Assembly: GCA_963745835.1 (NCBI GenBank)
Contig: CAVUZH010000018.1
Coordinates: forward strand, 320,001-384,000
Length of the DNA: 64,000 bases
From: an uncultured delta proteobacterium
GTDB lineage: Bacteria; Desulfobacterota; Binatia; UBA9968
Reading direction: 5' to 3'
Shown here: positions 1-64,000 of the stretch, piece by piece
Numbering within the stretch: position 1 is the first letter of the stretch
How the letters are laid out: every line of letters begins with the position of its first letter
Translations under genes and position numbers: made by a program
The notes under the pieces: generated by a model
Seen by the model: only the letters and a program-made list of their open reading frames with translations
Databases searched by the model: none
What the model was told of the DNA's origin: nothing

Positions 1-291
1 GACGAGGCCACTTTACGAGAGCGAACGGCGCTTAGCCTCGGTATGTTTCCACGCGGAGAGGTAGGCATTGGAGTACTGCTTGTTTCTCTGGAGATTTTCC
101 ATCAGACGGGTTCTTTGGATGTCCCAGGTATCAGCGAAAGCATTTCACTAGGTGGGCTCAGTCTAGCGCTGAATCTCTGTCTAACCGGGCTTTTCATACT
201 GGCTGTGATACGGCTACTGAATTCGGACACGGTTAAGACTGACAAAGCTCCAGTTAGCTTCGGGCGAGAAAGCGATAAAGGATTACCTTAA
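1..291 (+). CDS. C-terminal part of a cation:proton antiporter (CPA2-like), truncated by window edge
   Basis: Open frame to TAA at 291; GMFPRGEVGIG motif typical of Na+(K+)/H+ antiporter C-terminal helices. Confidence 0.6.
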   Translation, partial: DEATLRERTALSLGMFPRGEVGIGVLLVSLEIFHQTGSLDVPGISESISLGGLSLALNLCLTGLFILAVIRLLNSDTVKTDKAPVSFGRESDKGLP

Positions 292-403
292 GCGAGGGGA
301 GTTCGCCTTAGTAAGCGATGCGAAGAAAGGTTCTATTATAAGCACATCGATGATGCGCCCGACTAAATGGCGCAAGATCTTTCCGAACAAGGATTGTAAC
401 CTT

Positions 404-865
404 TCAGATCCACCGACGAACTCGAGACTTATAGTCAACGAATTCTTGGCCGAACTTCCCAGCCAGCGCTTTTTCCTCAGGTTCGATTTGGAATCGATTC
501 ATGTAAAAGATAAAAGCGGGAACGAAAACAAAAGCCAGCGCATTCGATAAGAAAACTGCCCAACCGACCAGGACTAAAAGAAAGCCTAGATACATCGGAT
601 TGCGGCTAAGCTTGTAAATGCCCGAAATCACCAAAGACGATGATGATTCCGGCTTCATCGGATTGATCGTGGTTTTTGCTCGTCTGAAGGAAGCCACCCC
701 CAAGACGATAATCATTGCGCCAGCGATAGCCAAAGTCAGCGCCAAAAACTCCCGGCCCGGGAATACGAAGTTAAACCCCGGTACAAGCCGTGAGACAAGC
801 CACATGAGCGCAGCCAGCAACGCGCCGACAGCCAAAGGCGGCACCTTCAATTCGAGAACACGCAT
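404..865 (-). CDS. Isoprenylcysteine carboxyl methyltransferase / PEMT-family membrane protein
   Basis: Hydrophobic 153 aa; GIYKLSRNPMYLG and PEEKAL..FGQEF..YK..VRRWI motifs. Confidence 0.85.
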   Translation of the reverse strand: MRVLELKVPPLAVGALLAALMWLVSRLVPGFNFVFPGREFLALTLAIAGAMIIVLGVASFRRAKTTINPMKPESSSSLVISGIYKLSRNPMYLGFLLVLVGWAVFLSNALAFVFVPAFIFYMNRFQIEPEEKALAGKFGQEFVDYKSRVRRWI

Positions 866-874
866 GGCGACGGC

Positions 875-1585
875 TTAAGCCTCCTCCTGGTTTCTCTTAG
901 ATGGGATCACCAAACGGTAGCCGATTCCACTTTCAGTTCGTAGTAGCTTTTCGCCTCGCTCCGAGCTGTCGATTTTCTTGCGCAGATGCGTCATGTAAAC
1001 CCGCAGGTACTGGGACTGCTCTTCCGCGTTGGGACCCCAAACTTCACGCAGCAATTGCTTGTGGGAAACGATCTTGCCAGCGTGCTGCGCAAGAATTTTC
1101 AGCAGCGCATACTCGGTGGGTGTGAGCTTAACTTCGTGTCCCTTCAGAGTGACTGCATGGCTGGTAAAATCGATGGCGAGATGTCCGGCGTGAAAAAACG
1201 GCTCGTCGGCCGCTGAATGAGAACGCCGCTGAATGGCTCGTAAGCGAGCCAGGAGTTCCAGCGCTTCGAACGGCTTGGTCACGTAATCGTCCGCACCGGC
1301 ATCTAACGCAGCAACCTTATCTTCAGGACCGTCACGGACGGATAGAATCAGAACGGGCACCTGGCTCCATTCGCGCAGCCGTTTCAAAACCGCAATTCCT
1401 TCCATATCCGGAAGTCCAAGATCGAGTAAGACAACATCGGGTCTTCTGAGCGCGACATCGGCGAGTCCTTGTTTGCCGCTTTCTGACTCAAGCACCCGAT
1501 AGTGATCTTCTTCCAAGACAATGCGAAGAAACTTTCGGATCTGTTTCTCATCATCGACCACCAAGGCTGTTGCATGATCAGTCAC
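875..1585 (-). CDS. kdpE: KdpE-like OmpR-family response regulator
   Basis: Receiver (VVDDE, DLGLPD, KPF) plus winged helix YLRVYMTHLRKKI...TESGIGYR; overlaps kdpD-like gene. Confidence 0.9.
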   Translation of the reverse strand: MTDHATALVVDDEKQIRKFLRIVLEEDHYRVLESESGKQGLADVALRRPDVVLLDLGLPDMEGIAVLKRLREWSQVPVLILSVRDGPEDKVAALDAGADDYVTKPFEALELLARLRAIQRRSHSAADEPFFHAGHLAIDFTSHAVTLKGHEVKLTPTEYALLKILAQHAGKIVSHKQLLREVWGPNAEEQSQYLRVYMTHLRKKIDSSERGEKLLRTESGIGYRLVIPSKRNQEEA

Positions 1586-3171
1586 TCCAAGCTCTCCATG
1601 ATTTCCGGCCGAAGGATCTCCACCGGAATGCTGATAACGAATTCTGCCCCACCCCTTTCCCTGTTGACTGCCCGCACACTACCGCCATGCGCCCGGACAA
1701 AACCATCGACGATCGCAAGACCGAGCCCCGTGCCGCCCGGCGCTGCGTCACCGCCGCGATAGAAGGCATCGAAAATGCGCAATAGATCGTCGTGCCGGAT
1801 TCCTTTTCCCTCGTCCACTACGGAAATAATCAGTTGTCCCTCTGACAGCTGAGCGCCGATTGTGATCTTCGTCCCAGGCGGACTGTTTGCGGCGGAGTTC
1901 AACATCAGATTGCACAAGCATTGCTCCAGAAGCGGCTGGTCAATTTTGATCATGGGCAGTCGACTATCCAAATCAAGTGTGATTTGATGGCCATTGAGCG
2001 ATTCACCCGCGAGATCGATAGCCGCTTGAATGAGCTCCTCCACATCGCACCAATCGAGCTTCGGCTGGATCACTCCGGATTCGATTCGGGTCATATCAAG
2101 CAAATTGTTGATGACGCGGTGTAGACGGCGGACGGCTACTTGGACCTCGCGCAGAGTCCTTTGCTTTTTTTCATCGCCATCGGTCTGTCGTGTTATCGCA
2201 TCGATGCCGGCCTGGACTGCGGAGAGCGGCGTTTTCAGTTCGTGGGAAACGCTCTGCAGCAGCGCATGCCTGAGGTGCTCCGATGCTTCGAGGATCTCGG
2301 CGCGCTTGAATGCTTCAACGATGTGGTTTTTTTCCAGCACCAGACCGATAAGCACCGCGAACGCTTCGAGTAAATCCCTCTCCGCTCGGTCAAAAGGTTT
2401 GCCCGCCGGCGGCCGAACCGAGAGCACGCCCATAACCGCCGTGCGGCCCTGTAACGGCAGGTGCAGCGCCTCGGCATCTGGAAAGGACCCGGTAAACTTC
2501 CCGGCCGGCACCCGGTGGCTGAAGACCCATGCGACAACGCTGTTGTCCAATTCTGAGAGATCGAATGAGCTAACTGCATGAGGTCTGGACGAGAGTGAGT
2601 GATCTTTTTGTCGTACGAAAAGCGCTGCCTTCGCGGTGAAAATCGAATCAATGAGATTAACGGCTGCCCCAAGACCCGTGTCGAGATCGGTTGCAAATGC
2701 GGCCTGCTGCGCGAGCTCATACAGAGCAGCGGTGCGACGTTCCCGCTGCCGTTCGACAATTTCGCTCCGCCGCAGACGGCTCGTCAGGTGTCCCATAGCC
2801 AAGGCGACGACAAAAAAAACTACGAACATAATCCCATCGTGGAATCTCTGAACATGCAACGTGAAGTATGGCGGTACAAAAAGGAAGTTCCACAAGGCGG
2901 CGCTGGATGCGGCCAGCGTGAGAACCGGGCCGCGGCTCAACTTCAGTCCCACCAGAACGACTAAGAGCAGGTAGAGCAGGGCGACAGTTTGATAACCCGT
3001 GAAGGGCTCAATCAACCAAGCAACCGCCGTAAATGTAAGTATGAGTAACCCGGCGAAAAAATATTCGTTAATGGTTGATGCCGACCGAACCCAGCGCCGG
3101 ATCATGTAACGTCTGGACCGGTGTTCTTGGCATCGAGCAGCCATCTCTGGGTTCGGTGAGGCTATTACCAT
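1582..3171 (-). CDS. kdpD: KdpD-like sensor kinase (4-TM, GAF, HisKA, HATPase) lacking N-terminal KdpD and Usp domains; start uncertain
   Basis: WNFLFVPPYFTL TM motif, SVSHELKTPL H-box, GGTGLGLAIV G-box. Confidence 0.85.
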   Translation of the reverse strand: MVIASPNPEMAARCQEHRSRRYMIRRWVRSASTINEYFFAGLLILTFTAVAWLIEPFTGYQTVALLYLLLVVLVGLKLSRGPVLTLAASSAALWNFLFVPPYFTLHVQRFHDGIMFVVFFVVALAMGHLTSRLRRSEIVERQRERRTAALYELAQQAAFATDLDTGLGAAVNLIDSIFTAKAALFVRQKDHSLSSRPHAVSSFDLSELDNSVVAWVFSHRVPAGKFTGSFPDAEALHLPLQGRTAVMGVLSVRPPAGKPFDRAERDLLEAFAVLIGLVLEKNHIVEAFKRAEILEASEHLRHALLQSVSHELKTPLSAVQAGIDAITRQTDGDEKKQRTLREVQVAVRRLHRVINNLLDMTRIESGVIQPKLDWCDVEELIQAAIDLAGESLNGHQITLDLDSRLPMIKIDQPLLEQCLCNLMLNSAANSPPGTKITIGAQLSEGQLIISVVDEGKGIRHDDLLRIFDAFYRGGDAAPGGTGLGLAIVDGFVRAHGGSVRAVNRERGGAEFVISIPVEILRPEIMESLE

Positions 3172-3265
3172 CTGGGAGAATTATATCTGGTTTGATCTGC
3201 AGGATCTAAGGCCGCGATTCGGGAGCCACGTCATCGGGCCGCCGATTTATAAGCAAGCCGGCAGC

Positions 3266-5251
3266 TCACGCGGCACTCTGCTGCTGGTTAAGGGAGGCAA
3301 AAACCCGGACCGGTAGGATCATCATTTCCAGCCCCTCGAACTGCAGCCGCTGCTCTAGGGTGAAAGGCGTATGGTTATGCAGCAGGCGTGTTAAGAAGTT
3401 CTCCTCTTGAAACACCAGTTTCCCCGCAAAGAACACGGGGTCGGGAAACTCCTTGGCTACAGACTTGCAAATTTTTTCCAACTCATCCATGAGGTCAATT
3501 CCCAACCCATAACGATACTCGGCGTACCAGCCCAAGCAGTTGGCAAACTCCACGAAGCTTTTCAGGTCGTCTTCTTTCATCCTGCGTAAGCTCTCTATCT
3601 CGTTAAGGCCCTTGAATCGTCCCGAGTCGATCACTGCGATTGAGACAAAAACGATATTCTTGAAGTGGTTCGGAAAAAGCCGGCCGATCCTAAGGAGCGA
3701 ATGAATCGCCAGGCCGTCGAAGTCTCTTACGATCAAAACCGCAGTGGGGCCATCCGGGTTCTTTGCCGGCATCGGCTTCATGTCTGGCTGGAATGGGATG
3801 TTCATTAGCGCGTCGTCGAGCCGCTTTAGCGCGCTACGTACGTGATCGTAATGCAATCGAACCAAATAACAGAGGACAATGAAGGCCAATGTCACCAGAA
3901 CTGTGACCCATCCGCCTTCGGCGAATTTTAGAATCACAGTGACAATGAGAATGGTGCCCGTGAACGACAAACCGAGACCATTCACAAACAGCCTTTGCAG
4001 CCAAAGCTTGTCGGTACGTCTTACTAGCCACCAGTGGCGGCACATACCCAGCCTGAGAAATGCTAAAGGTCACAAAGACATTGATCGCATACATGACCAC
4101 CAGCAGCCTTACGTCACCTTGGGTATAGGAGAGAAAAGCGAAAGAGGCGAGACCCATGAACCAGATGCCGTATCGGGTAACCAGGTTATCGCTGAGATGA
4201 GCAAAGCGATGAGGCACCCAGGAGTCGAGTCGCCATGTTCGAAAGCACTCGCGGTCCATCGATGTAACCAGCCTGTGCCGCGACGATGAGGATAGCGGCT
4301 TCAGTGACGAGCGTGACGATTACGAGAACATAGGCTAGATCCGGTGAAAAGAAACCTCCGTAAATTTTTGCAAACAGGCTGGCATTTAGAGTTTTGCCGG
4401 TTTCATGGGAGACCTGATTTAGCAGATAACAGAGCAGCAAGCCACTGGCGGTAAAGGCCAGTGATGTGGCCATATACAGCATGGTTTTTTTGCCGGTCTC
4501 GACGCGCGGTTCCCGCAAGGCCTGCAGTCCATTGCTGACAGCTTCGATACCGGTGTAGGTGCCGCCGCCAAGGCTATAGGCGTGCAGGACGATGAATAGA
4601 GTCGCCCACAAGCCTAAGCCTTGAATATCGCCGACGGACTTTTCATAGGTAGCCGATGCAACAAAAGGAACTTCCGCAGCCTTTGGTATGATGCCTAGGC
4701 CGATTGCAAAAATGTGCATCGACGACGAACAGGAGAAATATTGGCAGCAAAAAGAGAACTGACTCTTTGGTGCCGCGAAGATTAAGATAAATCAGAAAAA
4801 AGATCAGGCCGAATTCTATTGCCAGCTTAAATCCCTGAGTCGAGATGGGCAGGAAACTGAAGATCTGATCGCCCGCGCTGGCAACGGAAATCGTGATCGT
4901 CAGCATGTAATCCACGATCAAGGCAGAGCCGGAGACCAAGCCGACCTTGGGGCCCAAAAGTTTTGTCGCGACAAGATAACCGCCGCCGCCCGTCGGAAAA
5001 AGCTCGATGATGTGACTATAGCTTGCGGATATGACAAAAACGGTCAGTGCCATGAGGAGTGCCAGCGGCAGCGCAAGGAAGAAATGTTCTCCAAGAGCTA
5101 GATAGGCTTCTTCAGGGCCGTACGCTGATGAGCTTAGGCCGTCGGCGCCAAGACCCACCCAGGCAAGAAAGGCGACGAGCGATACCTGATGGAACACTTT
5201 CGGGTCCAGAGGATCCTTCGGCTTTCCGAATAGTAGACTCTTAATCGACAT
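3266..5251 (-). CDS. APC-family (KimA-like) putative K+ transporter, split by about 3 frameshifts (near 4720, 4230, 4050)
   Basis: Consecutive ORF pieces join into one transporter: GLGADGLSSSAYGPEEA, GGGGYLVATKLLG, TGIEAVSNG, YAINVFVTFSISQ, KFAEGGW. Confidence 0.8.
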
Positions 5252-5792
5252 CGATTGAGCGATTCCTGTTCCGAGAACCTAACTGTGAAGTACCGGGACG
5301 AGCAATTTTTACGGGATTGTAGGGGATCACCAAGACTGGACACTGAGCATGAGCTACGACATTGCAGGCGACGCTGCTGCCGATGAACAATCTGAAAGTT
5401 CTGCCCCGCTCTCGACTTCCGATCACGAGGAGATCGATTTTTTCTAGACTCGCGGCACGAACAATCTGCTTACCGATGGAATCGGTGCCGCCTAACAATG
5501 AGCCTTTCGCCCTTACACCGGTTGCATTCACTTGTGCAACGAGTCGAGATAACGCAATCTCTGCTTCCTGCTTCTCGAATGATTCAGCTTCAAACAACGG
5601 TGTTGGAGGTGGGAGAACGTGGAAAATCAAAAGATCCGCATCACTGGCTTTGGTGATTTGGATCGCCCAGCGCAAGGCGCCGTCAGAGGAGTTGCTCAGA
5701 CTCGTAGGGAACGCAATTCGTCTGAGTGGCCCTGCCAACGACGTATTCGATACCAGGGGAACTGCATCGTGTTTAAGTGACAATGTGGCCAT
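5241..5792 (-). CDS. Universal stress protein (Usp)
   Basis: DLLVIGSR..R..IGSSVACNVVAHAQCPVLVI. Confidence 0.85.
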   Translation of the reverse strand: MATLSLKHDAVPLVSNTSLAGPLRRIAFPTSLSNSSDGALRWAIQITKASDADLLIFHVLPPPTPLFEAESFEKQEAEIALSRLVAQVNATGVRAKGSLLGGTDSIGKQIVRAASLEKIDLLVIGSRERGRTFRLFIGSSVACNVVAHAQCPVLVIPYNPVKIARPGTSQLGSRNRNRSIDVD

Positions 5793-5849
5793 GTCATCAC
5801 TGTACCCGGAGGGGGGAAATGGCGACGAATAAAAATCGTGTCTCAGCAG

Positions 5850-5867
5850 GTTAAAAAAACGTTTAAA
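5850..5867 (-). promoter_or_regulatory. KdpE-like binding box upstream of usp-kimA-kdpDE operon
   Basis: Minus strand TTTAAAC-GTTT-TTTTAAC, 11-bp-period direct repeat resembling the E. coli KdpE site TTTATACTTTTTTTACA. Confidence 0.55.
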
Positions 5868-6003
5868 CGCACCCGGAACTGGGATGTGGCTTTAATCATC
5901 CATGGTGCCCGTTCGGCAAACTAGCCGGTGTCCTATGATTTAGAGATTGGAGAATTGGCAAACGTGAGAGGTTGGAGCGGTATGCGCGTTCGTAAAAATG
6001 TAG

Positions 6004-7845
6004 CTAATTAACGATCATCAAACGACAATCATAGGGTAGCTTCTTCATCAGCCCTTTGACTACATGGCCGCGCAGCATGTGATAAAAAGCCGAGCGTCGC
6101 GACGCGCCAATGACCACCGCATCGACGTCGAGTGCTCTGGCCGCGTTGGCAATCGCCTCGGCAGCGTTATGCGAGACAGCCCAAATCGGCACGATCTCGA
6201 TCTGATTTTTACGGCCGGCTTGCAGCGCCGCCTTGAGCGTTTGCATCCCCTGCTCGTTAGGGATGTGCGGCGTGTCGCCGGCGAACAGTCCCGGCCACTC
6301 CTCGACGTAGATACAGTACAACGCCGACTCGCCCCCTCCTCTGGCCCGTCCTATCGCCTCTTTAATCAATCGGGGATTTTCATCGCGCAGCGCAACTAGC
6401 GTCGATGACGAGTATAACGGCTTTACTTCAACCGCCTCCGTAAGCGTCATAAGTCCTCGTAGTTCGTCTTCGACCAGATCTTCCGAAGCGCGATACGCCC
6501 GCGCTTGAAGCCGTTGAATAAAAGGTATCTGCACCAGCAAATCGACAAACCAGGCCCGGCGCACGCCCACCGCAATGAGCATACCGATCAAGGTAACTGC
6601 CCCGCCGAAATAGGTCGCCCGCTGTTTTTCGACGAGGTTCACTCCCCACGCGACCATAACCATGCCGGTGGTAAGGACTCCTAACCAGAATCCCCAATCA
6701 CGCCTTCCCAGATTCCAGCGGATCGAGTCCAGGCTCAGCGATGAAAATACAAACGCGCCCAATAAGCCGAAGGCATACATATCTCCCAATATTTCCAACT
6801 GACCTCCGCTGAAGAAAGATAACCAAGCACGGGTACGACAGTGGCAATGCCCACCGCGACGTGCGGTGTGTTGAAGGTTGGATTACGCATAGCCAGGATT
6901 TGGGGCAGAAAGCCGCCCTTTACGAGCGCCAGAAAAACATGATACGAGCCGATGATCGCGGTGTTGGCGGCAAAGAGCAGCAGGCTGGAGGCCGTCAAAA
7001 CGACAGCCAACTTGATGCCGTAGCCGCCCACGATCAGCCCTAGCTCGGAGATGAATCTCTCACTCTCGGTTGCCTTGAAGTGCTCCGGTAACAAACCGAT
7101 CGATAATGCCGTAAGCACCGGCGAGGTCATCACCATGGTAACGATTACCGCACCCATGGCCCAGCGTGTGGTTTGGCGCAGCGGAAGGCGCATAGTCGGA
7201 CTGAGCTGGCTAATGCTTTCCAGACCGGAGAAGGCGAGCCAGGCGGAGGAAAACCCGACGAGCAGCTCATAGCTCGACAATTCCCTGTCGGTGCCCAATC
7301 TGCTAATGACCGCCTGCCACTGTGATGCATCCATGCCGATAAACGCGATGCCGATGACCACCAGATTTACCAGGAATGAGGCACACGCCATGACCAGTGC
7401 GACAGTGGCGCTCTCGCGGATGCCGACGATGTTAAGCGCCGCCAGGACGCCCACCCCGAGCGCAGGCGAGCGCCACAATATGCGAGTCCAATACCGGAAA
7501 AATGCTGCCGATGTACTGGAATCCGGAAACGGCGGAGATCGCAGTGGTCAGGAAGTAGTCAACTGTGATGAGCATCCCGCCCAGGCATCCCCACATCGGG
7601 CCGAAAGCTTTGGTTGTGATGGTAACCACACCGCCGCCTTCCGGATTGCGCCACGAGATCTCGATGTATTTCAATGCCAGCAGAATGAAACCGCCGGTGG
7701 TTAGCAAAACAAAGAACGGCGTCGCGTCTTTGACATGGCCATAGAGGATTCCGGGCACGTAATAGACCGACGTGCCGATGTCGCAGAAGACGACTGCCCA
7801 CGCGAGAAACCAGTTGAGTTGCCGGGTATTTTTAATCGGTTGCAT
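6004..7845 (-). CDS. APC-family permease with C-terminal Usp-like domain, split by about 2 frameshifts (near 7470, 6815)
   Basis: VVFCDIGTSVYY (cf. KUP GDIGTSPLY), PEGGGVV, FSGLESISQLSP, C-terminal VDAVVIGASRRS...RGHVVKGL. Confidence 0.8.
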
Positions 7846-8060
7846 TACCGGCCAAGACGATTGGCCTGCGCGCGTCCCGGTCTGTCGATCAGGTCCACGC
7901 CTAGCTCAAACTCCTGTTCGCTTCCAAGACCGTTTGATTTGGCGGCGCGTTTGCGATTTCGTCGTTCTCCGGATTCAAACCTAGATAACCGACAGCCCAG
8001 CGATAGGTTTAGCCTACGTGGGCCGTTGAGTGCGGGCTAATTAAAATGATGACTCAGCGC

Positions 8061-8078
8061 GTAAAAAAAACGTTAAAG
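8061..8078 (-). promoter_or_regulatory. Second KdpE-like box, upstream of APC-Usp gene
   Basis: Minus strand CTTTAAC-GTTT-TTTTTAC, near-identical to 5850-5867; both followed on + strand by ACCCG. Confidence 0.55.
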
Positions 8079-8166
8079 TGAAACCCGAGCCGCTGGACGG
8101 TTCGCGGCTCAATGACGACGAACAAATCTGTTGCTCAAGAATTCAGGAAACGAATTGGAGCACCAT

Positions 8167-9171
8167 ATGAGAAAAAGCGCATTGTTTCTGTGTTTAATCG
8201 TCTCGATGTTCACTGTAATTTCGGATCACGTGATGGCGCAGACGCGAGCAAGCGCCGACAAAGTTCGGGTGGTTTACAGCGCCATCGGCAGTTCGCAAAG
8301 CCCTTTGTGGATTGCCCACGAAGCCGGCTTGTTTAAAAAACATGGTCTTGATGCCGAAATCCTCTACGTCGCCGGCGGCTCGCGAGCGGCGCAGGTGATC
8401 TTGTCCGGTGAGGCGCCGATTGCCATGTTCAACGGCAGCTCGGTAATCAGTGCGAATCTCGCCGGGGCGGATCTGGTTAATCTGGCCAGCGGCATGAATG
8501 TGCTGCCTTTCTTCCTGGTCACCGGACCCGGCGTCAAGCAAATCGAGGATCTCAAAGGCGGCAAAGTTGCGATCACACGATTTGCTTCGGCAACCGACTT
8601 CGCTCTTCGTTTTGCCGCGGAAAAGTGGCCGATTAAACCGGAGCGCGATTTTGCCGTGATACAGTTAGGCGGTCAGCCGGAGATGATGGCCGCGCTCAAG
8701 AGCGGCGCGGTGCAGGGAGCCATGCTCAACGCTGAGTTCGCGATTCTCGCGCGTCGCGAAGGCTATCGCGATCTTGTCGACGTAGCTTCGCTGGGCTTGG
8801 TTTTTCCCGGTTCGGGAGTCAACACCAGCCGGTCTTTCATCAAGAGCCGCCGCGATACAGTATTGCGAATCATGCGCGCTTACACCGAAAGCGTTTACCT
8901 CGGCAGAACCAACAAAAGCTTTGGTGTTACTGTGCTTGGAAAGTATCTCAAGAATCAGGACGTGCCGTTTTTACAAGCGGTTCACGAACTCTATCTGGGC
9001 CGCTATATTCCCTGGCCTCCTTACGCTTCTGTGGAAGCCATGAAACGAGCTCTCGACGACGTTGCCGAAAGAGATCCACGCGCCCGGGGCATGCGTCCCG
9101 AACAATTCATCGATGCCAGCCTGATGCAGGAGCTCGACAAGGAAGGTTTTATCAAGCAACTGGGGCGCTGA
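8167..9171 (+). CDS. ABC transporter substrate-binding protein, SsuA/THI5/TauA-like
   Basis: GGAG RBS, signal peptide, PLWIAHEAGLFKKHGLD, DLKGGKVAITRFASATD. Confidence 0.85.
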   Translation: MRKSALFLCLIVSMFTVISDHVMAQTRASADKVRVVYSAIGSSQSPLWIAHEAGLFKKHGLDAEILYVAGGSRAAQVILSGEAPIAMFNGSSVISANLAGADLVNLASGMNVLPFFLVTGPGVKQIEDLKGGKVAITRFASATDFALRFAAEKWPIKPERDFAVIQLGGQPEMMAALKSGAVQGAMLNAEFAILARREGYRDLVDVASLGLVFPGSGVNTSRSFIKSRRDTVLRIMRAYTESVYLGRTNKSFGVTVLGKYLKNQDVPFLQAVHELYLGRYIPWPPYASVEAMKRALDDVAERDPRARGMRPEQFIDASLMQELDKEGFIKQLGR

Positions 9172-9186
9172 TACTTACAAGGGAAA

Positions 9187-9216
9187 GTTCAACTGTTCAA
9201 AGGTTCAAACGTTCAA
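9187..9216 (+). repeat. 8-bp-period tandem repeat (GTTCAA-NN x4)
   Basis: gttcaa ct gttcaa ag gttcaa ac gttcaa between convergent genes. Confidence 0.75.
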
Positions 9217-9264
9217 CGCCAGATAGACACTTTCCGGGCTAACCAATGGGTCGCCACGGTCGGA

Positions 9265-9852
9265 TTACTTGAGCTTTCTGACCTCTTGCAGGATTTGTTT
9301 ATTCGTTGGCCGGATGGTGTAGTTTGTTTCGGTAAACTTCCAACGTACTACTCCCTTGGTATCGATCACATACGTCGTTGGATGAGGCCAGCCTTTGCCA
9401 TCCGGGTTGAGAAGCCCATAGCGATCGATCACTTTGTGATCGGTATCTCGAAGCAGGGGAAAGGTTTGACTGCCATTATTCGCCGCTTGAAGTTTTTGCC
9501 GCAATTTTTTCGAGTCCTCATGGCTGTCGATGCTCACCGCCAGGATTTGCGATCTCGCGCTGTCTTGTTTATTTAGCAGGCTTTGCAGCTCGCCGAGCTG
9601 CACGACGCAATAGGGTCACCAATGGCCGCGGTAAAAAACCAACACGACATTCTTTTTGCCGCGGTAATCGGCAAGGCTGACGTTCTTACCGTCTGAATCC
9701 TCAAGCGTAAAATCCGGCGCCGGCTGCCCGACCTTGACCCGGTCGAGATCCGTCGCCGGCTGTTTTATTTCGTCCTTCGGACCGGTTTGGGCTGAGACAG
9801 CGACTTGGTTGAAGACTAACAGTAGAGCGAATACAAAGAGCAGTGGCTTCAT
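9265..9852 (-). CDS. Exported AhpC/TSA (peroxiredoxin-like) selenoprotein, UxxC motif, 195 aa with UGA read as Sec
   Basis: ORFs 9616-9852 and 9265-9603 are in one frame separated by TGA at 9616-9618, giving VLVFYRGHW-U-PYC; KVGQPAPDFTL, PHPTTYVIDTKGVVRW; N-terminal signal peptide. Confidence 0.88.
9584..9602 (-). promoter_or_regulatory. Bacterial SECIS-like hairpin
   Basis: TGCAGCTC-GGC-GAGCTGCA, perfect 8-bp stem with G-rich loop, starting 13 nt after the UGA. Confidence 0.7.
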
Positions 9853-9884
9853 CAGTTTCTCCGTAGACCTGCTAAGGGCACCGA

Positions 9885-10692
9885 TTATGTCACAGATTTA
9901 GGTCGCGGCGAAACATGCGAACGAAAAAACCGATACGAAATAGCGCGAAAAAGACCGGGCATGAAGCGCTTAAAGGCGCACATCAATGCGACTGACGTCG
10001 GCGTAATAACTTGGAAGCGCTTGTTTTCGATAACGCGAATCACGCGTCTGAGAGACAGATTCAGCAGTGATAACCAGCGATGAGGGTGACTTCGGCGAAG
10101 TTTGCGCGAACGAACGGTTGAAGCTCGTTCTCACTGGACCGGGGCAGACAAGCGAAACATCGATGCCCAGAGGCTTCAGCTCGTTATAAAGGCTTTCACT
10201 TAAACCGTTCAGGGCAAACTTTGATGCGCAGTAAGCGGCCATATTCATTGTTCCGATATGGCCGGCGACGGATGAGATATTAACGATATGGCCGCGGCCT
10301 TTGGCAATCATCGAGGGCACCACCTCACGGGTGCAGTAGACCGCGCCGAGATAATTCGTTCGCATGATCTCTTCAATAGTGTCGAGTGGCATTTCAACAA
10401 AGGGTTGGCGCATGCCGATGCCGGCATTATTTATGAGAACATCGACGGCATCGTACGCCGCGAGTACTTTCGCGACCATAGCGCGGACCTCATCCCTTGA
10501 ACCGACGTCACACCTAATCGTAATCGATCGCGGGCTAATGCGCTGAAGCTCGGCAAGAAGGGCTCCAAGCCGTTCCGCAGAGCGCCCGCAACCAATAATC
10601 ACGGCACCACGTGCTGCTAGATCCAGTGCCAGGCGTTTGCCGATACCGTCCGATGCGCCGGTAATTAAAATGATCCGATCCGTAAAGTTCAT
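9885..10692 (-). CDS. Short-chain dehydrogenase/reductase, frameshift near 10045
   Basis: TGASDGIG, NNAG, YCASK; alternative frame continues VIRVIENKRFQVITP...KSVT to TAA at 9885. Confidence 0.85.
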
Positions 10693-10764
10693 CTGGCGTT
10701 TCTAGGTTAGCTCAGTCAGTAGTGTTATGCTGCAAGGAAACAATGTCGCCTACAAAGAGTCAAT

Positions 10765-12057
10765 ATGAGCTCCAATAACGGTCATACGCCGAATGGTGGC
10801 CCGCCGCGTCGCCGTGTAGTAGTAACCGGGATCGGCGCCGTCAGCCCGAACGGCATCGGTCGTGACGCCTACTGGAGGTCTCTTCGTTGCGGCCGCAGTG
10901 GGGTCGATCTGATTTCGCAATTTCCGACTGACGAGCTCTCGTGCCAAATCGCCGGTGAAGTTAAAAATTTTCGCGCCGAGGATTATTTACCGCCGCAGGA
11001 TTTGCGGCGGGTCGGGCGAGCCGTGCCGCTGCTGCTCGCCGCCACTCGGGAAGCCTTAACCGAAGCTGGAATTGTTTGGCAGGAGTTGAGCCTGGAAGAA
11101 AGACGCTCCTGGGGTGTGATAGTCGGCAGCGGCGGCGGCACTCCGGATTTCACCGAAGAGCAATACCGCCTGTTCTTTTCCAACCAGATGCGCAAGGTGA
11201 GCGCTTACAATGTCTCGGGCTCGACGCCAGGCAACGTCTCCAGCGAGGTCTCGCTCCATTTCGACCTGCGTGGCCCGAGTCATCTCATCTCCACCGGCTG
11301 CACCAGCTCCACCGATGCGCTCGGCTATGCGTTCAATATGATTCGCTTCGGTTTGGCAGAGCACCTGGTAACGGGCGGAACTGATGCCACGATCACGCCG
11401 GGGATCATGCAGGGCTTTTGCGTGATGCGGGTGGTCTCCTGTTCGCGCAACAGCGAACCACACCGGGCTTCGCGCCCGTTCGATCGCAGCCGCGACGGGT
11501 TCGTGCTCGGCGAGGGCGCTTGGACGCTGGTTCTCGAGGAGCGCCGCAGCGCTCTGGCCCGCGGAGCACAAATTTATGCGGAAGTTCTTGGTTATGGCTC
11601 CACCTGTGATGCGTATCACCGGGTCCGGCTCGACCCGAATGGAGAAGAGCCGGCAAGGGCCATGAGCCTGGCGATCCAAGATGCCGCCATCGCCAAAGAC
11701 GAGATCGGATACGTGGCGCTGCACGGCACCTCGACGATTCTCAATGACAGAACCGAGACGGTTGCCGCCAAGCTTTGTTTTGGCCGGCGCGCTTACGAGA
11801 TCCCCATGAGCTCGGTGAAATCCATGATCGGCCACCCGCAGGGAGCTTCGGGCGCAGCCGGCGTGGTTGCCGCGATTATGGCGATGAACCACAATTTTTT
11901 GCCGCCGACCATCAACTGTGACGAGCCGGATCCGGAGTGCGACCTTAACTATATTCCAAATCGGGGCATTTCCCGGCCTGTCGACATTTCATTGTGCAAT
12001 TGCATCGGCTTCGGCTCCAAGAACTCGGCCCTGGTAATCGCTCGGGGAGAGATGTGA
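10765..12057 (+). CDS. Beta-ketoacyl synthase (FabF / type II PKS KS-alpha-like)
   Basis: VVVTGIGAVSPNG, STGCTSS (Cys), HGTST and KSMIGH (His-His), RDGFVLGEGA. Confidence 0.9.
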   Translation: MSSNNGHTPNGGPPRRRVVVTGIGAVSPNGIGRDAYWRSLRCGRSGVDLISQFPTDELSCQIAGEVKNFRAEDYLPPQDLRRVGRAVPLLLAATREALTEAGIVWQELSLEERRSWGVIVGSGGGTPDFTEEQYRLFFSNQMRKVSAYNVSGSTPGNVSSEVSLHFDLRGPSHLISTGCTSSTDALGYAFNMIRFGLAEHLVTGGTDATITPGIMQGFCVMRVVSCSRNSEPHRASRPFDRSRDGFVLGEGAWTLVLEERRSALARGAQIYAEVLGYGSTCDAYHRVRLDPNGEEPARAMSLAIQDAAIAKDEIGYVALHGTSTILNDRTETVAAKLCFGRRAYEIPMSSVKSMIGHPQGASGAAGVVAAIMAMNHNFLPPTINCDEPDPECDLNYIPNRGISRPVDISLCNCIGFGSKNSALVIARGEM

Positions 12058-12848
12058 AGCGCAGCATGGCCCCCGAGATGATGGACTCGCCGGACAACCC
12101 GCGCGAGCTCCTGGAAGATGATCTGCGCAATTTGCGAATCATCAATCGATATCTGGGAAACTATCGAGCCGTGCTTGGCGGTTTGGCGCGGCTGATCGAG
12201 GAACAAAAGTTAAAGCGGTTTTCCCTCCTCGACGTCGGCACGGGAAGCGCCGACATTCCGGCGCTAATCGCCTCATGGGCGCGGCGCCAACATCTCACCG
12301 CTCAAGTAATCGGTCTCGATCCGGAGCCGGTGACTCTACGTGCAGCGGTCAAGCAAACTCGTAATTATCCGGAGATCGGTCTGATGCGAGGTGATGGCCG
12401 GGCGCTGCCGTTGGCTTCGGATGCTGTCGATTTCGTGCTCTCATCCCAGATGCTTCATCACTTTTCCGAGGATGACATCATCAATCTGCTCAGGGGCTGG
12501 TCTCGCGTGGCGCGCCGGGCGATCATCGTTTGCGATCTGGTGCGGCATCCGGTGGCGTACCATGGAATCCGTCTAGTTACCAAAGCTTTGACGCGCAACA
12601 TTATGACCCGTACCGATGGGCCGCTCTCGGTGCAACGGGCATTTACCTTGGATGAGTGGCGCGACTTGTTCGAACGCGCCGGAATCGGTCCGTTTCGACT
12701 GTTTCCAAAATTTCCCTTTCGGCAGATAACAATTTTCTCAATGCTGGAACGAAAGTCGGCAAGCCGGCTGCGCGATGATCAAAACCATCATAGAAGTTTG
12801 GCCGGGTCATCGTCGGCTGATTGTGATGCTGGTCCGACCGGAATGTAA
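12054..12848 (+). CDS. SAM-dependent methyltransferase
   Basis: GTG start overlapping upstream TGA; EMMD..., LLDVGTGSADIP, LHHF, TDGPLSVQRAFT. Confidence 0.85.
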   Translation: MKRSMAPEMMDSPDNPRELLEDDLRNLRIINRYLGNYRAVLGGLARLIEEQKLKRFSLLDVGTGSADIPALIASWARRQHLTAQVIGLDPEPVTLRAAVKQTRNYPEIGLMRGDGRALPLASDAVDFVLSSQMLHHFSEDDIINLLRGWSRVARRAIIVCDLVRHPVAYHGIRLVTKALTRNIMTRTDGPLSVQRAFTLDEWRDLFERAGIGPFRLFPKFPFRQITIFSMLERKSASRLRDDQNHHRSLAGSSSADCDAGPTGM

Positions 12849-12892
12849 TTGGGACTCTCGGCAATCCGCCAACGATCACCAATAGAGTTGAA

Positions 12893-14054
12893 ATGGAAAA
12901 GTTCGATGCGGCTATAATCGGCGCCGGACCCGCTGGGGCTGCCGCGGCAATATCCCTGGCCGACAAAGGTTACCGGGTGGCGCTGATCGATAAGGAAAAG
13001 TTTCCACGCGGCAAGCTGTGCGGCGATTTCATCAATCCGGTTAACTGGCCGATTCTGCGCGAGCTTGACGTCGAGAACGATATATTTTCTTCCGAGCACG
13101 GCAAAGTCAGGGCGTTTCGGATCACCGCCTGTTCCGGCGAACACGCAGAAGCTCACTTGCCGGCGCAGAGCGGCGGGCCAGAATTCGGGCTGGGCCTGAG
13201 CCGTACCATCTTCGATCTCGCTTTATTGCGAAAAGCCGAACAGAAGGGCGCGGTAGTCCTGCAAGGCTGCAGAATCAAAAGCTTAGGACGTAAACTCCGG
13301 GGATGGGAGCTGTTACTTGATCATGCGCCGGGCGACGCCGAAATCCGCGCGCCTGTTGTAGTCGGAGCTGACGGAAGGAATTCATGGGTTGCACACCGGC
13401 TGGGTCTGACCAGCGCGGTCGAAACACAAGGGCGTTCGGTGGGCTTTCAGTTTAACCTCGATGCTCTCGATGCCATCAGGGGCAACATCGATATTCATCT
13501 ATTCCCGGGCGGCTACGCCGGAGTGGTTGGGCTCGGCGGCAACTCTTTCAATCTGTGTCTGGCAGTAGATAAACAAAGGCTGCCGCGTGAACGGCAAGTG
13601 GAGTTCTTGTCGGAATCGTTGCTACCGCAAAACCCCTATCTGCGAGAATTGCTCCTCAGCAGCCGCCGAGTGGGCGAGGCTCGGGCGACTTATCCGGTCT
13701 ATTTTAAACCGCGGCGCTGCGTAGCCGACGGCATTCTGTTTATTGGTGATGCCGCGCGGGTCAACGAGCCGGTGAGCGGCGAAGGGATTTACTTCGCGAT
13801 GAAAAGCGCGCTGCTGGCGGCCGAGACTATCGATGAGGCGTTTGGCGCCGGCGATTTTTCCGCAGACCCGCTTGCGCTCTTATGAACGCCGCTGCCGCCG
13901 GGAGTTCAAGCTTCGCCGGCGACTCAACATGCTCCTGCGGCATTTAGCCTATCGTCCCGCGCTGCTGACGCCGTTTGTGCGTTTTTCTGCGAAACACGGA
14001 CGGCTGCTCGACGCGCTCGTCCAGGCGATCTGCGCGCCGCAGCCGGCCCGTTGA
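12893..14054 (+). CDS. FAD-dependent oxidoreductase (geranylgeranyl-reductase-like), frameshift near 13868
   Basis: IIGAGPAG, FPRGKLCG, GADGRNS, GDAARVNEPVSGEGIYFA; tail continues in ORF ending 14054. Confidence 0.85.
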
Positions 14055-14083
14055 AGTCTCGTCTAATCGAAAGAAATATTACG

Positions 14084-14149
14084 CGCGGAGGACGCGGAGG
14101 AGAGCGTTTGAATTTAAGATCTCTGCGCACTCTGAGCCTCTGCGGTGAA
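14084..14149. repeat. Short inverted array of about 9-bp units (CGCGGAGGA / CTCTGCG)
   Basis: cgcggagga cgcggagga gag ... ctctgcgca ctctgagc ctctgcggtgaa. Confidence 0.6.
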
Positions 14150-14254
14150 TTCCTCTTTATCCCCTTTAGGTTTTGGTTCCGTCACGCCGGGTGCTTCGCG
14201 GCGAGATGACGCTTTCCAGATGACAGCCTCCCGGCTTATGAGTATATTTGCAGA

Positions 14255-15927
14255 ATGATTCCTGAATTTACCGCCGAAGAACAGAAACGTCTGGTCGCTT
14301 TTTTCACGAACCTCGAGCGACCGATTTTTGGTTTGAAGCTTCCCCAAGAAGTAGCCGGGGCGCTGTTTTCGCGTTACAGCCGCTCGTCCAAGAGCTTGCG
14401 TCGCACATTCCTGGATGAGTTCCTGGGCGATCCCGAGCTCGGATTGAAAGATCTGCTCGGCGGCCAGCCGGTGGACGACGACAGCGCGGCCCTGAAAAAA
14501 GCGCGCGCCTTTTATGATCGCGTGCTGGTCGGCTATGGCGACGATTCCGTCGCGCAACTGGGCGGAGCGCACATCGCCTGTGAAAATATTTCCAATGTCG
14601 CGGCCAAGCTTATCGAAGACGCGCGCATTGGCATCGCGCCGCTGGAGAAGTCAACCCGCTATGTGCGTTTCGATCACAAGGACGCCGACGGAAATTATCT
14701 TTTTTACCGCGAGCCGAAGATCATGGCATCACGCCATGCTGCTTCTTATGTCGAAGTGATGAACCTGCTCTTCGACACCTATTCGAAGCAGATGGAGCCG
14801 ATGCTCGAGTGCGTCGCGCGTTCGCTACCCATCGAGCAAGTGGAAGCGCGCGATCCGAGCAGCGGCAAAGCGTTGCCCTACGCCGAGGCCAAGAAAGATG
14901 AACGTTTAAAGCGCTGGGCGGAGACGGCTTACCGCGCCACCGTGCGCGCCCATGCTTGTGATGTTTTACGTAGCTATCTGCCGGCTGCGACGTTGACCAA
15001 CGTTGGCATGTTCGGCGCCGGCCAGGCGTTCGAATATCTTCTGAGTAAGCTCTATTCCAATGAGTTGAGCGAAGCCAAAGCGGTTGCCGGAGCAATGCAT
15101 GGTGAGCTGAATCAATTGATACCGTCCTTTATCAAGCGCGCCCAATCCAACGAGTATCTGGCGCAGACGTCGGCATCGGCGAAAAACATCGCGGCTAAGA
15201 TCACCAAAGATTCTCCGCGGGAAACCCAGCCGGTGGTCTTGCTGGATTACGACGCGGATGCGGAAGAAAAAGTGGTGGCGGCGATTCTTTACGCGCACGC
15301 GCGCCATCCGCTACAGCAGCTACGAGAGATCGTTACCAGGATGGATCCCTCCCAGCGGCGACAGATCCTGCAGGAGCAGTTTGCCAAGCGCCGGCACCGC
15401 CGCGACAAGCTCAGCCGGGCCTTCGAGAATGCCTATTACACCTTCGACATTCTCGGCAATCTCGGACTCTATCGCGATTTGCACCGGCATAGAATTCTCA
15501 CTCAGGAGCGCCAGGACTTCACGACGGTCCACGGCTACGACACGCCGCCGGAGATTGAGGAAGCCGGTTTTAAATCCGAGTTCGAGGAATGCATGAAACG
15601 CGCGGCGGATCTGTACGAGCAAATCTTCAAAGATTTGCCATGCGAAGCGCAGTACGTGGTGCCGTTCGCCTTTAAGATTCGCTGGTACATGAAAATGAAT
15701 CTGCGCGAGGCCTTGCACATGTGCGAGCTGCGCACCATGCCCCAAGGGCATCCCGACTACCGTTTCATCTGCCAGGAGATGTGGCGCAAGATCCAGGAAG
15801 TTCATCCGGCACTGGCCGAATGCGGGAAAGTTTATCGATTGGGGGAAGTATCAGGTTGGGGCGTCTGCAGTCCGAGATGCGCACGGAGTTCAAAAGGTCG
15901 ACTTTGGAGAAGAAGAATAGACATTAA
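14255..15927 (+). CDS. thyX: FAD-dependent thymidylate synthase, double-domain type; indel(s) near 15830-15850
   Basis: RYSRS, GYGDDSVAQLG, LEKSTRY, DLHRHR, ELRTMPQGHPDYR; tail RLGRLQSE ends at 15927 in shifted frame. Confidence 0.85.
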
Positions 15928-16071
15928 ATTAAAAAGAACTTCTTATGCCGGGTTAGGTGTTTACTATAGGCGGTTCATAGAAAAACGGCCGCTCGTCGGG
16001 ATAAGATGGTAAATCTTCGGGTACGGCTCTGTTGCCAGAAATTTTGAAGCCAAATTTAGAGGAGTGAACCC

Positions 16072-16311
16072 ATGACCCGCCCAGCAAGAGAATTAGTCAA
16101 TGCCGCGATCAAACTTGACGAAAGTGAGCGTGTTAAAATTGTCGAGGAAATCCTAGCGAGCTTGGAGCCTGATACTGACGACGATGTGGACGCTGCCTGG
16201 GCAGCAGAGGTCGAACGGCGATCGCAGGAGATCAAGGAGCGCGTCGTTCGGCCTGTTCCCTGGACAGAGGTGAAATCGCAGGCCAGAAAGCGAGTTCGTG
16301 GCCGCGGCTAA
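16072..16311 (+). CDS. Addiction-module antitoxin component
   Basis: AAIKLDESERVKIVEEILASL..DAAWAAEVERR..VPWTEV; overlaps toxin start. Confidence 0.8.
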   Translation: MTRPARELVNAAIKLDESERVKIVEEILASLEPDTDDDVDAAWAAEVERRSQEIKERVVRPVPWTEVKSQARKRVRGRG

Positions 16312-16605
16312 GGTCGCATTTCATCCTGACGCCTCCGCGGAATATGCAGCGGCTTTTCTCTGGTACTATGCGCGGGGAACAACGATCGCTTACGACATGA
16401 GCGCGAAATTGATCGCGCTGTCCGACTGATCTCCCAGAACCCGTTGCGCTGGCCTAAATTCGATGAACAGAGACGCTGTCTGATCGTGCGCAAATTTCCG
16501 TATTCGATCATATATGAAATGCACCGTAATGATGTGGTGGTCGGTGCCGTGGCCCATAGCAAACGACGACCGTACTATTGGCGGGAACGTGCGGCAGACA
16601 AATAG
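16298..16605 (+). CDS. RelE/ParE-family toxin, frameshifted near 16398 (absent from ORF track)
   Basis: VAFHPDASAEYAAAFLWY then shifted EREIDRAVRLISQNPLRWP...RKFPYSIIY...VAHSKRRPYYWRER. Confidence 0.8.
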
Positions 16606-16637
16606 CCAGAATTCTTTTATTCCTTGGATCGTCAATC

Positions 16638-16918
16638 ATGCGCATGAAGAACCCACCCCATCCTGGACGCGTTGTGCGTCAAGAGTGCATCGAACCCTTG
16701 GCTTAACCGTAACTGAAGCAGCCAAACGCCTCGGAGTGACGCGGCAGGCCTTGAACAATCTCGTAAATGGCAAGGGTGGCATCTCTGCCGAGATGGCCGT
16801 GCGGTTTTCCAAAACGTTTGGATCAAGTCCAGAAGTGTGGCTCGGCATGCAGATGGAATATGATCTCGCCCAAGTCGAGAAACAAGCGCACAATATCAAG
16901 GTTAAAGGGGTAGCGTGA
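16638..16918 (+). CDS. higA: HigA/VapI-type HTH antitoxin, frameshift near 16700
   Basis: MRMKNPPHPGRVVRQECIEPL then LTVTEAAKRLGVTRQALNNLVNGKGGISAEMA..WLGMQMEYDL. Confidence 0.8.
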
Positions 16919-17105
16919 GAGTTTGTTCCGAGCCTGACTTAGTAGGTATTTGGCTTGCAAGTTTTTCTCGACAAAAATCTACTTAGAGACTCCGACATCG
17001 ATTCCACGGTTGCCCATTTGCGCAATTGAGCAAACATGGGGTAAAGGGACGAAGACGAAAGAGGGGACATTGGGGACGCTGTTTCCTGGCTGGATAAAGT
17101 TCCGC

Positions 17106-18320
17106 TTATCTCAAAAACTGCTTACGTAACGTACCGGTGCCGACAAAATGGGACAGCAGGCGAAAGTTCCGTGTCTCGTATCGGATACGACCGGCGATGA
17201 TTGCCGGATGAATGCCGAGGCGCTGTGCTAGCTCCATAACGGCCAGCGGCGTTGGGTTGTCCTTTACCTTGCTCGTATTCCATATGTCTTCTGGAATGAG
17301 CCCATTCTCGGCCCATTCATCCGCTTCGGTTTCTCGCGGATCACGTCGCGCCGCGTGCACGTCACGAAGACTCAGATCATCGACGAATGCTTCATTTTTC
17401 GTTTCGTTCATATGGCGGCCGATATGAGCAAGCTCGTGCAGCAAACAGAACCAGAAGTTATCGAGCCGATCATAGCGTAAGGTCAGTCCAATAACGGGTG
17501 TACCGTCGGCAAGTTGAAGGGCTGCACCGTCGAGGTGCGTACGTGGTAAATGCTCAAGATACACGAGATGAATACCGTGATTAGCGAGGAATTCTTGAGC
17601 GAGGCGGGGACCATCTTGTGACCAGCTCAATGTTGCCACTTTCTGCAGGAAAGCGAGGTCAACCGTACCGGGTTTAAAGCTGACAGGCAGCGGATGCGTA
17701 TTCGCTCTGGCTAACACTTCCCAGCACCAAGCTTTGAGAGAGTATGGATCAGTTTTCGCGTTGACACGTGCCTGATCATTCTTCCGATAGAACGTTGCAG
17801 GCAGAACATATTCGCCTCCGGCACGACCAATAAGATCACGCATGATTTCTTCGGCATGGGAGTCAAGATTGCGTCGCTTCTCGATCCATCCACGTTTCGC
17901 CATTTCTGCCACCGGAAACCGGTGCCACTCGGTGCCTTCGAGCGCCGAATGCAACTCACCGCCCGGTTGCTGTAACAGCACGTCAGCGGGAATACCGAGA
18001 TTCGCATGTAGCGCGCGCGCCATTTGCATCGTGAGTGGGCGTTTGCCGGATAACACCTCGGATACTTTTGCACGGCTGCCCATGAACGGAATAAGATCAC
18101 GCGGTGAAAGCCCGGATTGCTCCATGCGAAACCGGATTGCGCCAAGCGGGCTCGGAAAGCCCATGGGGACATGCTTCGCCTCGTAAAGTTCGACAAGATC
18201 CGTGAGCACATCGAGCTCCTCACCCTCAGAAGTACCGGCCTCAGCGTCCATAAGTTCATCGATACGCGCCATAGCGGCCTCATAATCAGTCTCGGTTCGA
18301 ATTGCTCGAATTTTGTTCAT
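17106..18320 (-). CDS. HigA-type HTH fused to ImmA/IrrE-like metallopeptidase
   Basis: AIRTETDYEAAM, GSRAKVSEVLSGKRPLT HTH, RYDRLDNFWFCLLHELAH zinc motif. Confidence 0.88.
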   Translation of the reverse strand: MNKIRAIRTETDYEAAMARIDELMDAEAGTSEGEELDVLTDLVELYEAKHVPMGFPSPLGAIRFRMEQSGLSPRDLIPFMGSRAKVSEVLSGKRPLTMQMARALHANLGIPADVLLQQPGGELHSALEGTEWHRFPVAEMAKRGWIEKRRNLDSHAEEIMRDLIGRAGGEYVLPATFYRKNDQARVNAKTDPYSLKAWCWEVLARANTHPLPVSFKPGTVDLAFLQKVATLSWSQDGPRLAQEFLANHGIHLVYLEHLPRTHLDGAALQLADGTPVIGLTLRYDRLDNFWFCLLHELAHIGRHMNETKNEAFVDDLSLRDVHAARRDPRETEADEWAENGLIPEDIWNTSKVKDNPTPLAVMELAQRLGIHPAIIAGRIRYETRNFRLLSHFVGTGTLRKQFLR

Positions 18321-18321
18321 G

Positions 18322-18612
18322 TCACACCTCCTTAACGTCGATCTCGTCGTATTCTTCGTGCGTCCCCACGAAACGCACATAAACCACTCGATACGGATAA
18401 TTGATTTTCACAACGAGCCTGTAGTCATTTCCTTTGATGTTGAATACAACGCGATCCCCTACAAAACTGGCACTTCTAAACTTGTCTTTTACTTGTGACG
18501 GCTTGGTCCAGTCCTCCTTTTCGACTTCGCGATACCAAGCCAAGAGCGGCTCTTCAGCATCCGGGCAGCGCGACCAAAATTCACGCAGGGCGCTCTTGGC
18601 AATGATCCGCAT
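18322..18612 (-). CDS. higB: HigB-family toxin
   Basis: MRIIAKSALREFW, RVVFNIKGNDYRLVV, FVGTHEEYD. Confidence 0.9.
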   Translation of the reverse strand: MRIIAKSALREFWSRCPDAEEPLLAWYREVEKEDWTKPSQVKDKFRSASFVGDRVVFNIKGNDYRLVVKINYPYRVVYVRFVGTHEEYDEIDVKEV

Positions 18613-18620
18613 TGGTCAAT

Positions 18621-18676
18621 ATAATATGCTCCCAAATATTAGTCAAGTACTTCTGATTATTTTGGGAGCATATTAT
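18621..18676. promoter_or_regulatory. Perfect 16-bp inverted repeat, probable HigA operator
   Basis: ATAATATGCTCCCAAA-N24-TTTGGGAGCATATTAT directly upstream of higB. Confidence 0.7.
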
Positions 18677-19102
18677 GTTAGGCTAGCTGTCCACAAAATT
18701 ACCGACTCGGTACCCCCAGGTGAACCAGCCGCGGGGCCAACGAGGGAGCACGGCGCCGGCAGCCTAAGAAATGGTGACCGGGAGAAAATAGGGTCGCGTC
18801 TACTTTGGTTAATCGGAGGTATTCAGCTCGACTGGAGGGGAAAAGATTCTAGGAATGTTGAGTATTGACTTATTCTGCAGGCGACAGAGTGACGGTCGCG
18901 TCTTTTACCTTCGCTGTTATCGGCTGAAATTCCAATTCAACTGACTTGTCAGAAATTCCCTGCAGCACAGAACCCAATTCTTGTTAGCGGAAGATTCGGG
19001 ATCAGTTCTTTAACAACACGGCTTGAGTGCCACGCTTCGCTACTTTGATATTTATTGAAGAGTTTAGTTTCTAGATGCCGACGCCTCAGTGCCATTGGGC
19101 TG

Positions 19103-19810
19103 CTAGAACTTTTCCGACCATGGCCGTAATTCAATGTGAGAGGCCCATGCGCTGCGGTGCTGGCGGTGCAGGTGGAGATAAGTCTGAGCGATGGCGTCCG
19201 GATCGAGACAGCCGTCGGGACCGCGCTCCGTCAAACGCTCCGGGCGTTCCGGGTTGTTAATTCCACCGTCGATCACTACTTGAGCGACGTGAATATTTCG
19301 CGGCTGAAGCTCACGCGCCATGCTTTGCACCAGCCCAGTCAGACCCATTTTGCCCATCGCGAATGCCGGGGAGTTGGCGTAACCTTTGACGCTCGCGGAT
19401 GCGCCGGTGAACAGGAGCGTGCCGTTGCCGGCTTTGAGCATTCTTTTGGCGGCCTCCTGGCCGATAAGAAACCCGCCGTAACAGGTGATCAAGATTGTCT
19501 GGCGCACGTCTTCGGGGTCGAGTTCGGTGATCGGACCGCGGACGCGACCGCTGGCATTGTAGACTACAAGATTGGGCTCGCCGAGATCTTGGCTCACCGA
19601 CTGGAACAGCTTTTTCACATCCGTTGGGCTGGTCGCATCGCATGCGTACGCGCGTCCGTCGATTTCTTTGACTAAGCTGTCCAGTTTTTTGATGTTGCGC
19701 GCGGCCAATGCCACCTTCATCCCTTCTCTCTTAAACAGCCTTGCCAGCGATGCGCTCAATCCCGGTCCGCTGCCGACAATCAATGCGATTTCTTGCTGTG
19801 CCATCGCCAA
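19103..19810 (-). CDS. SDR-family oxidoreductase
   Basis: VGSGPGLSASLAR, YNAS, TGASASVKG, FAMGK. Confidence 0.85.
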   Translation of the reverse strand: MAMAQQEIALIVGSGPGLSASLARLFKREGMKVALAARNIKKLDSLVKEIDGRAYACDATSPTDVKKLFQSVSQDLGEPNLVVYNASGRVRGPITELDPEDVRQTILITCYGGFLIGQEAAKRMLKAGNGTLLFTGASASVKGYANSPAFAMGKMGLTGLVQSMARELQPRNIHVAQVVIDGGINNPERPERLTERGPDGCLDPDAIAQTYLHLHRQHRSAWASHIELRPWSEKF

Positions 19811-20015
19811 TCCTCCAACCGGCCGGATATCAAGATGCGTTCAGACAGTCAATCAATAAAACAAACTGTAGAATAGCTGGCTTTTGAAGCTCATCATTCT
19901 CAAATCAAAATGAAAGATATGAGACAGCATCGAAAAATTCAGCACCAACAGGTACTATAAAGAAAGCTTTTGACCTGAAAATCTATTCACCATCCCGAGA
20001 CCGAATAGGACCAAC

Positions 20016-21017
20016 ATGACAATTCGCATCGCCCAGTTTGTGCACGCCACTCACGACGTAGTAGATGAAGCTTTCCTGCGGGAATTTCCCGAAGTCGAGG
20101 CGATCAAGGCCAATGATCTCGAAACGCTGGCCGATGCGCTCGAGGGAGCGGAAATTTTCCAAGTTTATAATTCCGCCTTCACGCCGGAGTTCGCCAAGCT
20201 CGTGCGCGACAAGGGATGCGCGCTGAAGTGGATTCAGTTCACCACCGTCGGTATCGATATCGCGCTGAAAGCCGGGCTGCCCGAAGGTGTCTGGGTCACC
20301 AACAGCGGCGACGTCAGCCAGCGGGTATTGGCGGGGCATGCCATCGCGTTGATGCTGGGCGTCATGCGAGGATTTCGTCGGTTCGAGCCGCTGCGCGCGC
20401 AACGTAATTATGCGCGGCAGGCTTTGCCTCGCTACATGATGGCGCCCGACGGCGCGCGCATGGTGATCCTCGGCATGGGCCGCATCGGCCAGGACATCGC
20501 GCGCAAAGCCAAGGCATTCGACATGGAAGTGATCTGCGTCACCCGCGCGCCGGCTCCCGCCGTGCCGGAGATCGACCACGTGGTGCCTCGCGAAAAGGTT
20601 GACGAGGTGCTTCCCGCCGCCGACGTGATCATGATCGCGATGCCGCTCGATGCCGGCACCCAGGGATTCATGAACGCCGAACGGATCGCGCTCATGAAAG
20701 AGACGGCGGTGTTCGTGAACATCTCCCGCGGCAAGGTGGTGGACGAGGCGGCGCTGGCGCGCGCGCTCGCCGAAGGCCGTATCATGGGCGCGGGGCTCGA
20801 CGCTTTCGCCCAGGAACCGTTGCCCGCAACGAGCCCGCTGTGGGATCTCCCAAACGTGCTGATGACGCCGCATGTCGGCGGCAACGGCGGGCGGGAGTTG
20901 TGGCGGCGTATGAGCGACCTGGTGCGCGACAACATGCGCCGCTATCTTTCGGGCGCGCCGCTCAAACACGTAGTCAGAACACCGGACGGCACGCTGCAAG
21001 GCTTGGGAAATCTGTAG
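20016..21017 (+). CDS. D-2-hydroxyacid dehydrogenase family protein
   Basis: GMGRIG, VNISRGKVVDE, GLDAFAQEPLP, TPHVGG. Confidence 0.88.
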   Translation: MTIRIAQFVHATHDVVDEAFLREFPEVEAIKANDLETLADALEGAEIFQVYNSAFTPEFAKLVRDKGCALKWIQFTTVGIDIALKAGLPEGVWVTNSGDVSQRVLAGHAIALMLGVMRGFRRFEPLRAQRNYARQALPRYMMAPDGARMVILGMGRIGQDIARKAKAFDMEVICVTRAPAPAVPEIDHVVPREKVDEVLPAADVIMIAMPLDAGTQGFMNAERIALMKETAVFVNISRGKVVDEAALARALAEGRIMGAGLDAFAQEPLPATSPLWDLPNVLMTPHVGGNGGRELWRRMSDLVRDNMRRYLSGAPLKHVVRTPDGTLQGLGNL

Positions 21018-21063
21018 GCTGACAACTCAGGTTTTTCCGTGGTGCCCAAAGGAGGGAGCGAAC

Positions 21064-21726
21064 ATGTCGGATGAATCTTACAATGCAGTTAAAAACGATT
21101 TCATCACCGCGTTGCGGATCATTTATCGCGAGGGACTGAGCGACGCATTTGCTCATCTCAGCCTGCGCAGCAACGAGGGGAATGAGATGATGTTCATGCC
21201 GCGCAAGAGTCCGGCTTTGGTCACGAGCGACGAGTTGTTTTTTGTGGATTTCGAAAAGCCGGTGCCGCAGTCTTCTTTGCACCAAGCGATCTACAAGGCG
21301 CGTCCCGATGTCAAAGCGATCTTTCATTTTCATTCGCCGGCGGTGATTCTGTTAAGCGTCGTGGGGCAAACCATTCGGCCGATGCATAACTACAGCGCCA
21401 TCTTTCACGAAGGCGTACCGCTCTATACCGGAATCGGGCAGGTGGAATCGCCAGCGCGGGCGGGTGAGATGACCAAGTTGCTGGGCAACGCCAAGGCGCT
21501 GATGCTGCGCGGGCACGGCGCGGTCGTCGTCGGTCAATCGATTCGCGAAGTCTGCATGCTGGCGCTTTTCCTGGAGGAGTCGGCACGGCTGCAAACCGAA
21601 GCCATGAAACTCGGTACGCCGATGTTCATGGAGCGCGACGAAGCCGAAAAAATCGCCAAGCGGACTTTCAAGCCCGCCTCCGTCGACCGGGCTTGGGATC
21701 ACTTTGTCGCGAAACATGCCGATTGA
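21064..21726 (+). CDS. Class II aldolase/adducin family protein
   Basis: LHQAIYKARPDVKAIFHFHS, LMLRGHGAVVVG. Confidence 0.85.
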   Translation: MSDESYNAVKNDFITALRIIYREGLSDAFAHLSLRSNEGNEMMFMPRKSPALVTSDELFFVDFEKPVPQSSLHQAIYKARPDVKAIFHFHSPAVILLSVVGQTIRPMHNYSAIFHEGVPLYTGIGQVESPARAGEMTKLLGNAKALMLRGHGAVVVGQSIREVCMLALFLEESARLQTEAMKLGTPMFMERDEAEKIAKRTFKPASVDRAWDHFVAKHAD

Positions 21727-21742
21727 TTTTTCCTTTCATCTG

Positions 21743-21899
21743 CTAGCAGAGGTGCTGAAAAAAGCCTCTTGCAGGCTGCTCAAAAAGATCCAGAGGCTAG
21801 GCGCGGGAAAAATCGACGGGCGGAGTCGTACTTACAGTAGGTCGCAGCGAGGCGCTTGAGCGGCAACGAAGCATATGGGTCTTTTCAGCAGCCTGCTAG
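21743..21899. mobile_element. MITE/REP-like element with terminal inverted repeats
   Basis: CTAGCAGAGGTGCTGAAAA (21743) and GCAGGCTGCTCAAAAAG (21771) versus CTTTTCAGCAGCCTGCTAG (21881-21899); non-coding interior. Confidence 0.6.
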
Positions 21900-22582
21900 A
21901 CGCCGCGCCGGTTGCCGTACAGTTCAATGTGCAGGCGCGGTGAATAGCCGTAACCGAATTTTTTGCAAAGCTCGACGATCCATCGGCTCTTCTGATGTAG
22001 TTGCCGTCGGTTTCTGGCTTGCGCCATGATCAGTACACGACTGGTGTCGACATTCTTGAGCGCGTCCACAATCTGCCGGACTTCGGCAAAGTCCTGCTCG
22101 TGGTCAACGACGAATTTGAGCTGATAATCATAGCTATCGATAAACTGCTGCACGACGTTATAATTGAGCCGATGCTGATCGTGCATGGCCGCGAACCTGC
22201 CGTTTTGCTTCTGCCACGGCGTCGAATTCGACAGTTTCGGACTCATAGACACTAAATCGCAACTCACAGGTTTAAAGATCGTCGCCGCGGTTTCGATGGT
22301 GACGTGGGCCCCGGCTGTTTTCAATCTTACTGACAGATCTTCTATCTCAAGGGACAATAACGGCTCTCCCCCGGTGAGCACCACATGATCAAGCGGGTAA
22401 CTCTCGATGGCGTGAAGAATCTCGTCCAGTCCCATCTCCTTTCCGTCGGGACTCCAGGAGGTGTACGGAGTGTCGCACCAGACGCAACGCAGGTTGCAGC
22501 CCGACGTGCGTATAAAAACCGACGGCGCTCCGCTTAGCCGTCCTTCTCCCTGAATCGAGTAGAAAATTTCCGAGATACGCAT
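21896..22582 (-). CDS. queE: 7-carboxy-7-deazaguanine synthase (radical SAM)
   Basis: EIFYSIQGEG, FIRTSGCNLRCVWCDT, VLTGGEP, SPRLHI. Confidence 0.92.
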   Translation of the reverse strand: MRISEIFYSIQGEGRLSGAPSVFIRTSGCNLRCVWCDTPYTSWSPDGKEMGLDEILHAIESYPLDHVVLTGGEPLLSLEIEDLSVRLKTAGAHVTIETAATIFKPVSCDLVSMSPKLSNSTPWQKQNGRFAAMHDQHRLNYNVVQQFIDSYDYQLKFVVDHEQDFAEVRQIVDALKNVDTSRVLIMAQARNRRQLHQKSRWIVELCKKFGYGYSPRLHIELYGNRRGV

Positions 22583-22898
22583 AAAGCCACCCTAGCAAAG
22601 GCAACCGCGCGCCGAAAGTTAGATTGGGTCTTGGGTTCTGGGTGTTCGTTTCAATCCCCGTCATCAGTCCGCGGTCGCCGGTCTCGCGTTCCACTCATCA
22701 GTCTCAGGTGCGGGCTGACCTTTGGAAATTCTGCTCTGATCCTCTCTATTGCATGCGTCCATTACCAACACCTAGTAGCCAATGCCCGTCCCAAGTCCCG
22801 GCGTTTTCTTGACTCACGGCCGCCTTGTGTTAAATGTGTTAGGTTGGGGCGTGCGAAGATCTCCCCTGACTGTAAGTTCGCTCGATTCTCTCCCTCCC

Positions 22899-23141
22899 AT
22901 GGAAATAGATAAAGAAGCTCTGCTGGCTGAAGAACGAAGAATTCGCAGGCTGCGCCGGGCGATGGATATTGCCGTAGCGCTGCTGTGGCAGGTCGATCTG
23001 ACCTTGGCCGAAGCTCAAGACGTGGTCGAGCACGCAAAGAAAACCGCCCTCCAGCTATTTCCAGATAAAGAAGAAACTTTCGATTTGATCTATGGCTCGC
23101 GCTTTCGCCGGGTCCTGGTGGAGAAGTACCGCCTGCAGTAA
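22899..23141 (+). CDS. Small hypothetical protein upstream of uvrA
   Basis: 80 aa helical, EERRIRRLRR..FPDKEETFDLIYGSRFRR; 8 nt before uvrA start. Confidence 0.65.
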   Translation: MEIDKEALLAEERRIRRLRRAMDIAVALLWQVDLTLAEAQDVVEHAKKTALQLFPDKEETFDLIYGSRFRRVLVEKYRLQ

Positions 23142-23149
23142 GTCAAAAT

Positions 23150-28831
<5,682 letters not shown>

Positions 28832-28832
28832 T

Positions 28833-29225
28833 ATGGCGCGGCGCATTCTACCGATGCTGGGATATGGCTTGCGCCTCAAATGCCCACGCTGCGGCGTCGG
28901 ATCGCTGTATGCGGCGGTTTTCCGAATGCATACAACGTGTCCTCATTGCGGGCTGATTTTCGAACGGGAGCAGGGCTATTTCATCGGCGCGATTTACATC
29001 AATTACGCCGCCACGGTGCTGATCGCAATCCCGGGATTCTTTCTCCTGAGCATCTTCACCAACCTGACCTTCGACCAGCAACTGTGGATTTGGATTTCCT
29101 TCGCGATTATTTTTCCATTGCTCTTTTTCCACCATTCCAGAAGCCTATGGTTGGTGCTGGATCATATCTTCAATCCGCCCGAGAAGGTTTACAGGGTGCC
29201 GCCAAAGAAGAGTCAGCAGAGCTGA
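28833..29225 (+). CDS. DUF983-like membrane protein with CxxC pairs
   Basis: CPRCG..CPHCG..EREQGYFIGAIY, two TM helices, SRSLW. Confidence 0.75.
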   Translation: MARRILPMLGYGLRLKCPRCGVGSLYAAVFRMHTTCPHCGLIFEREQGYFIGAIYINYAATVLIAIPGFFLLSIFTNLTFDQQLWIWISFAIIFPLLFFHHSRSLWLVLDHIFNPPEKVYRVPPKKSQQS

Positions 29226-29227
29226 CG

Positions 29228-29497
29228 GTTCCAATCGTTCCAGCTGTTCCAATCGTTCCAACGGTTAGGGATAGGCCGTGTGCTGTCGTTCCGCTGCAGC
29301 CGCTGGTTCACTGTCGTCGCTCTAGAAGGATTGCCGCTTGATCGGTGTGTCACCTTGAACTGCGGAATCCGAGATTATAGAAGATGCCGAACAACTTTCC
29401 ACCTTGGCAGAAGGCGATCGGGCTGCCAGCAAACGATCAAGAAAGTTAGAGTCCGAAAAACGTGTGGAACAATTGGAACCGCTGGAACGATTGGAAC
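29228..29497. repeat. Inverted pair of 9-bp tandem arrays (GTTCCAATC-like x4 each side)
   Basis: 29228-29263 gttccaatc gttccagct gttccaatc gttccaacg; 29465-29497 tggaac aat tggaac cgc tggaac gat tggaac. Confidence 0.75.
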
Positions 29498-29506
29498 GAG
29501 TTCAGT

Positions 29507-30367
29507 TTATCCCACCGCCAGCGCCACCACTCCCAGAACCATTGCCGAAGCGGCGACTAACCTGCGCGTGCCGTCGCCCTCCGCGAGCAGGCGGGTTCCC
29601 ATAGCGGTGCCGATCAAGATGCTGATCTCGCGCGCCGGCGCGACGTAACTCACCGGCGTAAACTGCATGGCCGTGAGAACCAGGATGTAGGAGAGCGGCG
29701 CTAGGACAGCAACCCCGATCGCTTCAAACCTGTGCTCGCGCCATTCCGCTCGCGTTTCCTGGGGATAGCGTAGAGGGAGAGATGTCAGCAAAATTGTCCT
29801 GCCGAGATTTGCGCCCCAATCGAGTATCAGAGGCGGCACCGCGAACCGGCCAACCGCCTGCTTGTCCCATAAAGTATAAGCCGCGATAAACAAGCCGGTC
29901 ACTGCCGCATAGAGCACCGCGGTTTTGACTCCGCTCTGGCGCAAGCTCTTCGGATTGCTGGTAATCACGACCACACCGCCGATGATCAGCAATGCGCCAA
30001 TCAGCGCGAGCGCCGAAGGTCTCTCGCCAAGCAGGAGTATCGCCGCGAGTGTCGAAAGCAACGGCCCTGTGCCGCGCGCCAGCGGATAGACCAACGACAG
30101 GTCGCCGACCCGATAGCCCTGATTGAGCAGAATGAAATAGGCGCTATGCAGGGCCGCGCTCCCTGCCATCAGCCCCAGCTCAACAACGCCGATTTCCACG
30201 CGCGTTACAAAGATCACTCCGACCGCCACCGGCGTATAAAAGATTGCCGATAGGACAGCCACCAGCCAGGTAAATGTCACATGACCGCTGGCCCGCTTGT
30301 TCAACAAGTTCCAGCTCGCGTGAATAAAAGCCGCCGCCAGGATTAAAATGAGCGCGCCGAGAGTCAT
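29507..30367 (-). CDS. EamA/DMT-family transporter
   Basis: AAFIHASWNLL, GDLSLVYPLARG, YVAPAREISILIG; about 10 TM. Confidence 0.85.
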   Translation of the reverse strand: MTLGALILILAAAFIHASWNLLNKRASGHVTFTWLVAVLSAIFYTPVAVGVIFVTRVEIGVVELGLMAGSAALHSAYFILLNQGYRVGDLSLVYPLARGTGPLLSTLAAILLLGERPSALALIGALLIIGGVVVITSNPKSLRQSGVKTAVLYAAVTGLFIAAYTLWDKQAVGRFAVPPLILDWGANLGRTILLTSLPLRYPQETRAEWREHRFEAIGVAVLAPLSYILVLTAMQFTPVSYVAPAREISILIGTAMGTRLLAEGDGTRRLVAASAMVLGVVALAVG

Positions 30368-30502
30368 GAACGTCGCTGAAGATGGACTCTGACAAGACGG
30401 GGATGATGAACCCCTACCAAGTCCTCTCCCGTGGAAGCGGATGACCAAGACGGAAGGGGATCTCGAACCGGAGCGAAGAAACAGGCAGGACGAGTACGCC
30501 CG

Positions 30503-32023
30503 CTATGCTTTCGGTTTGTGAATGTAGCCGTACGTCAGGTTGCTACGGTCAGCGCCGTTTTTCAGGTAATCCTCCTTTAGCTGAGCAAAACGGTCGTTTT
30601 CTAACGCCGAGCGTTGTCCAGGCGTAAAGTTGTAAAGGCGCGCGTTGTTTTCGCCGAGGATGGCCCGCTTCAACGGCCCGTCGGCGGGTCCGAGCGGTTT
30701 GAAGCCAAACTTCTTTTGCATCTCTTCGGGAATCTCGAGACGGCGCAGCGCTTCGATTTGCCACTGCGGCGAGCCTGTCCAAACTGCGTCCGATCCCCAC
30801 ACCACATGATCGGAGCCCAGGCCTTTCACCAGTGTCCCCATCATGAAAGCGCAGACGCGCGGATCGGCCATCGTGCTCTGCGCGAAGATCTGTCCCAAAT
30901 CACCATAAACGTTTTTCACTCCGAACTGCCCGGGGATGTCTGCGAGATCGCTAACCCATTCGATCCGACCGGTACGGTTTAGCTGTTCATACGCCATTTC
31001 CGCCGTGCCTCCTCCGGCCCAACGATAGCCTGAGTGATAAATGATGAAATTGAGCTGAGGCCAGTCTTTGGCCGCCTTGCCGACATCGGCGACGTGACAG
31101 TAGCCGACCAGATGCGGAAACTTGTGTTCCACCGACGGCGGGAAAAGTCCCTTATGTATGCACACATTAACAATACTGGGGTGATCTTTGCTCCACTTTA
31201 CCAGTCGCTCGTAGAATGGATACATGATGTTCTCATCGTCGAGCCGATACGGATGCTTGGCCAGATGTTTGTTGGTGTTATCGCCGATGGTATAACCCTT
31301 CCATGAATCCGGCTTGAGCGTCTCCATCTCCTCTTCGATCTTGTCAAGCCAGCCCGGCCACCCCGGCGTCATAATCCCGTGGGAGAACATCCGCTTCGCG
31401 CCGGCTTCCTTATTGACTTTGGCGCGCGCGTCGAACTTCATCTGGTTAGTTAGGAACCAATCGCGCGGTTCTTCAGACGGCGAGCCGCTGATGCAGGCGA
31501 CCTGTGTGTCGCTGTCCAGAAATACTTCCTTAAAGTAATTGGCAAACTTCAGGTCCTCCACGGTTTGCGGTTTGCCGGCGAGGGCCGGATTCCAACCGGC
31601 TTTTCCCACTGCTTCGCGCTGGCGCACAAAGCCGGTGTTGCGCGTGTCGTCGCGCAAAAAATGCGTATGCATGTCCATGACGAACTGCTTGGAAAGAGTC
31701 TTCGCGCGCTCGCTCGCCATTTCCGGAATGGCGGCTTCGGCGCGGCTGACGTCGTAAATCGCCCCATGCGTTTCGTTCATAGCGACAAACGCAGCTGCCA
31801 TACCAGCCGCGGTTTTGAAAAACGCGCGGCGGCTCATGCCTTGATGGCGCGCCAGCTCACTGCCGTATTCCTTGATGCGCGCCTCAAACTTGCGCTGCTT
31901 TTCAGTTTGCGCGGCCGGCATGAATTCGTCACTGGAGACCGACTGGGTAGGGATGGGCGAGGGGAAAGCTGATGTCTCCGCCGGCAACAACTGCTTTAAC
32001 TCTTCGGCGCTAAGAAATCCCAT
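30503..32023 (-). CDS. Amidohydrolase-family protein with internal twin-arginine-like segment
   Basis: SRRAFFKTAAG, DMHTHF, CIHKG, IIYHSG, WGSDAVW. Confidence 0.8.
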   Translation of the reverse strand: MGFLSAEELKQLLPAETSAFPSPIPTQSVSSDEFMPAAQTEKQRKFEARIKEYGSELARHQGMSRRAFFKTAAGMAAAFVAMNETHGAIYDVSRAEAAIPEMASERAKTLSKQFVMDMHTHFLRDDTRNTGFVRQREAVGKAGWNPALAGKPQTVEDLKFANYFKEVFLDSDTQVACISGSPSEEPRDWFLTNQMKFDARAKVNKEAGAKRMFSHGIMTPGWPGWLDKIEEEMETLKPDSWKGYTIGDNTNKHLAKHPYRLDDENIMYPFYERLVKWSKDHPSIVNVCIHKGLFPPSVEHKFPHLVGYCHVADVGKAAKDWPQLNFIIYHSGYRWAGGGTAEMAYEQLNRTGRIEWVSDLADIPGQFGVKNVYGDLGQIFAQSTMADPRVCAFMMGTLVKGLGSDHVVWGSDAVWTGSPQWQIEALRRLEIPEEMQKKFGFKPLGPADGPLKRAILGENNARLYNFTPGQRSALENDRFAQLKEDYLKNGADRSNLTYGYIHKPKA

Positions 32024-32378
32024 AAGGACCTCCTTGATTCTGTTTGATGTGGTTATTGGAAGACGACGCCCAAACGATAGGCAAGTGCGTCTGAAACGTC
32101 AAGGCGGGAAGGAAGGAGGGATGTAAGGATCAGTGTGTGTCGAAAGCCACCGGCCGCGACGTGACGCGATTACTTTACACTGCCAAATGTGAATGGACTC
32201 AACCGGGCTTCCGCAGGTGAACGAGACGTCACGAGCAATCGGCAAACCCTTCGCAGCGAAGACTATGCTTTTTGCCCTCTGAGAAAGCGGTAGCTATCTA
32301 TATATTTGGCCAAACGCCCGCTTTATGTTTTTTTGTAATAACGTGACGAGGAACAAAAGCTTTTCGAATAGCGAGTAA

Positions 32379-32789
32379 TCACGACGGCATCAAACAGGGA
32401 ACCATTTGCCGGCTATGTCGGCGATAGATGCGGAAGTCGGAATCGGTGGTGAGAATGATCGGATCAGGAAGCGTCTCGGTCATGCGCACGAGGCAGGCGT
32501 CGGCGAGGCTCATGGGCACGTCCGCGTATTTCTGCAATAGCTTGAGTACTGACTCCACGTCGTTGTCCAGGTCGAAAGCGGCAATTAGAGCCCGGCGGCG
32601 AAGCAGCGCGCTGACTACAGGTGTTCCGCGCGACCCGAGGATGTGGAAAGCCTCAGATAGGACGGCTTCGCAGGTGCGCCAGGGTGGAGCATGGCCAGGC
32701 GCTTGTGTCAGCGCCCATCGGTGGTGGGCGTCGCGGCGGCTAAGTAAAGCCACTAAAAAACCTGCGTCAACGAGCACGTTTCTGGCCAT
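32379..32789 (-). CDS. PIN-domain (VapC-like) toxin
   Basis: VLVDAGFLVAL, EAVLSEAF, MSLADACLV, TTDSDFRIYR. Confidence 0.88.
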   Translation of the reverse strand: MARNVLVDAGFLVALLSRRDAHHRWALTQAPGHAPPWRTCEAVLSEAFHILGSRGTPVVSALLRRRALIAAFDLDNDVESVLKLLQKYADVPMSLADACLVRMTETLPDPIILTTDSDFRIYRRHSRQMVPCLMPS

Positions 32790-33024
32790 ACCCCGTTTCT
32801 TTCAAATAGCGTTTCTTTCGCGCGCTCAGGTCAGCAGGCAAGCCGTCCACCGAGCCGATCAGATCGGCGATAGTGTCAATCGGCGTGGACCGATGCCCTT
32901 TGGGTCGAGCAGCGCGCTGCAAGCGCTCGCGAACGATGTCGGATTTCGAACAATTGCGCCTGCGCGATTCCATCTCGATCTCGGTTACGAGCGGCTCGGG
33001 CAATCGAACGGTTAGAGTTTTCAT
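32767..33024 (-). CDS. Ribbon-helix-helix (CopG-like) antitoxin
   Basis: MKTLTVRLPE..SKSDIVRE..DLIGSVDGLPADLS..YLKETGYG; overlaps PIN gene. Confidence 0.8.
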   Translation of the reverse strand: MKTLTVRLPEPLVTEIEMESRRRNCSKSDIVRERLQRAARPKGHRSTPIDTIADLIGSVDGLPADLSARKKRYLKETGYGQKRAR

Positions 33025-33147
33025 AGCAACAGTGTATTACATCGCTGCCAGGTATGCAAGACAGAGTTGGAATAGCGAGGGGAAACGGCTCTACTGGCCG
33101 AAAGGAACGACGTTCCTGCTGCGGTGCCATCGACCCCCGCGAACTCG

Positions 33148-33415
33148 CTGGCATACCTATCCCAGAACTCCCAAGATGAACGCCCACCTCGAACGTCTTA
33201 ACCGGACCATTGAGGAGGAGTTCATTGATTACCATCAGGAGCTGCTGATCACTCCCAATGAGTTCAATCGCCAACTGATCCCGTGGCTCATCTGGTACAA
33301 CGCTGAACGACCTCATTGGTCGCTAGAGCTTAAATCTCCGGTCCAATTCCTGTTGAAAGAAAATCCCTCCTTGTGCAAAACATGCTGGCCCTATACAAAC
33401 CGTTGCAAATCATAG
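33148..33415 (+). mobile_element. Truncated IS481/IS3-like transposase C-terminus with probable right end (…TACA at 33397)
   Basis: YPRTPKMNAHLERLNRTIEEEF..WLIWYNAERPHWSL..SP integrase-core tail; N-terminus missing. Confidence 0.8.
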
Positions 33416-33840
33416 CCAACATGACTAGAGTCAAGGCCGTCGATGTTGCCGGTAGCGGGATATCAGTAAATCCCTGGTGCGGTAGCGATTGCCTTTACTC
33501 GAACAAGAACATTTTGAATAACTTAAGGCCCGACAATGCTGCGAGCTATATGCGTGCGTACACCTGTTCACCGTTCCCGGCATTTTCACATCCAATGTAG
33601 CCCGAAACACTTTCCCGCAGGATGTTTGGATGTAGACCGAATTAGTTTTGGAGTTGAGTCATTATCCTAGCGCAAAGAAATCTTCATTCATTTTTCAACT
33701 GCCCTTAACTCAAATTAGTAGGTGAACAAGATAGTTGTATGTAGGCGAACGGCGAAGAAAGATTTAGCAACGGAGGAACCTTCAGTACACCTCCACGCGC
33801 TTGAACCAGTTGGCGCACAGAGGCGGTTCAGGAGGACAGG

Positions 33841-36800
33841 ATGTATAGTTCGCTAGCAATTCGAAGCAAAGGCGCAGAAGACGTTGATCATGAGATCGAT
33901 CTCCGTATTCAGCTGCTGCTGACCGCTCTTTTAATCGGTGTCGCCTATTACCTAGGCGCTCTGTTTAGCTTCACGCTGAGGGTCCCATCCACGCGCAGTT
34001 CGATCCTATGGATGCCCAATGCGATACTTCTTGCGGCTTTTGTCGTCACACCTGTTAAAAGGTGGTGGCTCTGGACCTTGGCTGCTTTTCCGGCGCATCT
34101 CCTGGCTCAATCGCGGGATGCCGCACCGGTTTTGGTTCTTTGCTGTCCTTTCATTGCCAACGTCGCTCAAGCGGCCCTCGCCGCGATTAGCCTGCGCCTG
34201 TTAACGGAGGCTCCGCACCGGCTCGAATCTCTCCGCAACATGGGTATCTTTATCCTCGTCGCAGTGATTGGGGTGCCGGCGGTGGTTTCTTTCACCGCGG
34301 CCTGGCTCTTCGTGCTCGCTGGCTGGGAGACCGATTATTGGCTGGTTGGAGAGGCGCGCTTGCTTAATAACGTGGTGACCGGGCTTACAGTGGCGCCCCT
34401 ATGCCTCGCGATCGCAGGCGGCGACCTGAACAAACTTCGTTGTCTGAAGATTTGGCGCTACGTAGAGTTCGCTGTCGTTATACTTGGGCTTGTCGTTATA
34501 CTAGCGCTCACTTCCGCGTGGCACGCCGCCGAAACAATCAATTTTCCTGTTCGCCTCTATGCTCCGCTGCCGTTTTTGTTTTGGGCAGCCGTGCGTTTTG
34601 GACCTCCAGGGTTAGCGATATCGCTTTTGGCGGTCGCTTACGACTCCATATCTGATTCGATTGTTGGTCCGGTGCCGGGCGCGAGCTCACCGGCGGTAGA
34701 TATTCTCGCTTTGGAGGCGTCGCTGGCCGTTCTCTCGCTTCCTTTGATGCTGTTGGCAGCGCTGATGCAGGAAAGGCAGCACAAAGACGAGGTCTTGCGT
34801 GAGAGCCAAGAGCGTTTAGCAGGGACGGAAAAATTCTCGCTGGTGATGGTGACAAACACGGACTTGGAGGGCCGTTGGCTCAAGGTCCCTCCGACGTTCT
34901 GCGAGTTGCTCGGTTATACCGAGCAAGAGTTGCTGGGACGCCGCTTTGATGAGCTGACGCATCCGGATGATGTAGAGGTAAATTTAAGCCGGCGCTTGCA
35001 GCTCCTGCGGGACGAGATCAAGTCATTCGACCTCGAAAAACGCTACATTCGAAAAGACGGCGGCATTGTCTGGGTTTATATCAACGTGTCAGTTGTCCAA
35101 GATGCAAACGGAACTCCCGTCCACTTCCTGAGCTACATTCGCGACATTAGCGGTCGCAAGCAGGCTGAACAGGCACTGCGGGACAGCGAAGAACGGTTGC
35201 AGCTCGCGCTCGAGGCCGGCGGAATGGGGGTTTGGGATTGGGATACGAGTAGCAATGCTCTTGAGTGGTCGAGCGAGCATTTCACGATTATGGGCCTGGA
35301 GCCGTTTAGCATCAAACCAACATACCAGACCTGGGCCGAGCGCGTGCATCCGGATGACCGTCCGACTGTCACGGCAGCGATCGCAAGAGCGATCGCTGAA
35401 CGCGGCCACTATCGTGCCGAATACCGCATAGTATTGCCGGATGGTAGCTATCGCTGGGTGATATCGCGCGGGGAGGCGGTGTATAAAACCAGCGGTGAAT
35501 GCGTAAGGCTGACGGGTGTCACGGTAGACATCACGGATCGCAAATGGGCCGAGTCACGATTGCGCGTTCAATACCAGATCACGCGCGTGCTATCGAATTC
35601 CGCTTCGCTTGCCGATGCCGCGCCGGCCTTGATTCAAACGATTTGTCAGTGTTTTGATTGGCATTGCGGAGAGATGTGGCAAGTCAACTCCGAAGCTGAG
35701 GTACTGGAGTATCTTGAAGGTTGGCACTCGCCATCGATGCAGTTGGCGCCATTCGTTTCGCAGAGCCGGCAACTTACCATCTCCGTTGGAGTGGGACTTT
35801 CGGGTCGCGTGTGGAAAAGCGGTACCCCGGAATGGATAATCAACCTTTCCGCCGATGATAACTTTCCGCGCGCCTCCTTAGCGGAAAGATTCGGATTAAA
35901 GAGCGCGTTTAGTTTTCCGATCACTGTGGGCGATCGAACACTCGCGGTGATGGCGTTTTTCAGCGCCAACATGCGACAGCCTGACGAAGAATTGCTCCAG
36001 ACCATCGAGAGTATCGGACGTCAAATCGGCCAGCTCATAGAGCGTAAGCACGCGGAGCATGTCACGTTTCAGCGCGACCAACTGCTTCACACAATGTTTG
36101 AATCGCTTTCCTCTCAGGTTGTGGTCTTAGATCGCGACGGAATGATAAATTATGCAAGCAAGTCCTGGGAGCAATTCGCGACGGAGAATCAAGGCATACT
36201 TAACCGCCTGTCCGTAGGGATCAATTATCTGGACGTTTGCAGACGGGCCGCAAATCTAGGCGGAGACGGCGCCAAAGAGGCTCTCGATGGAATTGGCAAA
36301 GTGCTTGCTGGAAAACTTCAGAATTTTTCTATGGAATACCCTTGCAATGATGTCAAAACGGCACGCTGGTTCTCAATGCAGGTAGACCGGATGCCGCGCG
36401 ACCATGGCGGTGTCGTCATCAGTCATACTGATATTACAGAGCGCAAGGAAGCAGATGAAGCGCTCCGGAATGCGCTAAACGAAGTGCGCCAGCTCAAAGA
36501 ACGCTTAGAGGTCGAGAATACCTACCTGCTTGAGGAAGTATCCGGCGTCCATCAATTCGGCGAAATCGGTGGGCGCAGTGATTCCATAGCGAAGGCGTTG
36601 CGACATGCGGAGTTGGTGGCGCCAACAGATGCGACAGTCCTCATAACCGGAGAGACCGGAACCGGTAAAGAACTACTGGCTCGCGCAGTCCACGCGCGCA
36701 GCAAGAGAAGCCATAGGCCGTTAGTTAAAGTAAACTGCGCGGGTTTGCCGGCTTCGCTCATTGAGAGTGAACTGTTCGGTCATGAAAAAGGCGCCTTTAC

Positions 36801-37584
36801 CGGCGCCTCAACCAAGCGCATTGGCCGCTTTGAGTTGGCCAATGAAGCAACGATCTTTCTCGATGAGGTGGGCGAACTACCCTTGGAACTTCAGGCCAAG
36901 TTGCTGCGGGTGCTGCAAGAGGGTGAATTTGAGCGGCTGGGCAGCTCGAAGACCATCAAAGTAAATCCGCGAGTGATTGCGGCTACTAATCGCGACCTCG
37001 GATTAGCCGTCAAACATGGAGTGTTTCGTGATGATTTGTATTATCGACTGAACGTTTATCCAATAAACCTCCCACCTTTGCGCGACCGGAAAGAGGATAT
37101 ACCGGAGCTTGTCCAGACGTTTCTCAGCGAAGCCAGCCGCAGGCTTGGTCGATCTTTCAATGATGCGTCCCAGCGGGTTATCGAAGGCTTCATGAAATAC
37201 GACTGGCCGGGCAATGTGCGTGAGCTGCAGAACGTCGTCGAGCGAATGGCGGTCACAGCCAAAGGCAGCCAGCTAACCCTTCCCGCTGATTGGTTGAGCG
37301 ATTCGCCGACCGCGGTGCCTTATGAACTATCGAAAAGTCAGCCACTTGAATCTGCTGTGGCATCTCAACACGAAACTACGGTAGAAAGCATCGAGCGCGC
37401 TCATATTCTGAAGGTCCTCGAGCAACAACGCTGGCGAATAGAAGGTCCCCATGGCGCTGCCGTTGTTCTGGGCCTCAAACCCAGTACGTTGCGTTCGCGC
37501 ATGCGGAAATTGCATATTGATCGATTTGCGCTCTTAAACCGTCGCGTTAATCGTATATCGCAGCGATTCCATAACCCCTCCTGA
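33841..37584 (+). CDS. Membrane-bound sigma54 enhancer-binding protein: MASE1-PAS-PAS-GAF-PAS-AAA+-Fis HTH
   Basis: AGGAGG RBS; MASE1 TMs ([16 protein letters not shown]); THPDD/VHPDD PAS; [35 protein letters not shown]. Confidence 0.9.
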
Positions 37585-37755
37585 TTGCCGGATATCTACC
37601 AGCCCACGATATCCCGCGGTTCCCACATCATTTAGCGGGCGTGCCGGTCTATCGCCGCTCCGTAGTATTTTCTGAACCCTCAAGAAGTCCCTATTTTGTA
37701 AGTAGAATTAAACGCTTATGAACTTGCGCCGAGAGATCAGCGCCCGTTCTTTTAG

Positions 37756-37771
37756 CGGCATTGCTCTTGCG
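37756..37771 (+). promoter_or_regulatory. Putative sigma54 -24/-12 promoter
   Basis: CGGCATTGCTCTTGCG, GG-N10-GC, directly downstream of the activator gene. Confidence 0.6.
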
Positions 37772-37908
37772 CTAAGGCACTATGTTGACGGTGGGGATGT
37801 GCTGTCCGCCGATGCAGCGGTGGCGAATAAAAATCGCGTTATTTACTATGCGATTATGGCGGAAGCTTATCTTAAAGGCGTTCCGTACCGGAAAGGAGAA
37901 CAAATTAT

Positions 37909-38967
37909 TTGGACCACGATATTAGTGCGGTAGGAGTTGTAGTGGTGGGTGGCAAATACGAACTTGCTTCCATCAATGAGGTGTTTTGCCAGAAACTTGG
38001 ATATGAAAAGGCTGAGCTAGCGGGGAGGAATTTCTTAGATATCGCCTGCCCTGCCGAGCAGGAAAAATGTAAGCGGCTACTCGTCCAAGCTGTTAAAGAT
38101 AAAGATACAGCGTATAAGGCGGACGTGCGTTTTGTCCGCAAAAACGGAGACCCAGTTCGCACCAAGCTCACAGCTACAACGGCTCTCCACGATTACCAAA
38201 CTGCCGGCCATGTCTTGGTGACTGTTGAGGATTTCATCGGCCCACCCGGCCGTAAAACATTGTCCAACGCCAAGCGGTTGGCTCAAGTCCAAGCATCGGC
38301 CCAGATATTGATGCATGAACTCCGGAATCAAATGCATGGTATCTCCCTTATTGGTCGTTTGCTCGAGGAAGAAAGTACTCGGCGCGGTCTGGTCAAGGAC
38401 GATTCTCTGGTGGAGCTTAATCAAGATTTAACAAGCCGGCTTGAGGATCTCCGCGTGCTGCTGCAGGACTTTAATCGCCTTGGCGAAACGGTCAACCTTA
38501 AGCTTCGGGCCACCGATCTCGCTAAATTTGTGACTAGAATGCTTGGCTCGAAGCAGGCCTCTTATGTTGCCGAGCGGATTCAAGTCAAATGTGATCTGGC
38601 CGCGGACCTGCCGCGGGTCCAACTCGACCGGCACAGATTCAAGCAGGCCTGGCTCAATCTTTTCAAGAACGCTGTCGAAGCAATGCCCTCAGGAGGTACG
38701 ATTACGGTGCGGCTCTACAGATCCGACACTGATGTCTGTTTAGAGATCGAGGATACCGGAACTGGAGTTCCTGACGGCATCGACGTCTTCAAGCCATTTG
38801 TGACCACTAAATCGCAAGGAACCGGCTTGGGACTGGGGATCGTGCGTGAAATAGTTTCGGCGCATGGCGGCGTCGTTTCGTACCAGAGCACGCCGCAAGC
38901 AGGTGCGCTTTTTAGAATTTCCCTGCCATTGGACGCCTCTCGCCGATGCAATTGCGAGGAAAGCTAA
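37909..38967 (+). CDS. Cytoplasmic PAS-domain histidine kinase (start uncertain)
   Basis: PAS, HELRNQM, NLFKNAVEAM, EDTGTG, FVTTKSQGTGLGL. Confidence 0.82.
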   Translation: MDHDISAVGVVVVGGKYELASINEVFCQKLGYEKAELAGRNFLDIACPAEQEKCKRLLVQAVKDKDTAYKADVRFVRKNGDPVRTKLTATTALHDYQTAGHVLVTVEDFIGPPGRKTLSNAKRLAQVQASAQILMHELRNQMHGISLIGRLLEEESTRRGLVKDDSLVELNQDLTSRLEDLRVLLQDFNRLGETVNLKLRATDLAKFVTRMLGSKQASYVAERIQVKCDLAADLPRVQLDRHRFKQAWLNLFKNAVEAMPSGGTITVRLYRSDTDVCLEIEDTGTGVPDGIDVFKPFVTTKSQGTGLGLGIVREIVSAHGGVVSYQSTPQAGALFRISLPLDASRRCNCEES

Positions 38968-39300
38968 ACCGCATAGTGTGAAGCTACAGATTCGAATAAG
39001 GTAACCAGATGGGGCGAGTTTACTTCTGTTAAGCCTCGATCTTTTAACCTAATCCTGGTCCTGCCGATATACCGCCATCTTGGTAACTCGATTTCAATTA
39101 TTCAATGACGGCCGCTTGCATGTGATCTTTTGAACCACGCCGGCGCTGTGCCCCTGTTGCCGCGCGGCGCTCGCGACTCTTGGACCAACGCCAAGCATGA
39201 ATGCATTATCTGGTTGACCTAAAAAGTTTCTTACAGTAGTTTCCGCTGCATCGGGAGAGGTCGGCAAACCTAGGTCGTATATAAGAAAGGGAGGCAATCC

Positions 39301-40047
39301 ATGAACAGATATGTAGCCGAATTGCTCGGCACCTTTGTGCTGGTTTTTGCCAGTTGCGGGAGCGCTGTTTTGGCAGGAGACAAAATTGGTTTTCTCGGCG
39401 TTTCGTTGGCTTTCGGCCTGTCTCTGCTGGCAATGATCTATGCCATCGGGCCGATTTCCGGGTGTCACATAAACCCTGCTGTAACCGTTGGACTACTGCT
39501 AACCAAGAAGATGGATGCAAAGTTTGCAGGTGGGTATATCGCGGCCCAGATCGTCGGTGCGATTTTGGCTGCCGGTGTTTTGTTGATCATCGCCCAAGGA
39601 GCGCCCGGCGGCTATGATCCATCCGTTGCGGGTTTCGCCGCCAACGGTTATGGCGAACACTCCCCTGGAAAGTACAATCTCTTATCGGCCTTCCTGGTTG
39701 AAGTTGTCCTGACTTTTTTTCTAGTTTATACCGTTCTCGGCGCCACCGATATCAGAGCGCCCGTCGGCTTTGCCGGCGTCGCTATCGGCCTTGTTCTAGC
39801 GCTGATCCATTTGGTCGGTATTCCCGTTACCAACACTTCGGTCAATCCAGCGCGCAGTATCGGGCCCGCCGTTTTCGTCGGTGGCTGGGCATTAAGCCAG
39901 CTATGGCTATTTATTGTCGCGCCGATTATCGGCGCAGGGATCGCTGCAGCGCTCTATGGGGTATCCCATAAGCCGAGTGAGGTCATCAGCGCGAGAGAAG
40001 CGGAACGTGCGCTCGCAACCGAGCAGGCTGCAAGGAAGTCGGCTTAA
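39301..40047 (+). CDS. aqpZ: Aquaporin Z
   Basis: [11 protein letters not shown] and [12 protein letters not shown] motifs; [10 protein letters not shown]. Confidence 0.93.
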
Positions 40048-40226
40048 TCCAAGCTCGCTCTCGATAAAACCAGTTCGCTCACAGGATTCGTCTCGAAACA
40101 CACGGAGCGCCATGCAACTCGACCGGAGTGTTGACAGTCAAACGAAAAAACAAAGCGGCCGACATCGCGCAGATTGTCAGTGGCGTCAAAAACGTCGTCG
40201 ACAATCTGCAGATTCAGTCCAGATAG
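40048..40226 (+). pseudogene. Decayed BON-domain protein remnant
   Basis: Frames read SKLALDKTSSLT ... AADIAQIVSGVKNVVDNLQIQSR*; no start, multiple shifts. Confidence 0.6.
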
Positions 40227-40260
40227 AGCCAAACCGGTAGCCGGTCAGCGTTTCAAACTT

Positions 40261-40905
40261 ATGTATCCAATGATCTCGCGCGAATTGGCGATCGTATTTA
40301 TCCTCTTCGGGCTATGTTCCTGCGCATCGCTGCCGGCGCTGTTTTTACCAACTATCAGCGATGAGAGACTCGAAGCATTCGTTGCCCAAGAGGCGCAGCA
40401 GATTCTCCGAGTATCCGGGAACTCGCACAAGGCGGATCGGTATAAGTTTTACCTGGCTAAGTTCCCGCGCGATGATATTTTAGGCCTCAGTTTTGGCGAG
40501 CATAGGATCTTTATAAGTTACGAACTGACCAGGCTCGCTCGCGAGCACACCGGCTCTCTGTGGCTGTTCAGACATACCCTCGCCCACGAAATAGCTCACG
40601 ATGTGTTGGAACATGCAAAGAACGAACAGATGGCCAGCTTGAATGCTGTGCGCCAGTCTCACGCCCGAATCAAAGGAGCCGATCTCGGCCTGCCTCTGTT
40701 CATTTCTTACCGCAATTATTCGACGGCAGCCGAGTTGGCTGCTGATGAAGCGGCGATGGAATACTGGAAGAAGATCGGCTGGGATTGCAGTATTTGGATC
40801 AAACTCTTTAGAAGCTTTCTTGATCAGGGTTACATAGGCGATCCGGATCACCCATTGAACGAACGTCTGACTCAGGCAATCAGGATTTGCGAGTCAAACA
40901 GCTAA
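40261..40905 (+). CDS. M48-like zinc metallopeptidase lipoprotein
   Basis: Lipobox-like GLCSC, LAHEIAHD, ELAAD, HPLNERL. Confidence 0.7.
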   Translation: MYPMISRELAIVFILFGLCSCASLPALFLPTISDERLEAFVAQEAQQILRVSGNSHKADRYKFYLAKFPRDDILGLSFGEHRIFISYELTRLAREHTGSLWLFRHTLAHEIAHDVLEHAKNEQMASLNAVRQSHARIKGADLGLPLFISYRNYSTAAELAADEAAMEYWKKIGWDCSIWIKLFRSFLDQGYIGDPDHPLNERLTQAIRICESNS

Positions 40906-40947
40906 AGAGCGCACGTAAGCGGCAGCATGCGTAACAACGAACTGATC

Positions 40948-41418
40948 ATGAAATGGTTAGTACAAATAGCGCTGAACTTAGCGCTGGTATTCTGCGCAAT
41001 CACCGTGTGGGCGCAAAAGCCGATCGTCTATCCGGCAAAAGGGCAGAGCGCGCAACAGCAGACGAAAGACGATTCCGCATGTTATGCCTGGGCAAAGCAG
41101 ACGACCGGCATCGATCCGGCAGTTGTGGCATCGACACCGCCACCACAACAGACCGGGCCCGCAGTCGGTGGCGGCGAGCGTGTGAAGGGCGCCGCTCGAG
41201 GAGCCCTCGGCGGCGCGGCTGTTGGCGCAATTGCCGGTGATGCAGGAGACGGCGCCGCTATCGGTGCGGTCGTGGGCACCGCAGTCGGCGGACGCCGGGC
41301 GCGCCAGAATCGCGAAGCGCAAAATCAGCAGGCGGTCAGTCAGCAGCAAAATCTCATGGATACGTATTATCGCGCCTACGGAGCGTGCATGGAGGGACGC
41401 GGTTACACGATCAAGTGA
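40948..41418 (+). CDS. Glycine-zipper (YMGG-like) exported protein
   Basis: YPAKGQSAQQQTKDDSAC, GAARGALGGAAVGAIAG, ACMEGRGYTIK. Confidence 0.8.
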   Translation: MKWLVQIALNLALVFCAITVWAQKPIVYPAKGQSAQQQTKDDSACYAWAKQTTGIDPAVVASTPPPQQTGPAVGGGERVKGAARGALGGAAVGAIAGDAGDGAAIGAVVGTAVGGRRARQNREAQNQQAVSQQQNLMDTYYRAYGACMEGRGYTIK

Positions 41419-41456
41419 AGGAGTATGACTCGATCGTCGGGCGAGAGATGAGGAAT

Positions 41457-41849
41457 ATGAAACTATTCTCTATTGTTATTTTGTTGATCGCACTCCTCGG
41501 GCCGGGACTAGCCTCAGCAGCCGATTTTGATGGCTCGAAGGTTTTGATTTGCGCCCCCGTTGAAGCCATAGACTGCGCTCCAGGAGAAAGCTGTAGAAAA
41601 GGCATGCCGGCGGATGCCGGCTTGCCGGCGTTCATCCGCGTCGATATCGCGAAGATGGTCATGATCGGGCCCAAACGAACTTCACCGATCGCCTCCATCG
41701 AGAGAAGCGAACAACAGATCCTCTTGCAGGGAACCGAGTTGGGTTCCGCGTGGACAATCGCGCTCGATCAGAATAGCGGAGAAATCTCGGGATCTCTGGT
41801 AAACCGCGAAGAGGTGTTTGTTATCTTCGGGTCGTGCACGCCGTTGTAA
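41457..41849 (+). CDS. Exported hypothetical protein with four Cys
   Basis: Signal peptide, ADFDGSKVLICA, C-terminal FGSCTPL. Confidence 0.65.
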   Translation: MKLFSIVILLIALLGPGLASAADFDGSKVLICAPVEAIDCAPGESCRKGMPADAGLPAFIRVDIAKMVMIGPKRTSPIASIERSEQQILLQGTELGSAWTIALDQNSGEISGSLVNREEVFVIFGSCTPL

Positions 41850-42170
41850 TAGCCAAGCCATGCTAAAATCGCTCCAGGATCAAATCTGAACCTAGAGTCG
41901 AAGCGGACGCCACGTGTCAAGATGTCTGAGATTTTGGCCACAGTTCTTTGTCTCAATACAGCTTATATCCGTTGTGCAGTCCGTAAGACGCCTCGACCTG
42001 ACGAGTGGCCGGTGTTCTTCGCACATGAATTTCAAATTTGCCGTCGTAAATCCTCATTCTAGCCTGTTCTTGCGCATCGCCGACCATGCTTTACAACCTG
42101 CCCGCCTTTATGGAGACTCGAAGCGTTCAGAGCATCTTCATGCGAAAGCTAGTGAGCTTACGAGAATACC

Positions 42171-42353
42171 ATGAAAGTTATGGAGGATCGCGAAATAGGC
42201 TCTCTGTGGAAGGGGAACTGGTTTGAGGGTGATGAGCCCCGGGTCATCAAAGAGCTGATCCGCAAGCTGATCGAGGAGAGAACTTTTCAGGTCGGGTATG
42301 AGCGTGCTTTACAAGCGTTCGGCATTTCGAAAGAGGACTACGAAAAGCTGTAA
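42171..42353 (+). CDS. Small hypothetical protein
   Basis: 60 aa, plausible composition, GAGA upstream. Confidence 0.35.
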   Translation: MKVMEDREIGSLWKGNWFEGDEPRVIKELIRKLIEERTFQVGYERALQAFGISKEDYEKL

Positions 42354-42438
42354 ATTGTGGGATGCCAATTTGAAAGCGACTAGCATAAATAAGGGGTGTC
42401 TTAGCCACAGAGTGGCTGATACAAGCTTACGGCGCCTT

Positions 42439-43881
42439 ATGTTCATAGTTTTCCTTTTGATGGGCGCGATTGCTGCGGCTGCGCCTCTCACGAAAGACGC
42501 TGCGGCGGCTACCGCGTTGAAGCTTGAAACCCAAGCCATGAAAGGCGACTGGGATAAGATCTTTGAACGCGGAACTATCCGCGTTGTGTTGCCCTATAGC
42601 CGAAGCTTGTTTTTCAACGATCGTGGCACCCAGATGGGACTTGGCGCAGACGGTATCCGTGAGCTCGATGGATGGCTCAAGAAAAAATACCGGACACGCG
42701 CCCGTCCTATCACCGTGCTTGCAATGCCGACTACTCGCGACGAATTACTTGCCAATCTGCGTAACGGCCATGCGGAGATTGCTATCGGCAACCTGACGAT
42801 TACCGCGGAACGACAGAAAAATTTCGACTTTACCTTGCCGGTATGGGACAACGTCTCCGAAATTGTCGTGATGAAGAAGGGGGCGCCGGCACTGGCAAAT
42901 CTCGACGAGCTTGCCGGAGTAGAAGTCCATGTGCGCAAGACCAGCAGCTATTACGAGAGCCTACGCAAGCTAAATGAGCGCTTCCGCCAGGCCGGCAGAC
43001 CGCAGATGAAGTTGACCCTCGTGCCCGACGAGCTCGAAGACGAGGATATGATGGAGATGGTCTCTGCGGGCTTGCTGCGCGTTATCGTCGTTGACGATTG
43101 GAAAGCCAAACTCTGGGCGGGGATCTTGCCCAATATTCAGCTTCGCCCTGAGCTGGCGCTGCGCACGGGCGCGAAGATCGGCTGGGCGATTCGCAAAGAT
43201 ACACCGAAGCTCAAGGCTGTGCTTAACGAGTTTATCACCGAGCACCTCAAAGGCACGAAGATGGCGGCCATCGAACTCGCAACCTATCAACGGCGCTTCA
43301 AAGCGCTGCACAATGCGACAGTCGCTCATGAGTGGAAGAAATTTGAAAATACGATCGCATTTTTTGAAAAGTATGGAGAGCAGTATGGTTTCGATCACCT
43401 GATGCTGGCGGCGCAAGGCTATCAGGAGTCACGGCTCAATCAGTCGGCGCGCAGCCGTACAGGGGCAATTGGTATTATGCAGATAATGCCCAAGACCGGT
43501 AAAGAGCTCGGCGTCGGCGACATTAACAAAGCCGAAGCCAACGTGCACGGCGGTACGAAATATATGCGGATTTTATTCGATCGTCATTTCAAGGACGCCA
43601 ACTTCGACGAGCAAAACCGCACGCTCTTCGCTTTTGCAAGTTACAACGCCGGACCGAGCCGCATTGCAAAGATTCGTACCGAGGCCAAGGATCAAGGACT
43701 GAACCCAAACAAATGGTTCAACAACGTCGAAATCGTCGCTTCAAAACGCATCGGTCAGGAAACCGTGCACTACGTCCGGAATATTTACAAATACTATACG
43801 GCGTACCGTCTGCAGCTCGACGCGGTGGAGGCTCAACGTCTCGCAAAGCAGCGCATCGAGGCTAATACCGCAACAAAGTGA
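42439..43881 (+). CDS. MltF-like lytic transglycosylase (SBP plus SLT domains)
   Basis: GNLTITAERQK, AAQGYQESRL, GAIGIMQIMP, FASYNAGP, ETVHYVRNIYKYY. Confidence 0.88.
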   Translation: MFIVFLLMGAIAAAAPLTKDAAAATALKLETQAMKGDWDKIFERGTIRVVLPYSRSLFFNDRGTQMGLGADGIRELDGWLKKKYRTRARPITVLAMPTTRDELLANLRNGHAEIAIGNLTITAERQKNFDFTLPVWDNVSEIVVMKKGAPALANLDELAGVEVHVRKTSSYYESLRKLNERFRQAGRPQMKLTLVPDELEDEDMMEMVSAGLLRVIVVDDWKAKLWAGILPNIQLRPELALRTGAKIGWAIRKDTPKLKAVLNEFITEHLKGTKMAAIELATYQRRFKALHNATVAHEWKKFENTIAFFEKYGEQYGFDHLMLAAQGYQESRLNQSARSRTGAIGIMQIMPKTGKELGVGDINKAEANVHGGTKYMRILFDRHFKDANFDEQNRTLFAFASYNAGPSRIAKIRTEAKDQGLNPNKWFNNVEIVASKRIGQETVHYVRNIYKYYTAYRLQLDAVEAQRLAKQRIEANTATK

Positions 43882-44368
43882 TTTTACCGACTGGTTTGCA
43901 GTGCCGCGGGGGACCATTGCGGTTCTGAGACAAGCTTACTGCTTCGTTGTGCTTGGCGTGATTGCCGTTGGCTGCACCCGTCACGACAATCGCTGCGGAT
44001 TATTGGGTTAAAGCGTGAAACCCAAAACCTGCGCACAAAGATATGCGAATGTAGCTTGATCGTTCTTTCAAGAGCCGAAGAGAACTCCGGGTCGAAAAGT
44101 CCGGCGTTGGAGCTAGAGAGGTTTGTCTAGAGACCTTAACAAGCTTTTCACAGTGACTCGATTCTTCCGGTACTCTGATGGATGTTTATCGTCGATGTTC
44201 CCGGTGACCACACGCGCGACTCTCTGATGCTGGCTCGCCGACTTCTTTTGCACTTAACCCAAGTTTCTTTGCTTGTTCGAAGCATGAGTGGCATACGATC
44301 ATGTCAAGCAGGGATTGCGCCGGTCGCCAAGTTTAAACACACTGTTAAATTAGCTCGTCCGATGGATT

Positions 44369-44384
44369 TGGCTTGTCATTTGCC
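44369..44384 (+). promoter_or_regulatory. Putative sigma54 -24/-12 promoter upstream of MASE1 kinase
   Basis: TGGCTTGTCATTTGCC, GG-N10-GC, about 67 nt before GTG start. Confidence 0.5.
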
Positions 44385-44450
44385 ATTTGCCTGGGCTAGC
44401 GTCCACTAGTTACCTTTGTTGAAATCATTGAGATTTAAACCGGAGATACA

Positions 44451-46503
44451 GTGTCTCAATCCGCGCTGGTTTCGCCGTACGCGTTAGACGAAGGCATCCG
44501 GGGAGTTTCCTTCCCGCTGCAGCATGTCTTCTACATGCTTTTGCTCTGTGCCGGATACTACGGCGGCGCCTTAATCGGCCAATCCCTTAGATTTCCTGAT
44601 TCTCATCTGTCGCTGATCTGGCCGCCCACGGCCATCGTACTGGCGGCGTTGCTGCTCGCTCCTTCCAGACGATGGTGGGTAATTTTGCTTGTCGTCGCCC
44701 CGGTGCATATCATCGTACAACTTAACGACGGCGTGCCGCTGCCGGGAATTTTCAGTCAACTCATTGGCAACTTCGGTCAGGCGCTCTTGGCGGCGATCAG
44801 CGTCCGCTACTTCGTCAAGGGTCGGTTACAGCTCGATACGTTTTCGGACGCTTATCATTTTTGTTCTTGGCGCGGTGATTCTCGCGCCTGTTCTTATATC
44901 CAGTATTGCCGCCTATCTTTATGTGTTGAGCGGCTGGGAGCACGAATATTGGTACGTATGGCGCGCGCGGGTTTTATCGAACGCGCTGTCCACCCTAACG
45001 ATTATTCCGCCGATTTTGATGGTTTTCGGCGGAGAATCTGCGAAGCCTTCCTGCCCTTCTAGATGGCGTAATGTCGAGTTGGGTCTGCTCGCCGCCGGTC
45101 TCATACTCGCCGGCTCTACTGCATTTGGTCACCAAGCCGCAGTTCCGGCATTACTCTACGCACCGGTCCCCTTTCTGTTGTTGGCGGCTGTACGTTTTGA
45201 AGTAGGGGTTCTTTCTCTCTCTTTCCTCTTGACCGCTTACCTTGCTTTCTTGAGCACCTCGAACGGTTGGGGTCCGTTCGTAACTCAATCAGCGGCCGAG
45301 AACGCGCTGTCGCTGCAGTTATTCTTGATTACGGTTTTTCTTCCGCTCATGTTCCTCTCGGCCTTGAGCAGCGAGAGGCGAGACAGAGAAGACGCTTTAC
45401 GCGACAGCGAGGCGCGCTACCGGGCGTTGGTGATGGCCAGCGCGAATATGGTCTGGCGCGCAGATACAGAGGGCGAGGGGTTCTTGGTGTGCCCGCGATG
45501 GCAAGAACTCACTGGGCAGAGCGAAGATGACGCGAACAACTTTGGTTGGCTTTCGGCTCTTCATCCGAAGGATCAAGAGCGCAGCGCTCAATTGTGGAAA
45601 CAGGCAATGGCGCATAAACGAATGTACGAGGACGAGTTTCAAATATGCACTCACGATCAGAGCTTTCGGCATCTTCATGTTCAGGCGGTGCCGATCATCG
45701 CGCCCGACGGTGCTGTGCACGAATGGATCGGAGCGGCGGTCGATATTACCCAAGAGAAAGAGATTGCGTCGACGGTTCAGCGACAACGCGACGAACTCGC
45801 GCATGTAGTGCGAATCAATACGATCGGCGAACTGGCGGCGTCTCTGGCGCATGAATTGAACCAACCGCTCACGGCAATTCTTAGTAATGCGCAAGCCGCG
45901 CAGCGTTTCCTTACTGCGGATCCGACTAGCCTAGGAGAAGTCCGCGCCATTCTTCAGGACATCGTCAACGACGATAAGCGGGCGGGCGAAGTAATCCGCC
46001 GAGTGCGAGAGCTGGTGAAAAAAGGGAATTTCGAGATCGCGCCGCTGGATCTTGAAGCGATTCTGCGCGAGGTGGTTATGCTCATGCACAGCGATGCCAT
46101 CCTGCACAATGTCGATATTGTGCTCCAAGTGGATCCACGCGCGCGAAGAATTTATGGTGACAAGGTCCAGTTGCAACAGGTCTTGTTGAACTTGTTTCTC
46201 AACGCCTTTCACGCTATGAAAGTTTGCCCGATGAACGAGCGCCAGGTAACAGTGAGGACCGAACCGAGTAAAGATCATAAGGTGATGATCGCAGTGCGCG
46301 ACTGCGGCGAAGGGCTGAAGAGCGAGCAGCTCGATAAAATTTTTCAGCCATTTTATACGACCAAAGATAATGGTCTCGGCCTCGGACTCGCTATCAGTCA
46401 TTCGATCGTCGAAGCCCACGGCGGCAGACTATGGGCGCAGAACAACCCCGAACGTGGTGCGACGATTTGCTTCACCGTGCCGTTATGCGAGGAAGGAATG
46501 TGA
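44451..46503 (+). CDS. MASE1-PAS histidine kinase (FixL/TodS-like transmitter), frameshift near 44842
   Basis: WPPTAIVLA MASE1, PAS, GELAASLAHELNQPLTAIL, FYTTKDNGLGLGL; two ORFs joined by removing one T in CGTTTTCGG. Confidence 0.85.
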
Positions 46504-46505
46504 TC

Positions 46506-47195
46506 ATGAAACCCATCAATTCTTCTATTTTAGCGATCGACAAAAATGCCGTTTCGAGCGCCGCGCTTCCCGCAACACCCGACGTTTTTTTGGTCGACGA
46601 CGACCCTTCTGTGCGACGAGCCTTGGCGCGTCTCATCAAGTCTGCGGGGCACCAGGTACAAACCTTCGCATCGGCGCGGGAGTTCCTCCAGACGGGAGCC
46701 GCCGCTCAAGAAGCAGCCTGCCTGGTGCTCGACGTGCGAATGCCGGGTCTCACCGGCATAGAGCTGCAGCGGCAATTACAGATTTTGAACCGCAATGTTC
46801 CGATTGTTTTTATGACCGGCCACGGCAACATTCCGATGAGCGTGCAAGCCATGAAGGCCGGCGCCGTGGATTTCCTGCCGAAACCGGTGAAGGACACGGA
46901 CCTTTTGCGGGCCATCGAACAGGCTCTCGCCCGCGCGGTTCATGATCGCGCCGAACGGAATGAACTTGAAGATGTCCGAGAGCGGGTGGAAAGATTGACT
47001 CCGCGCGAGCGCGAAGTGATGGTTCTCGTTGTCAGGGGATTGTTGAACAAACAAATCGCTTTCGAACTCGGCACGGTGGAAAAAACCATCAAAGTTCATC
47101 GCGCGAGGGTGATGGAAAAAATGCAGGTGGATTCGCTCGCCGACCTAGTGCGCCTCGCAGAGAAGATTGGGATACGAAGAGATAGGAGTTCCTGA
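46506..47195 (+). CDS. FixJ/TodT-family response regulator (REC plus LuxR HTH)
   Basis: VDDDPSVRRAL, DVRMPG, TGHGNIPMSVQAMKAGA, LTPREREV..NKQIA..KVHRARVMEKM. Confidence 0.9.
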   Translation: MKPINSSILAIDKNAVSSAALPATPDVFLVDDDPSVRRALARLIKSAGHQVQTFASAREFLQTGAAAQEAACLVLDVRMPGLTGIELQRQLQILNRNVPIVFMTGHGNIPMSVQAMKAGAVDFLPKPVKDTDLLRAIEQALARAVHDRAERNELEDVRERVERLTPREREVMVLVVRGLLNKQIAFELGTVEKTIKVHRARVMEKMQVDSLADLVRLAEKIGIRRDRSS

Positions 47196-47342
47196 ACAGT
47201 GAAGCCTTAGCGCAGCCATCGTAGTCCTCGATCTCCACCTTGCTTCCATCAGTTCACAGGCATTGAGCTCTCCTTCGAGACCGCATAGAACACTCGATCC
47301 TTCACCTCACTACTCTTCCACTCTCCATCCACCCGCCGAGGC

Positions 47343-47360
47343 ATTGGACTAAGGTCCAAT
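47343..47360. promoter_or_regulatory. Palindromic box copy 1
   Basis: ATTGGACT-AA-GGTCCAAT; TAGAAT at 47383-47388. Confidence 0.7.
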
Positions 47361-47401
47361 ATACGGCTCTCTTTACCTTTAATAGAATTCACTCCGTACA
47401 A

Positions 47402-47554
47402 GTAATCCTTATCACCGCTTACGACGAACCGAGCGCATCCTAGCGGGCTCTGGTAAGCGGAGCCATAGCTTTCTTGCGCCCAGCCTTCAACAATGAATTG
47501 CTCATGGAGGCCCGGCGCAGAGCCTTCAACGCGGTGGACAAGAGGGTGAAGTGA
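47402..47554 (+). pseudogene. Decayed single-domain receiver protein remnant
   Basis: VILITAYDEPSAS*RALVSGAIAFLRPAFNNELLMEA, beta4-alpha5 half of a receiver; TAG at 47441, N-half missing. Confidence 0.65.
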
Positions 47555-47776
47555 ATGCCGGATCCTTTCGGTTGATTGAGTGGCGCCTGCACGCCCGTAT
47601 ACAGAAGAAAGAATTCCAACTATCAAAGCCGAAGCTCGAAGTCTTCAATGTAGAGAATCACAACTTCTAAACAGACTTGTATTTAGAAGTTGGCGATGCC
47701 ATGCGAATTTAAACTTCAGAAGTGGTTTCGACTGTCGAGCTTGAAATTCCCGGTTTACATTACGAGGAGCTATTCA

Positions 47777-49459
47777 ATGACAGATTGCATGAATTTGTTT
47801 CAACATCGGGCAGTTAGTCTATCATGGCTGGTATTCGTCCTCGCGATCTTGGTTTTTCAGCCGGTGATCGCGTTGGCCGCTCAGCCCGCCTACGAGCCGC
47901 CCACAACGCTAAGCGCATCGAAGATCCTACCGCCCGATCTTCTAGCTGGTCCGAACCACCGGGTGGAAGAGAAAGTCTCCAACGATGGTTATCTCAATAC
48001 TTACCGAGTGGGGTCGAAATTCGGCACCTTTGCCGTCCTATCAACGCCTATGCTGAGAAAGCGCATCGGCGAAATCAACGCGCTCGTGCGGATGGAGCAG
48101 ATCGAAGGTACCAAGGAATTCACGTCATCGCTCAAAGAAGCCGGGACAGACACCTTAGTGGGTTTCAAGAATCTTGTCACCCAGCCGGTGGATACGGTTA
48201 AAGGCGCGGCTTCGGGAATAGGCGCCGCATTTCAAAGGGCGGGCGACGCGCTTACGGGACCCACGCGCAGCGAGGCGGAGGATAACCGAGTCAAAGATCT
48301 GATCGGTTTCTCCAAAACCAAGCGGGAGTACGCCTATAACCTCGGGGTCGATGCCTATAGCGATAACCAAAAACTCCAAGACCGGCTCGACGAAATTGCT
48401 TGGGCCGGCTACGCCGGCGGGATGACCTGGGCGGCGGCGATGGCCGCGGTGCCGGGGGGCGCCGGCTTGGCGATCACGATCTCGGGAACTAACCACCTGT
48501 TAAACGAGGTTTTTCGCACTACGCCGCCAGTCGAGCTGCGCCGAATGAATGCGGAAAAACTCAAGGCGATGCAGGTGCATCCTGAAGTCGCCGAGGCGTT
48601 CCTAAACAATTCGTTATACTCGCCGCGCCATCAAACGCTCCTAGTCCACGCTTTGGACGAGATGAAGGGCGTAGGCAACCGTGCGACGTTCGTTCGACTC
48701 GCCGCCGCTAGCCCCAACAAAGACCTCGCTTTTTTCCGTGAACGGCAGGCCGAAATGTATGCGGGCTACCACAAGGCGGTCGCGCCAGTGGAAACCTTTG
48801 TCGCGCTGGGCGAATTTGCCGCGGTACGAACCAAGGCCAACGAAATTGTTTTTAATGTGCCGCTGGATCATCTCCTTTGGACTGAAGCGATGGCGAAGTT
48901 GTTGACCGCTGCCGATGCCCGTGTGACTCAATCGAGCCGGCCGGCCAATAAGCAATTATGGGTCACCGGCACCGTCAGCGCCCGGGCCAAGAAGGAAATC
49001 GAAACTCGGGGCTGGCGGATCCAAGAGCGAACTGAGGAGCGGTTGCTCAGCTGGAGCCAAAATTATCCTAAATACGAAAAGTCGGACGATAGAGTGCCGT
49101 CGGGTTTAGTCAAGCTGAACTTAAAGTCTGTCGGAGCTGTCGTTGGCAGCAGTTCCGGCGACGGCGTTCTCAGCTATCAAGGAAAGGATTACCCATTCAC
49201 GATTTCAGGGTATAGCTTGGGCGATGTCGGTGCATCCAACTTCGAAGGTGCCGGCAAGGTTTATGATCTTAAAAGCTTGAATGACTTTTCCGGCAACTAT
49301 GCAGCTGCCCAGGCAGCTTTTGCCGTTGGAGGGGGTCAAAGCGCACTATCCATGAGCAACAGCAAGGGTGTGACGGTCATCGTCCTCGCGAACCAAGGCA
49401 AAGAGTCCGGAACACGCCTGAGTCTCGGTCCGTCCGGCGTCACTTTCAAGCTCAAATAG
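47777..49459 (+). CDS. Exported hypothetical protein, large helical region plus C-terminal beta-rich domain
   Basis: GAGGAG RBS, signal peptide, 560 aa intact ORF. Confidence 0.75.
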   Translation: MTDCMNLFQHRAVSLSWLVFVLAILVFQPVIALAAQPAYEPPTTLSASKILPPDLLAGPNHRVEEKVSNDGYLNTYRVGSKFGTFAVLSTPMLRKRIGEINALVRMEQIEGTKEFTSSLKEAGTDTLVGFKNLVTQPVDTVKGAASGIGAAFQRAGDALTGPTRSEAEDNRVKDLIGFSKTKREYAYNLGVDAYSDNQKLQDRLDEIAWAGYAGGMTWAAAMAAVPGGAGLAITISGTNHLLNEVFRTTPPVELRRMNAEKLKAMQVHPEVAEAFLNNSLYSPRHQTLLVHALDEMKGVGNRATFVRLAAASPNKDLAFFRERQAEMYAGYHKAVAPVETFVALGEFAAVRTKANEIVFNVPLDHLLWTEAMAKLLTAADARVTQSSRPANKQLWVTGTVSARAKKEIETRGWRIQERTEERLLSWSQNYPKYEKSDDRVPSGLVKLNLKSVGAVVGSSSGDGVLSYQGKDYPFTISGYSLGDVGASNFEGAGKVYDLKSLNDFSGNYAAAQAAFAVGGGQSALSMSNSKGVTVIVLANQGKESGTRLSLGPSGVTFKLK

Positions 49460-49510
49460 AAGCCAGCGCCCGAAGATAAGCGATCGAAACGCCGTAAGAC
49501 GAGAACGCCG

Positions 49511-50644
49511 ATGGAAACAGAAGGTCAGATTTCTTTTCGGCGCGAAGATGCTACGACATTGCGGGTGCGCTTTTCGGGCACGTGGCGGTTGCGCCGTGGA
49601 TTGCCCACCGCCGCATTACTCGAGCGCGAGCTAAAATCATCCGGCAATGTGCGGGGCATTACTTTTGACGCCGATGAGCTGGCTTTCTGGGACAGCAGTG
49701 TTCTAACTTTTCTGGTTGAGGTCTCGGAACTCTGCCGCCGCCGCGGCGTCCACATGGACCGTACAGGACTGCCTGCCGGTGTGCGGCGGCTCTTGGATTT
49801 GGCCGAGGCGGTGCCGGAGAAAAAAGGCGCGCGCAAGGAGACGGCCGAAACGCCTTTTCTTGAACGGCTCGGCAACACTGCGATCGGCTACGGCACTTCT
49901 CTCGGAGAGATGCTGAGATTTCTCGGCGAGATGACCCTCACCTTTGGTCGGCTGTTCCGCATGAAGGCAAGGTTTCGCGCGATTGATCTTCTTCTGTTAA
50001 TCCAGCAGTGCGGCGCTCAGGCGCTGCCGATCGTTACGCTAATCAGCTTTTTGGTCGGTGTGATTCTGGCGTTTGTCGGCGCGATCCAACTAAAACAATT
50101 CGGCGCGCAGATCTATGTTGCGGATCTAGTTGGTATCGCGATGATTCGCGAGATGGGCGCGATGATGACCGGCATTATCATGGCGGGCCGGACCGGCGCA
50201 GCGTTCGCCGCGCAGCTCGGGACGATGAAAGTCACTCAGGAAATCGACGCCTTTACCACCATGGGCTTTTCGCCGTTGGAGTTTCTCGTGTTGCCGCGCG
50301 TCGTCGCGCTGGTCTTGATGATGCCTTTGTTATGCCTTTACTCCGACTTCGTCGGCATTTTGGGAGGCGCTGCGGTTGGTTTGGGCATGCTCGACCTCTC
50401 CTGGACCACCTATTTTCGGGAAACCGCGAACGCCATCAGATTGACGGACGTTTTCGGCGGCGTTTTCAAAAGTTCGGTATACGGCGTGCTGATCGCCCTA
50501 TCCGGCTGTTTGCGGGGCATTCAATGCGGCAATAGTTCCTCGGCTGTCGGCGATGCGGCAACGTCCGCCGTGGTCACGGGCATCGTTGCGATCGTGGTCG
50601 CTTGCGGGATTTTTGCCGTGGTGTTCTACGTGCTGGGAATCTGA
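49511..50644 (+). CDS. mlaE: MlaE-family ABC permease with N-terminal STAS-like domain
   Basis: QLKQFGA, REMGAMMTGIIMAGRTGAAFAAQLGTMKVTQEIDA, VGDAATSAVV. Confidence 0.88.
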   Translation: METEGQISFRREDATTLRVRFSGTWRLRRGLPTAALLERELKSSGNVRGITFDADELAFWDSSVLTFLVEVSELCRRRGVHMDRTGLPAGVRRLLDLAEAVPEKKGARKETAETPFLERLGNTAIGYGTSLGEMLRFLGEMTLTFGRLFRMKARFRAIDLLLLIQQCGAQALPIVTLISFLVGVILAFVGAIQLKQFGAQIYVADLVGIAMIREMGAMMTGIIMAGRTGAAFAAQLGTMKVTQEIDAFTTMGFSPLEFLVLPRVVALVLMMPLLCLYSDFVGILGGAAVGLGMLDLSWTTYFRETANAIRLTDVFGGVFKSSVYGVLIALSGCLRGIQCGNSSSAVGDAATSAVVTGIVAIVVACGIFAVVFYVLGI

Positions 50645-50674
50645 GTTGACGCCTAACCAAAAAGGAATAAGGCG

Positions 50675-50818
50675 AAAACTCGAAATTCGAAATCCGAAAT
50701 TCGAGACAAATCAAATGATCAAAAAGCAAAATTCCAAACAAGCTATTTATGGAATCCGGATTTTTGGATTCGAGTGTTTCCGTTTGTTTCGGATTTCGAG
50801 CTTCGGATTTCGGATTTT
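50675..50818. repeat. Imperfect long inverted repeat built of 7-bp units (CGAAATY)
   Basis: aaaactcgaaattcgaaatccgaaattcgagacaaa ... tttgtttcggatttcgagcttcggatttcggatttt. Confidence 0.75.
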
Positions 50819-50835
50819 AAATCGAGATTAATGGT

Positions 50836-51621
50836 ATGGCCGCCGGATTTGGGAACGAAAACGGAACCAAGGCGCATATCACCGTGCGCAATCTGACAAT
50901 GGCTTACGGGACTTTTGTTCTGATGCGTGATCTCACCTTCACCATCAATCACGGCGATGTCTTCATCATCATGGGCGGCAGCGGTAGCGGTAAGAGCACG
51001 TTGCTGCGACATATGATCGGCCTTAACGAACCGGCCAAGGGAGAAATTTTCTATGGCAGTGAAAACTTCACTAAAGCCGATCCGGCAAAAAGGCTGGAAA
51101 TGGTCAGACGTATGGGCGTGCTGTTTCAGAGCGGCGGACTGTGGAGCTCGATGACTTTAGCAGAAAACGTCGGTTTGGCGCTCGGCGAGTATACCGACTT
51201 GAGTCCGCAAGAAATCCGCGAGGTCGCCTCACTGAAACTAGCTCTGGTCGGCTTGAAGGGGTTCGAAGACTACTATCCAAGCCAGATCAGCGGCGGTATG
51301 CAGAAGCGCGCCGGCTTGGCCCGCGCAATGGCGATGGATCCGGAAATCCTGTTCTTCGACGAGCCCTCCGCGGGTCTCGATCCGATCAGCTCGCGGTTGC
51401 TCGACGACTTGATTCTGGAGCTGCGCGACAGTTTGGGTGCGACGGTTGTCGTGGTTACCCACGAGCTGGCAAGCATATTTACCATCGGCAACAACAGTGT
51501 ATTCCTCGACACTGAAACCAGGACGATAATCGCGGGCGGTGATCCGAAGGAACTGCTAGCTCATTCGCCAAATCCGACGGTGCATCGCTTCCTCACCCGC
51601 GCAGAAGAGGAAAGAGTATGA
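50836..51621 (+). CDS. mlaF: MlaF-family ABC ATPase
   Basis: GGSGSGKST, ISGGMQKRAGLARA, FFDEPSAGLDP. Confidence 0.88.
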   Translation: MAAGFGNENGTKAHITVRNLTMAYGTFVLMRDLTFTINHGDVFIIMGGSGSGKSTLLRHMIGLNEPAKGEIFYGSENFTKADPAKRLEMVRRMGVLFQSGGLWSSMTLAENVGLALGEYTDLSPQEIREVASLKLALVGLKGFEDYYPSQISGGMQKRAGLARAMAMDPEILFFDEPSAGLDPISSRLLDDLILELRDSLGATVVVVTHELASIFTIGNNSVFLDTETRTIIAGGDPKELLAHSPNPTVHRFLTRAEEERV

Positions 51622-52628
51622 AGAAAAAGATCAGCCCGACCCTGATTGGCGGCTTTGTCATTGGCGCGCTGGTTTTATTGGTGATCGCCGTCATCGCCTT
51701 CGGCTCCGGACAGCTTTTTCGCAAGACTCGAGAATTCGTGCTCTATTTCGATAGTTCCGTCAACGGCCTGCGCATCGGGGCGCCGGTAAAGGTGAGGGGC
51801 GTGGAAATCGGCGCCGTGAAAGACATTCGCTTCCAGCTCGACGAGGATACCCAGGTCAACAAAATTCCAGTAATCATCGAGATCGACCTGGAAAAGTTGA
51901 CATCGCGGGGAGCCACCGCGGCTGCCGCAGAGGATCTCGATTCTTTTCGCAAATTCATTGCTGAACGCGGCCTTCGCGGACAGCTCATGACCGAAAGCCT
52001 GTTGACAGGATTGCTCTACGTCGGGCTCGACTTTTTTCCGGAGGCTCCGATCAATCTCGTGCAGAAAACAGACCGCCACCACAAATATCCGGAAATTCCA
52101 ACAATGCCTAGCTACCTTGAGCAGGCTCAGGATACGGCAAGCAAAATACTCTCGAAACTGGAGGAGGTCGATTTCAAGGGAATGATGGATTCCGCGAAGA
52201 ACGCCGTGGACGGAATTTCCCGGCTGGTCAACTCGCCCTCTATTCAATCCTCGCTCAAAAGTTTGGAGCGGACCATGCCGAAGATAGATGAGGCAGTGGT
52301 CGGAATCCACAAACTGACAACCAACCTGGATGGGAATATCACCCAACTCTCAGCAAATCTTCAACAAAGCTCTGACGCGGCCCGCGACGCAATGAAACAA
52401 GCTGCCTTGGCGATGCAGCAAGCAGATGCATCGCTCAAAGAAGCCGAAGCAGCGATGACGAACATTCGCGGTATTACCGATCCGGATTCTGCGCCTTTCT
52501 ATGAGCTAAGCAGAAGCCTGCGAGAAGTTTCGGCCGCTGCCCGTTCTCTGCGTCTACTGTCCAATTATGTTGAACGGAATCCCAGAGCCCTCATCTTCGG
52601 TAAACCGGATCGTGGAGAGGGACGATGA
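51618..52628 (+). CDS. mlaD: MCE/MlaD-family protein with coiled-coil tail
   Basis: SVNGLRIGAPVKVRGVEIGAV, LLTGLLYV, ERNPRALIFG. Confidence 0.85.
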   Translation: MKKKISPTLIGGFVIGALVLLVIAVIAFGSGQLFRKTREFVLYFDSSVNGLRIGAPVKVRGVEIGAVKDIRFQLDEDTQVNKIPVIIEIDLEKLTSRGATAAAAEDLDSFRKFIAERGLRGQLMTESLLTGLLYVGLDFFPEAPINLVQKTDRHHKYPEIPTMPSYLEQAQDTASKILSKLEEVDFKGMMDSAKNAVDGISRLVNSPSIQSSLKSLERTMPKIDEAVVGIHKLTTNLDGNITQLSANLQQSSDAARDAMKQAALAMQQADASLKEAEAAMTNIRGITDPDSAPFYELSRSLREVSAAARSLRLLSNYVERNPRALIFGKPDRGEGR

Positions 52629-53257
52629 AGCGATGGATCAAGACGGTCATGAAGGTTGGACTCATCGCTCTGTCACTTGCGGCTTGTGGGACGTTTTCGC
52701 CCAGGCCCGACCCCTCCAGGTTTTTCACGCTTTCGTCGCTGCCTCAGGTGGAACAAGGGTCGCTGAGAAACTCAACCAGACCGGAGAAGATGTTTCTCGG
52801 GATTGGCCCGATCAGATTTCCCGGCTATCTCGATCGACAAGAAATAGTTGTCCGCAGCGCGCAGAATAGATTTGATGTCTCTGAGACCGATCGCTGGGCG
52901 GAACCGCTGCAGGAAAATTTCTCGCGAGTTTTAGCGGAAAATCTTGCGCTGCTCCTGAACACGGATCTGATTATAATTTACCCGTGGTCGCCCACCCAGC
53001 GGCCGCGTTATCAAGTCGAGATCGATGTGCTGCGTCTCGAGACTAACAGCGAACTTAATGGTCAATTATTTGCACGCTGGTCAGTCGTCGCTGGCGCAGA
53101 CAAGAAAGTGGCTGTCGTCAAAGAGTCGCGCATCATCCGGAATGCCAAAGAAAAGTCGACCGATGGTTCCGTCGCCGCTCTGAGCGAGGCTGTCGGAGAT
53201 TTTAGTCGCGAAATTGCCGAGACCGTGAGCGCGATCGACAGAAAGAATGAGCGGTAG
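52625..53257 (+). CDS. PqiC-like ABC auxiliary lipoprotein
   Basis: LAAC lipobox, FPGYLDRQEIV, DRWAEPL. Confidence 0.85.
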   Translation: MKRWIKTVMKVGLIALSLAACGTFSPRPDPSRFFTLSSLPQVEQGSLRNSTRPEKMFLGIGPIRFPGYLDRQEIVVRSAQNRFDVSETDRWAEPLQENFSRVLAENLALLLNTDLIIIYPWSPTQRPRYQVEIDVLRLETNSELNGQLFARWSVVAGADKKVAVVKESRIIRNAKEKSTDGSVAALSEAVGDFSREIAETVSAIDRKNER

Positions 53258-53328
53258 TGGAACATCACCCTGGCTCTGGTATGCTACGCTTCTCTCGCGG
53301 GCTGCAGCGCCGCTAACTGTCGGGAGGT

Positions 53329-55340
53329 ATGGCAGGACATGCACGGATCTACCGTAACAACAGTATCGTTCATGCTATGGGCGCATTAGCTGAAGTATCG
53401 GCGAGAAGCTTGCGCCGATCATCGAGATGGCTCGTTCTGATAACACTGGCCATCGCGCTCATTGCATCGGGTTGCGCCACGCCGATCGGCGTACGGTACG
53501 TGGAGCCCCGTGTTGCATACCAGTCGCTCACCGCGAATGTGCTTTCCGCTGACCAGCCTAGCTCATTTTCCGCGCGCGAGCTGATGAATCTGAATCTGTA
53601 CGAACGGTTTGATGAGGATCCGGAGAAAGCGCTTGCCGAGATGCATGCGGGGTTGGCGGCCAAGGGTGATGAGGATCGTGTCTTCGCACTCGCTGAGCTG
53701 TCATTTGTCTACGCCAATGACAGCGGCGAGCGATCACACTATCTTGCCGCGGCAGTATACGCATATGCTTTTCTTTTCCCTGGCAAAGACGGTACGCCGC
53801 CGAAAGGGCTGGATCCGCGATTCCGATGGGCGGCGGATATTTACAATCAGGCGCTCACCCGCGCCGCGATGTTAGACGACCGAGAGTATCCGGTTCCCAG
53901 GGGCGGTACGTTCAACCTGCCTTTCGGTGAGATTACGGTCCAATTCGATCAGAACCAACTACTCTGGGCGGGCTTTCGTCTCAAGGATTTTGTTCCTGCG
54001 GCCGACGTTGAGGTGCGTGGGTTGCGCAATCGTTACCGTATCCCCGGTGTCGGGGCGCCTCTTTCGGCAAAGATAGAACCTGTTGAGGGGGCCGCGAGCA
54101 AACAGTCCGCGCGTATTCCACTAAGAATGAGGATTCCCGCGACCGCTTTTCTTCGCCTCGACGACCCGCGTGGCGCGCTCAAGTCGGGAAAATTGCGTGG
54201 CAAGCTCGAGTTCTATACGCCCGATTCGGCCCGCTCATCAAAATTGAAGGTGTCGATGTGCCGATCGAATACGAAACCACCTCTGCTCTCGCTCTCACTT
54301 TAGAGGGAGCGCCGATTTGGGACTTTGAAATTGCCGGTTTTCGGTCCGGAGACTTCACCCTCAGTGTTCCAGGGGCGTTGCGCGAGGGGCTTTTCATGAT
54401 CCGGCCGCATCGAACCGGACGGATACCGGTCGTGCTCGTCCATGGCACCGCGTCGAGCCCGGCTCGCTGGGCGGAACTGGTTAACGAACTAGAGAATGAT
54501 CCGCGGTTTTTGGAAAATTACGAGATCTGGCTGTTCATGTACAACACAGGGAACCCCATCGCTGATTCGGCGGCACGAATGCGGGCAGCGCTACTAAAGG
54601 TTGTCGCGGATCTCGACCCGGAGAAAAAGGATCCGGGGCTTCAGCAGATGGTTGTTATCGGCCACAGCCAGGGCGGACTGCTAACTAAGATGATGGTTAT
54701 CGATCCCGGTACCCGCTTCTGGGATGGAGTGTTTACAGTACCACCCGACGAGCTTGACGTTAGAGCGGAGACTCGTGATTTTTTAAGAAATGCCCTCATT
54801 TTCAAGCCGCTGACTTTTGTGCGACGTGTAGTTTTCGTCGCGACGCCGCATCGCGGCAGCTATCAAGCGCTCGGGTTCTTAGGAGGCTTTACCTCGTGGT
54901 TGATCCGGCTTCCCGGTAATTTGACCCGTCTTGGTGTTGAGGCGGCGACCTTGCAAAGCCGAGGACTGCTCAGGGGACCGTTCACGGGCGTTCCGACCGC
55001 CATAACCAACATGAATCCTTCGAACCGCTTTATTCAAGAGCTAGCAGCGATGCCTATCATTAAAGGTGTTACCGCTCACTCCATCATCGCTGTGCAGGGC
55101 GATGGCCCAAAAGAGAAAGGCGCCGATGGCATCGTCATGTATGAGAGCGCTCATATCGACGGCGTGGCTTCGGAAAAGGTAGTCCGCTCGAGCCACTCGA
55201 CTCAAGGACATCCCGAGACTATTCAGGAGATCAAACGTATTTTGTTGGAGCATGCTGAGGGATTGCGTGGTCCGGAGCAAGTTGTTTCACAGCCGGCAGC
55301 GGCCGGCAATAGCGGGCCGGCGGCTAGCGATCTTTATTAG
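53329..55340 (+). CDS. Alpha/beta-hydrolase (lipase-like) lipoprotein, frameshift near 54236
   Basis: ASGC lipobox, PVVLVHGTASS, GHSQGG, ATPHRGS, DGIVMYESAH. Confidence 0.82.
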
Positions 55341-55440
55341 CAGCGAGATACCATGTATGAGAATTGTTGTAACCCACGCGCTTGGTGAAAAGTTGCAAGC
55401 CTGTTTTGATCAAAGCACTTTTACTTGAAAGGAGATTGCC

Positions 55441-55686
55441 ATGTTTGTTTCAAGATTTCTCAGATTCTGCGCGGTGTTGGTTGTTTTGTTAGCTTCCGGG
55501 TGCACCTCATATTATCGCATAACCGATCAGTCGACGCGCAGAACTTATTTCGCCACGGGATATGACACAACCAGCAGCGGCGCGGTGCAATTCTACGATG
55601 AGAAGAGCCGTGTCGCCGTGACGTTACAATCATCCGAGGTCGTAGAGATCAGCCGAGATGAGTTTGACTCCGGTCTCAAACAGTAG
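55441..55686 (+). CDS. Small lipoprotein
   Basis: AGGAG RBS, LASGC lipobox, VTLQSSEVVEISRDEF. Confidence 0.75.
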   Translation: MFVSRFLRFCAVLVVLLASGCTSYYRITDQSTRRTYFATGYDTTSSGAVQFYDEKSRVAVTLQSSEVVEISRDEFDSGLKQ

Positions 55687-55854
55687 CTGGGCTTTGCACA
55701 TGCCGGTTACGCGGATCCACCGGCTATGCAGCGGGCACGTATCTACATAATTAATCAGCTCGAAAATGTTAATCAGCCCGAAAAACGCGTCTTGGAAGGG
55801 GGAGTGGAAGCGGCCCGAGAACTCGATTGCAATCCAATTGCGCCAGGAGGTCTC

Positions 55855-56208
55855 ATGGCAACTCCTAACCAGAATAGAACGGGTAATCCATCTTTATTTG
55901 TGGCCTATGCGCTAATCGCGTTATCACTGTGGATGGTAGATAGGGAAGTTAGCGGTCGGTCCTCACAGGCAATTTCGCTAGCCTCCAATCCCGACACAGC
56001 AAGCAGCGATTCACCGCATGGCGAGATAGTCGCCAGCTTCATACTTCCTCAGAACGACAAGCTTTATCGTCCCGCCAGTTCAGTTTTAGACCAGCTTGCG
56101 AGCGACGAATCAAGTTCAGCTGAGGACAATGAAAAAGGCGACGATAAGCGCCACAGAGCGGCGTTAGCTTTGATGGTTTACCTCTCCGCAGACGGTATTA
56201 AAAGATAA
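55855..56208 (+). CDS. Hypothetical protein with N-terminal hydrophobic segment
   Basis: AGGAGG RBS before ATG 55855. Confidence 0.45.
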   Translation: MATPNQNRTGNPSLFVAYALIALSLWMVDREVSGRSSQAISLASNPDTASSDSPHGEIVASFILPQNDKLYRPASSVLDQLASDESSSAEDNEKGDDKRHRAALALMVYLSADGIKR

Positions 56209-56394
56209 ATGGTCGCGCGGCTGTATCTGGATCTTCCAATGAGCGATCATTTTCCGCGTACCGACTTTTAGCCTTTCCATCGCCTTGCGGCGACGACGTC
56301 CTCTAACTTTTCACCATCCGCTGTGGCCGGTCATTTTGCTGGTCACAGCATTAAACCCGCACAGTTCTGCTCTCGATCCCCATAGGAGAACTAT

Positions 56395-56907
56395 ATGGCT
56401 ACATTGACAGCGTTCCGGTTTGATACCGTGGACGGCGCAGATAGTGCGCTTGGAGTGGTTCCCATGCTGCAAGAGCAGCAGTTGCTCGCCATCCTGGATG
56501 CTGCGCTAGTGAGTTGGCCTAAAGGCAAAAACCGACCCAGTACTCGCCAGGTGATTTTGCCAACCGGGCCCCAACTGTTAGATGGCACCTTTTGGGGGAT
56601 GCTCTTCGGCCTAATATTTTTCGTTCCGGTTCTTGACACCGGCCGCCGAGAGGAAATGGAGCGGCTGACGTCCGCGCTTTCTGATGTGGGCATCGATGAA
56701 GATTTCATCTACCAGCTGCGAAGCAAACTTACCGAAGGCACATCGGCGCTGTTCATACTTTCACGGGATGCTTTGATGGATAAGATCAACGACGTATCCA
56801 AGGGCAAAAAGCCTGATCTGATTGCGATCAACCTGCGGCGCGATGAGGAGATGAAACTGCGAAATCTGTTCGGGCCGGCGAGCAGTACGCCGACTGTGCG
56901 CCCATAG
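56395..56907 (+). CDS. DUF1269-like membrane protein
   Basis: MATLTAFRF, DAALVSWPKGK, GTFWGMLFGLIFFVP, DVGIDEDFI, GTSALF. Confidence 0.8.
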   Translation: MATLTAFRFDTVDGADSALGVVPMLQEQQLLAILDAALVSWPKGKNRPSTRQVILPTGPQLLDGTFWGMLFGLIFFVPVLDTGRREEMERLTSALSDVGIDEDFIYQLRSKLTEGTSALFILSRDALMDKINDVSKGKKPDLIAINLRRDEEMKLRNLFGPASSTPTVRP

Positions 56908-57016
56908 TAAAATTTCTAATTGAGGCGAATGCGCAGTGACGTAATCGAAATTGGGCTTCGAATAAGCATTTCCGCAAAATCGTTGGTGAACAAATTCGCA
57001 ACGCGGTGTTACCTGT

Positions 57017-57034
57017 ATTGGACTAAAGTCCAAC
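57017..57034. promoter_or_regulatory. Palindromic box copy 2
   Basis: ATTGGACT-AA-AGTCCAAC, 115 nt upstream of alkylsulfatase start. Confidence 0.7.
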
Positions 57035-57149
57035 ATCTATCTGTCCTATTCTTTGGCAAAACATCACGTTTAAACGATTTGAGCGCGCCTACCACTGTCC
57101 TTCGATACACGGGCAAATCTCGAAAAAGCCAAACAGAGAAAGGGAAATA

Positions 57150-59135
57150 ATGAAAGCTTCCGGCATACAAAAACTCATCGCCGCCGTACTGCTCGGTGCC
57201 CTCGCACTTACAACCACCCAAGGCCAGGCACAGCCGGTGCAACCGAAACCTGCGACGTCAGCAACGAAGGAAGTTAACGCTGCGGTCGAGAAGGCGCTGC
57301 CGTTCGGCGACAAGTCGGATTTCGAGGACGCGCAGCGCGGTTTCATCGGCAAGCCCGATACGCTGACTATCAAGAACGCCAAAGGCGAAGTGGTGTGGGA
57401 TCTCGAGGCCTATAAGCAGTACATCGGCCTCGACAAGCCCGCGCCCGACACGGTGAATCCGAGTCTGTGGCGCAACGCCCAGCTCAACATGCAGTACGGC
57501 CTGTTCCGCGTCCATCCGCGCATCTTTCAGGTGCGCGGCTACGACCTGTCGAACATCAGCTTCGTGCAGGGCGAGACCGGCTGGATCGTGTTCGATCCGC
57601 TGATCTCGGAGGAAACCGCGAAAGCCGCGTACGAGCTCGTCATCAAGCACCTCGGGAAAAAGCCGGTCGTCGCGGTGGTGTACAGCCACTCGCACGTCGA
57701 TCACTACGGCGGGGTGCGCGGGATCGTCGACGAGAAGGACGTGAGGGCCGGCAAGGTGCAGATCATCGCGCCCGAGCACTTCACCGAGCATTCCATCAGC
57801 GAGAACGTGATCGCCGGCAACGTCATGAGCCGCCGCGCGATCTACATGTACGGGGCGATGCTGCCGCGCAATGCGCAGGGCGGCGTCAACGGCGGCCTCG
57901 GCCAGTCCACCTCGTTCGGGACGCCGGGGCTGATCTTGCCGAACAAAACGATCCGCAGGACCGGCGAAACGCTCAGCGTCGACGGCGTGCAGATGGTGTT
58001 CCAGATGACGCCGGGCACCGAGGCGCCGGCGGAGATGAACACGCACTTCCCGCAGCTGAAGGCGATGTGGATGGCGGAGAACTCGACCAACACGATGCAC
58101 AACATTCTCACGTTGCGCGGCGCGCAGGTGCGCGACCCGCTGAAGTGGGCCGGCTTCCTCGACGAGACCATCGACAAGTACGGCAAGGACACCGAGGTCA
58201 AGTTCCAGAGCCACCACTGGCCGATGTGGGGCAGCGAGAAGATCGTAGACTACTGGAAGAAGCACCGCGACATGTACAAGTACATCCACGACCAGTCGGT
58301 GAACCTGATGAACAAGGGCTACACCGGCATCGAGATCTCGAACATGGTCAAGCTGCCGCCCGAACTGGACAAGCAGTGGTACAACCGCGGCTACTACGGC
58401 ACGGTGAAGCACAACACCCGCGCGGTCTACCAGCGCTACATGGGTTTTTACGACGCCAACCCGTCGACGCTCGACCAGCTGCCGCCGGAGGAGGCGGCGA
58501 AGAAGTACGTCGAGTACATGGGTGGCGCCGCGGCCGTGCTGCAGAAGGCGAAGACCGACTTCGACAAAGGTGAGTACCGCTGGGTGGCCGAGGCGCTCAA
58601 GCACGTCGTCTTCGCCGACCCAAACAACAGGGAGGGCAAGGAGCTGCTGGCGGACACCTACGAGCAGATGGGCTACCAGGCCGAGTCCGGACCATGGCGC
58701 TCCGTGTACCTGCAGGGAGCGTTTGAGCTGAGGAACGGCGTGCCGCAGGCCGGCGGCATCAATACCGCGAGCCCCGACACGATCAAGGCTATGCCGCCGG
58801 AGATGACGTTCGATTACTTCGCCGTGCGCCTCAATGGCGAGAAGGCGGCTGGCAAGAAGATCGTGCTCAATATCGTCTTCACCGACCTGAAGCGGAACTA
58901 CTCGCTGGTAGTCGAGAACGGCGTGCTGAACCATGCGCGCCGGCACGTCGCGAACGCAGACGCCATCCTGACACTGTCGAAGGGGACGCTCGACCGCATC
59001 CAGCTCGGCGAGATGAAGCCCGAGCAGGCCGTCGCTTCGGGCGACCTGAAGCTCACCGGCAAGCGCGAGGCGCTCACCGAGTTCGTTGGCATGCTCGACA
59101 CGTTCCCGTTCTGGTTCAATATCGTCACGCCATAA
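57150..59135 (+). CDS. Alkyl sulfatase (SdsA1-like MBL fold, dimerisation and SCP2-like domains)
   Basis: Signal peptide, VNPSLWRNAQLN, YSHSHVDHYGG, TPGTEAPAEM, SHHWP, FWFNIVTP. Confidence 0.92.
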   Translation: MKASGIQKLIAAVLLGALALTTTQGQAQPVQPKPATSATKEVNAAVEKALPFGDKSDFEDAQRGFIGKPDTLTIKNAKGEVVWDLEAYKQYIGLDKPAPDTVNPSLWRNAQLNMQYGLFRVHPRIFQVRGYDLSNISFVQGETGWIVFDPLISEETAKAAYELVIKHLGKKPVVAVVYSHSHVDHYGGVRGIVDEKDVRAGKVQIIAPEHFTEHSISENVIAGNVMSRRAIYMYGAMLPRNAQGGVNGGLGQSTSFGTPGLILPNKTIRRTGETLSVDGVQMVFQMTPGTEAPAEMNTHFPQLKAMWMAENSTNTMHNILTLRGAQVRDPLKWAGFLDETIDKYGKDTEVKFQSHHWPMWGSEKIVDYWKKHRDMYKYIHDQSVNLMNKGYTGIEISNMVKLPPELDKQWYNRGYYGTVKHNTRAVYQRYMGFYDANPSTLDQLPPEEAAKKYVEYMGGAAAVLQKAKTDFDKGEYRWVAEALKHVVFADPNNREGKELLADTYEQMGYQAESGPWRSVYLQGAFELRNGVPQAGGINTASPDTIKAMPPEMTFDYFAVRLNGEKAAGKKIVLNIVFTDLKRNYSLVVENGVLNHARRHVANADAILTLSKGTLDRIQLGEMKPEQAVASGDLKLTGKREALTEFVGMLDTFPFWFNIVTP

Positions 59136-59162
59136 GGAAGCGCAAACAAAAAAGCTGTAACG

Positions 59163-59343
59163 ATGAAACCTGCAAACAGTACCTCGTGGGCCGCCGCGCT
59201 GGGGCGGATGGGGTGTGGTTGCCTCGGTGCACGCGGCGCGTAGACAAACGCTGAACATTCTCTTCATTCCTACGGACAATCTCGGCTATTCCGAGATTGT
59301 CGTATACGGCGTCGGCATCACGCGCGGCGCAGCGACAAGCTGA
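59163..59343 (+). pseudogene. Arylsulfatase N-terminal remnant
   Basis: Signal-like segment then NILFIPTDNLGYSEIVVYGVGITRGAATS*, matching the PNILFI..DNLGYGE.G.YGGG..RGAPTP start of Cys/Ser-type sulfatases; CxPxR not reached. Confidence 0.65.
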
Positions 59344-59675
59344 CAAGCGAGTCACCCCGATGCTGAAAAATATTTGGCGCGTTCCCGGGGTCTACGAAAG
59401 AGCGTCCGCTCATGCCGATGGGCAGGCCTTATCCGTACGGCCTCTCAAAGGAGTGAACGTAAACAGATACAACACGACGAGGCGCTCGACGAACCTAGGC
59501 AAAAGATTGGAGGGTGATCGTGATGAAGCGATCGGAGGCGGATTTGCGTCCGACAAATCTTGACCCGTCAAATAATTACACGAAAGGACGGACAACAAAG
59601 AGAAGGAAGAGGCAAGTGAGCGCGTCGTTACTTTCGGTACTCGCGAGCCGAATAAGTTCGTAGGAGACCCTTGTT

Positions 59676-61391
59676 ATGCACCGACGTATTTCAATGATTG
59701 CGCTGGTTCTCGCAACGATTCTGGGGACGCTCACGATGTCGTGCGGCCAACACGCCGCGGCGGCAACCGCTCCTGCACGTGGCGTTATTGCGGCGACTGA
59801 TCCATCCGGGATCGATGCAGCGGAGTATGAGCGCGCGCCGGTCACGTTGGACGGTGAGGTGCTGTTTGAAGTGCGGGGGTTTTCGGCTTACCCGGCCGAA
59901 GAACGCGCAAAGACGATCAAACAGCGAATTGAAGAAATCGCGGCCGATCGCTCCGCGGCCATCGAGTCACTGCGCGTGGGCGAAATGGCAGACAGGACCA
60001 GAATCATGGCGGGCGATCGTCTCCTGGTGGCCTTTGTCGATGCCGATGCCGCGGCGGCGGAAGGTGTAACTCGACAGTTACTCGCGGAAAGAGCGCTAAT
60101 AAAAATCAAGACGGCGATCGCCTCTTACCGCAATGCTCGCAGTCCACGTGTCTTGCTGATCAACACTCTGTACGCGCTCGGCGCAACGGTGCTACTGGCG
60201 CTAGTGCTGCTCGTCCTACGCCGCATATTTACCAAGCTGGATGCTATCGCCGAGCGGCGCTTAAGGTCCCGGATCGAAGCATTTGAAGCCCAATCGCACA
60301 AGATCGTTCAGGCGCGCCAACTGAGTAATGCGCTGTTCGGTATTCTCAAAGGGCTGTATCTATCCACGCTCTTGGTGCTCGGCTATTTCTATCTCGAGTT
60401 TGTGCTGTTCCTTTATCCGTGGACAAGGCCGCTCGCGGCGCGGCTCTTTGGAATTCTTTTGGATCCGCTGCAGGCCCTGGGCTTGGGATTGATCGATAGC
60501 CTGCCGGGGATTGCGTTTGTCGCAGTCGTGGTGATCGTGACGCGTTATGTTCTTAGGCTGATGCGGCTGTACTTCGAGAGCGTCGATCGCGGTACCGTTA
60601 CACTTGCCCGCTTTGAGCGTGAGTGGGCCTTGCCGACATACAAAATCGCGCGCCTGCTCATTATCGCCTTTGCGCTAGTGGTGGCCTATCCCTATATCCC
60701 CGGTTCGAGCTCGGAAGCGTTCAAGGGCATTTCGATCTTTCTCGGCGTGGTGGTTTCGTTGGGCTCCTCATCGGTCATCGCCAACCTCATGGCCGGCTAT
60801 ACAATGATCTATCGGCGCGCCTTCAAGGTCGGCGACCGCATCAATATCGACAATGTCACCGGTGATGTGACCGAGCAACGGCTCATGGTGACGCACCTGC
60901 GCACGATCAAAAACGAGGAGATCGTCGTGCCGAATTCGGCGATTATTAACAGCAGTATCATCAACTACAGCACTTTGGCCGCGAGCCGCGGGCTGATTCT
61001 GCATACCACCGTCGGAATTGGTTACGAGACGCCCTGGCGGCAGGTCGAAGCGATGCTGCGGCTTGCCGCCGAGCGCACCCCGGGCCTGCTCAAGGAGCCG
61101 GCGCCATTCGTGCTGCACAAGTCCCTGGACGACTTCGCTGTGACTTACGAACTCAACGCATACTGCGACAACCCACAGGCTATGGCCCGTCTCTACACGG
61201 CGATGCACCAGAATATACTGGATGTTTTTAACGAGCACGGCGTGCAGATCATGACCCCGGCTTACGAAGGCGATCCGGAAACGCCAAAGGTGGTTCCCAA
61301 GGATCAATGGTACCAGGCGCCGGCTAAACCGGGCGATGCGCCGGCTAACGATGGGCGAAACGGTGAGAGTGACAGGGCTAGTGGCGAGTGA
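59676..61391 (+). CDS. MscS-family mechanosensitive channel with periplasmic N-terminal domain
   Basis: SLGSSSVIANLMAG, RAFKVGDRI, VVPNSAI, VGIGYETPWRQV, DVFNEHGVQIMTP. Confidence 0.9.
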   Translation: MHRRISMIALVLATILGTLTMSCGQHAAAATAPARGVIAATDPSGIDAAEYERAPVTLDGEVLFEVRGFSAYPAEERAKTIKQRIEEIAADRSAAIESLRVGEMADRTRIMAGDRLLVAFVDADAAAAEGVTRQLLAERALIKIKTAIASYRNARSPRVLLINTLYALGATVLLALVLLVLRRIFTKLDAIAERRLRSRIEAFEAQSHKIVQARQLSNALFGILKGLYLSTLLVLGYFYLEFVLFLYPWTRPLAARLFGILLDPLQALGLGLIDSLPGIAFVAVVVIVTRYVLRLMRLYFESVDRGTVTLARFEREWALPTYKIARLLIIAFALVVAYPYIPGSSSEAFKGISIFLGVVVSLGSSSVIANLMAGYTMIYRRAFKVGDRINIDNVTGDVTEQRLMVTHLRTIKNEEIVVPNSAIINSSIINYSTLAASRGLILHTTVGIGYETPWRQVEAMLRLAAERTPGLLKEPAPFVLHKSLDDFAVTYELNAYCDNPQAMARLYTAMHQNILDVFNEHGVQIMTPAYEGDPETPKVVPKDQWYQAPAKPGDAPANDGRNGESDRASGE

Positions 61392-61496
61392 CCTGGCGAA
61401 GACTTTACAAAGGAGTTTCAGGTTTCGGATTTCGGGGAAGCTATCTTCCATTACTCCAATATTGCAGGTTTCGGTCTTTCGTAACTCCATCCCTTT

Positions 61497-61514
61497 ATTG
61501 GACTAAAGTCCAAT
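61497..61514. promoter_or_regulatory. Palindromic box copy 3 (perfect)
   Basis: ATTGGACT-AA-AGTCCAAT, 154 nt upstream of next start. Confidence 0.72.
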
Positions 61515-61668
61515 ATACAGCGGCGGCGCCGCGGTGCTAGACAGGGTCACGGTCGAGGGTGAATTGAACGGATAAGCGTTGATGGCCCTCGGTATCCATT
61601 TCGGTAGGCGAGCTGCAGGCATATTGTTGAGTTTGACCTGATAGAACTATTTTAAGAGGAGGAGACAG

Positions 61669-62229
61669 ATGAACAACAATATTTTAGCCGTATTGGTGGC
61701 AATGATGCTGGTCGGCGGGATCAGTTGCGCTCAAGAAACCGCTTCGAAGCCGGGCGCTACGAGTGTCGAAGTCGTTAAATTGAGCGGCATCGTGAAAGCG
61801 ATCGATCGAGAAAAAAAGATGGTGACGGTCGAGGGGTCGGGTGGCAGAACGGTTGTGATCGATGCCACGAACGCGAGAAATCTCGATCAGCTGAAGGTCG
61901 GCGATAAAGTCAATTTGACGTACACCGAAGAAGTAGCGCTTTTCGTAAGAAAGGCAAACGAGCCCCCGAGCCTGACCGAATCGCAAAACGTGGAACTGGC
62001 TCCGAAGGGTGAAAAGCCGGGAGGTGTCATCACCAAGACAATCGAAGTGAGCGGCAATGTCGAATCCATCGACACGACTAATCGGACCATCGCATTGAAG
62101 GGGCCGGCCGGAAATGTCCGGACATATAAGGTGGGTCCGGAGGCAAAGAGGTTTAACGAGATTAAAAGGGGCGATCAAGTCGTGCTGCGGGTTACCCAAG
62201 CCGTGGCGCTGTCGGTGGGGAATCCCTGA
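61669..62229 (+). CDS. Exported protein with two internal OB-fold-like repeats
   Basis: GAGGAGG RBS; SGIVKAIDREKKMVTVEG..LKVGDKV and SGNVESIDTTNRTIALKG..IKRGDQV. Confidence 0.78.
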   Translation: MNNNILAVLVAMMLVGGISCAQETASKPGATSVEVVKLSGIVKAIDREKKMVTVEGSGGRTVVIDATNARNLDQLKVGDKVNLTYTEEVALFVRKANEPPSLTESQNVELAPKGEKPGGVITKTIEVSGNVESIDTTNRTIALKGPAGNVRTYKVGPEAKRFNEIKRGDQVVLRVTQAVALSVGNP

Positions 62230-62277
62230 AAAGAGCTAGAGCAAGAAAAATAGAAATACTCGCCAGGCAAAGTTGAC

Positions 62278-62321
62278 AACAAACCCGGGGAGCGAGGGAC
62301 TCCTCACTCCCCGGGTTTGTT
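62278..62321. terminator. Strong hairpin, probable intrinsic terminator
   Basis: AACAAACCCGGGGAG...CTCCCCGGGTTTGTT 15-bp perfect stem. Confidence 0.7.
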
Positions 62322-62434
62322 CTGGCGCACTGATCGTCGCCCTTCACTGGGAATTTGGCTGTCGAATCGCGGCTCCGTTCGTTAAAGTATCGCCGACGAT
62401 GCCGGTTATGCTGCGATCGTCCGCCTGGCCAGTC

Positions 62435-62670
62435 GAGAATTCGGTTTTCTTGCCGTTGCTGGTGATGCTGAGTTGTTGACCCACCGTGGTTTTCATCAGT
62501 TTCGGTCTCTTCGCTCCTTTTGATGCGACCGTTCTTAGCAGCTTACCTGTCGCCGCGCTGTTTCGGGAGCGATCTTTTAATTGTGTAGATGTGCAGGCCT
62601 TACATTTTGCTTGCCCTCGTGCATCTCGATCAATAGACCGCAGAACCCGAACGCACGTGGCCACTGATCC
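62435..62670 (+). pseudogene. Decayed membrane-protein remnant (DUF4239-like C-terminus)
   Basis: ENSVFLPLLVMLSC*PTVVFISFGLFAPFDATVLSSL..AL then shifted GAIF.IV*M; stops at 62477 and 62586. Confidence 0.5.
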
Positions 62671-62836
62671 AGCGAGCATTGCCGCCGACTAGCGTTTAGG
62701 AGTGTCCGGCTCGAGGCGGAGATCGGTTGACGGTGTACGGTAAACAGCCAGTTTATCAATTATTGGCGTGGACCGGAGAGAATTCGCCGGAGTCCGTCTA
62801 TCACAGGAATCTACAAAGAGGAGAGAGGAAACCTTT

Positions 62837-63541
62837 ATGATTCAGACAAAGATTCTTTCGGGGGGGATTCGCCTGTTGGCGATTTCTTCACTGTTGTTCA
62901 CATCCGGCTGCATCGCGACTCAGGATTGGGTCAAGGAGCAGCTTTCCCCGGTAAACAAACACGTCTCCGACAACGAGGCGAGCATCAATCAAGTGGGCGG
63001 GCGGGTGACCGGTGTCGAAGCTCAGGTGAGCAAAATGGCGACGCAGATCACCGAGCTGCAAAACCAGCTGAGCCAGACCAATGTTAAAGCTGACCGTGCT
63101 CTCGAAAGCCTGCAGCGGCTCAAGCCGGAAAGAAAAATGGTGTTGAATTTTACCGGCGGAGCCCAGTTCGCGAGCAATTCGATCGACTTCAGCGGCCAGG
63201 CGAAAAAAGAGATCGACGGTTTTCTGAGCGATGCGAAAGGTGAGTCGGCCGACGGGAGCAGCCTGCTTTATGTAGTCGCCGGTCACACCGACAACACGGG
63301 CTCGGATAGCCTCAATTACAACCTTTCCAAGCGCCGGGCCGAGAACATCGCCGCTTACCTGATGACGGAAAGAAAAATCGATCCGTCGCGCATTCTTACC
63401 GTCGGCTACGGCGAGCGCTCGCCAGTCGCCGATAATCAGACGGAAGTGGGCCGTGCCAAAAACCGGCGCGTCGAGATTCTCGTTTATAAAGACAACATCG
63501 TTGTCGACGGCGCCGCCGGTGCGCCGCGCGCCGCACGCTGA
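62837..63541 (+). CDS. OmpA-family peptidoglycan-binding lipoprotein with coiled coil
   Basis: TSGC lipobox, GHTDNTG, LSKRRAE, GYGE..PVADN..GRAKNRRVEI. Confidence 0.88.
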   Translation: MIQTKILSGGIRLLAISSLLFTSGCIATQDWVKEQLSPVNKHVSDNEASINQVGGRVTGVEAQVSKMATQITELQNQLSQTNVKADRALESLQRLKPERKMVLNFTGGAQFASNSIDFSGQAKKEIDGFLSDAKGESADGSSLLYVVAGHTDNTGSDSLNYNLSKRRAENIAAYLMTERKIDPSRILTVGYGERSPVADNQTEVGRAKNRRVEILVYKDNIVVDGAAGAPRAAR

Positions 63542-63925
63542 AGTCGGCATGGAGAGGCCCGAAGCTCATAACGCCGGAGGGCCTGTGCGAATGTCAGAGT
63601 CGGCTGGCAAGCCGGCACCGATTATTGGCAGCGAGAAGCGAATGGCAGCGCTGCTTTTATCTTGCTCTCTGTAATTGAGTGGTGTTGGCCTGGCGCTTCG
63701 TCTTTGGCCGTGTGCGTTTGCTGCAGATGCGTGGAGCACCATTGCGAGCCGTGGGCCCCGGCGGATTGAAAATGTCTGGTCCGGGCGGTGCGCTACTTGA
63801 GCTATCCGGGTCTATAGCATCCGACCTGGGGATTCGTGGAATCTATGCTCACCGCAAACATTGAACGCGGTACCTCTTCCATATCGATCGTCAGTACTCT
63901 GGAATTTTTCCCATCGTTTTCGTCG

Positions 63926-64000
63926 CTAATCTGCTGTCGCGTTCTTTACGGCAGCGGCGCCGGCTTCGGCAGCCCTTGCCGGAGGCATTGCGAGAAGGAG
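63926..64000 (-). CDS. Possible C-terminus of a gene entering from the right edge
   Basis: LLLAMPPARAAEAGAAAVKNATAD*. Confidence 0.3.
   Translation of the reverse strand, partial: LLLAMPPARAAEAGAAAVKNATAD

Follow-up and report, generated by a model that had tools for sequence, protein, structure and literature searches.

The question raised by this locus is whether a TGA triplet within an apparent gene ends its translation or encodes selenocysteine (Sec). Under translation table 11 the frame is split into two ORFs, one of 78 amino acids (9616-9852) and one of 112 amino acids with a GTG start (9265-9603), as the original prediction had recognised. When the TGA is read through, a single frame extends from an ATG (9852-9850) to a TAA (9267-9265), and the TGA at 9618-9616 is the only one in frame (Table 1). 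The read-through translation contains VLVFYRGHW-U-PYC, where U stands for the TGA, confirming that the triplet occupies the first Cys position of FYRGxW-C-P-x-C and so opens a CxxC-type motif. The gene lies on the minus strand of the window (the whole 64-kb stretch of DNA that was analysed), a location that had gone unmentioned in the original prediction.

Table 1. Positions of the gene, its proposed functional elements and the upstream neighbour in the window
Feature	Positions	Strand	Basis
Candidate selenoprotein CDS, 195 codons and TAA stop, read through one UGA	9265..9852	minus	ORF list and read-through translation
In-frame TGA, codon 79, proposed Sec codon, first position of W-U-P-Y-C	9616..9618	minus	Translation and aligned relatives
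Cys82 codon TGC, second UxxC position, proposed resolving residue	9607..9609	minus	Translation; invariant in 110 aligned homologues
SECIS-like hairpin, encoded by V-Q-L-G-E-L-Q codons	9584..9602	minus	Folding, bSECIS criteria and codon invariance
AhpC/TSA (thioredoxin-fold) domain, residues 41-171	9340..9732	minus	Pfam
Signal-peptide-like N-terminus, residues 1-21	9790..9852	minus	Sequence inspection
GGAG Shine-Dalgarno-like motif, 6 nt before ATG	9859..9862	minus	Direct sequence reading
Short-chain dehydrogenase, directly upstream	9970..10692	minus	Pfam adh_short, 1e-60

The gene structure was observed to be continuous across the triplet. Pfam recognised AhpC/TSA (PF00578) as one domain running over the TGA (5.3e-36; 123.7 bits, cutoff 26). 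When 17 sequences were aligned by codon, the amino acids proved to be conserved and synonymous changes abundant on either side of the TGA. The codon before Q+6 (sixth after the TGA), with which the 112-amino-acid ORF of the window begins, is a start codon (GTG) in only 4 of the 17 sequences, and the tail thus has no conserved start of its own. From sequence, we consider it probable that the locus is a single gene, encoding an exported selenoprotein that has the thioredoxin/peroxiredoxin fold and Sec at the active site. The domain that spans the TGA, together with the Cys/UGA pairing and the hairpin constraint described below, supports the prediction of a selenoprotein gene hidden by its TGA.

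Fold and active site of the predicted protein

We modelled the protein with AlphaFold from an alignment of 110 homologues (mean pLDDT 89.9); residues 1-30 had a pLDDT of 56-64 and appear disordered. Foldseek placed AhpE first among the structural matches to the model (E 4.7e-13, TM 0.87 on target), followed by Bcp/PrxQ and ResA (E ~1e-11 for ResA). By sequence, the nearest solved structures were pneumococcal Etrx1 (2yp6) and Mycobacterium tuberculosis AhpE, both near 56 bits. When aligned with Etrx1, Sec79 and Cys82 fall on the two Cys of WCGPC, and Pro158 falls on the Pro of the I-P-T-E-Y segment, which we take to be the cis-Pro of the family. When aligned with AhpE, Cys82 falls on the peroxidatic Cys, Sec79 on the Thr and Arg75 on the Pro of PxxxTxxC, and Pro158 falls at the position of the catalytic Arg116 (the aligned chain, 4xih, is the R116A variant and has Ala there). 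Pro158 is part of an H-P motif that is invariant in a 24-sequence alignment, and is itself at least 90% conserved in 110 sequences; F73, R75, W78, the site, C82 and D136 are invariant among the 110 homologues.

The modelled fold is thus peroxiredoxin-like, whereas the peroxiredoxin PxxxT/SxxC motif and catalytic Arg are absent. The model and the alignments indicate a peroxiredoxin-like fold that carries a thioredoxin-like active site, with the predicted Sec at the attacking position of the thioredoxin type. The label 'peroxiredoxin-like', given in the original prediction, therefore holds for the fold and not for the active site, where the Pro, Thr and Arg positions are not kept. No NCBIfam model reached its cutoff for this protein, either among the thioredoxin-type models (ResA, 64 bits against 170; TlpA, 47 against 230; DsbE, 29 against 123) or among the peroxiredoxin-type ones (BCP, 59 against 140; PrxU, 51 against 270; AhpC, 35 against 272), and the SelL-related model gave 47 bits against a cutoff of 120.

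The resemblance to peroxiredoxins raises the alternative that the protein is a periplasmic selenol peroxidase, in which Sec would be used as in GPx but within a peroxiredoxin fold: Sec79 would reduce H2O2 or organic hydroperoxides and pass to a selenenic acid, Cys82 would resolve it and a thiol donor would recycle the enzyme. Sec is a good peroxidatic residue, as GPx and PrxU illustrate, and this assignment is favoured by the peroxiredoxins being the closest structural neighbours (AhpE, then Bcp/PrxQ), by the AhpC/TSA family assignment and by the coincidence of Cys82 with the peroxidatic Cys of AhpE. The replacement of the peroxiredoxin Pro and Thr by Arg75 and Sec79, the Pro at the catalytic Arg position, the placement of Sec at the thioredoxin-type nucleophile position rather than the peroxidatic one, and the sub-cutoff scores of all NCBIfam peroxiredoxin models, however, argue against it, and we regard a selenol peroxidase as possible, though unlikely. 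A thiol:disulfide exchange of the reductase type, as in the extracytoplasmic thioredoxins of the TlpA/ResA/Etrx type, would be the more likely activity of the exported selenoprotein.

We compared the predicted protein with known systems of similar fold or motif. TlpA, ResA, DsbE and Etrx (2yp6, 1st9, 1jfu) share with it a W-C-x-x-C motif that opens helix 1 and has the nucleophile at its first position, a Pro that aligns with the I-P-T loop of Etrx1, and probably an N-terminal export or anchor segment; they differ in having Cys in place of the predicted Sec, and the protein scores far under the cutoffs of these families. AhpE and BCP/PrxQ (1xxu, 2cx3, 3hjp) are the closest structures (TM 0.84-0.88 on target) and have their peroxidatic Cys at the position of Cys82, but their Pro, Thr and Arg are not kept here, and Sec lies three residues before the peroxidatic position. 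PrxU of Eubacterium acidaminophilum (NF040737), a cytoplasmic protein, is likewise a selenoprotein with the AhpC/TSA fold. There, Sec stands in for the peroxidatic Cys, within a TxxU motif (PMC13188914), whereas the motif here is UxxC, and the score of our protein against its model is low, as given above. The SelL-related proteins (NF040769) and eukaryotic SelL (UxxU) have in common with it the peroxiredoxin-like fold and a CxxC-type motif that takes Sec; they differ in the low model score and in the number of Sec residues, one here and not two.

The closest description in the literature is the selenoprotein family 'Prx-like thiol:disulfide oxidoreductase', listed as a high-confidence prediction with PF00578 and a UxxC or UxxU motif, and with WP_010940744.1 as its example (PMC9312934, PMC13188914). 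By this published definition (PF00578 and UxxC), the predicted protein belongs to the family. An ocean (GOS) survey gives 225 'Prx-like 1' UxxC selenoproteins (PMC2398784), and the Prx-like family is reported from lineages of the Deltaproteobacteria type (PMC1794560). Shared features are PF00578, Sec as the first residue of UxxC, many Cys homologues, the standing of a sequence-based prediction and an unassigned physiological substrate. The protein described here differs in its occurrence in MAGs of the Binatia/Acidobacteriota type, in its predicted export signal and in its longer motif, F-Y-R-G-x-W-U-P-x-C; the comparison with WP_010940744.1, a Geobacter protein, is one of descriptions only.

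The TGA and its hairpin in relatives

A homologue scan with one genome per species yielded 35 loci, comprising 19 with TGA at the site (L001-L019), one degraded locus (L020), 11 with Cys and four ordinary BCP-type peroxiredoxins. The 19 TGA loci are the closest to the window (46-94% identity), and TGA was observed at the aligned codon in every one of them; they come from MAG genomes labelled Binatia, Deltaproteobacteria, Blastocatellia, Acidobacteria, Acidiferrales, Chloracidobacterium, Verrucomicrobiia and Chloroflexota. In the 11 Cys loci, which are more distant, the codon at the site is TGT or TGC, within WCPYC. In L020, the frame is broken and the redox motif is lost, an example of real decay. 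The original prediction had proposed an alignment of homologues for Cys/UGA pairing and had held that a UGA not conserved in relatives would speak against it; the pairing was observed, and the UGA is kept throughout the close loci. On these sequences, the distribution of TGA and Cys follows the classical Sec/Cys pattern. In a tree of 182 proteins (site masked, FastTree, midpoint rooting), 32 of the 37 Sec-type tips fell in one clade, with a support (0.54) too weak for the number of Sec origins to be read from it; L017/L018, L019 and two W-type singletons lay outside this main Sec clade.

The perfect 8-bp stem with a GGC loop, predicted 13 nt downstream of the TGA, was recovered at 9602-9584 (tgcagctc-GGC-gagctgca; 8 perfect pairs, 3-nt loop, dG -12.5 kcal/mol). 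Perfect stems of at least 8 bp with a loop of 3-8 nt occurred in 0.26% of 18,276 segments of 40 nt sampled from both strands of the window. Folded as a whole, the 66 nt that follow the TGA did not differ significantly in energy from shuffled sequences (z-score -0.12), and thus only the local stem is remarkable. The bSECIS model, as set out in the legend to Fig. 2 of PMC13188914, asks for a 4-16-bp stem capped by a loop of 3-9 nt with a G in its first two positions, a distance of 16-37 nt between UGA and loop, and a dG no higher than -7.5. The window hairpin, with its stem of 8 bp and GGC loop, a UGA-to-loop distance of 21 nt and the dG given above, lies within all of these limits, as do the hairpins of 14 of 20 sequences in total. 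The other six, QLGKL variants with K for E, fall short in dG only (-5.3 to -6.9) and have a stem of 5-6 bp and a CGGGA loop. The three acidobacterial loci L017-L019 have a different peptide there, yet a hairpin with a GUC or GCCG loop still forms a few bases downstream. At the matching place in the Cys-form loci, stems of just 3-5 bp were found.

The stem overlaps the conserved Q-L-G-E-L peptide, and part of its conservation is driven by the protein; because the stem codons encode a conserved peptide, plain conservation of the stem proves little. We also looked at codon usage. Among 108 conserved degenerate codon columns in 17 sequences, only four used a single codon, and three of these four are codons of the hairpin stem, namely Q+6 (CAG), L+7 (CTC) and L+10 (CTG), each with one codon in 16-17 of the 17 sequences. 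For the three stem codons to fall by chance within the four invariant columns, the hypergeometric probability is 2e-5. The E/K codon amid them always has G as its third base, the loop Gly codon varies (GGC in 7, GGT in 2, GGG in 7), and each of the 12 remaining conserved Leu columns draws on 3-6 codons. This constraint on the hairpin at the level of RNA is an observation on the aligned codons; measured as it was among Sec-type sequences, it supports the hairpin being an RNA element under selection.

Covariation was weak: a single pair switched from G-C to U-A, in 2 sequences, and the core pairs showed no change. The structure-wide covariation score was not above that of shuffled alignments (327 of 500 reached it), RNAalifold did not call the hairpin in the 20-sequence alignment, and an Rfam scan of the 64-kb window at gathering thresholds gave no match. 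The predicted SECIS hairpin accordingly stands on its fit to the bSECIS model and on synonymous-site invariance confined to the stem. As to method, the locus would be a clean case of a SECIS detectable by synonymous-site invariance without covariation.

Other readings of the triplet were weighed against the forms of the protein found in databases. Among the best 120 protein-database matches, 81 have Cys, 16 have W and one has Ser at the site; the remaining 22 are short C-terminal fragments, about 112 residues long, which start just past it. The 16 W forms might be taken to mean that UGA is read as Trp (or as Cys) through an altered code or near-cognate suppression, and the Sec machinery, too, was unseen in the 64-kb window: ARAGORN found no tRNA genes there, tRNA-Sec included, and Pfam found no SelA, SelB or SelD domains in 50 of 70 window ORFs (at least 150 amino acids). 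However, TGA ends 16 of the 31 Pfam-supported ORFs of the window (GC 55%), and is thus an ordinary stop elsewhere in it, with no TGA=Trp code. In addition, replacing the nucleophile of an invariant CxxC by Trp would abolish redox function, and SelB-dependent decoding predicts a hairpin constraint of the kind seen here. Every one of the W forms comes from a contig of only ~1-1.6 kb, and they are plausibly gene-caller artefacts, in which TGA would have been translated under an automatically chosen TGA=Trp code. We therefore hold Trp or Cys insertion to be very unlikely.

That the TGA is a real stop, leaving either a pseudogene or a split gene for a 78-residue exported peptide and a separate 112-residue tail, would agree with the two ORFs of table 11, the GTG of the window tail, the frequency of such tails in databases and the unseen Sec machinery, but is scarcely credible in view of the same codon being TGA in all 19 close loci, at identities as low as 46%, the purifying selection on both halves, the missing conserved start and redox motif of the tail, and the different appearance of true decay, as in L020.

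Export, proposed chemistry and genomic setting

The N-terminus consists of MK, 12 hydrophobic residues and VSA directly before Q, with a maximal 12-residue Kyte-Doolittle mean of 3.0. When it was read for a twin-arginine motif and for a lipobox Cys, neither was present. By hydropathy score, a hydrophobic N-terminal segment, usually with A-x-A before Q-L-G-P-K-D, recurs in 17 of 19 relatives; the two low-scoring loci are L016, in which the segment is visible by eye outside the scored range, and L004, the start of which is unclear. Sequence inspection thus agrees with the predicted signal peptide, both in this gene and in its relatives. Elsewhere in the window, Pfam recognised diderm-type genes (Mla, OmpA) and a lytic transglycosylase, which fits a cell with a periplasm. 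The selenoprotein is, by this evidence, presumably exported, and selenoproteins exposed outside the cytoplasm have already been described (bioRxiv 10.1101/2022.07.06.499078).

For Sec insertion, export and chemistry we infer the following course. UGA codon 79 would be decoded as Sec during translation, with SelB and Sec-tRNA(Sec) docking on the hairpin 13 nt downstream, which is built from the codons of the Q-L-G-E-L helix. The 195-residue precursor would enter the general secretory pathway and be cleaved after VSA at residue 21, releasing a mature protein of ~174 residues into the periplasm. There, Sec79, at the start of helix 1, would act as the attacking nucleophile and Cys82 would resolve, so that the enzyme would cycle between the selenol/thiol and the selenenylsulfide forms. 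Recharging may be provided by a putative membrane electron carrier.

A wider proposal can be made, which we put forward as rather doubtful: that the exported Sec enzyme is a periplasmic scavenger of peroxides or disulfides of a biochemically uncharacterised catalytic type, that the gene marks a whole soil lineage, Binatia and some Acidobacteriota, as Sec users, and that their SECIS is a minimal one of 5-8 bp which also encodes the first helix of the active site.

In public databases, the clade appears either as tails of 112 residues named 'redoxin domain-containing' or as full-length proteins that carry W at the site, and because the entries are tails or W forms, the redox centre is invisible to database users. 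If the selenoprotein is real, soil bacteria of the Binatia type spend selenium on an exported redoxin. A literature search brought up no work on Binatia or Binatota that deals with selenocysteine, the matches that combined Binatota with 'seleno-' being unrelated to judge from their titles and the opening lines of their abstracts. General knowledge of selenoproteins would be unchanged by a new, exported and mis-annotated family member.

We also searched the window for a second selenoprotein. There were 50 TGA-containing frames, of which 17 were kept after removal of those lying under longer ORFs in other frames, and 12 of the 17 were scanned; the remainder were the selenoprotein gene itself and four frames chosen by eye, which are known genes with extensions of 30-37 codons or, in one case, a frame that runs into the antisense of the selenoprotein gene. 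None of the 12 scanned frames had a domain spanning its TGA. With neither a second such frame nor Sec genes seen among the ORFs scanned in the window, Sec use by this organism is a prediction from the present gene, and the selABCD genes that the original prediction ascribed to the host are putative. A scan of 44 ORFs adjoining the gene in 17 loci likewise gave no redox partner of the CcdA/DsbD type, and genes for cytochrome maturation or copper chaperones were absent nearby, both among the window ORFs scanned and in the 17 loci.

The gene order around the site is partly shared. The short-chain dehydrogenase directly upstream in the window is likewise upstream in 4 of the 17 loci scanned (L001, L008, L009 and L014), and the other neighbours are variable across the 17 loci. 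Blastn showed colinearity of L002 and L003 with the window; the window is 91% identical to L001 over 6.6 kb and 92% identical to L003, and thus comes from a bacterium of the Binatia type. In the window, a gene for an NMT1-type binding protein faces the selenoprotein gene.

Gene neighbourhood of the selenoprotein

In the window, the selenoprotein gene and the short-chain dehydrogenase gene directly upstream form a pair, from which a row of three consecutive genes, encoding a beta-ketoacyl synthase, a methyltransferase and an FAD-dependent oxidoreductase, is transcribed divergently. The beta-ketoacyl synthase gene adjoins the dehydrogenase and selenoprotein genes also in the related loci L001-L004 and L008.

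Other relatives have other neighbours. The selenoprotein gene of L012 adjoins a gene for a MerF-like membrane protein, and an ECF sigma factor gene lies downstream of the selenoprotein gene in L012, L013 and L017; a zf-HC2 anti-sigma-type gene was found downstream only in L012 and L013. These neighbours, present in some of the relatives, hint at stress-regulated expression of the selenoprotein gene. In L010, from one MAG, a peptide chain release factor gene directly follows the selenoprotein gene in convergent orientation, an arrangement that is probably a coincidence.

Features of the window and of related loci (L coordinates are positions within each related locus)
Feature	Location	Strand	Basis
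Amino-acid permease fragment and overlapping next ORF with universal stress protein domain	window 6004-7478	-	ORF list, domain matches
Beta-ketoacyl synthase, methyltransferase, FAD-dependent oxidoreductase	window 10765-13885	+	domain matches
585-residue ORF, ThyX (Thy1) domain matched in two stretches	window 14255-16012	+	domain matches
1893-residue ORF, UvrA interaction and DNA-binding domains, several ABC ATPase segments	window 23150-28831	+	domain matches
Two overlapping ORFs, second with integrase core domain (rve_3)	window 32428-33415	+	ORF list, domain match
Peptide chain release factor, PCRF and RF-1 domains	L010 3682-4461	-	domain matches
MerF-like membrane protein	L012 2038-2334	+	
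Selenoprotein paralogue with TGA	L017 3001-3447		
Selenoprotein paralogue with TGA	L018 3001-3447		
Broken selenoprotein gene copy	L020 3001-3370		

Paralogues and a broken copy

Two paralogues of the selenoprotein gene, both with the TGA (L017 and L018), lie about 22 kb apart on a single contig of a Blastocatellia MAG; each has a separate hairpin, and both hairpins are unlike that of the window. The L020 copy is 63% identical and lies close to the end of a contig. Its frame is broken and its redox motif lost, apparently through decay of the selenoprotein gene.

Unusual reading frames in the window

The overlapping ORFs that include the integrase core domain look like an IS3-type transposase produced via a frameshift. 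On the opposite strand, the permease fragment (247 aa) covers only profile positions 127-338, and it and the overlapping universal stress protein ORF may represent a frameshifted or fused gene. Since UvrA is usually about half as long as the 1893-residue ORF, the latter may encode a duplicated or fused UvrA-like protein. The ORF with the ThyX domain is likewise far longer than the usual ThyX.
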